Shown in pieces: positions 1-64,000 of a stretch of 64,000 bases of DNA (position 1 is the stretch's first letter; each line of letters opens with the position of its first letter). The DNA is from Okamejei kenojei (lineage: Eukaryota): assembly GCA_035221665.1 (NCBI GenBank), contig CM069151.1, positions 29,450,001 through 29,514,000 on the forward strand, given 5' to 3'. The position numbers and the translations under genes are program-made. The notes beneath the pieces are model-generated. The model had not been told where the DNA came from and did not search any database. It was given only the letters and a program-made list of their open reading frames with translations.

Positions 1-305
1 ACTTGCTGTCTGCATTATATCGATTCTAGATTCACATTTTGGCGTAAAAATCTCTCAGAGGCCTTGCCCCATCCCGTCTTTGAAATCTCCTTCCCTCCTA
101 TAACCGTATTGAGGGTTGTAGAGGTTGTGTTACTCTACACATCCATCTTCTTTTCTGCATTGATGACCTCTTGATGCCTGACTTTAATTGCTGACTTGAT
201 TTGAGTGCACCTTAAATGACTTTGACCCAAGACTCTGAACCTCCTTTTCTTACTTTCCTTCTTTTGGAGTTCCCTTTAAAACCTGAACTTTGTAATCAAT
301 GTTTT

Positions 306-1150
306 ACAGATAGATACAGATACAGATATATTTTATTTGTCACGTGTGCCAATTGGCACAGTGAAATGAAGTCACCATACAGCCAAAAATAAAGAACACA
401 ACACAGAGTAGACAGAAATTCAACATAAAACATCCCCTCACAGCGGGATCAAAATTTCCCACCGTGAGGGAAGGCACCAAAGTCAGTCTCTTCCCGATGC
501 TGCCCAATGTTCACCCGTGGTCGGGGCCTCCCCGAGCCCTCCGCTGTCGCCGCTATATGTTCAGGCCCACTCCCCGGGGTGATGTAAGTCCAATGTCGGG
601 GCTGGGGGATGTCCTCAGCGGCCTGGACCCCGAGTCGGCCCCCTCCTACCAGAGTCCGCGGCTCCCAAAGTCCACTGGCTGCACCGGGTGGAGATGCAAC
701 GCTGGAGGCCCTCGGCAAAGGGCCACAGGACTCCTTGGAGTTCAGCGCCGCCCGCGTTGGGAGCTCTCTAAACCAGAGCTCCATGATGTTGGAGCAGCGG
801 CCCAACGCTCCGGAGCTCCAACGGCGACCCAGGTAGGCATCGCCCGCTCCGCGGTGACTCCAGCGCCGCCGCCACTGTTGCGGCTCTGATCCGGTTCCCG
901 GTCCCCGGCAGGAAAGGCCGCTCTGATCCAGGAGGTAGGCCGCGAGGAGGGGGGCGAGGATGCGACTCGGAGAAATAGTCACATCCCCGCCAGGAAGCGA
1001 CTGGGTGTTAGTTTCCCCCTTATCCTGCCCCCCTCCCCCACATATAAAAGACAAAGATTCCCCAAAAAACACACTTTAAACTGACTAAAAATTAAAAAAA
1101 AGAGGAAAAACAAATGGGCTGCAGGCAGAGGCTGCTGTCAGTGCAGCGCC
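306..1150 (-). mobile_element. GC-rich non-autonomous retroelement with Rex1-like 3' end
   Basis: Minus strand ends in TGACAAATAAAA plus a (TATCTG)n tail at 306-345, like the 3' ends of Rex1-like copies here. Body is CpG-rich. A second 3' fragment lies at 6790-6914. Overlapping ORFs show no recognisable protein. Confidence 0.55.
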
Positions 1151-1483
1151 CCTATCTGGTGAAATTCCCCAATTTTGCTCATCTGACAAAGGTGGCCCAA
1201 TGTCAAATTGTGATTCACAGTTCTCTTCTGTAAATTGCCATGGGATGTTTGCAGTGTTCAGGGTGCTATGAAAATAGAGGTGCCTGATGCTGTAAATCCC
1301 CAACATAGATATCAAGCACTTCTTTGTGTGCTCATGTTAGAGATACTGAAGATGTCTTTTTCTGAGGTAGGTCCTCAGGGACTAACTCAGAATTGCTTGT
1401 TTCCATCCCTATTCTCTAGATCTCAGATGGGCGATGGGGCCAGGATCAGACCAGCAGATTCTGCCATGGGTGTGATGGCAGCT

Positions 1484-2060
1484 GGGTAGAAGATGTAATG
1501 CTGAGGCTCTATAAGGTGTTGGTCATTTGGAGTACTGTGAGCAAATTTGGGCCCCATATCTGAGGAAGGATGTGCTGGCTCTGGAGAGGGACCAGAGGAG
1601 GTTTACAAAAATGATTCCAGGAATGAGTGGGTTAGCATATGATGAGCGTTTGACAGCACTGGGCCTCTACTCACTGGAGTTTAGAAGGTTGAGGTGGGAC
1701 CTCATTGAAACTTACCAAATAATGAAAGGCATAGATAGAGTGGATGTGAAAAGGATGTTTCCACTGGTGGGAGAGTCTAGGACCAGCGGTCATAACGTCA
1801 GAATTAAAGTGCGCTCCTTTAGAAAGGAGGTGAGGAGGATAGTTAATCTGTGGAACTCATTGCCACAGAAGGCTTTGCAGGCCAAGCCAGTGGATATTTT
1901 TAAGGGAAAGATAGACGATTTCTTGATTAGAACCAGTGTCAAGGGTTATGGGGAGAAGGCAAGAAAATGGGATTAGAAGGCAGAGATCAGCCATGATTGA
2001 ATAGCAAAGTAGACTCGATGGGCTGAATGGCCTAATTCTACTATAGCTTGTGAACTTGTG
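1484..2060 (+). mobile_element. CR1/HER1-type LINE 3' fragment
   Basis: ORF 1527-1976 (LEYCEQIWAPYLRKD...QRRFTKMIPG...LGLYSLEFRRLR...WNSLP) is the CR1 ORF2 C-terminus, followed by the GGGCTGAATGGCCT 3' UTR motif. Confidence 0.9.
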
Positions 2061-2140
2061 CAGGAGCTTTGGGAGGTCTTGTGCTCCTTTTGCCAATATG
2101 GCTGGACTTCCTGATGGTCAATTAACCACTCCCCTGACTT

Positions 2141-2233
2141 CAGTCTGAAGAAGGCTCTTGACCCAAAACGTCACCCATTCCTCCTCTACAGAGATGCTGC
2201 CTATCCCGCTGAGTTACTCCAGCATTTTGTGTC
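2141..2233 (+). mobile_element. Penelope pLTR-derived module with degenerate hammerhead motif
   Basis: CTGAAGA...ACCCAAAACGTC followed by AGAGATGCTGCC...GCTGAGTTACTCCAGCATTTTGTGTC, the same module found at the end of the Penelope fragment at 54007. Confidence 0.75.
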
Positions 2234-2400
2234 AACCTACAAACCCACACATTTCTGTGACGTGGGATAAATCTTGAACACCTGAGGGTAGCCCTTGCAG
2301 TCTCAGGGAGAACTTGCTAACTCCGATAGCATAGGAGATCAGGACTGAACCCGGATTTCTGGCACTGTGACACATGAGCTCCATTAGCCTCACCACTGCA
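2234..2400 (-). mobile_element. Diverged HE1/V-SINE-like tRNA-derived SINE, partial
   Basis: Reverse complement shows a B-box-like GGGTTCAGTCCTGA and the GTTTGTAGGTT core shared with other copies. Confidence 0.6.
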
Positions 2401-3241
2401 AGAAAAGTCAGGAGTGGCATCGGATCCAGTGCTCTTCATAGGCAGGTGGTAGGGTTCAGATGTCAGATTGGGATTTGGGATGGGAGAGACCATGATCCAA
2501 GTTTGAGGTGAGTCACAGATCAGGAACGTGATTCCTTGCGCTGAGGGGGTGCCCGTGGTACATGAAGGGTTGCTTGATCAGACCCCAGGTGCAGAGAGGT
2601 TGTTGTATCAATGTCTTGCTGGATCCGATGAACCAATCATGCATTTGCTACATCAGCATTTTGAGTGTGGATTGGAATTGACACCATGATATGTGTTACT
2701 GAAATGGAAGATATATCATCCACAGAGTGATTAACTGCTGGAGGGATCCACATTGCATTTCTAAAGGGCCTGGTTTCTTTCCCACTGAGGAAAATCAGTG
2801 GCAACCTTCCAAATTTCTCGGCCCACACTTTCTTCCTTAACCATCTGCATTGGCATTAATCATTTTTTTCCTCCAGTACATTCTATAAATGGACTAAGTA
2901 ATGGCATCCTTGGTGTCAACTTGATTAAAACCCCAGGCCTTGGCTCTTGCAGCAGATGAGTTCATTCCTTCCAAAGTGCCCGCTATGTCTTTATAAAATC
3001 TACTCAATGAATGCCAGCCTATGTTCTTTCACTGCAGGCACATTATAACATTATTATGTTTTGTTCAAACAAGCTATGCTTCTGTATTGCCTCTAAAATT
3101 TGATACATGAACAAGACTGGAAGTAAACAATATTACCCCACATACACCCCCAAGTCGTCGTACTATGTTTAAAGTGATTTTGATGGTACTGCCTCTTGTT
3201 CTAAAGTTAGTGATCGCTCACTGATTTGTTTCATTTCACAG

Positions 3242-3292
3242 GTACATTCAGGGAGCTGCTTCACCCAAGGACATGCTGATTCTTGTAGATGT
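3242..3292 (+). CDS. CACNA2D1: Calcium channel alpha2delta-1 exon, 51 bp: (W)YIQGAASPKDMLILVD(V)
   Basis: Acceptor tttcatttcacag and donor gtaagt. The peptide matches the start of the alpha2delta-1 VWA domain (GAASPKDMLILVDV; alpha2delta-2 has GASSPKDMVIIVDV). Confidence 0.96.
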
Positions 3293-3296
3293 GTAA

Positions 3297-3521
<225 letters not shown>

Positions 3522-4111
3522 TGAATTGCCCGTGTGATAACCTGCGATGGTATTTGTGGCCAGCACATTATTTTACAGGGGCACAGATAATCCTGCCTCA
3601 TAATCCCAGCATGGAAGCCACACGCAAAAGGACAGGAGGCCAAGGCTTGATCTTCACAGTTTAGCTCCACAATTGTTGCTCTAACATAGTTGTCACTGCT
3701 CCCGACCCCAACGACCTAAATCCCTATCAGTACATCTAAAGTCTACAATACAACACAATGCTGATGGCATGAAAATATATGCAGCAGAAGCTCTGGAAAG
3801 AGCATGTTTGAAGGAATAAAACATATTTTATATATAATTCTGCACACAGTTCTAAATGGAGTCAAGCATGTCATTAACTGGTGTCAAACTGTGCTCTGTG
3901 GGAGGTCTTAATTATATCCAATATGTGAATCAGCTCCAGGGATCGCTCAGCAGTTTTGATTAAATAAAACATTTATTTTTGAAGTAAATACATTTGGCAG
4001 GTTGGATTGAATTGTTTTTCTCATGTACATCGAACATTTAAAACTCATTCTAATGCAGCAAAGAGTTACACCGAAAGCCACCTGTTAGAACCCACACAAG
4101 AAACTGGTTGA

Positions 4112-5015
4112 GATTTAGGTTTATTATTGTCAGGTGAACAGAGGTACAGTGGAAACCTTTGTTTTGCATGCGACCCAGTCAGGTCAGATAATGCTATACA
4201 TAAATCCCATTAAGTTAAACTCGTACCGTAGGTAGACAAAGCGGAAGATGCAGAGTGCAGATTATAGTTCTCATTGATGGGCACTATTCTCGGGTGATTG
4301 ATGGTCTGTGTGGACTCAGTGGGCCAAAAGGCCTATTTCTACGCTGTATCTCTAAACTAGACCAAACTAAACAGGCACAGTGAAAAGTTGTTGCGGGCTG
4401 TCCAGTTAGCAGAAAGAAAATACATGAATACAATTGAATTGAATAAATGTTATGAGCCAAGTATGCATACATACAAGGAGTTTGCCTTGGTGCTTTGCTC
4501 ACAAGTAACAACACGATATACAGTAGACAATTAAAAATGAAACATTGTAATTTAAACATGTGAAGAATGAAATAAAATACCAGGGCAAAAGGAGGCTTCA
4601 GACTTTTGGCTGTTGAGTAGAGTTACTGCTCGTGGGAAAAATATGCTTTTATGTCTGGAGTCACCTTCCACAGGGAAGTGATTCAAAGAGTTTGTGGCCA
4701 AGGTAAGAGGGGTCAGAGATGATCTTTCATTGCAGTTGTTGGTGTACAGAGAGTAAAGGAGAGGGGAGAATAGGCAGCCTTGCGGTGCTCCTATGCTGTG
4801 GGTCTGCGGGTCCAAGATGTGCTTTCCCAGCCTCACATGCTGCTTCCTGTCTCTCAGGAAGTTGGTGATCCATTGACAGAGGAGTTTAGGCACAGTCAAC
4901 TGGGAACCATTTACAGTGAAAAGATACATGATAAGGGAATAACGTTTAGTGCAAAGTAAAGCCAGCAAAGTCTGATCAGGTATAGTCAGTCCGAGGGACA
5001 CCAAAGAGGTAGAGG
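4112..5015 (-). mobile_element. Composite of Rex1-like LINE fragments plus a SINE tail
   Basis: ORF 4552-5004 contains CQWITNFL...[17 protein letters not shown] and SIFFPRAVTLLN. Rex1-like 3' UTR pieces at 4112-4285 and 4376-4440. SINE 3' tail on + at about 4290-4372. Confidence 0.75.
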
Positions 5016-5097
5016 TAAATGTCCAACTTGGCTTCAGACAGAACGGCTGCTCCTCTCAAACCCTGCTTTACTTTATTTCCATGGTGGATGACAACAA

Positions 5098-5315
5098 TGT
5101 GTCGGAAGGAACTGCAGACGCTGGTTTACACCGAAGATAGACACAAAGTCCTGTAGTAACTCAGCGGGACAGGCAGCATCTCTGGGGAGAACAAATGGGT
5201 GTGTCCAGAGGCTACGTCTGAAGAAGGGTCTCGACCCGAAATGTTGCCCATTCCTTCTATCCAGAGATGCTGCCTGTCCCGCTGAGTTACTCCTCCATTT
5301 TGTGTCTATCTTTGC
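5098..5315. mobile_element. Inverted-pair Penelope-derived module with hammerhead core and 13-bp TSD
   Basis: TGGATGACAACAA at 5085-5097 and 5316-5328. Arms are inverted. CTGAAGA-AGGGTCTCGACCC-GAAATGTT at 5218-5245 on +. Confidence 0.85.
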
Positions 5316-6232
5316 TGGATGACAACAAGCAGCAGTAAATGCTTTGCTCCTTGCAGAAATTCATGCTATTTGTAGAGTGAATCCAATAATTTATGTCTTG
5401 CTGCATTTGCTGGATTGTCACTTTAGGCGCGAAGGTAAAAATGAATAATTATCATGTCTCTTTCTTTAAGTCCAAGCAAAGAAGTGACAACAGCAAATCC
5501 TTTAAGTTAAGATGGCATTTAACTTATTAGTGTTTTATGCTTTGATTAGCTGCGGTAATTGTCCCATAAAATTAGTCAATCTCTTTATCTGAGATCTGCG
5601 ATAAAGGTTTCAGGGCATTTGCAAAACACAGTCCTCGGTTGATGTGAAATCTGCTTCTCTGGGATATCTGTAGGATTTTGATTCCTTTGCAGTAGATTTT
5701 GTTTCCATATTCCTTGGTGACATAATGTGTGTGTTGAATCATATTCTCCATTTCCATTGTAGCTTATGCACTGCAGGAGAATTGTCACAAATTGAAAACT
5801 AATCAGCAGATTTAGATAAATCCCCAGCACGTTACCTCTCCTCAATATACTATGATATCATATATTCAGATATTGTCATCTGTCTTTATGGAAACACTGA
5901 TAATAATTAGATATGTTTAGTATTTGGCTTCAGTGGTTTATACAAAATTAGCATAAATTAATTAGTTATAGTTGCCCTATTTTCTGGCCTGGCAAGAACA
6001 TTATCAATGTACCCTGTGGTGATTTGCCTTGTTGGAGACAAATAACTTGTACATGCATTCAAAGAAATGGCAAATAGCTACCAATTCTTCCAATTTGTAC
6101 TGCTGTACCTGTCTTTTTACAATCTTTTTTGTCATATGTACATAATGGAATGTTTTATCCTGAACGTACCCATAGAATGTGGACCCCAAAGCACCAAAAT
6201 ATATACTATTACTAATGTAATGTAGATATTAA

Positions 6233-6665
6233 GACCATAAGATCATAAGTGATAGGAGCAGAAATAGACCATTCGACCCATCAACTCATTGTACCATTCA
6301 ATCATGGCTGATCTATCTCTCCAAAACCAATTCTCTTGCCTTCTCCCCATAACCTCTGACCCCTGCACTAATCAAGAATCTATCTATCTTTGCCTTAAAT
6401 ATATCCACATACTTGGCCTCCACAGCCTTCTATGGCAAATAATTCCGCAGATGCACCAGATTCTGACTCAAGAAATTCCTCCCCATCTCCTTCCTAAAAG
6501 AATGTCCGTTAATTGTGAGGCTATGACCTCTAGTCCTAGACGCTCCCACTAGTGGAAACATCCTCTCCATATTCACTCTCTCCAAGCCTTACACATTTCA
6601 ATGAGGTCCCCCCTCATTCTTCGAGTACAGGCCCAATGTCATATAATGCCCATCAGATGTTAACA
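6233..6665 (-). mobile_element. CR1-type LINE 3' fragment
   Basis: Reverse complement of the CR1 3' end, similar to 1484-2060, with a CTTATG-type tail at 6233-6250. Confidence 0.8.
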
Positions 6666-6956
6666 TTAACAGAACTGAAAAGGCAGGATCACCTTTAAAA
6701 TAATTGAATTCCAACAGTGAAATTAAACCGAGAGAAGCTAGAATCCTTCACCACTTATTGACAAGCACTGAATGTTACTGACATATGTGGTTCAAGTTCA
6801 AGTACATTTATTGTCACGTGCACCAATTGGTACAGTGAGATTTGAGTTACCATACAGCCATACAAATAAAATAACACAATACACAATAGGATTTAACATA
6901 AACATCCCCCACAGAACTTCAGGAAGAGAAAATTGGCCATTTATAATACATTTACT

Positions 6957-8509
6957 TAGCAATGTTACAAAACTTACCTTCAGCAGCGCTGCAGTTCTGC
7001 CACTGGCCTTGTGCTCGACTTTGGCGCCTTTGGGGGGGGGGGATTAAAATCTAGTTTTCTACTGCCTGTCGGAGGCCGATTTCCTCGGGCTGCTAGCTGC
7101 TGAAGAAAAATCAATCGGACTTCCGTTCCCGTTTTTTTTTTTTTTAATCGCGAGAAAATTTAATAATTAGATTAAAGTAAAAAGCGACTTCTAACGCCCT
7201 CAACGCCTAGAATGTGACGGATCGCAAGAACGGGACAAAACAAAAGGGTAAGTCGTGCATTTTACATATAATCATGCTTCTTGGGATGGCTTTAATCTAA
7301 TTTTACATTGCGAAAATGTGATTTGGGCCCCATACGAACCAGCAGTGTTTTTCCTGCCGATATGGAGTTCAAATTCACCGCAAATGCAACGTTCCAATCG
7401 ATTGCGTTCCAGAAAAACCCACTAGCAAGATGATTTAAATGCTCTTTTTTTTTTGGATAATCATGTCATAAGAGCATCTAAAACGTCTATATTTTGTGTT
7501 ATTGACTACCCAAAGTCAATATTTTTATACTAAATATCAGTTTTAGTCCCATGTATTGTGCAAAAAAATAATAATTGTTAGTATATTGAGTGGATGTTTC
7601 TAGATTAATTTATGGGAATTAAACATTAGATTTTTCCATCTGGCATATAAATTCATGACAGTGAGATTTAAAAATCATATTATATTGTGAATTCTTGTGT
7701 GAATGGGATTAGTTTGTTATTTGGATACTTAGGCTATTTTTTTAAATTATCCTTTTCTTAAGAAATGGAATCTACATGACATTCTTAATGGGAAAATAGT
7801 GGGCAGAAAGGCATATCATGCGTGGTTTAAAGAGCAAAAACTTGTAGTTTACAATGCCAAAATTGAAAATTGAGGAAAAACAAGGTGTACAGAGTTGCTT
7901 ATTGGTTACAATCTGAGGAGTATGATGATGCTACTGATTATGATATGCCAATGTACCAGCTGCCAACTGATCTTCTCCATAAAGACTTGGTCTATTGCTA
8001 GAAATTGTAACTTATTTACCTATCTGTTACGGACTTACAGCAAATTATACAATAATATTAAATTTCTGATCTTGAGAATATCACATTTTTGAATTTTCAA
8101 GGCAGTCTGGGTGTTTATTACTATTTCCGTCACAACGGTCAATTTTGTAATTAACTACAATTAGGTAATTAACTAATGATATGCTTTAATTTCAGGTCAT
8201 CCAAGTAAGATGTTTTATATTTGTTTCAGAATGCTTCAATCTATAATAACTGAACATTTCATTCGGTTCTCTTAATTTTTAAGAAAGTTATGGGCTTTTG
8301 ACTGTCCTGGATCACAGCTTTTGTGTTAAGTCAATGGAAAAGCAATAGGGAACAAGATGCTAATTTCCGAGTATGAAAATGGACCATAACATTTTTAATA
8401 CTGAAGATATGAAAGTGAATTAGGTGTCAAATTAACCTTTTTATGCTTTGTCTGATGGGATAAATTGCAGACTTGATTTTTAAAATCTCAACATTTTGCA
8501 ACATTGCTA
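6957..8509. mobile_element. Non-autonomous DNA transposon, Academ-like
   Basis: TIRs TAGCAATGTTACAAAA (6957-6972) and TTTTGCAACATTGCTA (8494-8509) match 15/16. TAG termini. Flanks ACT/ATT resemble a 3-bp TSD. No transposase ORF. Superfamily is inferred from termini only. Confidence 0.65.
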
Positions 8510-8516
8510 ATTCACT

Positions 8517-8796
8517 AAACAGGCCCTTGGGCCCACTGAGTCCATGCCAACCAGCGATGCATGCACACTAACACTATACTACACACACTAGGAATCATTT
8601 TATACAATTGTACCAGTTAGCTGACAAATCTGTACGTCTTTGGAATGTCGGAAGAAACGGGAGATTCCCGGAGAAAACCCATACAGGTCACAGGGAAAAT
8701 GTACAAACTTCGTACGGACAGCATCCGTAGCCAGGATTGAGTCCAGGCTCCTGGTGCTGTAAGGCAGCAACTCTACCGCTGCGCCAACGTGACGCC
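8517..8796 (-). mobile_element. HE1/V-SINE-like SINE
   Basis: Reverse complement has a tRNA-like head (TGGCGCAGCGGTAGAG), the central V-type core and a CR1-like GGGCCTGTTT tail. Confidence 0.85.
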
Positions 8797-9097
8797 GTGG
8801 ATATTGCCAGGAATGAAGCGATCGGAGCAATATCCACGGCGAGATGGTGGCCTGCTGTTCGTTCGTGGGTTTGTGGTCAAGGGTAGGTATGAGGAAGTGT
8901 CCAAGAGCTGGTGCATGGCCACAATTGAGGTAGAGGGAAGAATAACACTTGCCTAGATACAAATGAGCCCAACACCGATGCGCTTTTTCGCAAATTGTAG
9001 GGTTCATTCCTGTTGTCTTCTGTACTGTAGGATGCAGAGATAAGTTGGGAAAACTTACACCAATCCAGCTCTTAGCCTAGTTGTTAGTGATGGTTGA

Positions 9098-9445
9098 TAG
9101 ACAAAAGTGCCGGAGAAACTCAGCGGGTGCAGCAGCATCTAAGGAGCGAAGGAAATAGGCAACGTTTCGGGCCGAAACCTGGTTGAACCTGGTTGGGAAA
9201 CACAGCAGGTCGTTTTGGCATACACCCCAGAGTTTAAACAAATAACAATGTGCTGGAGAAACGCAGCCAGTCAGGCAGCAACTATTGGGGGAATGGACGG
9301 ATGATGTTTCGGGTCAGGGCACTTCTTTAGACTGAAGGGTCCAGACCTAAAACGTCATCTGTCCATTCCCTCCACAGTTGCTCCCTGTCCAACTGAGTTC
9401 CTCAAGCGGTCTGTTTTATTTCTTAAGATTCCAGCATCTTCCGTT
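9098..9445. mobile_element. Two degenerate Penelope-derived modules
   Basis: GGAGAAACTCAGCGGGTGCAGCAGCATC module at 9098-9180 and an inverted-pair module at 9245-9445. Confidence 0.7.
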
Positions 9446-10230
9446 GCGTGTCTTTTGACCTGAGATTAATGTTAGTCTTGATTCCTCCACATTTAATGTC
9501 CAGCGGGAATGAATAAAGAGCATATAAATACTGGGGCAATAATCTCTGAAGTAGCGTTCTTGAACATTGACGCCATTGCAGCATCCCAACTTTGTATGAT
9601 CCACTACACTCAGGGTGGGAAATAAAATTATGGAATTTTCACTTTCCATTACAGGATTGAAACAAAACTGATTTCCCCTCTCACTTCCAATATCACTCAA
9701 AGTGTGATGAGACTACCTGTTGCTCTTTTGATAAATAACATTAATCTGAAATTCCCTGCTCAGTTGGATTAAATAATATTTAAATTAAAAAATGAAGTTG
9801 TTTACCCAAGGAATGGTAAGAATGTGTGAATCGCTGTCGCATTGAGTAGTTGCATCAGGCCTGGTTAGTTATAGCAAAGAATATCCAGCAGCTTGGATGT
9901 ACATATGATACAGGTGGCTATAATAGTGGGGTTTTGTTTTGATAACTGCATCCTGACACTCTCCAACAGAAACACGGTAGGAATCTAATGAGAGTTAGCT
10001 CCAGTGTAGCGCGTCAAGCATGTGGCACAGCATGTTAAAGGGAAGATGGGATCATTACATGAAGGAGTAAGGTCTGGAATGTACGGTGAAGGTTAAATCA
10101 AGGATGACCGGGGAAACAAACTGATCTGATGCCAAAATGACAACATAGACCAGTGGGCCAAATGGTCAGTGTCTCTGTTGTTTTCTCAATTTAACAACAG
10201 GTTATTCATGTGCAAAGAGGATCTCACGAC

Positions 10231-10316
10231 AGACACAAAATGCTGGAGTAACTCAGCGGGACAGGCAGCATCTCTGGAGAGAAGCAATGTTTTGGGTCGA
10301 GACCCTTCTTCAGACT
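10231..10316 (-). mobile_element. Penelope-derived module
   Basis: AGACACAAAATGCTGGAGTAACTCAGC...GGGTCGAGACCCTTCTTCAGACT, flanked by GAGGATCTC repeats. Confidence 0.8.
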
Positions 10317-10444
10317 CGGGTATTGAGGATCTCGGGGATTGAAATCTGTTTCTATTGTTTGTAGCAAGTGACAGTGGGAGGCAGCCTCTGCTTATGTACA
10401 AGATGGAGGTTGAGCAGAATCTCGCCTCATCTTCTCAGACCATC

Positions 10445-10860
10445 AGATCCTTTTACCCCAGGGTGGAAATATCCAACACTGGAGGGCATAGCTGGAAGGT
10501 GAGAGGGGAAAGTTTAATGGAGATGTGCTGGGCAAGGTTTTTACGCAGAGAATGATGGGGGCCTGGAACGCATTCCCTGGGGTAATGGTGGTGGCCGATG
10601 AGACATTGGTGGTGGCTGACGCATTTAGGAGGCTAGACACAAAATGCTGGAGTAACTCAGCGGGACAGGCAGCATCTCTGGAGAGAAGGAATGGGCGACG
10701 TTTTACCTGCTTTTAAACCAGCATATGTTGTTCTTTCTTATGCATTTAAGAGGCTTTTCGATAGGCACATGGATATACAGGGAGAAGAGGGAAATGGATC
10801 ATGTGCGGGCAGATGAGATCGGTTCAACTTGACATTGTGGGCAGAAGGGCCTGTTCCTTT
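10445..10860 (+). mobile_element. CR1 3' fragment interrupted by a Penelope-derived module (10635-10741)
   Basis: FTQRMMGAWNAFPG is CR1-like. The insert is flanked by GCATTTAG/AGAGGCT duplicates at 10621-10634 and 10742-10755. Confidence 0.8.
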
Positions 10861-11083
10861 GTTATCTCTTTCGTTGTCTTTGTACTTCTAAGCCGGGTAA
10901 TCAAACTAATGCTCATCATCAGTAGGTTAAAGACCAACAATTTATCTTGGACTACTGGCTGGCTTCACCTTCTGCAGTCAGACAAAACCTGAATCCACAG
11001 TGATGTGGACGTGGTTCACTTACTGATTTTGTATTTGTTTACTTAAGACAAAAAATGTCAAGTATCTGACGTGAAACTGTCAT

Positions 11084-11553
11084 AGGCGGGACTGTCATAT
11101 GCTGAGAGAATGGAGTGGCAGGGCTTGTATACTCTGGAATTTAGAAGGATGAGAGGGGATTCTTATTGAAACGTATAAGAATACTAAGGGTTTAGACACG
11201 TTAGAGGCAGGAACCATGTTCCCGATGTTGGGGGAGTCCAGAACTAGGAGTCCAGAACTAGGGGCCACAGTTTAAGAATAAGGGATAAGCTGTTGAGAAT
11301 GGAGATGAGGAAACACTTTTTCACACAGAGAGTTGTGAGTCTGTGGAATTCTCTGCCTCAGAGGGCGGTGGAGGCCGGTTCGTTGGATACTTTAAAGAAA
11401 GAGCTAGATAGGGCTCTTAAAGATAGCGGAATCAGGGGATATGGGAAGAAGGCAGGAACGGGGTACTGATTGGGGATGATCAGCCATGATCATATTAAAT
11501 GGCGGTGCTGGCTCGAAGGACTGAATGGCCAACTCCTGCACCTATTGTCTATT
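11084..11553 (+). mobile_element. CR1/HER1 LINE 3' fragment
   Basis: Encodes GLYTLEFRRMRG...FFTQRVVSLWNSLP; 3' UTR has a (CTATTGT)n tail. Confidence 0.88.
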
Positions 11554-12676
11554 GAAGATGTGATAGAGGCCACATAAACATTGGGTTTTTCCTCATTCTC
11601 TCCAAGCGAAACAGTCCACAATATTACCTAGAATGAGCTCCATGCCTGACAAGAACAAGTCAGAGTGGTTTAGATGCGTTTAGTTTTCTTGGTTCAAAGT
11701 AACGACACTGGAGTTTGATTACTGATTTGGCTCGGGAAAGGTTCGAGGGACGGAGGTGCTTCAGTGTCGTAAGCTGAGAATGAAATGAAGTTATTGGCAA
11801 GCTTCTGTAACTTTAATGAGATAAGGTGACTGGGACGTGCTGCCCTTGCTGCTCATTATTCCTTCCTCGATGAGAGTGTGATCATTTGTTTCTGTCTAGC
11901 TTTTCTGATCTAACCAGTTTAATGGGATTTCTTGCCAGTGCCATATGCTGTATATTATCCTGTTCTTGGTGACAAAATTGGAAATTGTTCTCCGTAGAGT
12001 AGTTGCTGTGAAATTAATGCCTGGCTTCATGCCACATGAGTAGCAGGTTCAGCAATGGTCATGTTATTGCTTCATTTCTGTCGCAAAATATTATTTCTTA
12101 GTTCTTGTCTAACTGCAACATGATAATCTGCACCTATTTATTTTGAAGCTATGTTGTCGATATTTTATCTGATGTAGTAATCAGTGTTAGGACTATCCCA
12201 GCGTCCCACTGATTATTTCGTCTCCAAATGTCCACTGATCACCTTGCTGTCATTAATCCTTCAGTGTTGAGCATCAGTGGTTCTCTAGTGTGTTAGCAAT
12301 CAGGTTCAGCATTGACAGCCATGGGCCCCGAAATTGGGGATAAACCAAAGAACTGCCCATAAAATGAACAGTATATATTATTGGAGGAAAATAATAACAT
12401 TCCCTGGAGTGACTTCAAGCGAGTAATTTAGTGGTGGTTGCTGAGGCTTCCTGTGGTGTGTCAGAACTCTATTCTCAAGATTTATCAAGTCTTTGGAATT
12501 CATTCAAGGGTGGTTAGTACTTCACATTTTCTCTTTACCCTGACCCGCTCTATTCTAATGCTGTTTATGGTCAATTTAGTGAGACAGATTTCAGTATTAT
12601 TTATTTAGTGTGCACATTCCTACACCTGCCGACTGAAGGAAGTATTCATCCTTGCGCCATTTAGTTCTGCAGTGCT

Positions 12677-12982
12677 GGGTGGTGCAGCGGGAGAGTTGCT
12701 GCCTTACAGCGCCAGAGACCCGGGTTCGATCCATGCTTGTCTGCATGGAGTTTGTATGGTCTTCCCGTGACTGCGTGGGTTTTCTCCAGTAAGCTCCCGC
12801 ATTCCAAAGACGTACAGGTTTGTAGGCTAATTGGCTTTGGTAAAGATTGTAAATTGTCCCTAGTGTGTGTAGGATAGTGTTGGTGTGCAGGGATCACTGG
12901 TCAGCGTGCACTCGGTGGGCTGAAGGGCCTGTTTCCATGCTGTATCTCTGAACTAAACTAAATTAAGCTAAAGTAAACTAAA
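12677..12982 (+). mobile_element. HE1/V-SINE-like SINE
   Basis: A/B boxes (TGGTGCAGCGG; GGTTCGATCC), conserved core and (CTAAA)n tail. Confidence 0.88.
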
Positions 12983-13250
12983 CACTGCACTGCCAGGCTT
13001 ACCTGCTGCAGAAGATGAATCAGTAAAATGTTATACCTTCACCGACCAACCATGTACTCCAGTGATGGTTTTGGAACGTTGCTTTCTCAAATTTTCAATC
13101 TAACCAAAATGTTTTAAAATATATATCTTATGTTTCTATGCCATACATAGTATTACATCTGCTTGAATACTTAACCTATCAAAAGCCCCCCACAGCTGTA
13201 TTCACCAGTCACTTGCATGGCTTTCTCACACCCCCGCCCTTCACCTCGAT

Positions 13251-13330
13251 CAGTCTGAAGAAGGGTCCCGACCCAAAACGTGTTTTCCAGAGATGCTGCT
13301 TGCTTGAGCTGCTGAGTTACTCCAGCACTC
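13251..13330 (+). mobile_element. Penelope-derived module with degenerate hammerhead
   Basis: CAGTCTGAAGAAGGGTCCCGACCCAAAACGT...AGAGATGCTGC...GCTGAGTTACTCCAGCA. Confidence 0.75.
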
Positions 13331-13385
13331 TAGTGGTGTCTTTTTCTGCAACACCTTAGATTGTTGAAAAAACTACTAGTCATAG

Positions 13386-13694
13386 GGCGACATGGTGGCG
13401 CAGCAGTAGAGTTGCTGCTTTACAGCGCCAGAGACCCAGGTTCGACCCTGGCTATGGGTGCTGTCTGTACAGAGTTAGTAGGTTCTCGCTGTGACCTTCT
13501 TGGGTTTTCTCTGGGATCTCCGTTTCCTCCCACATTCCAAAGACGTACAGATTTGTAGTTTAATTGGCTTGGTATAATTGTAAAATTGTCTGCAGTGTGT
13601 TTAAGATAGGTGAGTGTGTGGGGATCGCTGGTCAGCATGGGCTCGGTGGGCCGAAGGGCCTGTTTTATGCTGTGTCTCTGAACTAAACTAAACT
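13386..13694 (+). mobile_element. HE1/V-SINE-like SINE, full length
   Basis: GGGCGACATGGTGGCGCAGC head, GGTTCGACCC B box and (CTAAA)n tail. Confidence 0.9.
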
Positions 13695-14426
13695 ATATAG
13701 CAACTAATTGGCTGCCAGAAACTCCTCAACACAACGACACTGTGATTTTTAAAAAGAGGACGGGAAGTTTGCTCACTCATCCAAGGTTCAATTCCTTTAA
13801 GAAGCATCTGCTAAAGATTGCTTGTCAAACCTACTGGAAGATAAAGTGATACTGACACTCAATTCAGGAAATAGAATTGCTTCAATGGCCTAAAAAATGT
13901 CCATTTTGCGATACAGAACTATTCGATATATAAGACAAAATTCAATACGCGTGGTTCAGTCATAAAAGGCACAAACAAGTAAATGACCAAATTCCCACTG
14001 GAGCATGCAGTGATGGATATGCTGTTACATTTCAGTGCTTTTGTCACACTTACTTTATCCACTACTTCTGACCTCCTGTTTTCAAAGACCTCTACACCCC
14101 AGCCTTCATTTGGAATAATAGATTTGTGACACTGCAATCAGCAAATATCGTTTATTTACAGTGTGAAAGCACACGGATAAACATGATTCAAATCTCTGCT
14201 GGCTGTAGCTTTCACAAATTGTTGCACTGTACATCAGGTCCGGATAGTATCATCTTCAGAGTGGACTGTGTGCCCCTTCCTCCAGTAATGTGATCCTCTG
14301 AACAATCACTGCACCCCATGTGCTGCTTTTATCTTAATGGTGAATACAAAATATTACTGGTAACATTTATTAGGAATTTTACAACAGCTCTGAAGGGACT
14401 TTGGAGTCATCACTTTTAGGATACAG

Positions 14427-14800
14427 TCATAGAGTGATACAGCATGGAAACAGGCCCGTCGGCCCAACTTGTCCATACCGACCAACATGTCTCATCTATT
14501 CTAGTCACACCTGCCTGCGTTTGGCCCATATCCCTCTAAATCTGTCCTATCCATGTACCTGTCTAATTGTTTCTTCAACTTTGCTATACTCCCTGCCTCA
14601 ACTGCCTCCTTTGGCAGCTTGTTCCATATACCCGCCACCCTTTGCTACCACTCAGATTCCTATTAAATCTTTCCCCCTTCACCTCAAACCTATGTTCTCC
14701 AGTTCTCGATTCCCCTGCTCTGGGCCAGAGACTGTGTGTTTATCTGATCTATTCCTCTCATGATTGTAAATACCTGTATAAATTCACCCCTCATCCTCCT
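14427..14800 (-). mobile_element. CR1 3' fragment
   Basis: Reverse complement of the CR1 3' end, similar to 24140-24690. Confidence 0.75.
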
Positions 14801-15088
14801 GGGATGCATGGGACTGGAAGTCTTGATAATACCTTGGTAAACCCAATCTTAATGAGGAACTTTCAACAAAGGATTCTCGGCTCAGGCATCTCAGGGACTT
14901 TGGAGTCATTATTGGAGTCATTGGAATGCATGGGACCAGAAGTGTTGTTGAACCTGAGTCATCTAAATCTTAATGAGGAACATTCAGCAAAGGATTATCG
15001 GCCCAGGCACCTCCATCTGTTTTGCTCAGGATTACATCTGTTAATTGTTCATGCCTATTATTATCAAAGCATCATGCGCGTACTCGAT

Positions 15089-15223
15089 GTGTAGGGGTGA
15101 ACTGCAGATGCTGGTTTAAACCGAAGATAGATACAAAATGCTGGAGTAACTCATCGGGACAGGCAGCATCTTTGGAGAGAAGGAACGGGTGACATTTCTG
15201 GTCGAGACCCTTCTTCAGACTCT
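15089..15223 (-). mobile_element. Penelope-derived module with CpG-decayed 15-bp TSD
   Basis: Flanks ATGCGCGTACTCGAT (15074-15088) and ACGCACATACTCAAT (15224-15238) differ only by CpG-type transitions. Confidence 0.8.
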
Positions 15224-15638
15224 ACGCACATACTCAATTCACACTCTTCTTCGATAAACATACTCAGCATTATTATTATTAGCCTACAGTCGATAGCATG
15301 TTGTGGAATAAGAGTTTGAGCTCTTTGAGCTGCAGAATGTTGAGATGGTAACTGGGAAATTAGGCAATCAATTTGTAATCTCGTCACAATATAATACAAA
15401 GTCAGTCCAATTACAGCTGCATTCAGCACCTTATGATACCCCTGTATGTTGACCAGTTGTATATGAAATGATTCCACTACTATTGTTGCGCTGTGTCCTA
15501 ATGCCCATTCATTTCAGTGGCCAGTTAGTTGTGTGTGAAGATGGACATAAAGCACTGGAGTAACTCTGCAGCTCAGGCAGCAACTCTGGAGAACATAAAC
15601 TGGTTACATTGAGGCCTAAAATTCTCCCTTAATATTTG

Positions 15639-16324
15639 AGTAAGTAAGTAAGTTTATTGGCCAAGTATTCACATACAAGGAATTTGCCTTGGTGCTCCGT
15701 CCACAAGTAACAACATGACATACAGTGACAGTTACGAATGACTCAGAAAACACTAAACATTAATAATAATAAAACATTAATGATAAAACACCATTGATCA
15801 AGCATGTGAACCGACAAAATACCAGATCAAAGGAAGGCTACAGTTTTTTGGCTGTTGAGTAGAGCAACTACTCGTGGATAAAAACTGTTTTTATGTCTGG
15901 CTGTGGCAGCTTTGACAGTCTGGAGTTGCCTTCCAGAGAGAAGTGATTCAAAGAGTTTGTGGCCAGGGTGAGAGGGGTCAGAGATGATCTTGCCCGCTCG
16001 CTTCCTGGCCCTTACAGTGTACAGTTCATCAATGGAGGGAAGTTTGCAGCCAATAACCTTCTCTGCTGATCAGACGATTCGCTGCAGCCTCCAGGTGTCG
16101 TGCTTGGTGGCTGAGCCAAACCAGACCATGATGGAGAAGGTGAGAACAGACTCAACGATGGGCATGTAGAATTGGACCATCATTGCCTGTGGCAGATTGT
16201 GCTTCCTCAGCTGCCGTAAGAAGTACATCCTCTGTTGTGCTTTTTTGACGTGGAGTCGATGGTAGCCCCCCACTTAAGGTCCTTGGAGATGATGGTTCCC
16301 AGGAACTTAAAAGACTCCACAGAT
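15639..16324 (-). mobile_element. Rex1/Babar-like LINE 3' fragment
   Basis: KKAQQRMYFLRQLRKHNLPQAMMVQFY...IVESVLTFSIMVWFG; AATAAA plus (CTTA)n tail. Confidence 0.88.
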
Positions 16325-16680
16325 GTTTGAGCCATTATTGTGATCTTTAGAATATCGAAGGAGTAATGATTAAAAATACTTTTTGTTTGCTCTCAAATAT
16401 TATGGCAGGATTAAATCTAAGGCTAGGTAAATATATTAAAGCACTGATTCTGCCAGCAGTCCAAAGAAATAATTACCTTCTTGATCCAGTAAGATTTAAA
16501 ATCATCAGCTTCTTCATTGCAATACTAAGACAAACACTAAAACTATTCCAGTAAAATTGCTTGGTTATCAGGGCCAGCTATAGTAGTGTGAATTTATTAT
16601 ATGAATCTCGTCTTGAATTTGTGCAGTGCTATTCATGACTTCTGGGCATCCCAACATATTTGCAACAAGCAAAAATAAGA

Positions 16681-17030
16681 GGGACAGCCAAGTGACGCAG
16701 CCAATGGAACCAGTTTCTCACAGCACCAGAGATCGACGTTCAATTCTGACCTTGGCTGCTGCCTGTGTGGAGCTTGTACATTCCCCCTGAGACCGTGAAG
16801 GTTTAGTCCAAGTCCTCTAGTTTCCTCCTACATCCCTAAAGACATGTGGGTTTGTAGTCTAGTTGTCCACTGCAAATTGTCCCTAATATGCAGATGAGTG
16901 GTAGAATTTGGGGTCGATTTGATGAGAATGAGGGGAGATTAAGAAATACGATTAATGTTGGATTATTGTAAAGGGGTGGTTCATGGTCGGCACGGACTCG
17001 GACGGGCTGAAGGGCCTGTTTCCGTGTGGT
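16681..17030 (+). mobile_element. Diverged HE1/V-SINE-like SINE
   Basis: tRNA-like head, core and GGGCTGAAGGGCCTGTTTCC tail. Confidence 0.75.
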
Positions 17031-18304
17031 ATTTCCCTTTGACTTTTTTTGAAGTGTGGTCACTGTTATAATAGAGGAATTGAAGTCAGTGGAAAGAGAC
17101 ATCAGGAGAGATGTGAATCAGACTTCCTCCAGCACTCTTTTGACAGCCTTGCACAGAAGCAAGAATCCTATGATTGTTAAAGCAGCAGAGGTTATCTCAC
17201 AGGAAGCACTCTTAAAGAAACAACATATTCTGATTCTACTTCTTCTCAAATTAAGTGACAAGTGGTTTAAATGGCCTGGAATTCACAAGCTGCCTATTAC
17301 GCACTGTGTGCAGGTCGTTGATGAGGGAGTGGGATAACATGGAACTAGTGTGCAAGTGTGATTGGTGGTTAATGTGGACTCGGTGGGCTGAAGAGCCTTT
17401 TTTTTTCTGCTATATCAGTAAACTAAATTAAACTAAACCAAACAAATAGTATGTTGACCTTAATTGCTTGAGGTTGAGGGTGTTAATTTAACACCCCAAA
17501 TTAAAGTAATCTTCCATCCCTGTGAATAAGACATCTTTGCCTTGTGCACTCATTATCAGTGTATCATTAAGATACAAACCACACCTCATCAGAAATATTG
17601 TGTTTTACACTGCATCTTACAATTTTTGGGAGTTCCCACAATTTCACCTTCAACCTCCATAATATTATTTGCTTTAAAGAGTGTTTCCATCTGTTTGATT
17701 CTCAGTCTTGGTCATACATGCCACGATTTAAGATACAGTCATTCAGACCAGCCATGTTATCCCTTCCCATTCAAGCCTTCATCTGTTGGTGTTGCATGCC
17801 ACAGCCCAGAAACTAGTCATTGCTCGGCTGCCTTGCCATTGTGGCTTGTTCTGCCAAGTATCTTTGCCCAGACGTGGTGGAGAACTGTAATTACACTTGA
17901 TTAACCACGGGGAAAGACTGCAAAGAATTGGTTTTGGTATTGCATACTCACTGAAAACTTTTAGCAAGAATTATCAACAATCTCAAGAGAAAGTTATTAT
18001 CCTTGTCATTTTGCAATATCTTCACAATTTCTTTGAAACACAGCACATATATGTGCAAAATATTGTTTATTGGTTAGATAGCGCATTAAACTATTTATAT
18101 GAGAAGACTTTTAGCTGTTGCACGATGTATGTGACAATGTGACAATGTTAAGGAGCAGACACACTGCATGACTCTACTGTGCAGTATAATCACAGTGTGA
18201 ACACACACAGGGATATGGTGAGAACAATATACCATGCCAGAGATCCCTGGGAACTGATGTCTGACAACAATTAACATCAGAACAGCAAACGGCTACACAA
18301 CAGA

Positions 18305-18497
18305 TTTTTTTAAAAGAAGGAACTGCAGATGCTGGAGAATCGAGGGTACACAAAAAGCTGGAGAAACTCAGCGGGTGCAGCAGCATCTAAGGAGCGAAGG
18401 AGTCTGAAGAAGGGTCTCGACCCGAAACGTCGCCTATCTCCTTCGCTCCTTAGATGCTGCTGCACCCGCTGAGTTTCTCCAGCTTTTTGTGTACCCC
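18305..18497. mobile_element. Inverted-pair Penelope-derived module with 15-bp TSD
   Basis: CGGCTACACAACAGA at 18290-18304 and 18498-18512. Perfect 59-bp inverted arms at 18344-18402 and 18438-18496. Confidence 0.92.
18404..18431 (+). ncRNA. Minimal type-I hammerhead ribozyme core (Penelope-type)
   Basis: CUGAAGA, then A and stem II GGGU-CUCG-ACCC, then GAAA with palindromic ACGU and a GUC cleavage triplet. Activity is untested. Confidence 0.75.
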
Positions 18498-19376
18498 CGG
18501 CTACACAACAGACATTGCTTGATCTTCACAGACACTTTGAGGTCACCATTTAGTGTCATCGCTTCACCTCTGAACGCAGCCTTCAGTCCAGAATCTATTA
18601 TCGTTAATCCCCCTCGTTGGCACATATTAACCTCGTCTTTCATTTGGAAACTTTGGCTATTTTCTAACAAGCTTCACTGATTTCAAACTTTTGAAGATTT
18701 TAATTCTGATCCACTTAAAGCTAACTTAAAAAATAAACCCTTTCTGCTTCAAAATTGCTTCTTTTATTACTAAGAATTTTATTTCCTGCCTTTCTATGGA
18801 TAATTTTTCCCTTTCCAGCCAAACATTGGTTTCAAAGTCATTTGAGCGAAATTCCTTGCTTCACATACAATTCTCCAGGTTCCCAAGCAGGCTCTTTGTG
18901 CTAACCTTTTCATTCTATCTCCTTGTTCTCAACAACAGTTTGAATCAATAGTTTAAAGCATGTCGTATACAGCTATTAAACCACAAAGATGGAAGTGTAA
19001 ACATTGGCTTGCTTTAAAAGATAGTATCAGAAGGATGTTTCTGTAAATGACATCTCCTTGGACATGTATCCCAAGGAAACACATGTATCAGGGCATATTT
19101 CATTGATCCTAAAATAGCTCTGAAAGTGCACACTGTTATCATTCATTAAGGATTAGGATGAAATGGCAGTGGATATGACTTTAGATGATATAATTTCAGG
19201 GGTATGTCCAATGAGGACTGACCAGGGGCACCAGCGCACTCTTCTCTAAACCTCCGGCCATGCGGTTCTGAATACATGCACGTTTACCCCCAATAATGTT
19301 GATAGGTATGTCCAGGTGAGACAGAGCAATGACTGTGACCACATTGGTACTGTGTCTTTACTCTTACTGGACTCAC

Positions 19377-19700
19377 AGTTAGTTTAGAGATACTGCATGG
19401 AAACGGCTTCTTCAGCCCACCCAGTCCGCGCCGACCATCGGTCACCCATTCACACTAGGTTTATGTTATCCTACTTTCTCATCCTGACCCTACACCCAAG
19501 GGGCAATTTACAAGGGCCAATTAACATACAAACCTGCGCATCTTTAGTACGTGGAAACAAAATGGAGCCCCTGGTGCAGTCACAGGGCGAACATGCAAAC
19601 TCCAGGGAGACATGCAAACTCAGACAGCATTGATGGTCAGGATCGAACCTGGGTCCCAGGTGCTGTGAGGCAGGGGCTCTACCAGCTGTGCCACTGTGCA
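19377..19700 (-). mobile_element. HE1/V-SINE-like SINE
   Basis: Reverse complement head GCACAGTGGCACAGCTGGTAGAGC, GGTTCGATCC and (CTAAA)n tail. Confidence 0.85.
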
Positions 19701-19819
19701 CTCTAAAGAAGAATCAATTCTCATTCCACAAAATGTCATCTTCTCCATTCTCTCTTCATAGGTTGATCTCTCATGCTTGGAAATAATCTATTGAACCTTT
19801 GCTTCACTGTCATTTTTTT

Positions 19820-20085
19820 TCAGTTCAGTTTAGTTTGTTGTCATGTCTACTGAGGTACAGTGAAACTTTTTGTTGCGTGCTAACCAGTCAGCAGAAATAC
19901 AATACATTATTCCAATCGATCCATTTACAGTGTATAGATACATCATAAGGGCATGCCGTTTAGTGCAAGGTAAAGCCAGCAAAGACCGATCAGGGAAAGT
20001 CCGAGGGTGATCAAAGCTCCAGCATTGCTCTCTGGTAGGGTGATTCAGTTGCCTGATAACAGCTGGGGAAAAAAACTGTCCCTGT
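19820..20085 (-). mobile_element. Rex1-like LINE 3' UTR fragment
   Basis: Same sequence as 30703-31005 (+) and 61085-61312; encodes SFFPAVIRQLN on the minus strand. Confidence 0.7.
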
Positions 20086-20089
20086 CATT

Positions 20090-20651
20090 ACCACCATCAC
20101 CATGGTTTGCCCCAACAGCTGCTGACGATCTTCTACCGCTGCACGACAGAGAGCATACTAACGTATGGCATCTCTGTGTGGTATCTCAGCTGCACGGAGG
20201 CGAAGAGGAGAGCTCTTCAGCGCGTTGTCCGCAGAGTGCAACAGATTATTGGGACACCGCTACCAGCCTTGAACCTACCACACACCGTGCCTCAGGAAGG
20301 CCGTCAGCATCCATAAAGACTCCTCTCACCCTTGTAATGGACTGTTCGAACTACTCCCTTCCGGCAGACGTTACAAGGCCTTCTACGTCCGCACCACCAG
20401 ACTCAGGAACCGCTTCATTCCCAGAGCTATAGTGGCTCTGAACCGGCCCTGCTGAGTACCCCCCCACCCCCATGGACTGTCTCCCCCGGCCTCGCACTTT
20501 AGTCTGTGTTGATTTTACTGGTCTAATGTTCATTTTTACAAACCTAGTTCTCAGGGTATTTAAACCTAAATTTTATTTGTCGATTAAGTTATGACATCAG
20601 ATGGAAGTTGCAAACCAAATCTCGTTGCACTTATGTGTAATGTCAATAAAA

Positions 20652-20689
<38 letters not shown>
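20090..20689 (+). mobile_element. Rex1-like LINE 3' fragment with (ATT)n tail
   Basis: PQQLLTIFYRCTTESILTYGISVWY...LQRVV; AATAAA followed by (ATT)n at 20652-20689. Confidence 0.85.
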
Positions 20690-20690
<1 letters not shown>

Positions 20691-21612
20691 GTTGGTGTAT
20701 TGTATGAAACTATAGGGGAACAGCAGAATACCTGAAGTTGGTATTTTGCCAATTCCCTACAACTTCAGACTTGCAAAACGGATAATTTGCAAGGAACTGA
20801 GAAGATTACAAACTGGCTAAGTTAATGGTCGTCTGCCATTCATTTTGAAACAACTTAAGGCAGTACTAACATTATAACTATAATTAAACAGCAAAATAGA
20901 CAAGGTTTAGGATCTGGGTGTCATTTGCTGACAGGACATTGAGTACGTAATTACAGCAGTTGCTTCAAAGTCAAAAAGATTGATCTTGAGAGCATAAGGA
21001 AGTGATATGTGCACTAATGTGGCATTAGTGAGCCTGCATGGAGAGACAAAAGGAGCTCCATCTGTTGTTGGGAAAAACAAGATTAAAGGATGATAATAAT
21101 TAGGAGGATCAATAAGATGAATGTAGCAAGGCTTTCTGTGTACAATCAGAACAAGATAACCAAGAATGCGATTAGTGTAGAAGCCCCAAGCTAAATGCCA
21201 CGTAGAAACTAACTTCTCCGTGCTCAGTGTTTTAAAATTGCAAAATAGGCTTCTAGCAAAGCAGATTCAATTCTAATAGTCACAAGGGAATTGTGATTCA
21301 GAAGGATAAATTACAGTCTGCGGTAATGCAGAAAATGAAAGCAAAATGTGAATACATTTTATTGTAAAATTGCAGTGGGCAATGGAATTTTGTTTTTATA
21401 TATATTATTCTACCACCATAAATATTACTGGACAATGAAAGGAAAGCAGCAATTTAACTTAACATGCTTGCAGATATCAAACAATGCATGGACGTCTTAA
21501 TGATTTCCAATGTTAATGCTGTTTATAGTGAGAATCTTATGCGATTGTTCATTTTTATATGTAACTGAAGTTTCCTAAACATCAGCTAGATCCTGATAAG
21601 ATAATCACACTG

Positions 21613-21710
21613 AAGACAGGCACAAACTGCTTGAGTAACTCAGCAGGACAGGCAGCATCTCTGGAGAGAAGGAATGGGTGACGTTCCGGGTCGAGGCTCT
21701 TCTTCAGACC
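21613..21710 (-). mobile_element. Penelope-derived module
   Basis: GAGTAACTCAGCAGGACAGGCAGCATCTCTGG...GACGTTCCGGGTCGAGGCTCTTCTTCAGAC. Confidence 0.78.
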
Positions 21711-22170
21711 ATAACTCTGATGGGGAGGAACCTTCAACCATTAGTGTTATTGTTTCTAGGCAATGGCATTGGAATCCCTGTTGTGAAGCAATCAAATCGG
21801 AAAATAGTTTTCTAAGCATATGATTTAAAAATCAGCAAGTCAAACAGATGGCGTCTCCAAATGCACTTCACTTGCAATACAAAAGCATTGGATTTGACCT
21901 TGCTTGTTTGAAAGAAAGTTCTTGCCTTGAATATTTGCACAATTGTGTTTTCTTCAAAGGAGGAAAGGTCAAGCTAACACTGTGAAGGTTGTATTCCATG
22001 TACTGCCGCTTTGACATTGCCAGACTTCTCTGTTTTGCAATCCACATTAAAGATTGAAAGTTGCAGAAAAATGTGGAAAGTTATTGTTACTATTGTATTC
22101 ACACAACATTCTGTCTTGTGGATTCTAAGCCAGATTGGTGTTTAATCAAACATTGAGCTGTGAAGACCGA

Positions 22171-22297
22171 TCTGAAGAAGGGTGCAAGAAGGAACTGCAG
22201 ATGCTGGTTTAAACCAAAGGCAGACCCAAAACGTCACCCATTCCTTCTCTCCAGAGAGGCTGCTTATCCCGCTGAGTTACTACAGAATTTTGTGTCC
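22171..22297. mobile_element. Rearranged Penelope-derived module
   Basis: CTGAAGAAGGGT is split from GACCCAAAACGTC by an inverted GAAGGAACTGCAGATGCTGG piece. Confidence 0.7.
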
Positions 22298-22905
22298 TGA
22301 GCAGTGAAGTTGTACTTACCACAGTGGAAGACCTGACCGTTTGTTCAGATCCTGAATTCAAGAGAGTGCCGGCTATAATACTCATGCATTTCTTCACGTG
22401 GATTAAGCTGAATTGTCTCCATTACTTACATTTTCAGTTCTTCAGCGATGAAACATTAGTGAAGTCTCCTTGATTTTTTTTTTTAATGAGTGGCCCAAAA
22501 TGTCATATGGAATTGGTGTGGAGAAAGTTTTAGCAATTGGTTTGTACCTTTTAAATAACCAATTATCGACCAAATTTTAAATCTGTGGTAAAAGAAAATC
22601 ATTGTAAATTGTGAAGTCTTTTTTTTTCCATAAACGAATGCAGGTAGCTTTAAACAGTCATTGTGATAGAACAAGAATGAGAATTATCAAACTTTGACAG
22701 TGTTTTTCACTCATTTTAGTAATTGAAAAAGACAGTGTAAATAATGTTAATCCTGTGCAGTACTTTCTACAATGCAGAAGTAGTACATGCAGTCCATTTG
22801 GATCCCTATCTGCTTCTGCTGGGTCAATGCCATAAATCCCATTCTTATTTTATTTCCTTCTAGCTCTGCAACTTATTCTCTCTCACTGTGCATCACCTCC
22901 CCTTC

Positions 22906-23213
22906 AGTTTAGTTTTGAGATACAGTGTGAAAACAGACCCTTCAGCCCACTGAGTCCGCACTGACCAGCGATGCCCGCACATCAACACTTCCCTTCACGT
23001 ACTAGGGACAATTTACATTTATATCAAGGCAATTAACCTACAAACCTGTACGTCTTTCGAGTGTGGGAGGAAACCCTAGGATCTCGGAGAAAACCCATGC
23101 AGGTCACAGGGAGAACGTACAAACTCCGTACAGACAAGCACCCGTAGTCAGGATCGAACATGGGTCTCTTGTGGTGTAATACAGCAACTCTACCGCTACG
23201 CTACTGTGCCGCC
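22906..23213 (-). mobile_element. HE1/V-SINE-like SINE, full length
   Basis: Reverse complement GGGCGGCACAGTAGCGTAGCGGTAGAG...GTTCGATCC...GGGCTGAAGGG tail. Confidence 0.88.
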
Positions 23214-24139
23214 CTTTGACTTCTTCATCACTTACCTACAGTCAGTGTAACTTGCAGTAGTTGATTAACCTACCAGGACATCTTGTGGATGCAGGAGGAA
23301 ACCAGTGGAGCTGGCGGAAACGCATGAAGGCACAAGGGCTTGAAGGCTCCTTGCAGATTGCACCAAAGTCCACATCACAGTTGGGTAGCTTATAGATGTG
23401 AGGCAGAGCACTTCTTGCTACACTACCATGTCACCCATTTTGGTGTGAGACTTGCTATGGAAGTTTTGCATTCACTGACATTTAATTTGATGCTCAATTT
23501 TCACTTTTCATATTTTCCTTCATTGCTTGTTTTAAGTTTATAAGATCTTCCAGTAGGTAATATAATTTTATTTCAAAAAATTAGTATGATTAATTTGGGA
23601 AAGTATTAACATTTATAATTCAAGACCAATCCATATTATAATTTGAGATCAATCCACATTTATAATTTGAGACTAATTGACATTTTGCAAAACCAGTGAG
23701 TTATCAATCTATTATATTATGTATAATATACCAATATATTACATTTTGAATATATTATACTGTACAGATAGATTATATTAAGTTTATTGCTCCAATATTA
23801 ATTCCAAACTTTGCATGCACTTGCAGAGAAGTCATTCAGTATTTTATCTTCTGTGTTTGATATGGAAACCTTGTTTCTATGCTTCGGTTTCATGCAGTTC
23901 CTTCTGAGAAATCAATTGAGCTCCTGTTTTTCTATTTCAGTTGTTCTCGCTGACCACTGTACTGCCATACAGTCAAAAGTGTAATTATTTAGTTTAACCA
24001 AAGGAGTGTATTAAAATCTTATACAATATCTAAAGCAGTTTGTGCAGAGGTTCTCAGGAAGGTTGTTATAACGTCATATAAGCAAACAATCACTTCTCAA
24101 CATTGCCCATTCATTACAGACCATAATGCTCACATATGT

Positions 24140-24690
24140 ATTGTACAAGATGATGGTGAGGCCGCATTTGGAGTATGGTGTTCAGTTTAGGTCTGTCATT
24201 GGGAACGATGCTGTTAAGCTGGAAAGAGTGCTGAGAAGATTTACGAGGATGTTGCCAGGACATGAGGGCCTGAGCAACATGGAGAGGTTGAGTGGGCTAG
24301 GAGTTTATTTTTAGTGTTTAGTGCAGAAGGCAGAGGGTTGAACATATAGTGGTGTACAAGATCATGAGAGGAATAGATAAGAGTACATGCATGGAGTGTT
24401 TTATCCAGAGCATGGGATTCAAGAATCATAGGACATAGGTTTAAGGTGAGAGGGGAAAGATTTAATCAGCATCTGAGGGGCAGCTTTTTCACACAGAAGG
24501 TGTTCGGTATATGGATCGGGCTGCCAGAGGAGGTAGTTGCAGCAGGTACTATAACAACATTTCAAAGACATTTGGACAGGTACATAGACAGAAAAGGTTT
24601 AGAGGGAAATGGGTCAAACGCGGGCAGGTTGATCGGCACGGGCAAATTGGGCCAGAAGGGCCTGTTTCTGTGCTGTATGACTCTATGAGT
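24140..24690 (+). mobile_element. CR1 LINE 3' fragment
   Basis: LYKMMVRPHLEYGVQF...LERVLRRFTRMLPG and FFTQKVFGIW; (CTATGA)n tail. Confidence 0.88.
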
Positions 24691-25651
24691 CTATTTGCTC
24701 ACATCACTGCTGAGGATTTGACTCAAATTTTTAGATGATGGCATTTCTCGTAGACTCCCCAAACAACAAACACGTGTCTCTCTCCATCTTCCCTGCCAGT
24801 TTATCTTGATGTGCCAAAAGATTTCGATCAAATCACTTCTTAACCATGGACTGTGTTGTCCATGGACTGTGGCCCAAATCATCTAAACTTTCCTTATTGG
24901 TTAAGCTGCAACATCCAGCTATCATTCTGATGAACTAATACGACACTCTCTTCAAGACTAGTGTGGCTTCCTAAAGTGTGCAGTTAAAGGCTGACAGCAG
25001 TGCTTCACGTATATAACCAGAGCTGCATAAAGATAGACCATGAATTTTATTATCTTAACACAGGGATGAATACTCCCAGAGCCATGTTCCTCCCTCTTGC
25101 CTTTCCCCCAGAGACTGCAGTAAAAGGAAGGCAGTTAATGAGGGAGGGAGGGAGGGTAAGAGTGGTAAGCAGGATGTGTACGTGTGGATCGACTGTGTGT
25201 GAGCATGGCTAGAGTGCGGGTAGGAGTATGTGTGTACCAACATATGCATGTTGTGTGCTAAACTTGTTCAGGAGAGCCTAGTCAAGATTAGGTATGCAAC
25301 AAGCCATTTTCCCTGCCACAGATGCAAGCCACCTTCAGAACGGAGGGAGTGCATTAGAAAAATATGTTTGTATTTGCCCACGACCTTTGTGTTCTTTACA
25401 ATTGGATTCCTCCCTCAACCTAGCCTCTGTGGACCTCCCCTGCTCATAGCTTTCACTGTTTCAGGAGTGTTGTGTCTCTGCAGTCTTGAGGTCCCAGCAG
25501 CTCAGCTGAAAATTATACTTGCTTGCAGTGGAACCTGCTTGTCATCTCTGTGTCCATTGCTTAATCTGTTGGCATTTTTTAGTGATTTCATGCTTCTGTC
25601 GCCTGTGCTTACATTGCAGCTATGTTTGTGTTAATGAACCTGGACCTATAA

Positions 25652-26495
25652 CAGAAACATAGAAAATAGGTGCAGGAGTAGGCCATTCGGCCCTTCGAGC
25701 CAGCACCGCCATTCAATATGATCATGGCTGATCATCCAAAATTAGTACCCCGTTCCTGCTTTTTCCCCATATGAATGAATGCCTTTTTATTGTCACTATA
25801 CACATGTACAATGAGATTAAAAGCTGCTCCTACTCAGTGTAAAAACAAAAAGGGGGAGGGGGAATAAGGTGCACAGTTTCTGCGACGCTATGTACATCTA
25901 TAAAAGACAATGGATAAATAGAATTACAGTTACAGTACAAATTACAGTAGGTGGATAGATGAAGGTCCGGGGATTAGGCTGTGAAGTCAGTGCATGTGTG
26001 AGTTCAGGGAGATAATGGATTTTGGAAAGAAATTGTTCTTGAGTCTATTTGTCCTTGTGCTGATGCACCTATAGCGCCTCCCTGAGGGCAGCAGGTTGAA
26101 CAGGCCAAATGCAGGATGGAAGCTGTCCTTGATAATGTTCTTCGCCCTGCTGAGGCAGCGGGAGGTGTAAATATCCATCAGAGAGGGGGGAGGGCAGCCG
26201 ATGATCTTCTGTGCTGCCCTAACTACCCTCTGAAGCCTCTCCCTGTCTGCCATGGTGCAGCTGCCGTACCATGCTGTAATGCAATATGTCACCAGGCTCT
26301 CAATGGACGAGCGGTAGAAGGTCAGCAGCAGGTTGGAGTCCAGGTTGTGCTTCCTAAGGACCCTCAGGAAGTGCAGCTGCTGCTGAGCCTTCTTGATGAC
26401 CGCTGTGATGTTATCTGTCCAGGAGATGTCAGCGGAGATAAGGACGCCGAGAGACCAAATTCCTTCAACCCTAAGAGTTAAATCGAACTCTCTTG
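25652..26495 (-). mobile_element. CR1 3' fragment with nested Rex1-like LINE (about 25773-26457)
   Basis: CR1 tail (CATAGAAA)n at 25652. CR1 sequence resumes at about 26458, as compared with the uninterrupted copy at 48168-48512. Insert encodes KKAQQQLHFLRVLRK...FYRSSIES...LLPSGRRY. Confidence 0.85.
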
Positions 26496-26798
26496 TTCCA
26501 TCCTCTAAGTGGTGAATAAATGTATAAAACATTGATACTCCGAACACGGCTTCTGTGTGGCACTGTTAGAGTACTCAACCCATGCCACTGTGCATTCTAT
26601 CTCTGGCTGTCTACCAATTTCCCAACAGTTTGCCGTTAATTTTACGAGGTTCAAATGTAACTAATATTTGGTTTGGAAGGATATTTTCAATGGCCTCTTG
26701 AAATCCATACAAATGACATCCATAGATACCTTCTGATGTATATTTACAAACCTGAAATGTTAATTCTATTGGTTTACGCAAATGCTGAATATTCTTAA

Positions 26799-27072
26799 GA
26801 TAGACATAAAATGCTGGAGTAACAGCTGGACAAGCAGCATCTCTGGGTATGAAGGAATGGGTGACGTTTCAGGTCGAGTTTTGATCTGTTACACTTCCTT
26901 ATCTCTGTAACTCCCTCTCCCCTAATGCTCAGTCTGAAGACGGGTTTCGAACCCGAAACATCACCCATTCCATCTATCCAGAGATGCTGCCTGTCCTGCT
27001 GAGTTATTCCAGCATTTTGTGTCTATCTTCAGTTTAAACCAGCATCTGCAGTTCCTTCCTACATATGAAGTC
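26799..27072. mobile_element. Inverted-pair Penelope-derived module with 16-bp TSD and near-intact hammerhead
   Basis: TGCTGAATATTCTTAA at 26783-26798 and 27073-27088. CTGAAGA-CGGGTTTCGAACCC-GAAACATC at 26934-26962. Confidence 0.88.
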
Positions 27073-28067
27073 TGCTGAATATTCTTAATACATTTTAATT
27101 TTTATTTAAGCTTTCCTGCATCTACCTTTTATATCAATAAATGTCCTCCTGCCTAGCATCTGTACCAGTGCGTCAAGAATGTTGTTAGATTTTTCAGGCA
27201 TGCCAACCTTTTACAAATCCATCCAGGTTGTCTTTGATCAGCCACAAACTTTCATGTGTTCTGTCTCCATCCTGACAATATACTGAAAATGGATGACAGG
27301 ATAACTGGGTTTTAATTCCCTGCTTTCTTTCTCTCGGCTTTCTTAAATAGAAGAGTGACCTGCGCAATTCTCCAATCCAAGTGAATTAAATTAACTTGGT
27401 AGCCATCTTAAATGTAAACGTACACTATTCTTACTAACGATCCTAGAATGGAAACAGCGTGGTTGTGGAAATTTGCCACATACTTGTGCCTTTCTGAATT
27501 TTTATTATTAATTTCCATTCATTAGTTGTGCTCCATGTGAAAATGATGCAGTCAATAGGTTTTGCTTTGATTCACGAAAACCAGACTGAAATCAGACGTA
27601 GTTGTGGGAAAGGGCAGGAGAGGAGGGGGATCATATGTAAGAAAGTCCAACTGGCCATAAGATGTGTCAGTGCAGGAGATGAGCAAGTTTCCTAGCGCAG
27701 CGGGTGAGCGATAATGTTTTGAGTCGATTTTAAGTAGAATACACTACTTGAGCAATCGATGTTTAGTATTCATTGAACTTTTGAAGAGAGACATTGGGCC
27801 TTTTAGATGAGATTGTTGACAAGATTAATCTTAGCAGCGCTGTGATATCTCTGACCCTTTGCCAACTAACGCTGGCAAAATTGTCACAAGAATTGGCATT
27901 GTGATCTTCTGGAGACTGACAGCATGAGAGAAGCGAATTTGCAGATAGAGCTAAGGTAAGAGAAAAGCTGAAGTGCTCTCGGTCTCCGATTGTATCTTTA
28001 TTGATGTTCCTTCCCATCCTCTGCCTCCGTAATTTCCCTGTGCTACTGGCTCTGATCTTTCACTTCT

Positions 28068-30496
28068 GGCACTTCACCGCCAGATGTTCGAGATGTGGAG
28101 AGCAGGAGTTGGACAGGACTGCCACGTCTGAGCACCACGCAGAGTTGACCATGAGGCAGACGCCCCCTCCTCTCCCTTTCCCCGATGCCAGTGTACGGTC
28201 CATGCGGTGGATGGAGAACCCTTCAGGCTGGACCGCTGAGTCTGGGGAGCTGGGGGTGAGCCATGTCTCTGTGAAACAGAACACAGAGCATTCCCTCAGC
28301 CCCCTTTGATAAAGCAGTCTTGCCCTGAAGTCCTCCACTTTATTTTCAAGGGACTGTATTTTCAAGAGTCCGGGTCTCCTGCAGCTGGGGGAGATCGCTA
28401 AATTGCCAGCGCTTTCAGCTGCCCAAGCAGCCTGTCTGAAACGGCACAGATTACTGCCGTTTCCCTGATGCAGGTAAGTTGTTGAGAGTTGTAGATGAGC
28501 CTTTTATGTTCCGGAGCTCCGCAAAAGTCGCCGCAGGCAGGCGCCATCTTGAAGAGACTTGATCTTCTATCTTGTTTCCCAATCAGAAACCTTGGATGAA
28601 CTGTGAGATCCGCACTCTTCTGAAGACCAGACACCGGGCATTCATGTCTGATGATACAGTGGTCTACACAAAGTCCAGATACGACCAGATAAGGCCATCA
28701 AAAAGGCCAAAGGTGAGTTCTGCTCCAAACTGGAGGATGAGGCAGATGTTCGGCAGCTGTGGCGGGGACTGAATGCAATCACCTCCTACAAGGCGAAACC
28801 AGGAGGCAGCTCGGATGTCGGCGATACATCACTCCCTGATGAGCTCAATGCATTTTACGCACGCTTTGATAGGGAGAACACCGATGTGCCTTCCCGAGCC
28901 CCCATTCGCTGTGATGGTATTTCAGTCTCAGTCACAGAGGCCGACGTCAGGAAATCCTTCAGAGGGGTGAACCCTCGAAAAGCGTCTGGACCTGATGGCA
29001 TACCTGGTCATGTTCTAAAAAACCTGTGCGGACCAACTAGCTGGAGTTTTTACGGACATTTTCAACCTGTCACTTCTGAGGTCTGAGGTTCCCACCTGCC
29101 TCAAAAGGGCATCAATAATACCGGTGCCCAAGAAGAGCAAGGTGACGTGCCTCAATGACTATCGACCTGTGGCACTAACGCCTGTGGTGATGAAGTGCTT
29201 CGAGAGGTTGATTGAGAGGCAAATCAACTCCTACCTCGACAAAAACCTGGACCCACTGCAGTTCGCTTACCGCCACAACAGATCAACAGTGGACGCGATC
29301 TCGCTGGCCCTCCACTCCGCTCTGGACCACTTGGACAACAAAAATTCATATGTCAGGCTGTTATTCATTAACTACAGCTCGGCATTTAACACAATCATCC
29401 CCTCTAAGCTGGTTACCAAACTCGCAGAACTGGGTCTCTGCGCATCCCTCTGCAATTGGATCCTCGACTTCCTCCTTCACAGACCACAGTCTGTTCGTAT
29501 TGGTGGAAATGTGTCAGACTCGATAACAATCAGCACGGGAGCACCTCAAGGCTGCGTACTCAGCCCCCTGCTGTACTCACTCTATACTCATGACTGCGTA
29601 GCCGGTCATAGTGCGAACTCCATCATCAGGTTCACTGACGACACCACTGTTGTGGGACGTATCACTGATGGGGATGAGTCGGAGTACAGAAGAGAGATCG
29701 AGCGACTGTCCATATGGTGCCAGCACAATAACCTGGCCCTCAACACCAGCAAAACCAAGGAACTGATTGTGGACTTTGGAAGGAGTAGGATGGGGACCCA
29801 CAGTCCTGTTTATATCAAATGGTTGAAAGGGTCAAGAGTTCAAATTCCTGGGCGTGCACATCTGTGAAGATCTTTCCTGGTCGAGAACACAGATGCAATT
29901 ATTAAGAAAGCTCATCAGCGCCTCTACTTCCTGAGAAGATTACGGAGAGTCGATCTGTCAAGGAGGACTCTCTCTAACTTCTACAGGTGCACAGTAGAGA
30001 GCTTGCTGACTGGTTGCATCGTGGCTTGGTTCGGCAACTTGAGTGCCCTGGAGAGGAAAAGACTACAAAAGTAGTAAACACTGCCCAGTCCATCATCGGC
30101 TCTGACCTTCCTTCCATCGAGGGGATCTACCACAGTCGCTGCCTCAAAAAGGCTGGCAGCATCATCAAGGACCCACACCACCCTGGCCACTCACTCATCT
30201 CCCTGCTACCTTCGGGTAGAAGGTACAGGAGCCTGAGAACTGCAACGACCCGGTTCAGGAATAGCTACTTCCCCACAGCCATCAGGCTTTTAAACCTGGC
30301 TCGGACAAAACTCTGAACATTAATACCCCTCCATCTGTTATTTGCACTTTATTAATTTATTAATGAATGTGTGTATTTCCGTAAATAATTGTAGTCAATG
30401 CCTACTATGTTCCGTTGTGCTATGCAAAGAAAGAATTCCATTGTCCTGTCAGGGACACATGACAATAAACTCTTTTGACTGACTTTTGATCTTGAC
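28068..30496. mobile_element. Near-full-length Rex1-like LINE with inverted 5' segment
   Basis: Minus 28068-28560 holds the 5' end (CAAGATGGCGCC) and APE endonuclease (CFTETWL...GGGVC). Plus 28574-30316 holds RT ([26 protein letters not shown]) and the C-terminus. AATAAA plus (TTGAC)-type tail. Confidence 0.9.
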
Positions 30497-30702
30497 AAGG
30501 GACTGGATGGTAGGACTGCAGCTGAAGGTGAATGTGGGCGGTAGCAGGTCACTTATGCTCCTTCAGTAATCTCCAATTGATGTTTTACTGCCGTAAAGTG
30601 AAAAGCCAGCCGATAAAGCAGGAAGGGTTTTGAGTGAGACGTCAGCTTATTATAGCTTTTTATATGTTATACAATCTCCCCTCTCCCATCTCCCCTCTCC
30701 CA

Positions 30703-31005
30703 TCAGCATAGAAGTGTGAAAATGCACACCTTCAAATTCAGGGACAGTTTTTTCCCAGCTGTTATCAAGCAACTGAACCATCCTACCACAACCAGAGAGC
30801 AGTGCTGAACTACTATCTACCTCAATGGTGACCCTCGGACTATCCTTGATCAGGCTTTGTACTAAACGTTATTCCTTTATCATGTGTCTATACACTGTAA
30901 ATGACTCGCCTGTGATCATATATTGTCTTTCTGTTAACTGGAAAGCACGCAACACAAGCTTTTCACTGTAGTCGGTGCAGGTGACAATAAACTAACTGAA
31001 CTAAA
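30703..31005 (+). mobile_element. Rex1-like LINE 3' fragment
   Basis: FRDSFFPAVIKQLN followed by a 3' UTR ending GTGACAATAAA(CTAA)n. Confidence 0.75.
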
Positions 31006-31276
31006 CATTTGTAGAAGTACTCGAGCCCGTTATGTCTGATCCTACCCTGTGCTCTCGCGGGTGGTTCCTGCCTTCAATTAGTGGAGCCCGACTCAGTGGT
31101 GATTGCACACAAGTCATGTGAGACAGATTGGATTCTGCCTGACCAGAAACTACATGTTATTCTTGGCAGCTCAAAGGTTTCCTGAAACATCCTCCCCCCC
31201 CCCCCCATCATGAAGGTGTATGCGAATGCCCTGATAACTGAGGCCAGTTTTAGTGGCTGGAGTTCCTCTCATGCTT

Positions 31277-31441
31277 TGGTTTGGTTTAGTTTAGAGATAC
31301 AGCATGGATCAGACCCTTCGGCCCACTGAGTCCGTGCTGACCAGCGATCCCCACACACTTAACACTATCCTATGCACACTAGGGACAATTTACAATTTTA
31401 CCAAGCCAATTAACCTACAAACCTGTACGTCTTTGGAATGT
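31277..31441 (-). mobile_element. HE1-like SINE 3' half
   Basis: Matches the 3' half of the copy at 22906-23213. Confidence 0.8.
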
Positions 31442-31959
31442 CTTTGCCACGAAAAGTGCAGCACAACACAAGCAGGTAAAGAAATGGAGAATTTACAAAA
31501 TAATAAATTAAAATCTATGGGCAGCACGGAGATGCAGCAGGTAGTGCTGCTCTTGCCTAAAGACTTTAATTTACAATTTTGTAGATTCACCATTTCTTTA
31601 CATATTAATGACCATATGCGAATTCCTCCAGGCCCTTCAACTTTCCCCCATGTCTCGTGTCGTACTAGTTGTTAGGTTGATCAGCGACTGTTCCTCCCCT
31701 TGGTGCGGGACTCGAGGCATGTGAGAGAAAATAGGTTACAGGGACATAAGTGAGGCAATGGCATGGGTCTGAGTGCTGGCATGGACTCAATATTACTCAC
31801 TGGTCACCTTTGCATTGTTAAAAATATGAGAAAACAATCTGGGCTGCATCTGTGAGAATCTGAAGCTGAAATGTAAGTTTGAAATCCTGTTTGGTTGTAA
31901 AATGGGCAATATCAGAATCGGCTGCCTGACACCCACTTTGACTTACCATTGTTGATTAA

Positions 31960-32420
31960 ATATAGAAAATAGTGGCGATACAGCACAGGAACAGGCCCAC
32001 AATGTTTGTACCGAACATGATGCCTTGTTAAACTGACCTCATCTGCTGCTACATGATTCCTTTATTCCGTGCACGTCCATGTGTCTATCTAAATTCTTCT
32101 TAAACACCACTATCGTATATGTCTCCACCACCACCCCTGGCAATGCGTTCCAGGCCCCCGCCAATCTGTGTAAAAAACGCCCCACACATCTCAATTAAAA
32201 TTTCCCTCTCTCACCTTGAAGATATGCCCTCTAGTGTTGGACATTTCCAACCTGGGGAAAAAGGTTTTGACTGTCTACCCTGTCTATGCCTCTCATAACT
32301 TCACAAGTCTCTCTTCAACCTCTGACTTTCCAGAGAAAGTAATCCAGATTTATTCAACCTCTCTCTGTGGCTGAAACTCTCTAATCCAGGTAGCATTCTG
32401 GTAAACCTCCTCTGCATCCT
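31960..32420 (-). mobile_element. Older CR1 3' fragment
   Basis: Reverse complement resembles the CR1 ORF2 end (AWNALPG) and 3' UTR. Confidence 0.7.
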
Positions 32421-32548
32421 ATATAAGGATCTATTAAAAAAGTTTAATGATTGAATTGGTGCATATTAACCGCTTTACACCTGTCAGAGTGTGTTGGAGA
32501 TAAATCTCTAATAATTGGAAGAGCCTAATTTCCTAGGTAAGGCCACTT

Positions 32549-33857
32549 AACCATATAACCATATAACAATTACAGCACGGAAACAGGCCCTCTCGGCCCT
32601 TCCAGTCCGTGCCGACCATTTGTTTTCCCCTAGTCCCATCTACCTACACTCAGACCATACCCCTCCATTCCCTTCACGTCCATATACCTATCCACTTTAC
32701 TTTTAAATGTTAAAATCGATCCTGCCTTCACCACTTCTGCTGGAAGCTCATTCCACACAGCCACCACCCTCTGAGTAAAGAGGTTCCCCCTCATGTTACC
32801 CCTAAACTTCTGTCCCTTAATTCTCATGTCATGCCCTCTTGTTTGAATCTTCCCTACACTCAATGGGAAAAACGTATCCACGTCAACTCTGTCTATTCCT
32901 TTCATCATTTTAAAGACCTCTATCAAGTCCCCCCTTAACCTTCTGCGCTCCAAAGAATAAAGACCTAACTTGTTCAACCTTTCTCTGTAACATAGTTGCT
33001 GGAACCCCGGCAACATTCTAGTAAATCTCCTCTGTACTCTCTCTATTTTGTTGACATCTTTCCTATAATTAGGCGACCAAAATTGTACACCATACTCCAG
33101 AATTGGTCTTACCAATGCCTTGTACAATTTTAACATTACTTCCCTACTCCTATATTCAATGCTCTGATTTATAAAGGCCAGCACACCAAAGGCTTTCTTT
33201 ACCACCCTATCTACATGCGATTCCACCTTCAGGGAACTATGCACAGTTATTCCTAGATCCCTCTGTTCCACAGCATTCCTCAATTCCCTACCATTTACCA
33301 TGTACGTCCTATTTTGATTTGTCCTGCCAAGATGTAGCACTTCACACTTAACAGCATTAAACTCCATCTGCCATCTTTCAGCCCACTTTTCCAAATGGCC
33401 CAAATCTCTCTGTAGACTTTGAAAATCTACTTCGTTATCCACAACACCACCTATCTTAGTATCATCTGCATACTTACTTATCCAATTTTCCACCCCGTCA
33501 TCCAGATCATTGATGTACATGACAAACAACAGTGAACCCAACACAGATCCCTAAGACACCCCACTGGTCACCGGCTTCCAACCTGACAAACAGCCATCCA
33601 CCATTACTCTCTGACATCTCCCACTCAGCCATCGTTGAATCCATCTTGCTACTCCGCCATTAACACCCAAAGATTGAACCTTCTTAACCAACCTTCCATG
33701 GGGAACCTTGTCAAAGGCCTTACTGAAATCCATATAGACAACATCCACTGCTTTACCCTCATCAATTTCCCTAGTGACCGCTTCAAAAAATTCAAGAAGG
33801 TTTGTCAAACATGACCTTCCAGGCACAAATCCATGTTGACTGTTCCTGATCAGACAC
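32549..33857 (-). mobile_element. CR1 LINE, 5'-truncated, with RT domain
   Basis: SQHGFVPGRSCLTNL...[12 protein letters not shown]...GVS*GSVLG...YINDL...KYADD...WD*. One in-frame stop at 33551-33553. (ATGGTTAT)n tail. Confidence 0.95.
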
Positions 33858-33997
33858 TTCTGTTCTGTGAATGCCATAAACATTTTTCTTGCTTATTAGT
33901 GCTTTACTTTTTCTTTCTAAAATTTTTACTTATAAAAGTAAAAATATAGAAATTCAATTAGTGGAGCCTGTAAAGTAAGGCATTGAAGGATTGTTAA

Positions 33998-34607
33998 GTT
34001 ACATGTAACAGCACAAAATGAAAAGAAAACTATTGTGAGCAATATAATAAACGAGAGAAAAAAAAGGTTCAGTGTGTGTATATATGCNNNNNNNNNNNNN
34101 NNNNNNNNNNNNNNNNNNNNNNNNNNNNNNNNNNNNNNNNNNNNNNNNNNNNNNNNNNNNNNNNNNNNNNNNNNNNNNNNNNNNNNNNNNNNNNNNNNNN
34201 NNNNNNNNNNNNNNNNNNNNNNNNNNNNNNNNNNNNNNTATGTTTATATACATGCACATATACACACATACGCACACATACGTACATGCAGACACACACA
34301 GAAACAAGCAATGGTAGTGCAATAATAATAATAATCATAATAATAGTCTATTGTAGTTCGGAGCTTATTTGAGGTTGTAATGTTTAATAGCCTGATGGCT
34401 GTAGGGAAGAAACTGTTCCTGTACCTGGACTTTACAGTTTTCAGGCTCCTGTACCTTCTTCCCAATGGCAGGGGTGAAATGAGTGTGTGGCCAGGATGGT
34501 GTGTGTCTCTGATGATGCTGGCTGCCTTTTTGAGGCAGCGATTCCAATAAATCCCTTCGATGGTGGGGAGGTCAGGGCCGGTGATGCAGTGGGCAGTGGT
34601 CACAACG
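33998..34607 (-). mobile_element. Rex1-like LINE 3' fragment spanning the assembly gap
   Basis: CLKKAASIIRDTHHPGH...GRRYRSL...SFFPTAIRLLN; CA/TA-rich microsatellite in the 3' UTR. Confidence 0.82.
34088..34238. other. Assembly gap (151 N)
   Basis: Run of N flanked by TA/CA-rich microsatellite. Confidence 0.99.
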
Positions 34608-34789
34608 TGAAGCTTGTGGTTCCAGCCTTTTAAGTGCTAATTGATACTGGTATCATTGATTAATGTTTGAAATATCTTTTTCAATTCAGCTTTCCCAAAT
34701 TATTAGTGTGAGGAATTCATCTTTGCTCAGGCTCTTAACATGCATGAGTATATCGGCCACTTGCCCCTTGAGGTTTTGGCTCTGATCCC

Positions 34790-35007
34790 TGTTGTGAGGT
34801 AAATGAAACTTTCACTACTTGTAATTTACTTAACTTTATTTAAGCTTTAAGCAACTTATTTCTTTAATACATTACTCAGAAACGTCTGGCAAACATGGCT
34901 GATTCCGCAGGCCTTTCCCGCCCGAAATACTTTGCACATGCACACACTCCGGGAATGTCCTGCGCATGCGCACACTCTAGAAGAACCACGCACATGCGCC
35001 CACTTCA
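34790..35007 (-). repeat. 3' LTR (218 bp)
   Basis: Matches 40607-40832 apart from 5 substitutions and one 8-bp indel counted by eye. Preceded on minus by the purine tract AGGAGGGGAGAA. Confidence 0.96.
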
Positions 35008-35021
35008 TTCTCCCCTCCTAT

Positions 35022-38000
35022 TTATAAGTTGAGACGGTCAGGAGGTTTAATACATCTTGATGACCGTCGCAGAACTGGAGCTTCAGGAGGTAATGGCGTT
35101 TCAATAGCTGGTGGTACATATATTGCTTGGTCATCAACTTCACTCATTGTTATTTAGATTTACAATTTTAGAATTTCTTATAGAAGCTTCCATAGGGGAT
35201 GCTGGAAGTGTTGGAGGAAGTTCTCGATTAGTGTTATCAAGAAGTGACAGAGCTGATGGAGAAGACGGACATGGTGCAAGGTCATGAAGTGAGACAGTTG
35301 ACTGGCGTCCATCCTGATACTTGATAGTTGCATAAGATGGGTGGACATCAGTCATAGACATAGAAACATAGAAATTAGGTGCAGGAGTAGGCCATTCAGC
35401 CCTTCAAGCCTGCACCGCCATTCAATATGATCATGGCTGATCATCCAACTCAGTTTCCCGTACCTGCCTTCTCTCCATACCCTCTGATCCCCTTAGCCAC
35501 AAGGGCCACATCCAACTCACTCTTAAATATAGCCAATGAACTGGCCTCAACTACCCTCTGTGGCAGAGAGTTCCAGAGACTCACCACTCTCTGTGTGAAA
35601 AAAGTCTTTCTCATCTCGGTCTTAAAGGATTTCCCCCTTATCCTTAAGCTGTGACCCTTGTCCTGGACTTCCCCAACATCGGGAACAATCTTCCTGCATC
35701 TAGCCTGTCCAACCCCTTAAGAATTTTGTAAGTTTCTATAAGATCCCCTCTTAATCTCCTAAATTCCAGAGAGTATAAACCGAGTCTATCCAGTCTTTCT
35801 TCATAAGACAGTCCTGACATCCCAGGAATCAGTCTGGTGAACCTTCTCTGCACTCCCTCTATGGCAATAATGTCCTTCCTCAGATTTGGAGACCAAAACT
35901 GCACGCAATACTCCAGGTGTGGTCTCACCAAGACCCTGTACAACTGAAGTAGAACCTCCCTGCTCCTGTACTCAAATCCTTTTGCTATGAAAGCTAACAT
36001 ACCATTCGCTTTTTTCACTGCCTGCTGCACCTGCATGCCTACTTTCAATGACTGGTGTACCATGACACCCAGGTCTCGCTGCATCTCCCCTTTTCCTAAT
36101 CGGCCACCATTTAAATAATAGTCTGCTTTCCTGTTTTTGCCACCAAAGTGGATAACCTCACATTTATCCACATTATACTGCATCTGCCAAACATTTGCCC
36201 ACTCACCCAGCCTATCCAGTCACCTTGCAGTCTCCTAGCATCCTCCTCACAGCGAACACTGCCCCCCAGCTTAGTGTCATCCGCAAACTTGGAGATATTG
36301 CCTTCAATTCCCTCATCCAGATCATTAATATATATTGTAAATAGCTGGGGTCCCAGCACTGAGCCCTGCGGTACCCCACTAGTTACTGCCTGCCATTGTG
36401 AAAAGGACCCGTTTACTCCTACTCTTTGCTTCCTGTTTGCCAGCCAGTTCTCTATCCACATCAATACTGAACCCCTAATACCGTATGCTTTAAGGTATAC
36501 TATTCTCTTATGTGGGACCTTGTCGAAAGCCTTCTGGAAGTCCAGATATACCACATCACTGGTTCTCCCTTATCCACGCTACTAGTTACATCCTCGAAAA
36601 ATTCCACAAGGTTCGTCAGACATGATTTACCTTTTGTAAATCCATGCTGACTTTGTCCAATGATTTCACCACTTTCCAAATGTGCTGCTTCCCATCTTTA
36701 ATAACTGACTCTAGCAGTTTCCCCACTACCGATGTTAGACTAACTGGTCTGTAATTCCCCGTTTTCTCTCTCCCTCCCTTCTTAAAAAGAGGGGTTACAT
36801 TTGCTACCCGCCAATCCTCAGGAACTACTCCAGAATCTAAAGAGTTTTGAAAGATTATCACTAATACATCCACTATTTCCTGAGCTACTTCCTTAAGTAC
36901 TCTGGGATGCAGCCTATCTGGCCCTGGGGATTTATCGGCCTTTAATCTATTCAATTTACCCAACACCACTTCCCGACTGACCTGGATTTCACTCAATTCC
37001 TCCTTTGACCCACAGTCCCCTGCTATTTCAGGCAGATTATTTATGTCTTCCTTAGTGAAGACGGAACCAAAGTAGTTATTCAATTGGTCCGCCATATCCT
37101 TGTTCCCATGATCAACTCACCCGTTTCTGACTGCAAGGGACCTATATTTGTTTTAACTAACCTCTTTCTCTTCACATATCTATAAAAACTTTTGCAGTCA
37201 GTTTTTATGTTCCCTGCAGTTTTCTTTCATAATCTATTTTTCCTTTCCTAATTAAGCCCTTTGTCCTCCTCTGCTGGTCTCTGAATTTCTCCCAGTCCTC
37301 TGGTATGCTGCTTTTTCTGGCTACTTTGTACGCATCATCCTTTGCTTTGATACTATCCCTGATTTCCCTTGTTATCCACGGATGCACTACCTTCCCCGAT
37401 TTATTCTTTTGCCAAACTGGGATGAACAATTTTTGTAGTTCATCCATGCAGTCTTTAAATGTCTTCCATTGTATATCCACCGTCAACCCTTTTAGAATTA
37501 ATTGCCAGTCAATCTTGGCCAATTCACGTCAAGTCGGTTCAACTTCATCAACAAAAGGCTCGTTCTTATTTGATCGGACATAACGACGAAGCAACACGGT
37601 CCCTGGGCTTGTCAACCATGATGGCAGAGAAGTACCACTAGAAGAATGCCGTTTGAAGTTAAAGAACCGCTCATGTGGAGTAGGATTGGTAGCAGTTGAC
37701 AGTAGAGATCTGATGGAGTGTAATGCATCTGGTAGAACACATTCCCAATGCTGATCTGGTATGTCATCTGACTTTAAAGCCAGTTTCACTGCTTTCCAAA
37801 TGATTCCGTTATACCTCTCAACCTGACCATTTCCAATAGGATGATATGGTGTAGTTTTACTTGTTGCAATTCCTCTTTTAGAAAGGTAGTCCTTTAAATC
37901 TTTCGACATGAATGAGGTGCCCCTATCAGAATGTACGTAACTTGGAAATCCACAGAAAGAAAACAGCTGATCTAAACATTTGATAACCATAGCAGCTGAC

Positions 38001-40564
38001 ATATTCGGACAAGGAAAAGCAAATGGGAACCTCGAATATTCGTCAACTAAGGTAAGTATATAAACATTTCGAGAGGAGGATGGTAAAGGCCCTTTGAAGT
38101 CAATGCTCAAATTTTCCATAGGTTGAGTAGCTTTGATCAATCTTCCTTCTTCAGGACGGAAGAACCTTGGTTTTAATTCAGCACAGATTCTACATGAAGC
38201 ACACGTCATCTTCACATCTTCTGTAGAGAAAGGTAAGGTTTTGGAACGAACATAGTGTAATAAACGAGTGACTCCAGGATGACACATCCCATTGTGAAGA
38301 TCAGTGAGTGCAGAAGAATGAACAGAGGCACAAAATGCTCGAGTTAATGTATCCGGAGCAACATTATCCTTACCAGGGTGGTACTCAATTGAATAACTAT
38401 GTGCAGATAATTCAATCCTCCATTCATGAATTTTACTTTTCTTAATCTTCGTTCGCTTTCGATTTTCCAGCATAAAAGCTACTGAACGCTGATCTGTTAT
38501 CACAGTGAAGTGCTGGCGAGCAAGGAAATGACTCCATTTTCTCACTGCTTCAATAATTGCTGTAGCTTCCTTTTTGACAGATGGGTAGTGCAATTCACTA
38601 CCTTGGAGAGTACGAGACATGAAAGCCACTGGTCGTCCTCCTTGATTTAATGTTGCTGATAATGTTAAATCAGAGGCATCACATTCAACAACAAAGGGGA
38701 GATCCTCGTCAATGGCGTGTAATGTCGCAGATTCCAATTGTTTCTTTAAAGAAGTAAAAGCACCAATTGCTGTAGAGTCAAGCGGGAAAGATTTTGCTCT
38801 AATCAAAGGCTGAATTTTGTCAGAAAAATTTGGTATCCATTTTGCATAATATGCAAACATCCCAAGGACCCTTCGTAGAGAGTTTAATGTAACTGGAACA
38901 GGTATCTCTTGGAGTGGGCAGAGTCTTTCTGGATCAGGCTTGATTATATCATTTCCAACCCAATAACCAAGAATATTAATTGATGACACTGATGTTATTG
39001 ACTTAGCCTCATTTAATGTTAGATTGTTAGAATGTACAACATCTAAAAACCGTTGTACATTTTCATCATGTTCAGCTTGGTGTTTTCCTGCAATAGTTAT
39101 GTTATCAAGATAAGGGAAAGTATCTTTAAGGTTTTCCTGTTCAACAAGTTTGTCCATCTCTCTCTGAAAAACAGCCACGCCATTAGTTACACCAAAAGGA
39201 ACTCTGCAGTAGTGATAGATCATTTCCCATTTGCTTCAAAAGCAGTGTATTTCTTCTCTGATTCCTTCAAGGGAATTTGGTAGTAAGCACTTTTTAAGTC
39301 AAAAGTAGAGAATATCTTATACTTAGCTAATGTATTGATAATCTCTTCTATTCGAGGTAGTGGATATGCATCAAGGTCCGTGAACTGGTTTATAGTTTGA
39401 GAGTAATCAATGCAGAGTCTTTTCCTATGTCTCTCCAAGGGGTCCTTAACCACGCCAACTTGTGCCCTCCAAGGGGGAAGAGCTGGGTTCCTATCATCTT
39501 TCTAAAGTGTCTTGATAATTTGGCTTTTGAGTGATTTGAATAATGAGACATTGTCAGAGCCATCGAGATTTCCTTTATTTGAAGGAATTATGGTTAGATT
39601 GAGACGAGACAAACTTATAAAACTTCAACTTGTTCACTTATAAAACTTTCTGAACTGCCAGAATCAAGTAATACATTAAGTGTATGGCCATTAATGGATA
39701 CCATTGTAGCTGCATGAGACAAGCTCTGAGGAAATGCAGCTGTAATTGCACATAAAGAAGGCGTATACATGGCAGCAGTCACAATTTTTGTAGTTGCTTT
39801 GGACTTGCATTCTCTAGAATAATGTCCCTTCTTGCCACAACTATTACAAGTTGCCTCTCGAGCAGGGCATATCTCTCTCTTATGAATATTACCCCCGCAA
39901 AAGTAACAGTTCCTTTTTGAATAATTATATGCTGCAGCAAGGGCACCTTTATCTGTAGAAATTGTTTCGGTTTTCTCCATATTTGTACTTGGGTGAAATT
40001 CGTTTGTAGTAGTTGCAGCAGAATACACATTAGATGAGCCATAAGCATCTGAATTTTTCTGAGCCAAGTCCAAAGAGTAAGCTTGATTGTAAGCTGACTG
40101 TAAATCCAAGGTTTTGAGTTCTAATAGTCTCTGTCGTATTAAAGGCGATGCCAAACCATTGATAAAAGAGTCTCGAATAACTTCCTGTCGATATTGATCA
40201 GCCGTAACTGCTTTGAAGGCACAGTCTTTACTAAGTCTTTGAAGTTCTTGTAAAATTCATCAAGTTACTCACCAGGTTTTTGTTTCCGAGTAGCAAGGAG
40301 GTGTCGAGCGAGTATCACGTTGGGTGTCTTAACGAAGAGTCTGCTTAGTACATCAATAGCAGAATCATAAGTTGTACATTCCTCTATGTACTCGTATACA
40401 TCAGAAGAGACAAAGCTTATTAATGTCTTAAGCCTGTCTGGTGCACCGTTGCCACAATCCTCAAAGAAGTTATTTAGTATACGAAGCCAGTGCTTCCAAT
40501 TCTTTGCAGCAGCAGGTGAGTTGGGATCCAGATCCAAGCGTTGGGGTTTCAATAGTTTCTCCAT
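35022..40564 (-). pseudogene. Gypsy gag-pol, frameshifted and interrupted by CR1
   Basis: ORF pieces 40265-40564, 39615-40154, 39220-39453, 37529-39223 and 35140-35352. The final frame ends LRRSSRCIKPPDRLNL* with the stop at 35022-35024. Confidence 0.9.
35354..37531 (-). mobile_element. CR1 LINE (about 2.2 kb, 5'-truncated) nested in the Gypsy integrase
   Basis: [36 protein letters not shown] and KFADD motifs. (TTTCTATG)n tail. AGTC occurs at both junctions. Confidence 0.95.
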
Positions 40565-40606
40565 CCCAAGTCGGACTGTTTGACTTGTAAGATAAGTTGC
40601 TTAAAT

Positions 40607-40832
40607 TGTTGTGAGGTAAATGAAACTTTCACTACTTGTAATTTACTTAACTTTATTTAAGCTTTAAGCAACTTATTTCTTTAATACATTACTCAGAAAC
40701 GTCTGGCAAACATGGCTGATTCCGCAGGCTTTTCCCGCCCGAAATACTTTGCACATGCGCACACTCCGGGAATGTCCTGTGCATGCGCACACTATAGAAG
40801 AACCCCGCACATGCGCACATGCGCCCACTTCA
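40607..40832 (-). repeat. 5' LTR (226 bp)
   Basis: TGAAG...CAACA on minus; AATAAA at 40657-40652; lies 42 nt upstream of the gag ATG. Confidence 0.96.
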
Positions 40833-41456
40833 ATCCCTTTAGTAGAAACAAATGTGGAGCTAAGAACAACCGGCAACCAATAAATTGCATCAATTTATCA
40901 CTGACATTTTCCTTCTCCTTTGCTGTCTATGATGGGCCTAAATGGAGTGATCCCAGGCATTGGAAACTAACGGAGCACTACAATGTTTCCTCGAGGATTG
41001 TGAGATTGTAATTTCTTTTCAGACATTCAGCACCATCTGTGTTTTTTAAGGACTGCATGCTGCATTTGTTCAGATGCTGAGCTGCTTTCGGAATCTTTTT
41101 GTACTTTAAATGGGCTGAATCAGCTCTGTTCTGAAGTAACGCCAGCATTAACCCCATGTTGGTTAGTGTGTTCCCTCAGACTCAGCTTCTGGCAAGAGAG
41201 TGTCTGAGTAAATGTGTACTGTTTTTCCCTTTCCTTTTGCTGTGTTTCTGAGCAATCCAGTGCTAGAATGCACTGAGACCACAAAGCTCTTGCTGATACC
41301 ACTGTGCAGGGATTTGTGCATTGCCATCATTTATCAAGAGGGGCCAATCATCTTTGGCCCTTGTGTGAATTGAGAATTTAGGGCAATTAAGTGGAATGGA
41401 AATGAAATGTGTTAGGGCAGGTGAATGTGAAGGTCTGTGGATATGATGAGCCTTGG

Positions 41457-41760
41457 AGGGTGGCACAGTGGTGCAGCTGGTAAAGCTGATGCCTCGCAAC
41501 CCCAAAGACCCAGGTTCGATCCTGACAAGGGGTGCTGCCTGTGTGGAGTTTGCAAATTCTCCCTGTGACCGCATGGATTTCCTCCGGGTGCTCCGGTTTC
41601 CTCCCACATTGCGGGTTTGTAGGTTAATTGTCTTATGCGAATTGCCTGTAAGGCATAGGGAGAGGATGTAAAAGTGGGATCACTGAACTGGTGTGAACAG
41701 GTCGTCGACGGTCGTTGTGGGCTTGTTGGGCTGAAGGGCTTGGTACCATGTTGTATCTGT
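41457..41760 (+). mobile_element. HE1/V-SINE-like SINE
   Basis: GGTGGCACAGTGGTGCAGCTGG, GGTTCGATCC and GGTGCTCCGGTTTCCTCCCAC core. Confidence 0.87.
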
Positions 41761-43079
41761 TAATCAATTCAATATTCCCTGTCTGACTATTAAGTTATGG
41801 GGAAATGTGGGAATGGACAATCCTAATCGGTTCCATCTCCCTGCCTTCTCTCCAAGTCCTGATTTTGCTTTTTTTTTAAATATCTGCTCATTTATTTTTT
41901 CATCAGCCATAACTACAAAGAGATCAGTCACATTGTTATAAAATACACAAAATGTACAAGAAGTCAGTCTGCATCTGTAAAAAAAGAAATGGAAACAACA
42001 TATCATTCAGAGATCATTGACCTGAAACATAGATCCGTTTCACTCTCCACAACTGCTACCAGAACTGTTGAATATTTCCAGTTTTCTGTTTCTATTTTTG
42101 TCTTCCAACAGCATTTCTGCACCAATTTGTTTTTAGGCAGTCAGCTGTGTTCATTGTTCCTTTTGTCACCTGTAGTTGTTGCATTTCTGCTATTTCCATC
42201 AGTCTCTGGTTTCAAATCACCAACTCTGTGTCAGTTCTTTAATATTTATTGTAAGATGAAGTTGGCTAAAAACTAATTCCACACTGACAGCCTGGAGCTT
42301 GCTTTGTAGCCATGTCACCAAGCTGTACGCAGTTTCTCAACTTCAATCCTCTGAAGTCAATGAAATTAGTTTTGGAAGTAGTGAAGACTGCTGAGATTGC
42401 TAAGTAACGTTTCTAAAGTATAGGGCGTTGAGATTACTATGAAACACATCCACCATGGGAGTGAATGTGAGGCAATTGTAATCTTGCGAGAAGGAATTTA
42501 CATTAAGATGACATCTGACCCAAATACCACTGCTGAGAGTGCAGTTACCTTTGTGCAGTAAGACTTCACTGCTGGTATTGTGTAATTTCAATGTGTCAGG
42601 TCACAATAGTCCAATTCTTGGAAGCTGTTTATCCCACAAGAGCCATCTGGACTAACCCCCATGTCATGCTCAGTCCCCATATCGTACAGCAGTCCCCACA
42701 TAAAGCAACTATCAAATTCCCTTTGAGAGAATTTATGTCCTTTGCTAAAATATTGGATTTTATTATTAGATCACACGTCCTTCCGTGGAGAGTAAAGATA
42801 TTTTATGACCATCGCTTTTGGTCATAAATTTGTGCCCTCCCTTAGTTTTGAGTTGATCAGTGGCAGCAATCTATTACTGTTTAGCTTCTCATTTACCTTT
42901 GTGGTGTTGAAGATCTTGATCAGGTCATTTCCTCCATTGTGATAAAAACACTTGCATTTCAAGTGTTTCTTCATAATAATGGCCTTCCGTCCACAATAAT
43001 GGGTCAGTTAACATTTATTTAATCCTTCTGTATTAAAGCAGATTGTGAAACTTTGGCTAACTGATCTTGTGTAAGTTCA

Positions 43080-43218
43080 AGAAAGAACTGCAGATGCTGG
43101 AAAAATCGAAGGTAGATAAAAGTGCTGGAGAAACTCAGCGGGTGAGGCAGCATCTATGGAGTGAAGGAATAGGTGATGTTTCAGGTCGAGACTCTTCTTC
43201 AGACTGAAGAAGGATCTC
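43080..43218 (-). mobile_element. Penelope-derived module
   Basis: GAACTGCAGATGCTGG...CTCTTCTTCAGACTGAAGAAGG, flanked by GTAAGTTCA at 43071-43079 and 43219-43227. Confidence 0.8.
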
Positions 43219-46200
43219 GTAAGTTCATACCCTTTTTTATTCTTCAAAAATCAACGGATTCTCTGTTTTGTTTGAACTGTGTAATCTGGCAACATTTTAT
43301 TTGTGTTTAGTGATCTATGTATGTGCACTCTTCCCCTCCCTTGCATTTAAAGTCTTGCTGTTTAAGGGGCAGTCACATTCTTCCTTCTAACCTCTTGCTT
43401 TATGCCGCATGTCTGTTGGTCCTAATGGGGTAATCGTCAGCTCATTGCAGTCCGTCGCACACTCGCACAGAATCTGAGGGAAGGGGCTTCAAGCTGTGTG
43501 CTGCTGTGGCCCTGTCCCCCAAAACTCCCTGACAACCTTGTGTGCACTAACAAACGATTAAAGACTATTAACATGAATCAATGTGGTTTGTATCCTATTT
43601 CAAATGAATGGATGCTCCTTTTCTTTGACATAAACCCACCCACTGGATAAATCCCTGTACATTCTCCTCAGGGCTCAAAGATGGACAGTGACAGCGTGGG
43701 CAGCCGGGTGTGATAACATCCTACCTACAACGCAACTCCAATGGCCACCCTTTACTGGAGCTGCACAGCAGTCCAAAACGTTTTGAGACAAAGGCAGCCA
43801 ATTGGGAGTTGCCCATCAGAATGGTTGCCTGCCTGCCAGTAAGATTCAGCTCAAATGTTTTCTTGAAGTTGGATTGAGCTAAACGGTGAATCAGAAACAG
43901 TTGGTGCGCAGTTGGATAGCAAGTGGAGCTGAGTTAAGTTACAGAGAGACCAATGCCAAAAAAGAGTGGACACATAGATCAAAGGGATGGTGGGGGATCA
44001 AAACAGTGGAAGGTGATTAAGTGGATCACTGGAGGGATTGCTTTTCTCCAGAGATGCTGCCTAACTCGCCGAGTTTCTCCAGCATTTTGTGTTTATCTTA
44101 AGAATATCGATCAGGAAATTGGTAACTCAGAAAGTAAAGGCAAGAACAGCTTTCAGGTGACAACAGTGATGATGTGGCAAGGTCAGATAGAGGTCCTCTC
44201 CCCAGTTTTATCTACGCCAAATGCGAAACATTTTCATGCACTTCTTCCACAGGCTCAAAATTGAAACGAATAATTGAGTGAACTGTTCCAATTTATCAAC
44301 TGAACAATTTATCAATTGAGTTTTTTCTTCAATCCATCATGTTGGATAGACTTGCAGAAGAAAGGATTTCAGATTTGGTGGGAGAAGAGATCGACCAGAG
44401 AATACTGCAGAGTCAATTTTCAACAGGATGCTAATGCAGTTCAAAGGAATATTGTTGGATTTTGTTTTGGTTGTAAAGTTTCATTCATTGTCATCTTGCA
44501 TTTCATCCAACAAAATAGAACTGATATTGGTGAAATGAAAATAGTTCTGTATGTTGAAAAGTACGTTGGCATGAATAGCAGCCATGTTGAAAACATAATC
44601 TATATTGCTTTTAATTATGTCTCAGGAATCTCCTTTCCAGCAACAAAATAATTAAAAGAAAACCCTAAAATAATGGGAGGGAATTCTGGTTAGCAGTCAT
44701 AAGGTCATAAGTGATAGGAGCAGAATTAGGCCATTCGGCCCATCAAGTCTACGCTGCCATTCAGTCTAAACTCGAGAAAGGATGATGATAAGTGTGAGGA
44801 GTTGGCAGGTTTGTCTGGCCCACTTTATGAAAGAACTACTTGCAATCTTCAGCCTCTTTTTGTTTTAGCATTTGTACCATTGTACCTGACAGAGTTCATC
44901 CTTCAAAACACACCATTTAATCTGCTGAGATTTGCGACTGAACAAAATGACTAAATATAACAGATGCCAGAAAAAATAATCCAGCTTCTTTTTATTATTG
45001 TTTATTTTTCTAGCATTATCCATTGTGCATAATAATAGATTTTCTCACAATGCTCTGAACTGTGTGTGGATTTGTGGCAGTTTGTAAATGCATGCCAACC
45101 ATTTGACAGTAAGTGCATAATCTGCGACATTATGCATCCTCATTCAGCTGTGCGGTGATGAAGAATTATAGCAGGTTTCCTTCCCTTAATGTATGTTCAT
45201 GTAAAGTAACCCGTTATCCGTTGACACCATTGTGGAATAAATAAACAAAATCCGTAGGAGAAAAATCATGTTGATTTCATGTGCACTGCTGAATTTTTAT
45301 TTTGGCAGGTTGTCAGATCCTTTGTCTGTATCAGATGCAATAAGCTCACCTCGACACAGGAACAATTCCACTGATAACGTTGACAGGAGCCCATTCCATC
45401 AGAGTGGCTGGTGAGCTAGGCAGGCAGCTATGTTTAAACACACTTGGTTTAAAAATAGAGGCAGCACTAGATAATGTCAAATATTTTTTATGTCCCTGGT
45501 TGAAACACATTCTGATAATAAAGTGAATTTTTCGACTTGCACAAACTAATTTTGTATATTTTCGAAACTGATGAAAGCTTTTTTACTTAGGAACCATGAT
45601 TTTCATCATTCCATACAAGTCCACCTGGTGATCGAATCTCATGTTAACACGAATCCATTTTATTTTCAAATGCATTGTGCCGATCTTTTCATAACACGCC
45701 CATTTTGTAGATTCTTATTTTCCCTTCTGCCTATTTTTGAAGGAATTATAATCCCACTATTGCATTCATCAAGATTGCGGCAGTTATATTTTCTAAAACT
45801 GTTTCTGTTTAGAGTTAAATAATTCTGTTCCCAAACATGACAATTACCCATTGCCACCTAGGCTTAGTCCCTCTTAATTTCCACCTTTTCCAATATTTTG
45901 TGCATAATGGAAAGAAAACAGCAGATTACTGATCCCCACAACTTTGCCTATGAAACAGAAATACCAGATGAGGATGCCAAATAGTAATTTAAATTGGTCT
46001 AATTTAAAATATTTCCCTTGATTATGATATTAATTACATTCTATCAAATCAGCTATTGCTAGGAACTGACTCTGTGCTGATGCCTGATTTCAGCCTTTTC
46101 TTTAGGGCAATGACAGCAATTGGAGGCTCAGTAATTACCTGCAGGGAAAAAGCTTCAGGACAAGTATCCATAAAATGCTGTGCATCTTCTCCCAGCTTTT

Positions 46201-47096
46201 ATTAAGAATACTGAGAAACTCTAACAAATGAGGCTGCTAGCTGAGTGTTAGTTATATTATCATTTTTTTAGAAATGCTGATAAAATGAGCTACACTTGAG
46301 CATAAATCAGACTCTATTTTTGCTAATGTTATTGCATTAAGAGTGTGTTTTATTGAAGTGATCTTAGGGTGAACATTGCAAATTAAAATGTTCAATATTC
46401 TTTATAATAAAATATTGTAATAATAAGACTTGTGATAGCTACATTTGCCTTAACCATTAGGATTTCCCCAACATTAGATTTATCAAAACCACCTGCAGAC
46501 TAACAGCTTTTGATTATTAGTGCGTCATCAGGCGATTATTGCGACAGACGTCATCTTTAGTCTTATGATCCTTTCTAAAATACAAAAGTCTAATGAAAGA
46601 TAGGTGGGCCGAAAGTCCTTGTTTCTGCACTATATCTCAAAACAAATAATTGAGTGTTCAGCATCTGAGATGCACTGCTGAAGTAGTAGTGGAGACAGAT
46701 ACGACTGTGGTATTGAAAAGGGAGCTGGATTAATATCTCAAACAACTTAATGTTCAGGGGTTATGGGCAGAGGGCAGAGGAACGGGTCTCGTGAAATTGC
46801 TCATACATAGATCCAGAATGGACCCAATGAGCCAAATAGCTTTTGAGAGTCTGTGCACTATTAAGCTCATGCCCTTGAATCAGTGCAACTCCATAAAAAC
46901 AATAAATTCCAATACAGTTAACTTTAACTATTTGAGAGCTAGTTTGCTTTCAGATGAAACCATCAGGTACCTTTGTGATCTGAGAAATAATTTTTGAATG
47001 GAGCCAGTATCAGCGCAGCTTAGCAGCTCCACAAGAATTATCATTTGTTATTCAAAAAAAGAGATATAAAACATCACGCAGCGGTAGAGTGGCGTG

Positions 47097-47364
47097 ATGA
47101 TAGTTCCTACCTTACAGCACCAGAAACCCGCATTCAATCCTGACCACAGGTGCTGTCTGTAAGTACTTTGCATGTTCTCTCTGTAATCGGGTGGGGTTTC
47201 TCCGGGTGCCTCGGTTTCCTTCACATTCCAAAGATGGCAGGTTTCTAGGTTAATTGACCTTTTTAAATAAAAACCTAATTTGTAGTGTACGGGTGATCAC
47301 TGGTCAGCATGGACTCAATGGGCTGAAGGGCCTGTTTCCACGCTGGATCTCTAACTAAACTAAA
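47097..47364 (+). mobile_element. HE1/V-SINE-like SINE
   Basis: CCTTACAGCACCAGA head, core and (CTAAA) tail. Confidence 0.8.
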
Positions 47365-48167
47365 TGGGAACTGCAGTATAATTATCTGGCAACATTTTAA
47401 AAACATGAAAGCTAGGCATTAGATATAACAACAAATGAGCATTGTTGTGAGCTGTGGCTGTTTAATTTTGATGTTGAAATAGATCATTTTGCCTGAGAGG
47501 TTTAATGAGGTTGTTTTCCGAAGATCAGGCTCTCTAGAAAATGAATAACTTTGTCCCCAGGGTCTGATTCAGACAGTCTCAGGTTGACAGTCGTCAGCCT
47601 ACCTGAAATATTATGACAAGGTAATGAATCTCAGTGAATTATTTGATGAAATCTGAGGCTGTTGACTGAGCTGATCGGACTCTACCTGGGTCTCAGTGCT
47701 ACTTGATGACAGGAAGCATTTTGGAGCTGTACCGTGCCGAGTGCCACCTCTGGAAGGCTCGTTTTTCTTTTGTTCAGTGAAAATGACAGAGAAGCAGCAT
47801 CAATTGCATGCATTCTCCTGTCAGCCAACAACCATGGGTGAAAAACTCCTTTGGCAAAACGACGAGCTTGTTTCCAAATCAAAAACACATGAGAACTTGT
47901 GCTTCTTGGAGTTATTCTCCTAGCGTACGGAGCTCGTGATAAGCGCGCAGACTCTGTGTAGAGTTTGTGAGTTCTCCCAACCAAATTAATATGGTTCATA
48001 AATGGAATTTATTGCTTGGTTTAATAGGTATTGTTCTCCCCACACCACACTTATTGCTCTGAGCAGTTCCAGTTCCTGTGAAGATCCTTGTTGGTGTTGA
48101 GACAAGCATGTAATGACACTGAGTGGCGATAAGCCTGCACCGTTGATTAATAATTATTGATTCTTAT

Positions 48168-48512
48168 TAGAAACATAGAAAACAGGTGCAGGAGTAGGCC
48201 AGTCAGTCCTTCGAGCCAGCACCACCATTCAATATGATCACGGCTGATCATCCAATATCAGAACCTCGTTCCTGCTTTCTCCCCATATCCCTTGATTCCG
48301 TTAGCCCAAAGAGCTAAATCGAACTCTTCAAAACATCCTGTGAATTGGCCTCCACTGCTTTCTGTGGCAGAGAATTCCACACATTCACAACTCTCTGGGT
48401 GAAAACGTTTTTTCTCATCACAGTCCTAAATGGCCTACCCCTTATTCTTAAATTGTGACCCCTGGGTCTGGACTCCCCCAACATTTTCCTGCATCTTGCC
48501 TCTCCAATCCTT
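48168..48512 (-). mobile_element. CR1 3' fragment
   Basis: (CATAGAAA)n tail and 3' UTR as in the CR1 copy ending at 35354. Confidence 0.85.
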
Positions 48513-49795
48513 CAATAATTGTTAGTATCAAAGGCTAACTCATTCTTGCTCAGTGAACAAGTCAACTCATCAACTGTTGAACTCTCCTTGCACTTCATGC
48601 TTCCCCCTGATATCACACAAGCTTTACGAATAATATAAAAGTGAGATCTAGTTGAGGAGGTAGTTTTTAATGTTATTGTATGCAGGTGACTGAATTCAAC
48701 TGACTGGGAACCGTGGGCAAGAGTGTAGAGAGCAACAGTGAGTTCTGGATTCAGGATGCACTGAAGATCGCATCTACTATATGACCTTTTGCTCTACCCT
48801 TTGGCACAGGTTTGAGTCCAGGGCATTTGGTAAGTCGCTGAACCAAGGGGCCCAGATACACTTTGTACCTAGCCTTCTAGCCGAATCATCGCCCCGCTCT
48901 TTTCAATGTGGTCACTGGACACCATTTAAAGCAAAAATTTAGAAAACGGTCGTCTATTTCTGTTTCTTTATCTCAATGTCTACTTGCTGTTTTTAATAAA
49001 TTGACGACAAGCCTGTTAAAGTTTTATTTGTTTATTTTCTCACCTCTTTACAGTGAGAAGGCAGCATGTGCAGTCCGAGACCACGGCAATGGTGCAGCAG
49101 AGAGGCTCTGGTTCTTGCTACCATTAGTCTGGTCGTAGAAACTAGTTGCTTCTCACAACGCACACCAGCTAAACAAAGGCTACAGCAGCAATGCTGGCAG
49201 TGAATGCGAGCCACACAGCCATGTATTGCAATTGCAGGACTTGTACGGACAGTGAGTGTGAGGTGCAGGCTGTGGCTGTGTGCACTCCAGCCCAATATAA
49301 TAATTCTATCACAGGTTCAGAAAACGACTTACTTATCATTGGACAGTCTGTGATTGCCTCGCTCAAAATAACCTGTGAGAGGAATTATTTTCTTGACAGA
49401 GGGCCGGTGCTTTAAATGAGGTCTTCCTAGATTCAAACTGTTTAAATCTACAATTGTACATGCGCAGAAATGATTCACTGAGCATCCATAATTTAAAGAT
49501 TAAGCCGCATCCACCCAACAAAGATGACAAAGCACATCGCTCATCCAGAAATTAGTTATTTTTCAACTGTAATTTCTTTGTGATGGACATTACATATCAA
49601 TAGTAATAATTAATACATGCTGTTAAAGAGACTTTGAAACGTTCCTTTTAAATAAAAGCCATAAATGCCCTGCTTCTCCATACCTCTCACACCAACATAC
49701 TCATGTCTTCACATATCTTCATGCATCAGACACTCATGCTTACATATGGTGTAACTATTTTTGATTCTGAAAATTGTACTATGTCAATGATAAAT

Positions 49796-50182
49796 AGGCC
49801 CATTCTTTGGAAAGTGAACCAAAGATGCACACACGTGACCAGGTGACATCACAAAGTAAAACATTAAACAATTATTGTAAGAGATTAATCTTATTCATTG
49901 CTATTTTCCAACCTACAGAACTATAATGCTTGTCTGCTAAAAATATGAACATTCTAGCTTTGTAAAATTCACAGAGTTTGCATCATGCTTCCGTGTGATG
50001 TCACACGTGACCAGTCATATCTTACCTCTGACCCTAAACAAACATTGTCAGCATGAGATATAAAAATTTCACTTGATAAACCAAAAAAAAAAAGAATACA
50101 CCTGTCATGCTTTCAGAATTGGAAGAGATGTATTCCGCAAATGTTCATCTTTTTGGTCACACACGTGACTAAGAATGGGCCA
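49796..50182. mobile_element. MITE-like element, possibly ISL2EU/PHIS-derived
   Basis: Termini AGGCCCATTCTT and AAGAATGGGCCA are flanked by AT on both sides. Internal inverted CACGTGAC and GTGACATCAC motifs. Confidence 0.55.
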
Positions 50183-50240
50183 ATATCATTGAGTGGCACA
50201 GTGACGCTGAGGTAGTAATAACGGCACATTTGAATAGCAA

Positions 50241-51753
50241 TAAATGTATTTTATTGGGATTTTATGTGATAGACCAACACAAAGTGGTGCATAATTGTGA
50301 AGTGGAAGGAAAATGACACATGGTTTTCAAATTTTTTTACAAGTAAAAAACTGAAAAGCGTGGCGTGCAAAAGTATTCAGCCCCCTTTACTCTGATACCC
50401 CTAAATAAAATCCAGTGCAACCAATTGCCTTCAGAAGTCACCTAATTAGTAAATAGAGTCCACTTGTGTGTAATCTAATCTCAGTATCAATCCAGCTGTT
50501 CTGTGAAGGCCTCAGAGGTTTGTTAGAGAACATTAGTGAACAAACAGCATCATGAAGCCCAAGGAACACACCAGACAGGTCAGGGATAAAGTTGTGGAGA
50601 AGTTTAAAGCAGGGTTAGGTTATAAAAAAAATATCCCAAGCTTTGAACATCTCACGGAGCACTGTTCAATCCATCATCTGAAAATGGAAAGAGTATGGCA
50701 CAACTGCAAACCGACCAAGACATGGCCGTCCACCTAAACTGACAGGCCGGGCAAGAAGAGCATTGTTCAGAGAAGCAGCCAAGAGATCCATGGTAACTCT
50801 GGAGGAGCTGCAGAGATCCACAGCTAAGGTGGGAGAATCTGTCCACAGGACAACTATTAGTCATGCACTCCACAAGAAGAAAACCATTGTTGAAACAAAG
50901 CCATAAGAAGTCCCATTTGCAGTTTGCCACAAGCCATGTGGGGGACACAGCAAACATGTGGAGGAAGGTGCTCTGGTCTGATGAGACCAAAATAGTTTTT
51001 GGCCTAAATGCAAAACGCTATGTGTGGCGGAAAACTAACACTGCATATCACCCTGAACACACCATCCCCACTGTGAAACATGGTGGTGGCAGCATCATGC
51101 TGCGGGGATGCTTTCTTCAGCAGGGACAGGAAGCTGGTCAGAGCAGATGGGAAGATGGACTGAGCCAAATACAGCAATCTTGGAAGAAAATCTGTTAGAG
51201 TCTGCAAAAGACTTGAGACTGGGGTGGAGGTTCACCTTCCAGCAGGACAACGACCAAAACATACAGCCAGAGGTACAATGGAATGGTTTAGATCAAAGCA
51301 TATTCATGTGTTAGAATGGCCCAGTCAAAGTCCAGACCTAAATCCAATTGAGAATCTCTGGCAAGACTTGAAAATTGCTGTTCACAGACGCTCTCCATCG
51401 AATCTGACTGAGCTTGAACTATTTTGCAAGAAGAATGGGCAAAAATGTCAGTCTCTAATGTGCAAAGCTGGTAGAGATATACCCCAAAAGACTTGCAGCT
51501 GTAATTGCAGCGAAAGGTGGTTCTACAAAGTATTGACTCAGGGGGGCTGAATACTTTTGCACGCCACACTTTTTAGTTCTTTATTTGTAATAAAATTTGG
51601 AAACCATATATCATTTTCCTTCCACTTCACAATTATGCACCACTTTGTGTTGGTCTATCACATAAAATCCTAATAAAATACATTTACATTTGTGTTGTAA
51701 CGTGACAAAATGTGGAAATGTTCAAAAGGTATGAAAACTATTGCTAGCCATTG
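50241..51753 (+). mobile_element. Tc1-like (IR-DR) DNA transposon, decayed, left TIR truncated
   Basis: Inverted repeats at 50241-50385 and 51541-51753. Transposase fragments MKPKEHT..., [20 protein letters not shown] and [17 protein letters not shown] follows the right end. Confidence 0.95.
50552..51536 (+). pseudogene. Tc1 DDE transposase with multiple frameshifts
   Basis: ORF fragments 50552-50737, 50863-51198, 51108-51314 and 51224-51550 together carry the HTH region and the D, D and E motifs. Confidence 0.9.
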
Positions 51754-51755
51754 TA

Positions 51756-52590
51756 TATTAATGATTTAGATGATGGGATTAAAAGTAACACTAGCAAATT
51801 TACAGATGACACAAAGCTGGGTGGCAGTGTGAACTGCGAAGAGGATGCTAGGAGGTTGCAGGGTGACTTGGACAGGTTGAGTGAGTGGGTAGATGCATGG
51901 CAGATGCAGTATAATGTTGATAAATGTGAGGTTATCCACTTTGGCGGCAAGAACAAGGAGGCAGATTATTATCTCAATGGTGTCAGATTAGGAAAAAGGG
52001 AAGTGCAATGAGACCTGGGTGTCCTTGTACCCCAGTCACTGAAAGTAAACATGCAGGTACAGCAGGCAGTGTAGAAAGCTAATGGCAGCTGGCCTTCAAT
52101 AATCAACCTTCATAACGAGAGGATTTGAGTATAGGAGCAAAGAGGTCCTTCTGCAGTTGTACAGGGCCCTGGTGAGACAACATCTGGAGTATTGTGTGCA
52201 GTTTTGGTCTCCTAATTTGAGGTAGGACATCCTTGCCATTGAGGCATGCAGCGTAGGTTCACGAGGTTAATCCCCGGGATGGCGGGACTGTCATAGAGGA
52301 AAGGTTAGAAAGACTACAGTCCAAGAAAAAAGGGGAGGCCATTTAAAATTGAGATGAGAAAAAACTTTTTCATCCAGAGAGTTGTGAATTTGTGGAATTC
52401 TCTGCCACAAAATGCAGTGGAGGCCAATTCACTGAATGCATTTAAAAGAAAGTAAATAGAGCTCTTGGGGCTAGCGGAAGAAGGCAGGCACGGGTTACTG
52501 ATTGTGGATGATCTGACATGATCACAATGAATGGCAGTGCTGGCTCAAAGGGCCGAATGGCCTTCTCCTTCACTTTTCTATGTTTCTATG
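51756..52590 (+). mobile_element. CR1 LINE 3' part
   Basis: YINDLDDG...KFTDDTKLGG...[10 protein letters not shown]; (TTTCTATG)n tail. Confidence 0.92.
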
Positions 52591-53321
52591 GAAGGAATTT
52601 ATTTTAAATGCATCTCTGCAGCCAAATGAATCAAGACACAAACTATTATGGTGACAAGCTTAAACTCCCACGGATGTCTACAGTTGTTACACTAACATTA
52701 CCACCATGTAGAGGTTAGCTTTGCAGGAAAAATAACTCCTCTGGAGATGAAGGAGTTGTTGTCAATTAGCTTCTCTCTTTTGCCAATCACTTTACTTGCT
52801 ATACATTGTGTTATATTTTCTAAATTGCACCATTATTTATTTTGCACGTTCATTTTTTCTTGTGTTTGTTATCTGAAAATTTCAGATAACAAACTCCAAT
52901 TAAATGTTTTTCATAATCTCCCAAAGCTATGTCTGATGGGTAGTTTATATAATGATGTAGAAAAAGTGGCAAACAATGGCATAAACCTAATAATTATCTT
53001 TATGATGATTTTCTTGGAATAGGAGCTTTTCCATACATTCTTGTTGACCGTTTGCTTTGGAACAAAACAAGTGGTCATTAACTAGTTTAAGATGCTCATT
53101 CTCACCTTCATAACAGATAATGTTGGAGTATGTTCATATGAAATATCAAAACTGGAAATGTATTTTTGCATTTTGTTCATCATTTCAATATTGATACAGG
53201 CACTCCCAGACTTGCTTACACAAGGGTCATGTTCTCTGAACCCTTATGTAAGTCAGATTTGATATAAGTTGGAATCCCCATCCCCATCTTCTGCCCAAAA
53301 TAACTCACTGAGTATTAATTG

Positions 53322-53637
53322 CTTGGGTTGCTCCGAGACCTGGCCATGCTGGCCATCCGCGGGTCACGGCGCCAGGCAGCAGAGGGTGCTGTCCGAGCCG
53401 ACTGTCTGCCCCTTTTCCAGGGTTATAACCCTAGAGAAGGACTATCTGCTGTCCACGGGCACCCTGGGGGATTTACGGGACTGCTGGGCACCGCGGGGGG
53501 TGGAATATATCTTTAATAAGGATGGTAAAATAGTTATTTAAGAATAATTGTTTTATTTATATTATGATGGTGGGTTTGTTTGTATTGTGCATATTATTGT
53601 AGTAATTAAATAAATCTATTTTTGGTTAAAAAAAAAA
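53322..53637 (+). mobile_element. Tx1/L1-like LINE 3' fragment with poly(A) and 12-bp TSD
   Basis: LAMLAIRGSRRQA...ADCLPLFQGY and STGTLGDLRDCWAPRG resemble a Tx1 ORF2 C-terminus. AATAAA and A-tail. GAGTATTAAYTG at 53310-53321 and 53638-53649. Confidence 0.8.
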
Positions 53638-54006
53638 GAGTATTAACTGTCACAGCGGCATCCAGGGCACTTACCGCGCAGTGTGCGGCCTTCTGGGTAA
53701 GCGCTGCCGCCATTGCCGGGTTGTTTCCAACGTAAACTGGAGTGATCCTACGGTATTCGGGAAATTACAGACTGCCTTGTTTGTATTAGGGACTGAGTAA
53801 ATAAGTCGCCTATTGCGTCAGACATGAAGTATCCATACACAAAATTAGCTTTTCCATTATTCCACCTACATAATATTATAAAAACAATTTCAGTGAAATG
53901 GCCTTAGAATTTTGATAAATGGCAACAAATTGAAATGTTGAGATCCTCTCAAAAGCACCAGACTCTTTTCCCATTCACCTCACTGATGCAGACAACATAT
54001 CATTGA

Positions 54007-55089
54007 GAGGTAGACACAAATTGCTGGACAGGCAGCATCTCTGGAGGGAAGGAATGGGTGATGTTTTGGGTCGAGACCCTTCTTCAGACTGATGTTAGGG
54101 GAATGGGCGGGACAGATATAGAATATAGTTGGAGACAGTAAGACTGGTGGGAGAACTGGGAAGGTGGAGAGGATGGAGAGAGAAGGAAAGCAAGAGATAC
54201 TTGAAGTTAGAGAAGTCAATGTTCATACCGCTGGGGAGTAAGCTACTCAAGCAAAATATGAGGTGCTGTTCCTCTAATTTGCACTGGGCCTCACTCTGAC
54301 AGTGGAGGAGGCACAGGACAGAAATGTCAGATTAGGAATGGGAGGGGGAGTTAAAGTGCTGAGCAACCAGGAGATTAGGTAGGTTAAGGTGGACTGAGCG
54401 GAGGTGTTCGGCGAAACGATCGCCGAGCCTGCGCCTGGTCTCGCCGATATACACCTGGAACAGCAGATACAGTAGATGAGGTTGGAGGAGGTGCAAGTGA
54501 ACCTCTGCCTCACCTGAAAAGACTGTTGGGGCCCTTGGATAGAGTGGAGGGTGGAGGTAAAGTGGCAGGTGTTGCATCTCCTGCGCTTGCAGGAGAAAGT
54601 ACCTGGAGAGGGGTGGTTTGGGTGGGAAGGGGCAAGTAAACCAGGGAGTTGCAGAGGGAATGTTCTCTGCGGAAAGGGGTGAAGATGGGAAGATGTGGCC
54701 AGTAGTGGGATCCCCTTGGAGATGGTGAAAATGTTGGAGGATTATCTGCTGTGTGCGACGGCTGATGGGGTGGAAGGTGAGGACAAGGGGGACTCTGTCC
54801 TTGTTACGAATGGGGGGAGGGGGAGTAAGAGCGGAGCTGCGGGATATCGAGGAGATCCAAGTGAGAGCCTCATCTCCAAAGGAATAGGGGAACCCTGGTT
54901 CCCTAAAGAATGAGAACATCTCCGATGACCTGGTATGAAAAATCTCATCCTGGGAGCAGATGCGGCGTAGATGGAGAAATTGGGAGTAGGAGATAGAGCC
55001 TTTACAGGAGGTAGGGTGGGAAGAAGTGTGGTCTACTGGCCACATCTTCCCATCTTTGATTTAAACCAGCATCTGCAGTTCTTTCCTAC
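54007..55089 (-). mobile_element. Penelope-like element 3' part (RT thumb + GIY-YIG + pLTR with hammerhead) with short inverted 5' piece
   Basis: SSHP..CK.SI.YSQFL.LRRICS; FTCTSSNLIYCI.C; YIGETRRRLGDRFAEHL. TSD-like ACAACATRTCATYGA at 53992-54006 and 55090-55104. Inverted pLTR end at about 55051-55089. Confidence 0.92.
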
Positions 55090-55350
55090 ACAACATGTCA
55101 TCGATAACTGCTTCATTAGAATGGTCTAAACCAGGATCTCAACCTTTGTATGGAATTCTGTTATTTTAAGTTCTTAATAATCATAATGAAGTAATGTTTA
55201 GCTTCTTGCAGCCAATGGCCTCCGTTGAGTTGACAGGTGAGCTGGCTGCAGTTTGTTGGAATTGATTTCTGCTGTAAATGGTGGGGAGTTGTTGCACCAC
55301 TGCATCCCTGTGAGTGTCCACAGACCTGCAGCGAGCAATGCTCTGCAACA

Positions 55351-55561
55351 TCTCTGCCTCAGAGAGCAGTGGAGGCGGGTTCTCTGGATGCTTTCAAGAG
55401 AGAGCTAGATAGGGCTCTTAAAAATAGCGGAGTCAGGGATAGGGGAGTAGGCAGGAGCGGGGTACTGATTGGGGATGATCAGCCATGATCACATTGAATG
55501 GGGGTGCTGGCTCGAAGGGCCGAATGGCCTACTCCTGCACCTCTTATCTATTGTCTATTGT
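55351..55561 (+). mobile_element. CR1 3' fragment
   Basis: SLPQRAVEAGSLDAFKRELD; (CTATTGT)n tail. Confidence 0.85.
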
Positions 55562-55779
55562 CGATCAGTACTTCGGTGCATGTACAGAAGTCTTGAAGTT
55601 CCAGACAGCTGCGCAGGGTAATGCTGGTAGCTGCTTGAGGAATTATTGATGCTTGCCTACAAAACCTCAAACAATCCTCCTCATAGCATTAGGATTCATT
55701 TCTCTTTCATATTTGGGAAAAAATAAGTTGCTTTGCTAATTGGGTGTGATCTCAATATCCAGGCCAACCATTAGGCCAA

Positions 55780-55866
55780 AAAACAAAGTGCTGGAGGAAC
55801 TCAGCAGATCAGGCAGCATCTGTGGAGGGAATGGACAGACAATGTTTCGGGTCAGGAGCCTTCTTG
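55780..55866 (-). mobile_element. Penelope-derived module (older variant)
   Basis: TGCTGGAGGAACTCAGC...AGGCAGCATCTGTGGAGGGAATGG...GTTTCGGGTC. Confidence 0.7.
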
Positions 55867-56726
55867 AGGTCTTACTGCTCCTGTAGTGATGAACTACCCT
55901 TACAAGTCTGTCAGGGAAGTAATCCATTTCTCTCTGTGCAAAACCCTTCCTCACAATGTTGGCTCTTGGTGATACTTCCCTACTGATAGTAAGGTGAGAA
56001 AAATCAACTGGCACCATATTAAAGGGAAATGTTTTTGACAAATCATTTTTTGCGCTGTTGAATAAAATGTATGTGGTAGAGACACTTTCATATATGGCGC
56101 AAAAACAGACAAGCCAAATGAACAACACAATTTACGTTATTGCAACAGCATTCATTTTTATGTGTCAGAACTATGGTGCTCAAATGCTTAAATTAATATA
56201 AAAGAAAAAATTTGTCTTAACCCCTGCGAGATAATGCTGTTTTATAACCATTTAATGGGATGAAATGTTTCCTTTATAATAAAGTAATGTCATTAAACTG
56301 TCCTGCATTATTAAATATTAAAATTAAAATATAAATTAACAGAATATCTGGGCATTAGCCAGATATTGTGCAGCTTTATATCAAGCTATGGTGTCTCATA
56401 TTGGTCAAATTCTGGATTAAAATATATGATTAAAAATTGATACAACTAACTTTATGAAAATCATTTGTCAAGTTCAACGTTATTCTTTGTCCACCCTGTT
56501 CATTTTGGTTTTTTATTTTGTACCGAATTGTGATTATTATTGACAAAATTAGAGAGTAAATGTATCGTATATTCATTGGAAAATCCTTTTAACAACAACA
56601 AAAGCTAATCTATACTTTAATTAAATGACTTTTGTCTGGTGTACAGTATTTTTTAGTGTACAAAACAAAGGCGCCCAAACATTGCTCTCTATTGAAATTG
56701 TTTGCAGATTGTTTGAGCAAGAGTAT

Positions 56727-56925
56727 TAGTCATAGTGTGGAAACAGACCCTTCTGCCCAACTTGCCCACACCGGCCAACATGTCCCAGCTACTCTAGTCC
56801 CACCTGCCATTTGGTCCATTTCCTTCCAAACCTGTCCTATCCATGTATCTGTCTAATTGCTTCTTAAATGTTGGGTTGGTCCCTGCCTCAACTACCTTCT
56901 CTGACAGCTCATTGCATACATCCGC
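56727..56925 (-). mobile_element. CR1 3' fragment
   Basis: Similar to 14427-14630. Confidence 0.7.
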
Positions 56926-57468
56926 CAATCAGTGATAATGAATTTCTATTATGTATTCAGATGTTATACTGGGACGTGTGTTGCTTTATGTTAAAGTATG
57001 CAATATTTAAGAAGTGCTCAGCTGCTTTTTAACAATAAACTGCAATAAGCTGCTTTTTGCTATCCAAAAGCCCAGATATAGTACTAAAGAATGACTCCAT
57101 AGCATATGATGCCTTCAGAAATTGGAGTTAAATGAGGCCAAGGAGGGTTTCAGTCACAATCTGCCATCCAGTTGCACAAATTTCCCATTGGCTCAATTTC
57201 AAGCAAAGTTCTTTGTAAGGCAGTGAAGAGCAGAGCACCAGCTCCTAACTCCAACCACAAAGCCAGGATGATCAATCGATGCTCACTCATTCCCCCTGAG
57301 ATCCATTAATCAGCACAAGATAATGATTCACCCCATCTAGCCTGGTGATTGTCTGTGTGGTTTAGGTTGTGTACTTACTAACTGAGCATTGAAGTGTGAG
57401 ATTAGGATTATTTCTCCTTTTTTTATGACCTATGTTCTGATTTGATTTCTTTAAACTTTTGCTTTCAG

Positions 57469-57627
57469 TTCAACAACATAGCAAAATCTGTGAGCTGCTT
57501 CAGACACCTTGTGCAAGCTAATGTCCGAAATAAGAAGGTCCTCAAAGATGCAGTTAATCAAATACAGGCGAAGGGAATCACTGATTATAAAAAAGGCTTT
57601 ACGTTTGCTTTTGAGCAGTTAATGAAT
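57469..57627 (+). CDS. CACNA2D1: alpha2delta-1 exon, 159 bp: [53 protein letters not shown]
   Basis: Acceptor ttttgctttcag and donor gtaagt, phase 0/0. Continues the VWA domain directly from the exon ending at 3494. Confidence 0.96.
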
Positions 57628-58481
57628 GTAAGTACACCCAATCTATTTGAAATGATTATGACACCACGTTGAGTTTAGTTCTGAAGTCAAGCTGTGTGTT
57701 TATTATGCATGTTCAATTTTGCAACAATGGAATTATTGCAAATGATTCTGGTAATAATTTTAAGGATTGAAAAGAGGCAGAAAATAAAAACGGAACATCT
57801 TTTGAGTGATCAGTGAGCAACTCGGGGGCAAGTAAATTACATTTTGTTCTGAAACATGCTGTGATTTTTAAAAAGAAATTAACAATGACTAATATGAGCA
57901 ATAGACCAAGCAGATTTTTATTATTGAGATTTAGCATTCCCAGAATCAGATGATCAGACAGCACTATCGGATCAGAAGTCCTATTCCGCAGCAAATTGTG
58001 GGAGAGTTATTCATCTGTTCCTCTCCCATGTTTTTCCCCCAAAACCTAATTTGAATGTTATCATTTAATCTGCGCCAATTGATCTTTCACGATAACGTAC
58101 CATATACGGGAATTGTCACCATGTCACTTCAGATTCGGTTACCAATATCTTCAAACTGTATCATCTGGTTACCGACATGCCCCTGGAAACTGCTTCGCCC
58201 AAGTTACCTGATTTTCTAACACTTCCATTGATCGTGCCAACATGTGGCGATAGTAACAAGAGCTGCCAGTGGAAGTGGTATCTGTTGCGACACGATTCCA
58301 GATGATTTTCCCTCCTGAACATTTCAGTGTGGCAGCAAAGATACACAACGCCCAGTGAAGGACGCACCTGCCATGCACCATGCAGTCCGTGCTAAAATAA
58401 CTTCACCACATTGATAGGTAGGATGAGGCGTACATGACCACGAGGGGCATGGATAAAGTGAACACTCACAGTTTCTTTTCC

Positions 58482-58766
58482 TGGGGCATAGGCTTAAGGT
58501 GAGGGAGGGGCGATTTAAGAGAGACCTCCTGGGTGACCTTTTCACTCAGAGGATAGTCTATATCTGGAATCAGTTGCCAGAGAAACCTGTAGAAACAGAT
58601 ACCATTTTGTTTTTTAAAAGACATTTGGATAGCCATGTGGTTAGGAAGAGTTTATAGGTCCAAATGCGTGCAAATGGGACAAGTTGTCCAGTATGACAAC
58701 TTAGTTGGTATGCACAAGTGGGCCGAAGGGCCTGTTTCTATGCTGTCATAGGTCTATGACTTTATG
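58482..58766 (+). mobile_element. CR1 3' fragment
   Basis: GHRLKVRGGRF...LFTQRIV.IWN.LP; GGGCCGAAGGGCCTGTTTC tail. Confidence 0.78.
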
Positions 58767-58789
58767 ACAATAATGAAGTCTGGCATTCT

Positions 58790-59015
58790 GCGGTGGCGAT
58801 GCCTTGCGGGTCGACCCTTGGTCGGCGGTCGATCAGAGTGTGGGGGAGAGGGGAAGAACAATGGACAGTGGGGAGGGAGGGGGGTGAGGGAGGGAGAACA
58901 AAGGGGGAGCCGGCGTACTTTGTGACTTTGCCGGCACCGTAGGTGGCCGCTATTGTATACATTGGGTACGGAAGCTAAGAATTTCACTGCCTTGTCACAT
59001 GTGACAATAAAGTTC
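58790..59015 (+). mobile_element. GC-rich 3' fragment with Rex1-like tail
   Basis: Ends AAGAATTTCACTG...CACATGTGACAATAAA, like the Rex1 3' ends in this window. Confidence 0.5.
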
Positions 59016-59852
59016 CAGTATGGCCATTTAGCCTTCTCTGTTCAAAGAAAGGCTGTTTCTTCGACTCTTTTCAAGTTTAACGTCAGTGATTCCAAGTATT
59101 CTCTGTTGATCCAGTTGTCAACACAAACATGACAAAGAAGCAACACTTCAATAATTTGAACAAAGCCGTTTCCCTTCCACCATCTAGACCATGAGTCCTT
59201 GTGGGTATATAAAATGAGCTGCTGGAGGAGATAGATGAGTCAGGTACTATAACATCATTTAAAAGAGACTTGGTAAGGTGCATGGATAGGAGAGGTTTCG
59301 AGGGAAATGGTGCAAACTCGGGCAAATAGACCTAGCTTGGATGTGGCATGGATGAGTTGGGCCAAAGGGTGTGTTACTGTGCTGTATGACTCTATGATCC
59401 TATGATTACTTCTATTCATTTGGCAGATTATTGTCAAATAAATCAGATGAGTAGGCTATTGTCTTCCCCATGTCCTTTGTAATGTTGGTTGACTGCCTTC
59501 TGGAAGATCATATGGTGAAAAATGATATTTGAAGAGGACATGAATCGAATAATGAGGTTTTTCTCTTTGGTTCCTACCTTTACAACAAATTACTTGGATA
59601 TTAGGGAGGATATAATTTGTCTCTGGCTATTTGGAACAAGGCCTCATCAACAGAGATGGTATGGAATGCTAAACTTGAAAAGAATATCTAGGATAAAACT
59701 CCAACTTTGTAATAGAATCATCCCACAGGCTTGCAAAGCTGGTTTGTAGATCAAGATGTCTGAAATATGTACCTTTAGTTATCTCATGCTGTGTGATTTA
59801 AGTGCAATTTGAAATTGAAATTGAATAGATGTTCCTTATTATTTCTTTGTAG

Positions 59853-59957
59853 TTCAATGTATCCCGAGCGAATTGCAACAAGATCATCATGTTATTTACA
59901 GATGGCGGGGAAGAACGAGCCCAAGAAATCTTTACAACATACAATCAGGAGAAAAAA
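59853..59957 (+). CDS. CACNA2D1: alpha2delta-1 exon, 105 bp: [35 protein letters not shown]
   Basis: Acceptor tttctttgtag and donor gtaagt, phase 0/0. Contains the MIDAS Asp in FTDGG. Confidence 0.96.
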
Positions 59958-60853
59958 GTAAGTACTTGTAAAGCTTATTAGTTTTGATACAAAAATACCG
60001 TGACTCCAATAATAGAATTGATTTTGACAGTATTGGCACGGATTGCAAAATTTTCCAAATTAAAGCCAGGTGAGTTTGGTGCAATAAGGAGCACTTTGTA
60101 TTTCAATAGGGGGCATATTTTGTCTTGTTTGCAGAGAATTTAATCCAATTTTTCTTTGGTCCCTATCTCAATCCAAGTATTATTTGGAATAACTTCAAAA
60201 TGTATTTACATTGTAGATTTGTTGTCAGTTTGTTTCCCTAGAGCTGGGCAAATTATTTTAACGGGAAAACTAAAACAATAATTGGAATTCCATTAATTCT
60301 TACCACCCTTTACAACATAATTCTTTGTTATTTTAACACTACTTCTCCTATTCAATTAATATGCTTGTCAGTCAAATAATATTAGTTCAGAAACACTATC
60401 TAACCAAAGCAAGGCATCACCAATGCATTATACATGGATCGAGCAAATTCCACTCGGATGAATTATATTGCCACGAATTTTGTATGTAGATTTGAATAAA
60501 GGGCACTAACTCCCAATAAGAGTGGCTGAGCTTTGAAATCAGATAGCCAGGCAGTGTGTGTGCAAATGCAGGAAAATCTGGAGATATATCCTTCTGATTC
60601 TCATTATTGGTGAACCTAACTTTTAATTTCTGCCTTTCATTTATTTCAATTTCTGTACTCGATTCTTCATAGAATTCGGGGCTCAGTTCCTAGCTAGGTT
60701 GCTTCATGGCTCTTTATCTGTGATGGTTGGTGAGAGGTAGCTGATGTTCCTGGTCACACTGATGTTGCACCAGGTGGGCTAACTTAACACAGCAAGATCC
60801 CGTGTGAAGGCCCACAGAAACATTGCAGTCAAGAGATAGTGTAGTAAACACTG

Positions 60854-60971
60854 AAGATAGGCACAAAATGCTGGAGTAACTCTGCGGGTCAGACAGCATC
60901 TCTGGAGAAAAGGAATAGGTGTGTGTCGGGTTGAGACCCTTCTTCAGATTAACATGATGTAACTAACTAAC
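60854..60971 (-). mobile_element. Penelope-derived module with 12-bp TSD
   Basis: TAGTAAACACTG at 60842-60853 and 60972-60983. Confidence 0.82.
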
Positions 60972-61084
60972 TAGTAAACACTGTGCAGTTTGCTCTTATC
61001 TTACTGCGAGATGAGAGTACTGTTATTCATTTTTGTTTTGCTCTTTTACTTCTTGACATTTTCAAATTTCTTGGCTCATAAACC

Positions 61085-61312
61085 TTGTTTGTTGTGTGCA
61101 ACCACTTAGAGGAAATACTATACATGGTTACAATCAAGCTGTCTACCATGCTCAGATAGAGAATAAAGGGAATAATGATCAGTGCAAGATAAAGTCCAGT
61201 AAAATCCAATTAAAGATAGTCTGAGGGTCTCCTATGAGGTAGATGGCAGCTCAGTGCTGCTCTCGATTTGGTGATGGGGTGGTTCATTTGCCTGATAACA
61301 GCTGGGAAGAAA
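61085..61312 (-). mobile_element. Rex1-like 3' UTR fragment
   Basis: Similar to 19820-20085. Confidence 0.65.
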
Positions 61313-62124
61313 TTAAATAGAAGGTATGCTTTTTCACACTTTTTGTAAACTGGCATCTACAGTTCCTTGTTTCTTTTCATTGGTTCTCCTTGAATCCAGA
61401 AGGCTGATGGGTTGGGGATGGGAAGTGCTTTCTCATGGGGAAATAACTTTATCCACAGACAATAATGCTTTGCCAAAGTTGCATTGGATAAAACAGAGTG
61501 GCTGTTTGCACAGATTACTGACCATCTTTTCTTAACCTTGTCAATGCCAGGACTGACCAGGCCATTTGTGTAAGTGGCTTCCACTTAATTTGCATAGGAA
61601 CAATTAGTAGAAAATGAACTTTGAGCAGGACTGTGAGTAAAGCATCAATATGATTTAGAGTAAAAAACCCTTTGCATTTCAGATTTAGATTTTAGTCAGT
61701 CTGCTTATTGTTTAATTTGAAGCTGTCATCCAATCATTTTAACGATATTTATCCCAGGCGATTCTGATAAGAAAAATAGAAAGATAGAACAAACTGCCTG
61801 GAAAATGAGCAGAGTCATTTAACACAAGCTGCTGTTCTGTCATTATCTTGCTGTTCCCAGATATTGTGTTGTGTTTGCTGTATCTGTGTATCAGTTGGAT
61901 GTATGCCGATTCTAAAAGTGAACATGAACTTGCAAACCTAGCAAACTGAAGACTCTTCCAGGAAACTAAATGTTTCAGAGAATCCTCTGTGTTGTTGCAT
62001 ATATTGGGACATCTGATGACTGGAAGCTTGATGTACATTTAGCCTTTGATACTAAATGTAAATAAATAAAGCCACATGGCCACTTTAATTGTAACCTTTG
62101 AATGAGAGCCAGCAGCATTTTAGT

Positions 62125-62215
62125 AAGATAGACACAAAATGCTGGAGTAATTCAGTGGGACAGGCAGCATCTCTGGATAGAAGGAATAGGTGACATTTTG
62201 GGTCGAGACCCTTCT
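62125..62215 (-). mobile_element. Penelope-derived module
   Basis: AAGATAGACACAAAATGCTGGAGTAA...GGGTCGAGACCCTTCT. Confidence 0.78.
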
Positions 62216-62573
62216 ATTATTATTTAGCTGCTTGCCAACTTGACCAGGTCCTTGTGTAGCACTCGTGTTCCTTCCCATCTCAGAGTCGAGAATTGTGATC
62301 TCCAGAACATGCCTGTTACACCTGGCAAGGGTAGAGTGGAGTTCTGCATCCAACCTCTTGATCAATGTCTAGCAGGAATATTCATTCACGTTTGGTGGGA
62401 GAGGTCCTCTTCTCTCATTTGGTGGGTTCTGAGAAGTTCTGAAATCCTACCTCAATTCTCCATCCATTGGTTGGTGAGAGTTAATTGCAGATCTGCTGAT
62501 ATCGTAGCCAGTCGGCCACTTCACCACACTCAAGGGAATTAAGGTAGGATAATTGATCAACCTATCCAATACA

Positions 62574-62860
62574 GTGGCACAGCGGTAGAGTTGCTGCCTT
62601 ACAGCGTCAGAGACCAGGTTCGACCCTGACTACTGGTGCTGTCTGTACGGAGTTTATAGGTTCTCCCTGTGACCAATTTTCTCTGTGTGCTCCAGTTTCC
62701 TCCCACACTCTAAAGACGTACAGATTTGTAGGTTAATTGGCTTTTGTAAACTGTCCATAGTGTGTAGGATAGAACTAATGTACGGGTGATCGCTGGTCGA
62801 CATGGATTCAGTGAGTCTAAGGCCCTGTTTCCACGCGGTATCTCAAAACTAATCTAAAAC
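62574..62860 (+). mobile_element. HE1/V-SINE-like SINE
   Basis: GTGGCACAGCGGTAGAG head, GGTTCGACCC B box, core and tail. Confidence 0.87.
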
Positions 62861-62914
62861 AATCCATCATAATCTACGCATTGCTGATCAAAATACAGAT
62901 ACAACATTTACAGG

Positions 62915-63058
62915 GCATTTGGAATCGGTACATGGATAGGAAAGGTTTAGGGATATGGGCCAAACATCAGCAGGTGGGACTAGTATAGATGGGGTATCTT
63001 GGTCGGCATGAGAAAGTTGGGCCAAAGGGACTGTTTCCGTCCTGTATGACTCTGACTA
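62915..63058 (+). mobile_element. CR1 3' end fragment
   Basis: TACATGGATAGGAAAGGTTTAG...GGGCCAAAGGG.CTGTTTCC...TATGACTC. Confidence 0.72.
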
Positions 63059-64000
63059 TAAAGTACAGATACACCAGAATACGAAATACTATAGATCCTA
63101 GGCATCTGAAATAAAAACCGAACATTCTCTTCTCATCCACACCACTGGTCAGATCCTTAAAACTTTACACCTGCATCTTGCAAGCTTTTGTTTCATTAAA
63201 ATAGCCATGGAGGTATGTATTCTGTTCCTTTTCAAACGCCTTTTTGACAGGTTGTACTTGGCTCTGTTTATTATTTCACAATATATCTCCCCAGTAAGGC
63301 ATCTTTCTTTAAAAAAGGCCATGACCTTTATTGTATTATCTTCCACTGGGTGGTTTCACGGAGGCTTCTTCCAAAATTAGTTGTTCTTGGCATTATGTGT
63401 ATGTTTCAAACAAGCTACAGCAGAAGATAAATGTTTGGTTCATCTTCATTGGTCATGCTTTTGATTGTATAACACTGTCAAGTCTGATAAAATGCGCTTA
63501 GAGTGAAAATTGTAAATTAATTCATTTTTAAGACTAACTGATATGTTAGGGGCAGTGGGTTGTTTTTTGGCACATTCAAGCCTTGCAGTGAAATGTAGGT
63601 GAGAAACATATTGATTTATTGGGCACTATGGGGTTGAACCAATTTGCAAATCCTCTGCTATCTCAACATCTGAGACTTCGATCATTTTATTCTTAATCCC
63701 CATGCCTTTCTATGTCTTACCATCCATCATTCACTCCCATCTGAGGCTTTAATTTAAAATATCCTTGCTTTGTTCACAAGCTATGGAGTCAGCAGACATG
63801 GTCTGGTCATTGGTGTTGGTGGGGGCAGAGGGGGGGGGGAGGGGCGATGGTGGTGCATTGATTGTGTCACTCCTTCAAACTCCAGACCCCAAATGTTTGT
63901 GGGTTTCTTGTACACCTCTTGATGTGGAGTAACTAACGCAGATGGTTTTGTAGCAGTGGGTCTAAAATAGCCTCAAATTCATCCCCAGATTGCCAAGAAT

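Follow-up and report, generated by a model that had tools for sequence, protein, structure and literature searches.

The window analysed here, a stretch of 64,000 nucleotides from the skate Okamejei kenojei (GenBank assembly GCA_035221665.1, contig CM069151.1, positions 29,450,001 to 29,514,000 of the forward strand), carries part of the CACNA2D1 gene. When the skate protein P0002 was placed by tblastn, residues ~266-298 fell at about 3396-3494 and residue 299 onward from 57469, both on the plus strand, which gives a host intron of ~54 kb with approximate boundaries at 3495 and 57468. Upstream of the window, at a distance of 20 kb, lies an exon with a match to alpha-2/delta-1; its closest named relatives are skate proteins (91%). 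Two CACNA2D1 exons occupy 3243-3494, and the intron between them spans only about 100 bp before the ~54-kb intron begins. This exon placement agrees with an initial annotation of the DNA, which had put a hairpin unit within a CACNA2D1 intron on the sense strand; the unit lies ~15 kb from the nearest exon. Other repeats are plentiful in the window. Two frames of 568 and 213 amino acids on the minus strand at 37529-40256 are presumably the RT/RNase H/integrase and gag/protease of an LTR retrotransposon, broken frames at 50797-51550 (plus strand) resemble what we take to be a Tc1/mariner transposase, and the segments 1515-1976, 28655-29867, 32630-33550 and 35644-37116 are, we assume, CR1/L2-like and Rex-like LINE reverse-transcriptase fragments. 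An inverted pair of another repeat (99 nt, 71% complementary, 17296-17394 and 19409-19507, 2 kb apart) brackets the hairpin.

The hairpin unit is an insertion of 193 bp flanked by identical 15-bp direct repeats at 18290-18304 and 18498-18512 (plus strand). Its two arms pair perfectly over 59 bp (18344-18402 with 18438-18496) around a loop of 35 nt, as initially annotated, and a mismatch stops the helix from extending both inward and outward. The fold has a z-score of -16.7, and 0 of 200 shuffled sequences were equally stable. The segment 18305-18343, which had been passed over, is an inverted 39-nt 'tail' on the minus strand with a short A run at its minus-strand end; it matches the sequence that follows the element body in a long copy described below (L181). 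Measured against that copy, the left arm (minus strand) is an inverted pseudo-LTR (pLTR) body without a core, 5′-truncated 6 nt past the ribozyme cut site. A second pLTR copy, in forward orientation and without a tail, spans 18401-18497 on the plus strand, starts 3 nt before C3 of the ribozyme core at a position that is a hot spot for 5′ ends in the family, and supplies the right arm. The two copies meet head to head and overlap by 2 nt of microhomology at 18401-18402, bases for which both can account. The possibility that C18438 is a post-insertion correction that perfected the hairpin was rejected; this base is a subfamily allele.

Most of the loop is a minimal type-I hammerhead at 18404-18431 on the plus strand, with the features given for such motifs in PMC4209133. 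It consists of CUGAAGA (C3 to A9, 18404-18410), an extra A at 18411, a 4-bp stem II (18412-18415 with 18420-18423) closed by a 4-nt loop, GAAA (18424-18427) and CGUC (18428-18431), the last comprising a palindromic, loop-less stem III and C17. The core is thus intact and its predicted cleavage site, 18431|18432 as read from this layout, is that given initially, although the extra A18411 had been left out. The conserved core, the extra base after A9, the G10.1-C11.1 pair and the palindromic 15.2-16.2 of minimal hammerheads are all present; helix I, for which 4-5 bp would be expected, consists both natively and here of a U-G and a G-C pair alone. A helix I of 2 bp is reported for a Drosophila virilis variant (PMC4209133). 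Covariance models, which the initial annotation had proposed as a check, gave no support: Rfam returned no hammerhead match at E values up to 10 across 16000-21000, where only generic hairpin models scored, below their cut-offs. This silence is expected given that the motif has no stem III loop.

The insertion is young, as had been proposed. In a related organism (organism B), whose flanks differ by 3.3%, one contig in each of two runs joins 18289 directly to 18498, so that the site is empty with a single copy of the 15-bp repeat. Therefore, the repeats are a true target-site duplication (TSD). Runs of one sample of the same species as the window (S1) carry the filled junction. In run X5, from a second sample of that species (S2), a right-flank contig instead enters 18327-18346 rather than the right arm; it skips 18347-18501 between 7-nt repeats at 18347 and 18502 and leaves only the inverted tail. 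Two further organisms (C and D) yielded no contig over the right flank, which is uninformative. Such contigs are evidence of presence, not absence, and the X5 form is a possible palindrome-driven deletion allele or a library artefact of polymerase skipping.

Parent element and genomic abundance

It is virtually certain that the hairpin insert derives from a Penelope-like element (PLE). Compared with L181, it reads as two truncated copies of the pLTR end of such an element, in head-to-head arrangement. Genome copies were counted by exact patterns (the DNA similarity search skips very common words). A 38-nt core with 10 nt of flank has 25,144 exact copies in the genome and a 34-nt piece of the arm body has 45,915, and the reversed control of each has 0. 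The window holds about 20 occurrences of this element sequence, and the 264 kb around it hold 87.

A GIY-YIG-like remnant in the window led us to the long copy L181 (contig C31, minus strand), which belongs to the young subfamily and contains an 812-aa stop-to-stop frame (L181:4832-7270). This frame matches RVT_1 just under the Pfam cut-off (E = 1.8e-6) and contains DKG and YIGET motifs; Pfam reported no GIY-YIG family in it, and that motif was read from the translation. Some 230 nt of 3′ UTR follow the frame, and then the same subfamily of core (with two substitutions), body and tail. The initial assignment of the hammerhead to a PLE is thereby tied to a frame with reverse transcriptase and GIY-YIG endonuclease. 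L181 itself is probably not an intact source, as parts of its frame look shifted relative to other copies. Among 30 core-bearing loci read, 10 have the end of this ORF directly upstream. Two long copies, when extended, turned out to be 5′-truncated, and none of the young copies recovered was full-length with both pLTRs.

In three of the seven long young copies scanned, a CX4CxxC linker, a CCHH motif and YIGET lie in one frame. A CX2-5CxxC linker before GIY-YIG, together with CCHH, is described as the signature of Neptune and Nematis elements (PMC8557442), and Neptune and Poseidon are given as vertebrate PLE groups (bioRxiv 10.64898/2026.07.22.740005). The parent would thus appear to be a Neptune-type PLE, a class assignment that rests on the linker motif and on the occurrence of this group in vertebrates.

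The same CACNA2D1 intron holds an older, longer insertion of the same superfamily (54023-55089, minus strand), comprising a broken frame with the end of the reverse transcriptase and GIY-YIG, a pLTR with a decayed core, and an inverted tail at its 5′ end. Its GIY-YIG part has 150 scored relatives in the genome. Pfam found 0 families in the two proteins from the window's broken PLE frames. An inverted piece of the internal ORF follows the inverted tail, and the insertion is flanked by near-identical ~12-bp repeats. This inverted ORF piece suggests a template switch.

The hammerhead resembles the minimal motifs of metazoan PLEs (PMC4209133) in its type-I core, the extra base between positions 9 and 10.1, the G10.1-C11.1 pair and the palindromic, loop-less stem III, and also in that most motifs are single and dispersed; that paper notes close dual motifs on opposite strands as well. 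It differs in having a stem II of 4 bp and a native stem I of about 2 bp. Moreover, the skate core copies are highly uniform, whereas the portions of PMC4209133 used here report such uniformity for Drosophila virilis only. Cartilaginous fishes are not named in those main-text portions, and the supplements of the cited papers may hold motifs from them. Our literature search, which did not extend to Repbase or Dfam, found no paper that deals directly with a PLE family in skates or sharks, with a two-primer reading of such insertions or with a pile-up of their 5′ ends.

Head-to-head pairs and 5′ ends of young copies

The initial annotation had treated the inversion as a special feature of this hairpin. 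A survey of 863 kb (264 kb surrounding the window, together with 60 stretches of ten kb each, taken at fixed positions along contigs C1-C25) argues otherwise. It contains 281 arms and 72 pairs of neighbouring arms within 200 bp of each other, 47 of which are head to head, 20 in tandem and 5 tail to tail. Head-to-head arrangement is thus a common product of the family; its junctions vary widely. Extrapolation to the genome gives about 150,000 head-to-head pairs of all ages. The window itself has three older head-to-head units (5101-5312, 9245-9407 and 26794-27062) from related subfamilies, all with decayed cores, and two of the three show a clear TSD of 13-16 bp and one tail.

Young copies were studied in the first 100 exact young arms on contig C1 (its first 5.5 Mb, loci L151-L276). 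In this set, all 14 head-to-head pairs with two exact arms have exactly one tail, which is on the shorter arm in seven, on the longer in three, and in four on an arm of about equal length. A wider set of 44 distinct young pairs, which includes loci selected by their junction and the window itself, has one tail in 38 of 44 and a TSD of at least 9 bp in 38 of 44 (median 15). Perfect stems in this set reach 97 bp. Across 90 young tails, an A run follows in nine, and no shared sequence extends past about 3 nt beyond the tail.

The 5′ ends of the 100 young arms were determined by extending each arm in comparison with L181, to within a few bases, and are numbered from the first base of the ribozyme. 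They cluster at its edge: 53 fall at -6 to +6, 27 more than 40 nt upstream (three of these reach the edge of the locus), seven at -40 to -7 and nine at +7 to +25. Only three lie near the cut site at +28 (+26 to +32), and one lies beyond. Genome-wide, the native 11 nt upstream continue exactly in 12,533 of the 25,144 core copies. We therefore rejected the idea that ribozyme cleavage sets the 5′ ends. The pile-up implies that the templates are not ribozyme-cut as a rule and that they have a preferred 5′ end at the ribozyme edge.

A pyrimidine tract ending in CAG lies upstream of the core, and the native sequence at the pile-up presumably fits the initiator consensus. CAG and the pyrimidine tract could mark either a transcription start or a 3′ splice site. 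In the PLE of D. virilis, an intron is reported to end at helix I (PMC4209133). No shared upstream exon was seen at the core among the loci examined. Copies that start at -3 are preceded by G in 992 cases, A in 787 and T in 455, where base composition predicts 609, 813 and 813, respectively. However, a single extra base following the TSD turned up at just three of 30 loci with G, one of 30 with A and one of 30 with T (10, 9 and 14 loci, respectively, were ambiguous). The excess of G therefore hints at a cap, and hence at a transcription start, without establishing either.

Probable integration at two nicks

We favour priming at two nicks, one in each strand, as the probable origin of the head-to-head units. 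The GIY-YIG endonuclease of the element would make a staggered cut, 15 bp apart, and its reverse transcriptase would extend both nicked strands at the target. The arm with the tail would be primed from a downstream start site and the tail-less arm from another lying ~39 nt upstream of it; the two would usually copy one RNA, or RNAs of one source. At the present locus, one cDNA would have reached the preferred 5′ end of the RNA just before the ribozyme. The other would have ended 6 nt beyond the cut site before being joined to the first over the 2-nt microhomology.

An anole PLE studied in vitro nicks and extends both strands and uses two internal start sites that bound the tail; the same source still calls PLE integration beyond first-strand synthesis unvalidated (PMC11167929). 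One tail per pair, a TSD of ~15 bp and junction microhomology are the expected residue of two-strand priming at those two start sites. That the two arms come mostly from one source follows from the alleles they carry: at one polymorphic site 38, and at another 41, of the 44 young pairs have matching arms, where shuffled pairings average 23 and 25; 0 of 10,000 shuffles reached the observed concordance. Even so, six and three of the 44 pairs are discordant at these sites, and thus a single RNA cannot explain all pairs and two templates can be used.

High concordance would also fit a single molecule copied back on itself. From palindromes seen at inverted junctions, PMC3846280 proposed such an origin for head-to-head Penelope repeats, namely self-priming (fold-back) with an antisense template; the junction loops of 6 of the 44 pairs are indeed very short (1-18 nt). 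We consider this route unlikely, though clearly the most serious competitor. Copies made by fold-back should be identical, yet the discordant pairs differ. Moreover, the 35-nt loop at the present locus is element sequence found in one arm only, and two nicks, together with the pair of start sites that PMC11167929 measured in vitro, account directly for the single tail and the ~15-bp TSD.

A much less probable alternative is that the whole hairpin unit is a non-autonomous mini-element, similar to a MITE or a retrozyme, that is copied as such. The exact hairpin junction does have 33 matches in the genome. Thirty of these were read: one is unrelated, and the other 29, the window included, are family units with differing flanks. 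In all 29 family loci, the tail sits on the truncated arm, a stronger bias than among the 14 pairs on C1 and one that two-nick priming does not explain. However, 33 matches amount to about 0.1% of the core-bearing copies in a family whose junctions vary widely. The exact junction is also carried by at least five different allele backgrounds, one of them an older subfamily, and in most cases the two arms agree; a single master would need repeated homogenisation to produce this pattern. Tandem arrays of the retrozyme kind were not found. Non-LTR retrozymes (PMC7229834; bioRxiv 10.64898/2026.07.22.740005) are likewise short, non-coding, PLE-derived carriers of a type-I hammerhead in vertebrate genomes, but they are described as head-to-tail tandems with at least two ribozymes, whereas the skate unit is head to head and has one core and a TSD. 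We therefore did not classify the unit as a retrozyme.

The skate unit also resembles the insertions left by endonuclease-bearing (EN+) PLEs as described in PMC3846280 and PMC8557442. These share the inverted head-to-head pLTR, a tail of 30-40 bp at one end (39 nt in the skate), a TSD, junction overlap and heavy 5′ truncation. Unlike in those units, truncation leaves both skate arms at ~100 nt, too short to include the ORF, and lets them fold into a short hairpin; the TSD is about 15 bp rather than the 8-10 bp of the rotifer examples, and near-identical young copies number in the tens of thousands. The anole Poseidon element PAc (PMC11167929) similarly has two ends, with and without a tail, downstream of its hammerhead, and its ORF starts inside the ribozyme. 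Unlike PAc, the skate parent has the CX2-5CxxC linker of Neptune and Nematis, which Penelope and Poseidon are described as lacking.

More tentatively, and with somewhat less than even confidence, we propose that the family as a whole preserves intermediates of PLE integration across the genome. Priming at both nicks would use sense RNA, from the two start sites on either side of the tail. Half of the copies would extend to one fixed 5′ end of the RNA, a transcription start within the pLTR that lies 1-4 nt ahead of the hammerhead, and the ribozyme would not have cut the templates. If true, this model would unify the tails, the head-to-head hairpins, the solo copies of ~100-135 bp and the ~15-bp TSD. 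It would also displace antisense self-priming, and the first hammerhead would be transcribed with almost no stem I.

The hairpin in RNA and its significance

We regard the unit as a recent 193-bp head-to-head pLTR insertion whose hairpin is likely an unselected by-product of integration and whose ribozyme is predicted to be inactive in the pre-mRNA. A perfect intronic stem of 59 bp is nonetheless the kind of substrate that ADARs edit, as with inverted Alu pairs, and the hairpin might matter as double-stranded RNA that tunes CACNA2D1 expression through editing or through processing by Drosha and Dicer. Penelope copies of bdelloids are reported to yield small RNAs (PMC3846280). We rate a tuning role as very improbable. 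The extrapolated head-to-head pairs are exceedingly numerous, three more lie in the window, the nearest exon is distant, and the insertion is missing from a relative and seems to have been lost from another sample. The word share in RNA-type runs was 0.06 (assembled contigs). Incidental editing of the hairpin is plausible, but a selected role is not supported; we are highly confident that the hairpin has no selected role in the host, and any RNA effect would be common to very many loci.

The initial annotation had further proposed that the inversion may clamp the core with a long closing helix. Folding does not support this idea. G18402 pairs with C18438 (probability 0.97) rather than with C18433, which places the helix 5 nt out of register, leaves a 5-nt bulge and makes the helix compete with stem I. 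In nearest-neighbour calculations, which ignore tertiary contacts in the core, the two stem-I pairs (U-G and G-C) have an ensemble probability of 0.001 and cost 2.0-2.4 kcal/mol over the open loop, and a misfold of 18405-18407 with 18430-18432 (0.6-0.7) hides the core and the cut triplet. The long helix supplies no stem III, which is still loop-less. A computed homodimer, an extended duplex, is 10 kcal/mol lower in energy than two monomers (-269.3 versus 2 x -129.6 kcal/mol); in it the stem-II palindromes pair with each other and the two active sites are not formed.

Published assays point the same way: single minimal motifs showed no detectable cleavage and dimers little (PMC4209133), and eight of nine Xenopus dimer constructs were inactive (bioRxiv 10.64898/2026.07.22.740005). 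The anole PLE ribozyme cleaves only with its protein, and cleavage is not needed for insertion (PMC11167929); by analogy, protein-assisted cleavage of the skate core is possible. The 863-kb survey found 56 core-like motifs, of which 33 are intact. The CACNA2D1 intron has no other intact core on the sense strand, and the nearest is ~35 kb or more upstream. We consider it very likely that no meaningful ribozyme cleavage occurs in the CACNA2D1 pre-mRNA. The reading in which the long helix instead holds the core in an active form that cleaves the nascent intron, whether by itself, in a dimer or with the aid of the PLE protein, is the least probable of all: the core is intact and on the sense strand, the lower-energy dimer could join two cores in RNA annealed in vitro and the anole precedent exists, but beyond the register, the misfold, the loop-less stem III, the missing second core and the inactive constructs, a double hammerhead needs an intermolecular stem I, which fast 59-bp fold-back would presumably oppose, and young arms that begin near the cut site are scarce.

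The hairpin architecture is not specific to this locus; it is a routine product of the family and has already been described for PLEs. Three of the first 100 young arms belong to a pair with the core in the loop, which scales, over 45,915 arms, to roughly a thousand or more young hairpins of this kind. As a single locus, the hairpin therefore matters little and shows no sign of selection. The family, however, comprises tens of thousands of near-identical recent insertions, and their junctions make PLE integration readable, through the single tail of each pair, the ~15-bp TSD, and a sharp pile-up of 5′ ends at the ribozyme edge with no such pile-up at the cut site. This burst also seeds introns with many perfect stems of 40-97 bp, which are a potential bulk source of double-stranded RNA and of palindrome-driven deletions.

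Follow-up and report, generated by a model that had tools for sequence, protein, structure and literature searches.

A chromodomain-free Gypsy element of Okamejei kenojei with a PBS complementary to its own LTR, consistent with tRNA-independent self-priming

Self-priming has so far been attributed to the Tf1/sushi chromoviruses and to one plant copia lineage. According to the available portions of the published accounts, Tf1 and Tf2 of Schizosaccharomyces pombe, Tj1 of S. japonicus and the Tf1/sushi group carry, like the element described here, a PBS complementary to their own LTR and no tRNA site (PMC7175516, PMC4600332, PMC5341516). In Tf1 the transcript's initial 11 bases are reported to pair with the PBS and to be released by an RNase H cut between bases 11 and 12 (PMC7175516), and a DNA copy of the PBS is reported at the 3' end of about half of Tf1 cDNA (PMC11042837). 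As far as the accessible text goes, a rule requiring at least 10 bases of PBS-LTR complement starting 0–5 bases after the LTR (PMC6317226) has extended self-priming by prediction to the Tcn1 clade of fungi and mosses, which is however chromoviral, and to the TAR/Houba/Osr-1 lineage, which is however plant Ty1/copia (see also PMC4600332, PMC5341516), with excerpts of further sources dealing with the known self-primed systems (PMC5006619, PMC6934838, PMC5371799). Priming of this kind is experimentally established for Tf1, whereas for the element described here we infer it.

The window analyzed is the whole 64,000-nucleotide stretch of Okamejei kenojei DNA, and the element in question occupies positions 40832 to 34790 on its minus strand. 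TG..CA LTRs, a TSD, a polypurine tract and the domain order gag-PR-RT-RH-IN identify it as Ty3/Gypsy. The 5' LTR (40832-40607, 226 bp, TG...CA type, TGA...CACAACA) and the 3' LTR (35007-34790, 218 bp) differ by five substitutions and one 8-base indel, the TSD GGGAT flanks both ends of the element (40833-40837 and 34789-34785), and the polypurine tract (PPT) lies at 35023-35008. The coding region consists of gag with two CCHC knuckles and the start of the protease (39615-40564), RT in two frames followed by RNase H and the integrase zinc finger and core (37529-39501), and an integrase C-terminal tail without chromodomain whose final residues are RRSSRCIKPPDRLNL before the stop (35022-35354). 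Nested within the C-terminal part of the integrase is a LINE fragment of approximately 2.2 kb on the same, minus strand (35355-37528, ends approximate) with short tandem repeats at its end, which we take to be CR1-like. This insertion, a stop at codon 100 of gag and frameshifts, one of them in gag, are defects of a copy that is dead. The initial annotation had described short LTRs, a 5' LTR ending in CAACA and followed by a 1-nt gap, a 5-bp TSD and a two-CCHC gag, and each of these features was recovered, the gap being a single spacer A at 40606. The U3 region at 40832-40735 is made up of repeated GCGCATGTGC-like units, a motif that presumably resembles an NRF1 site, and one unit accounts for the 8-base difference in LTR length.

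Directly after the spacer, the 14-mer TTTAAGCAACTTAT at 40605-40592 (core 40605-40595) is the exact reverse complement, at 14 of 14 positions, of ATAAGTTGCTTAAA at LTR bases 40676-40663, an arm that constitutes the predicted self-primer and contains a conserved 11-base core (40673-40663). When the LTR was shuffled 3000 times preserving dinucleotides, the longest complement to the first 30 post-LTR bases never exceeded 12 (0/3000 above 12). The perfect complementarity between PBS and LTR originally claimed stands, coordinates included. A 14-base complement one base past the LTR also lies within the bounds of the published self-priming rule (PMC6317226), as given in the accessible part of that paper. 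Between arm and PBS, both included, the predicted folding energy is -19.8 kcal/mol (z -4.6, 300 shuffles). Directly after the arm a predicted hairpin opens at base 12 (40645-40662), and the LTR AATAAA (40657-40652) lies downstream of the arm and mostly within the loop of this hairpin, 19 bases from the arm start and thus in agreement with the approximately 20 nt given previously. In agreement with the initial annotation, no TGG was found next to the 5' LTR; the first TGG occurs 39 bases past the LTR end, and no tRNA end in the set compared is matched there over more than 5 bases. That set was incomplete, with 63 of 317,778 candidates scored to give 34 distinct genes with 11 anticodons, and within it the longest match of the window PBS to a tRNA of the same genome was 6 bases.

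To place this complementarity in the wider family, relatives were collected. Homologues of gag were found in cnidarians, molluscs, crustaceans, echinoderms, a tunicate, a hagfish, a stingray, a fluke and the nematodes Trichinella and Trichuris, all as protein records without DNA context, and the closest protein matches, which reach 75%, are not among these named records. A metagenome scan provided DNA context at 80 loci, of which four were excluded as matches without the gag start and 76 were examined. At 17 loci the LTR end could be fixed from a second LTR; 13 of these, representing approximately five families, carry a perfect complement of 11–17 bases, each beyond 200/200 shuffles, and the other four a complement of 7–10 bases. 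Those two-LTR relatives whose LTR end is clean share the one-base spacer. With a motif as anchor, 63 of the 76 loci were readable and 13 were not, these having by eye a short or missing 5' end or being decayed. Among the anchored loci, which are redundant and include many near-copies, pairing of the core was complete (11/11) in 38 of 63 and at least 10/11 in 50 of 63, and fell below 10/11 in 13 of 63. Nineteen distinct arms, the window arm included, were selected at a score of at least 10 and pair on average at 10.8/11 positions with their own PBS versus 7.2/11 with the PBS of other families; only one of 342 cross-family pairs reaches 11, a count unchanged by a search of the entire upstream stretch. 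At nine of the 11 core positions, two to four Watson-Crick pair types occur among these arms. The proposed check on co-variation of PBS and LTR in relatives therefore came out positive, with pair types switching and the helix kept, and these sequence comparisons are strong evidence that the pairing represents a helix conserved across the clade. Counted against the self-priming reading set out below are the 13 anchored loci under 10/11, the 13 unanchored loci, the redundancy of the loci and the preselection of arms. Searches elsewhere added little: the viral-contig scan with gag found no relatives, the same scan with a mixed Pol alignment returned three outgroup elements only, and the ESM Atlas yielded generic Gag clusters only. 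One short contig (L065) holds more than one element unit joined through an LTR, with an open frame of 1203 aa, and is possibly a circular or tandem form.

The same data bear on whether the primer is a tRNA, a half-tRNA or another host RNA, with the match to the LTR being incidental. The small size of the tRNA set leaves some room for this explanation, but the longest tRNA match of 6 bases and the lack of a TGG beside the LTR speak against it, as does the finding that PBS and LTR arm vary together between families, a pattern that a host RNA of fixed sequence would leave unexplained. We consider a host-RNA primer very improbable.

Self-complementarity in place of a tRNA site, strongly supported by covariation, makes self-priming the likely mechanism, and we assign a probability of roughly 0.8 to the reading that the family of the window element is primed in the manner of Tf1 by its own RNA instead of a tRNA. 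Of the tRNA-independent priming proposed in the initial annotation, the replacement of a tRNA-type PBS by self-complementarity is thus upheld by covariation, and self-priming itself is likely, as judged from sequence. If the element behaves as Tf1 does, its transcript would start at the arm or slightly upstream of it, by a few bases (the AG of core bases 1-2 may be initiator-like), and the 5' part of the transcript would fold back onto the PBS. The element's RNase H would then cut between bases 11 and 12 (40663/40662) to leave a 3' OH, from which RT would extend across the spacer, U5 and R as far as the cut before jumping to the 3' R. During plus-strand synthesis the primer would be copied and the PBS thereby renewed from the arm sequence, which would account for arm and PBS changing jointly with G-U pairs nearly absent. 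This helix would additionally enclose the 5' poly(A) signal in two thirds of families.

As controls, five elements of the same genome with TGG-type sites were compared and have an LTR complement of 5–7 bases, within the range of shuffles, and a sixth TGG-type element from the viral collection has one of 6 bases. A chromodomain-bearing element from the viral collection (L241) served as positive control and has a 10-base LTR complement two bases past the LTR end, a length reached by 0/500 shuffles (L241:1-150). A sushi-like chromovirus family of the same genome (L204, L205 and L214) is also expected to self-prime; in the four copies inspected its perfect complement is only 6–7 bases, with an imperfect duplex including G-U pairs in two of three copies, and this weak complement counts against the preferred reading. 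In L204 and L205 the best partner, an imperfect G-U duplex, lies approximately 210–230 bases before the LTR end, and by eye the PBS of this family can also be paired with the last bases of U5.

The anatomy of the helix was counted in 24 hand-picked representatives of the clade. The 264 core cells comprise 258 Watson-Crick pairs, three G-U pairs and three unpaired positions. In all 24 the helix ends abruptly at base 11, base 12 being paired in none, and base 13 is C in every representative. In 20 of the 24, compared with 6.4 expected from shuffles, base 12 begins a stem; hairpin energies alone do not go beyond shuffles (z mostly -1.4 to +1.3), whereas the position of the stem does. No TATA box at a fixed distance was apparent by eye across families. 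At its 5' side the boundary is gradual, with pairing at positions -1 to -5 in 20, 21, 19, 17 and 14 of the 24 and at -6 in three, so that the unbroken helix has a median length of 14.5 bases and usually continues 1–7 bases 5' beyond the core. The 14-mer originally treated as a unit is therefore complete in the window copy (14/14), but the invariant part across the clade is an 11-bp core with an optional 5' extension. Because pairing continues 5' past the core, the length and start of the primer are not fixed by these data and may differ from those of Tf1.

AATAAA or ATTAAA occupies arm positions 6-11 in 16 of the 24 representatives, which provides another possible reason for the helix. It might act as a regulatory switch hiding the poly(A) signal of the 5' LTR, priming being achieved by something else, and would be confined to the 5' end because only there does the PBS follow the LTR; the frequent extension of pairing 5' of the core would fit such a role. 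However, in eight of the 24, the window element included, the hexamer lies outside the arm (and in seven no poly(A) hexamer was found nearby), yet helix, base-11 end and spacer are unchanged. In addition, the partner strand lies exactly at the PBS position and no other primer site was found. A switch in place of priming is accordingly unlikely, and masking of the poly(A) signal may be a second use of the helix rather than an alternative to self-priming.

Further copies in the same genome were examined for the state of the helix. A query consisting of LTR and gag yielded 1011 candidates, 40 of them scored, and a search with a hagfish homologue again led to this family in the 30 loci read. In the 58 distinct copies read, the core was kept at 11/11 in 48 and the full complement at 14/14 in 47; the remaining copies show single uncompensated changes or a deletion, a pattern expected of decayed copies. 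A pattern search also located a sister subfamily at approximately 45 places (including L244-L273), 82–89% identical to the window element in the main aligned piece. Fifteen of its copies were read, in which an unchanged 11-base core follows from the construction of the search pattern, and the flanks beside this core differ from those of the window family. The pair at -1, A-T in the window family, is G-C in nine of the 15 and unpaired in six, the same mismatch being common to four copies. One contig from each of two runs belonging to two studies (X10 and X12) has an opposite-strand alignment starting exactly at 40595, where sense-U3-like sequence of the sister subfamily adjoins, and this gives the loop the appearance of an inversion or fold-back at the 11-mer, the junction not being placeable within the 11 bases (window 40595-40673). 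A micro-inversion in the genome, an artefact of the library or an RT intermediate could each account for these contigs; the idea that they belong to a family sharing only R-U5-PBS was dropped after comparison with copies of the sister subfamily.

Such observations are relevant to self-priming by a route other than that of Tf1, in which the 3' OH at base 11 would come from a longer 5' fragment, the action of a host nuclease or, in trans, another RNA's end. The taper of the helix at its 5' boundary and the two contigs with an apparent join or inversion at the 11-mer and adjoining upstream sequence are in line with such a route, but the core has the 11-base length of Tf1, a mismatch at -1 is common to four of the 15 sister-subfamily copies, and the two unusual contigs may have arisen as artefacts of the libraries or through minor inversions in the genome. 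We regard such a route as improbable, slightly more so than the poly(A) switch, and retain Tf1-type self-priming as the best reading.

Placement of the element was approached through domain content and phylogeny. The initial annotation's statement that a chromodomain is lacking was confirmed, the final residues of pol being LRRSSRCIKPPDRLNL before the stop; neither a chromodomain nor a Tf2-type SH3 domain was present in the four full-length relatives and the one window tail piece scanned, and PF00385 was absent from the 120 homologue proteins listed. The same scan was positive for SH3 in L204 and L205 and for the chromodomain in L204. The best PDB match was Ty3, which is not informative on clade placement. 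In trees of unbroken natural frames (RT-RH, integrase and RT-RH-IN) the element clade is recovered at 100/100 or 100/99, Mag-type rows (A/B and C) group without it at 99/95, 96/92 and 94/89, and the chromovirus branches sampled, two in number and represented by the fish-type family and L241, unite at 100/100 with the element clade outside. The deeper order leans towards the element clade with Mag in RT-RH (86/64 and 92/90) and towards the element clade with chromoviruses in integrase (81/77), and the combined RT-RH-IN tree favours neither. These trees are unrooted and carry long-branch warnings, with outgroup labels taken from PBS type, domain order and chromodomain rather than from reference sequences; a long-branched Gypsy-like element of unusual composition (L243) is unplaced in them. 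The non-chromoviral status proposed earlier is supported by domain content and by trees with two chromovirus branches sampled, while a sister tie of element clade and chromoviruses is not rejected by the AU test (p 0.125).

The Mag-like affinity also proposed was not sustained, since the Mag A/B and C representatives group without the element clade (96/92; 94/89) and a TGG-type PBS is lacking. Two CCHC knuckles and an RRSxR-type integrase tail are presumably traits shared with the Mag lineage. Short LTRs and ACAACA-like termini are likewise shared with Mag A, B and C/SURL, as far as the accessible account of that lineage shows (PMC3601003), but the Mag-type elements of the same genome, unlike the window element, have TGG-type sites without LTR complement. 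Saci-2 and CsRn1 were set aside as relatives on their gag motif (CCCH and CHCC, respectively), as given in the available part of the source (PMC2582038). With Tf1, in the portions of the literature available, the element shares the 11-base core and the Ty3/Gypsy domain order. In contrast to Tf1/sushi, its clade is separate in trees and lacks both a chromodomain and a Tf2-type SH3; it has two CCHC knuckles, in unbroken relatives one gag-pol frame of approximately 1200 aa, a one-base spacer and a helix that often continues past 11 bases and often holds the poly(A) hexamer. By signature, then, the element appears to resemble Tf1, and by the features compared it appears to belong neither to the chromoviruses nor to Mag.

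Unplaced Gypsy clades of marine invertebrates outside Mag include MolGy, PolGy, GyRex1-like and LGF, which are known to us from the available portions of three papers (PMC6238403, PMC3587641, PMC8220671). The clade may already bear one of these names or a remark in Repbase. The term PBS is absent from the available portions of the mollusc-clade and polychaete-clade papers, and the literature searched, as far as its text was accessible and with Repbase and key papers lying outside it, held no self-priming report for a chromodomain-free animal Gypsy clade. At somewhat less than even odds, the data may reflect an ancient clade, extending from cnidarians to vertebrates and undescribed in print, whose tRNA-free priming is independent of Tf1/sushi and uses its own fixed three-way junction (11-bp helix, unpaired base 12, hairpin and one-base spacer) that also gates poly(A) in most families.

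With 19 natural arm variants, a fixed helix end and an adjacent stem, the cut site is predicted to the base, which opens the RNase H step to a direct test with short RNAs. Annotation software that relies on a tRNA PBS is liable to overlook or misjudge such elements. The occurrence of the same signature in a large chromodomain-free animal clade would mean that the trick either predates the chromoviruses or arose again, and both origins would bear on how LTR elements adopt or drop a host tRNA and, presumably, on their exposure to tRNA-fragment defence.
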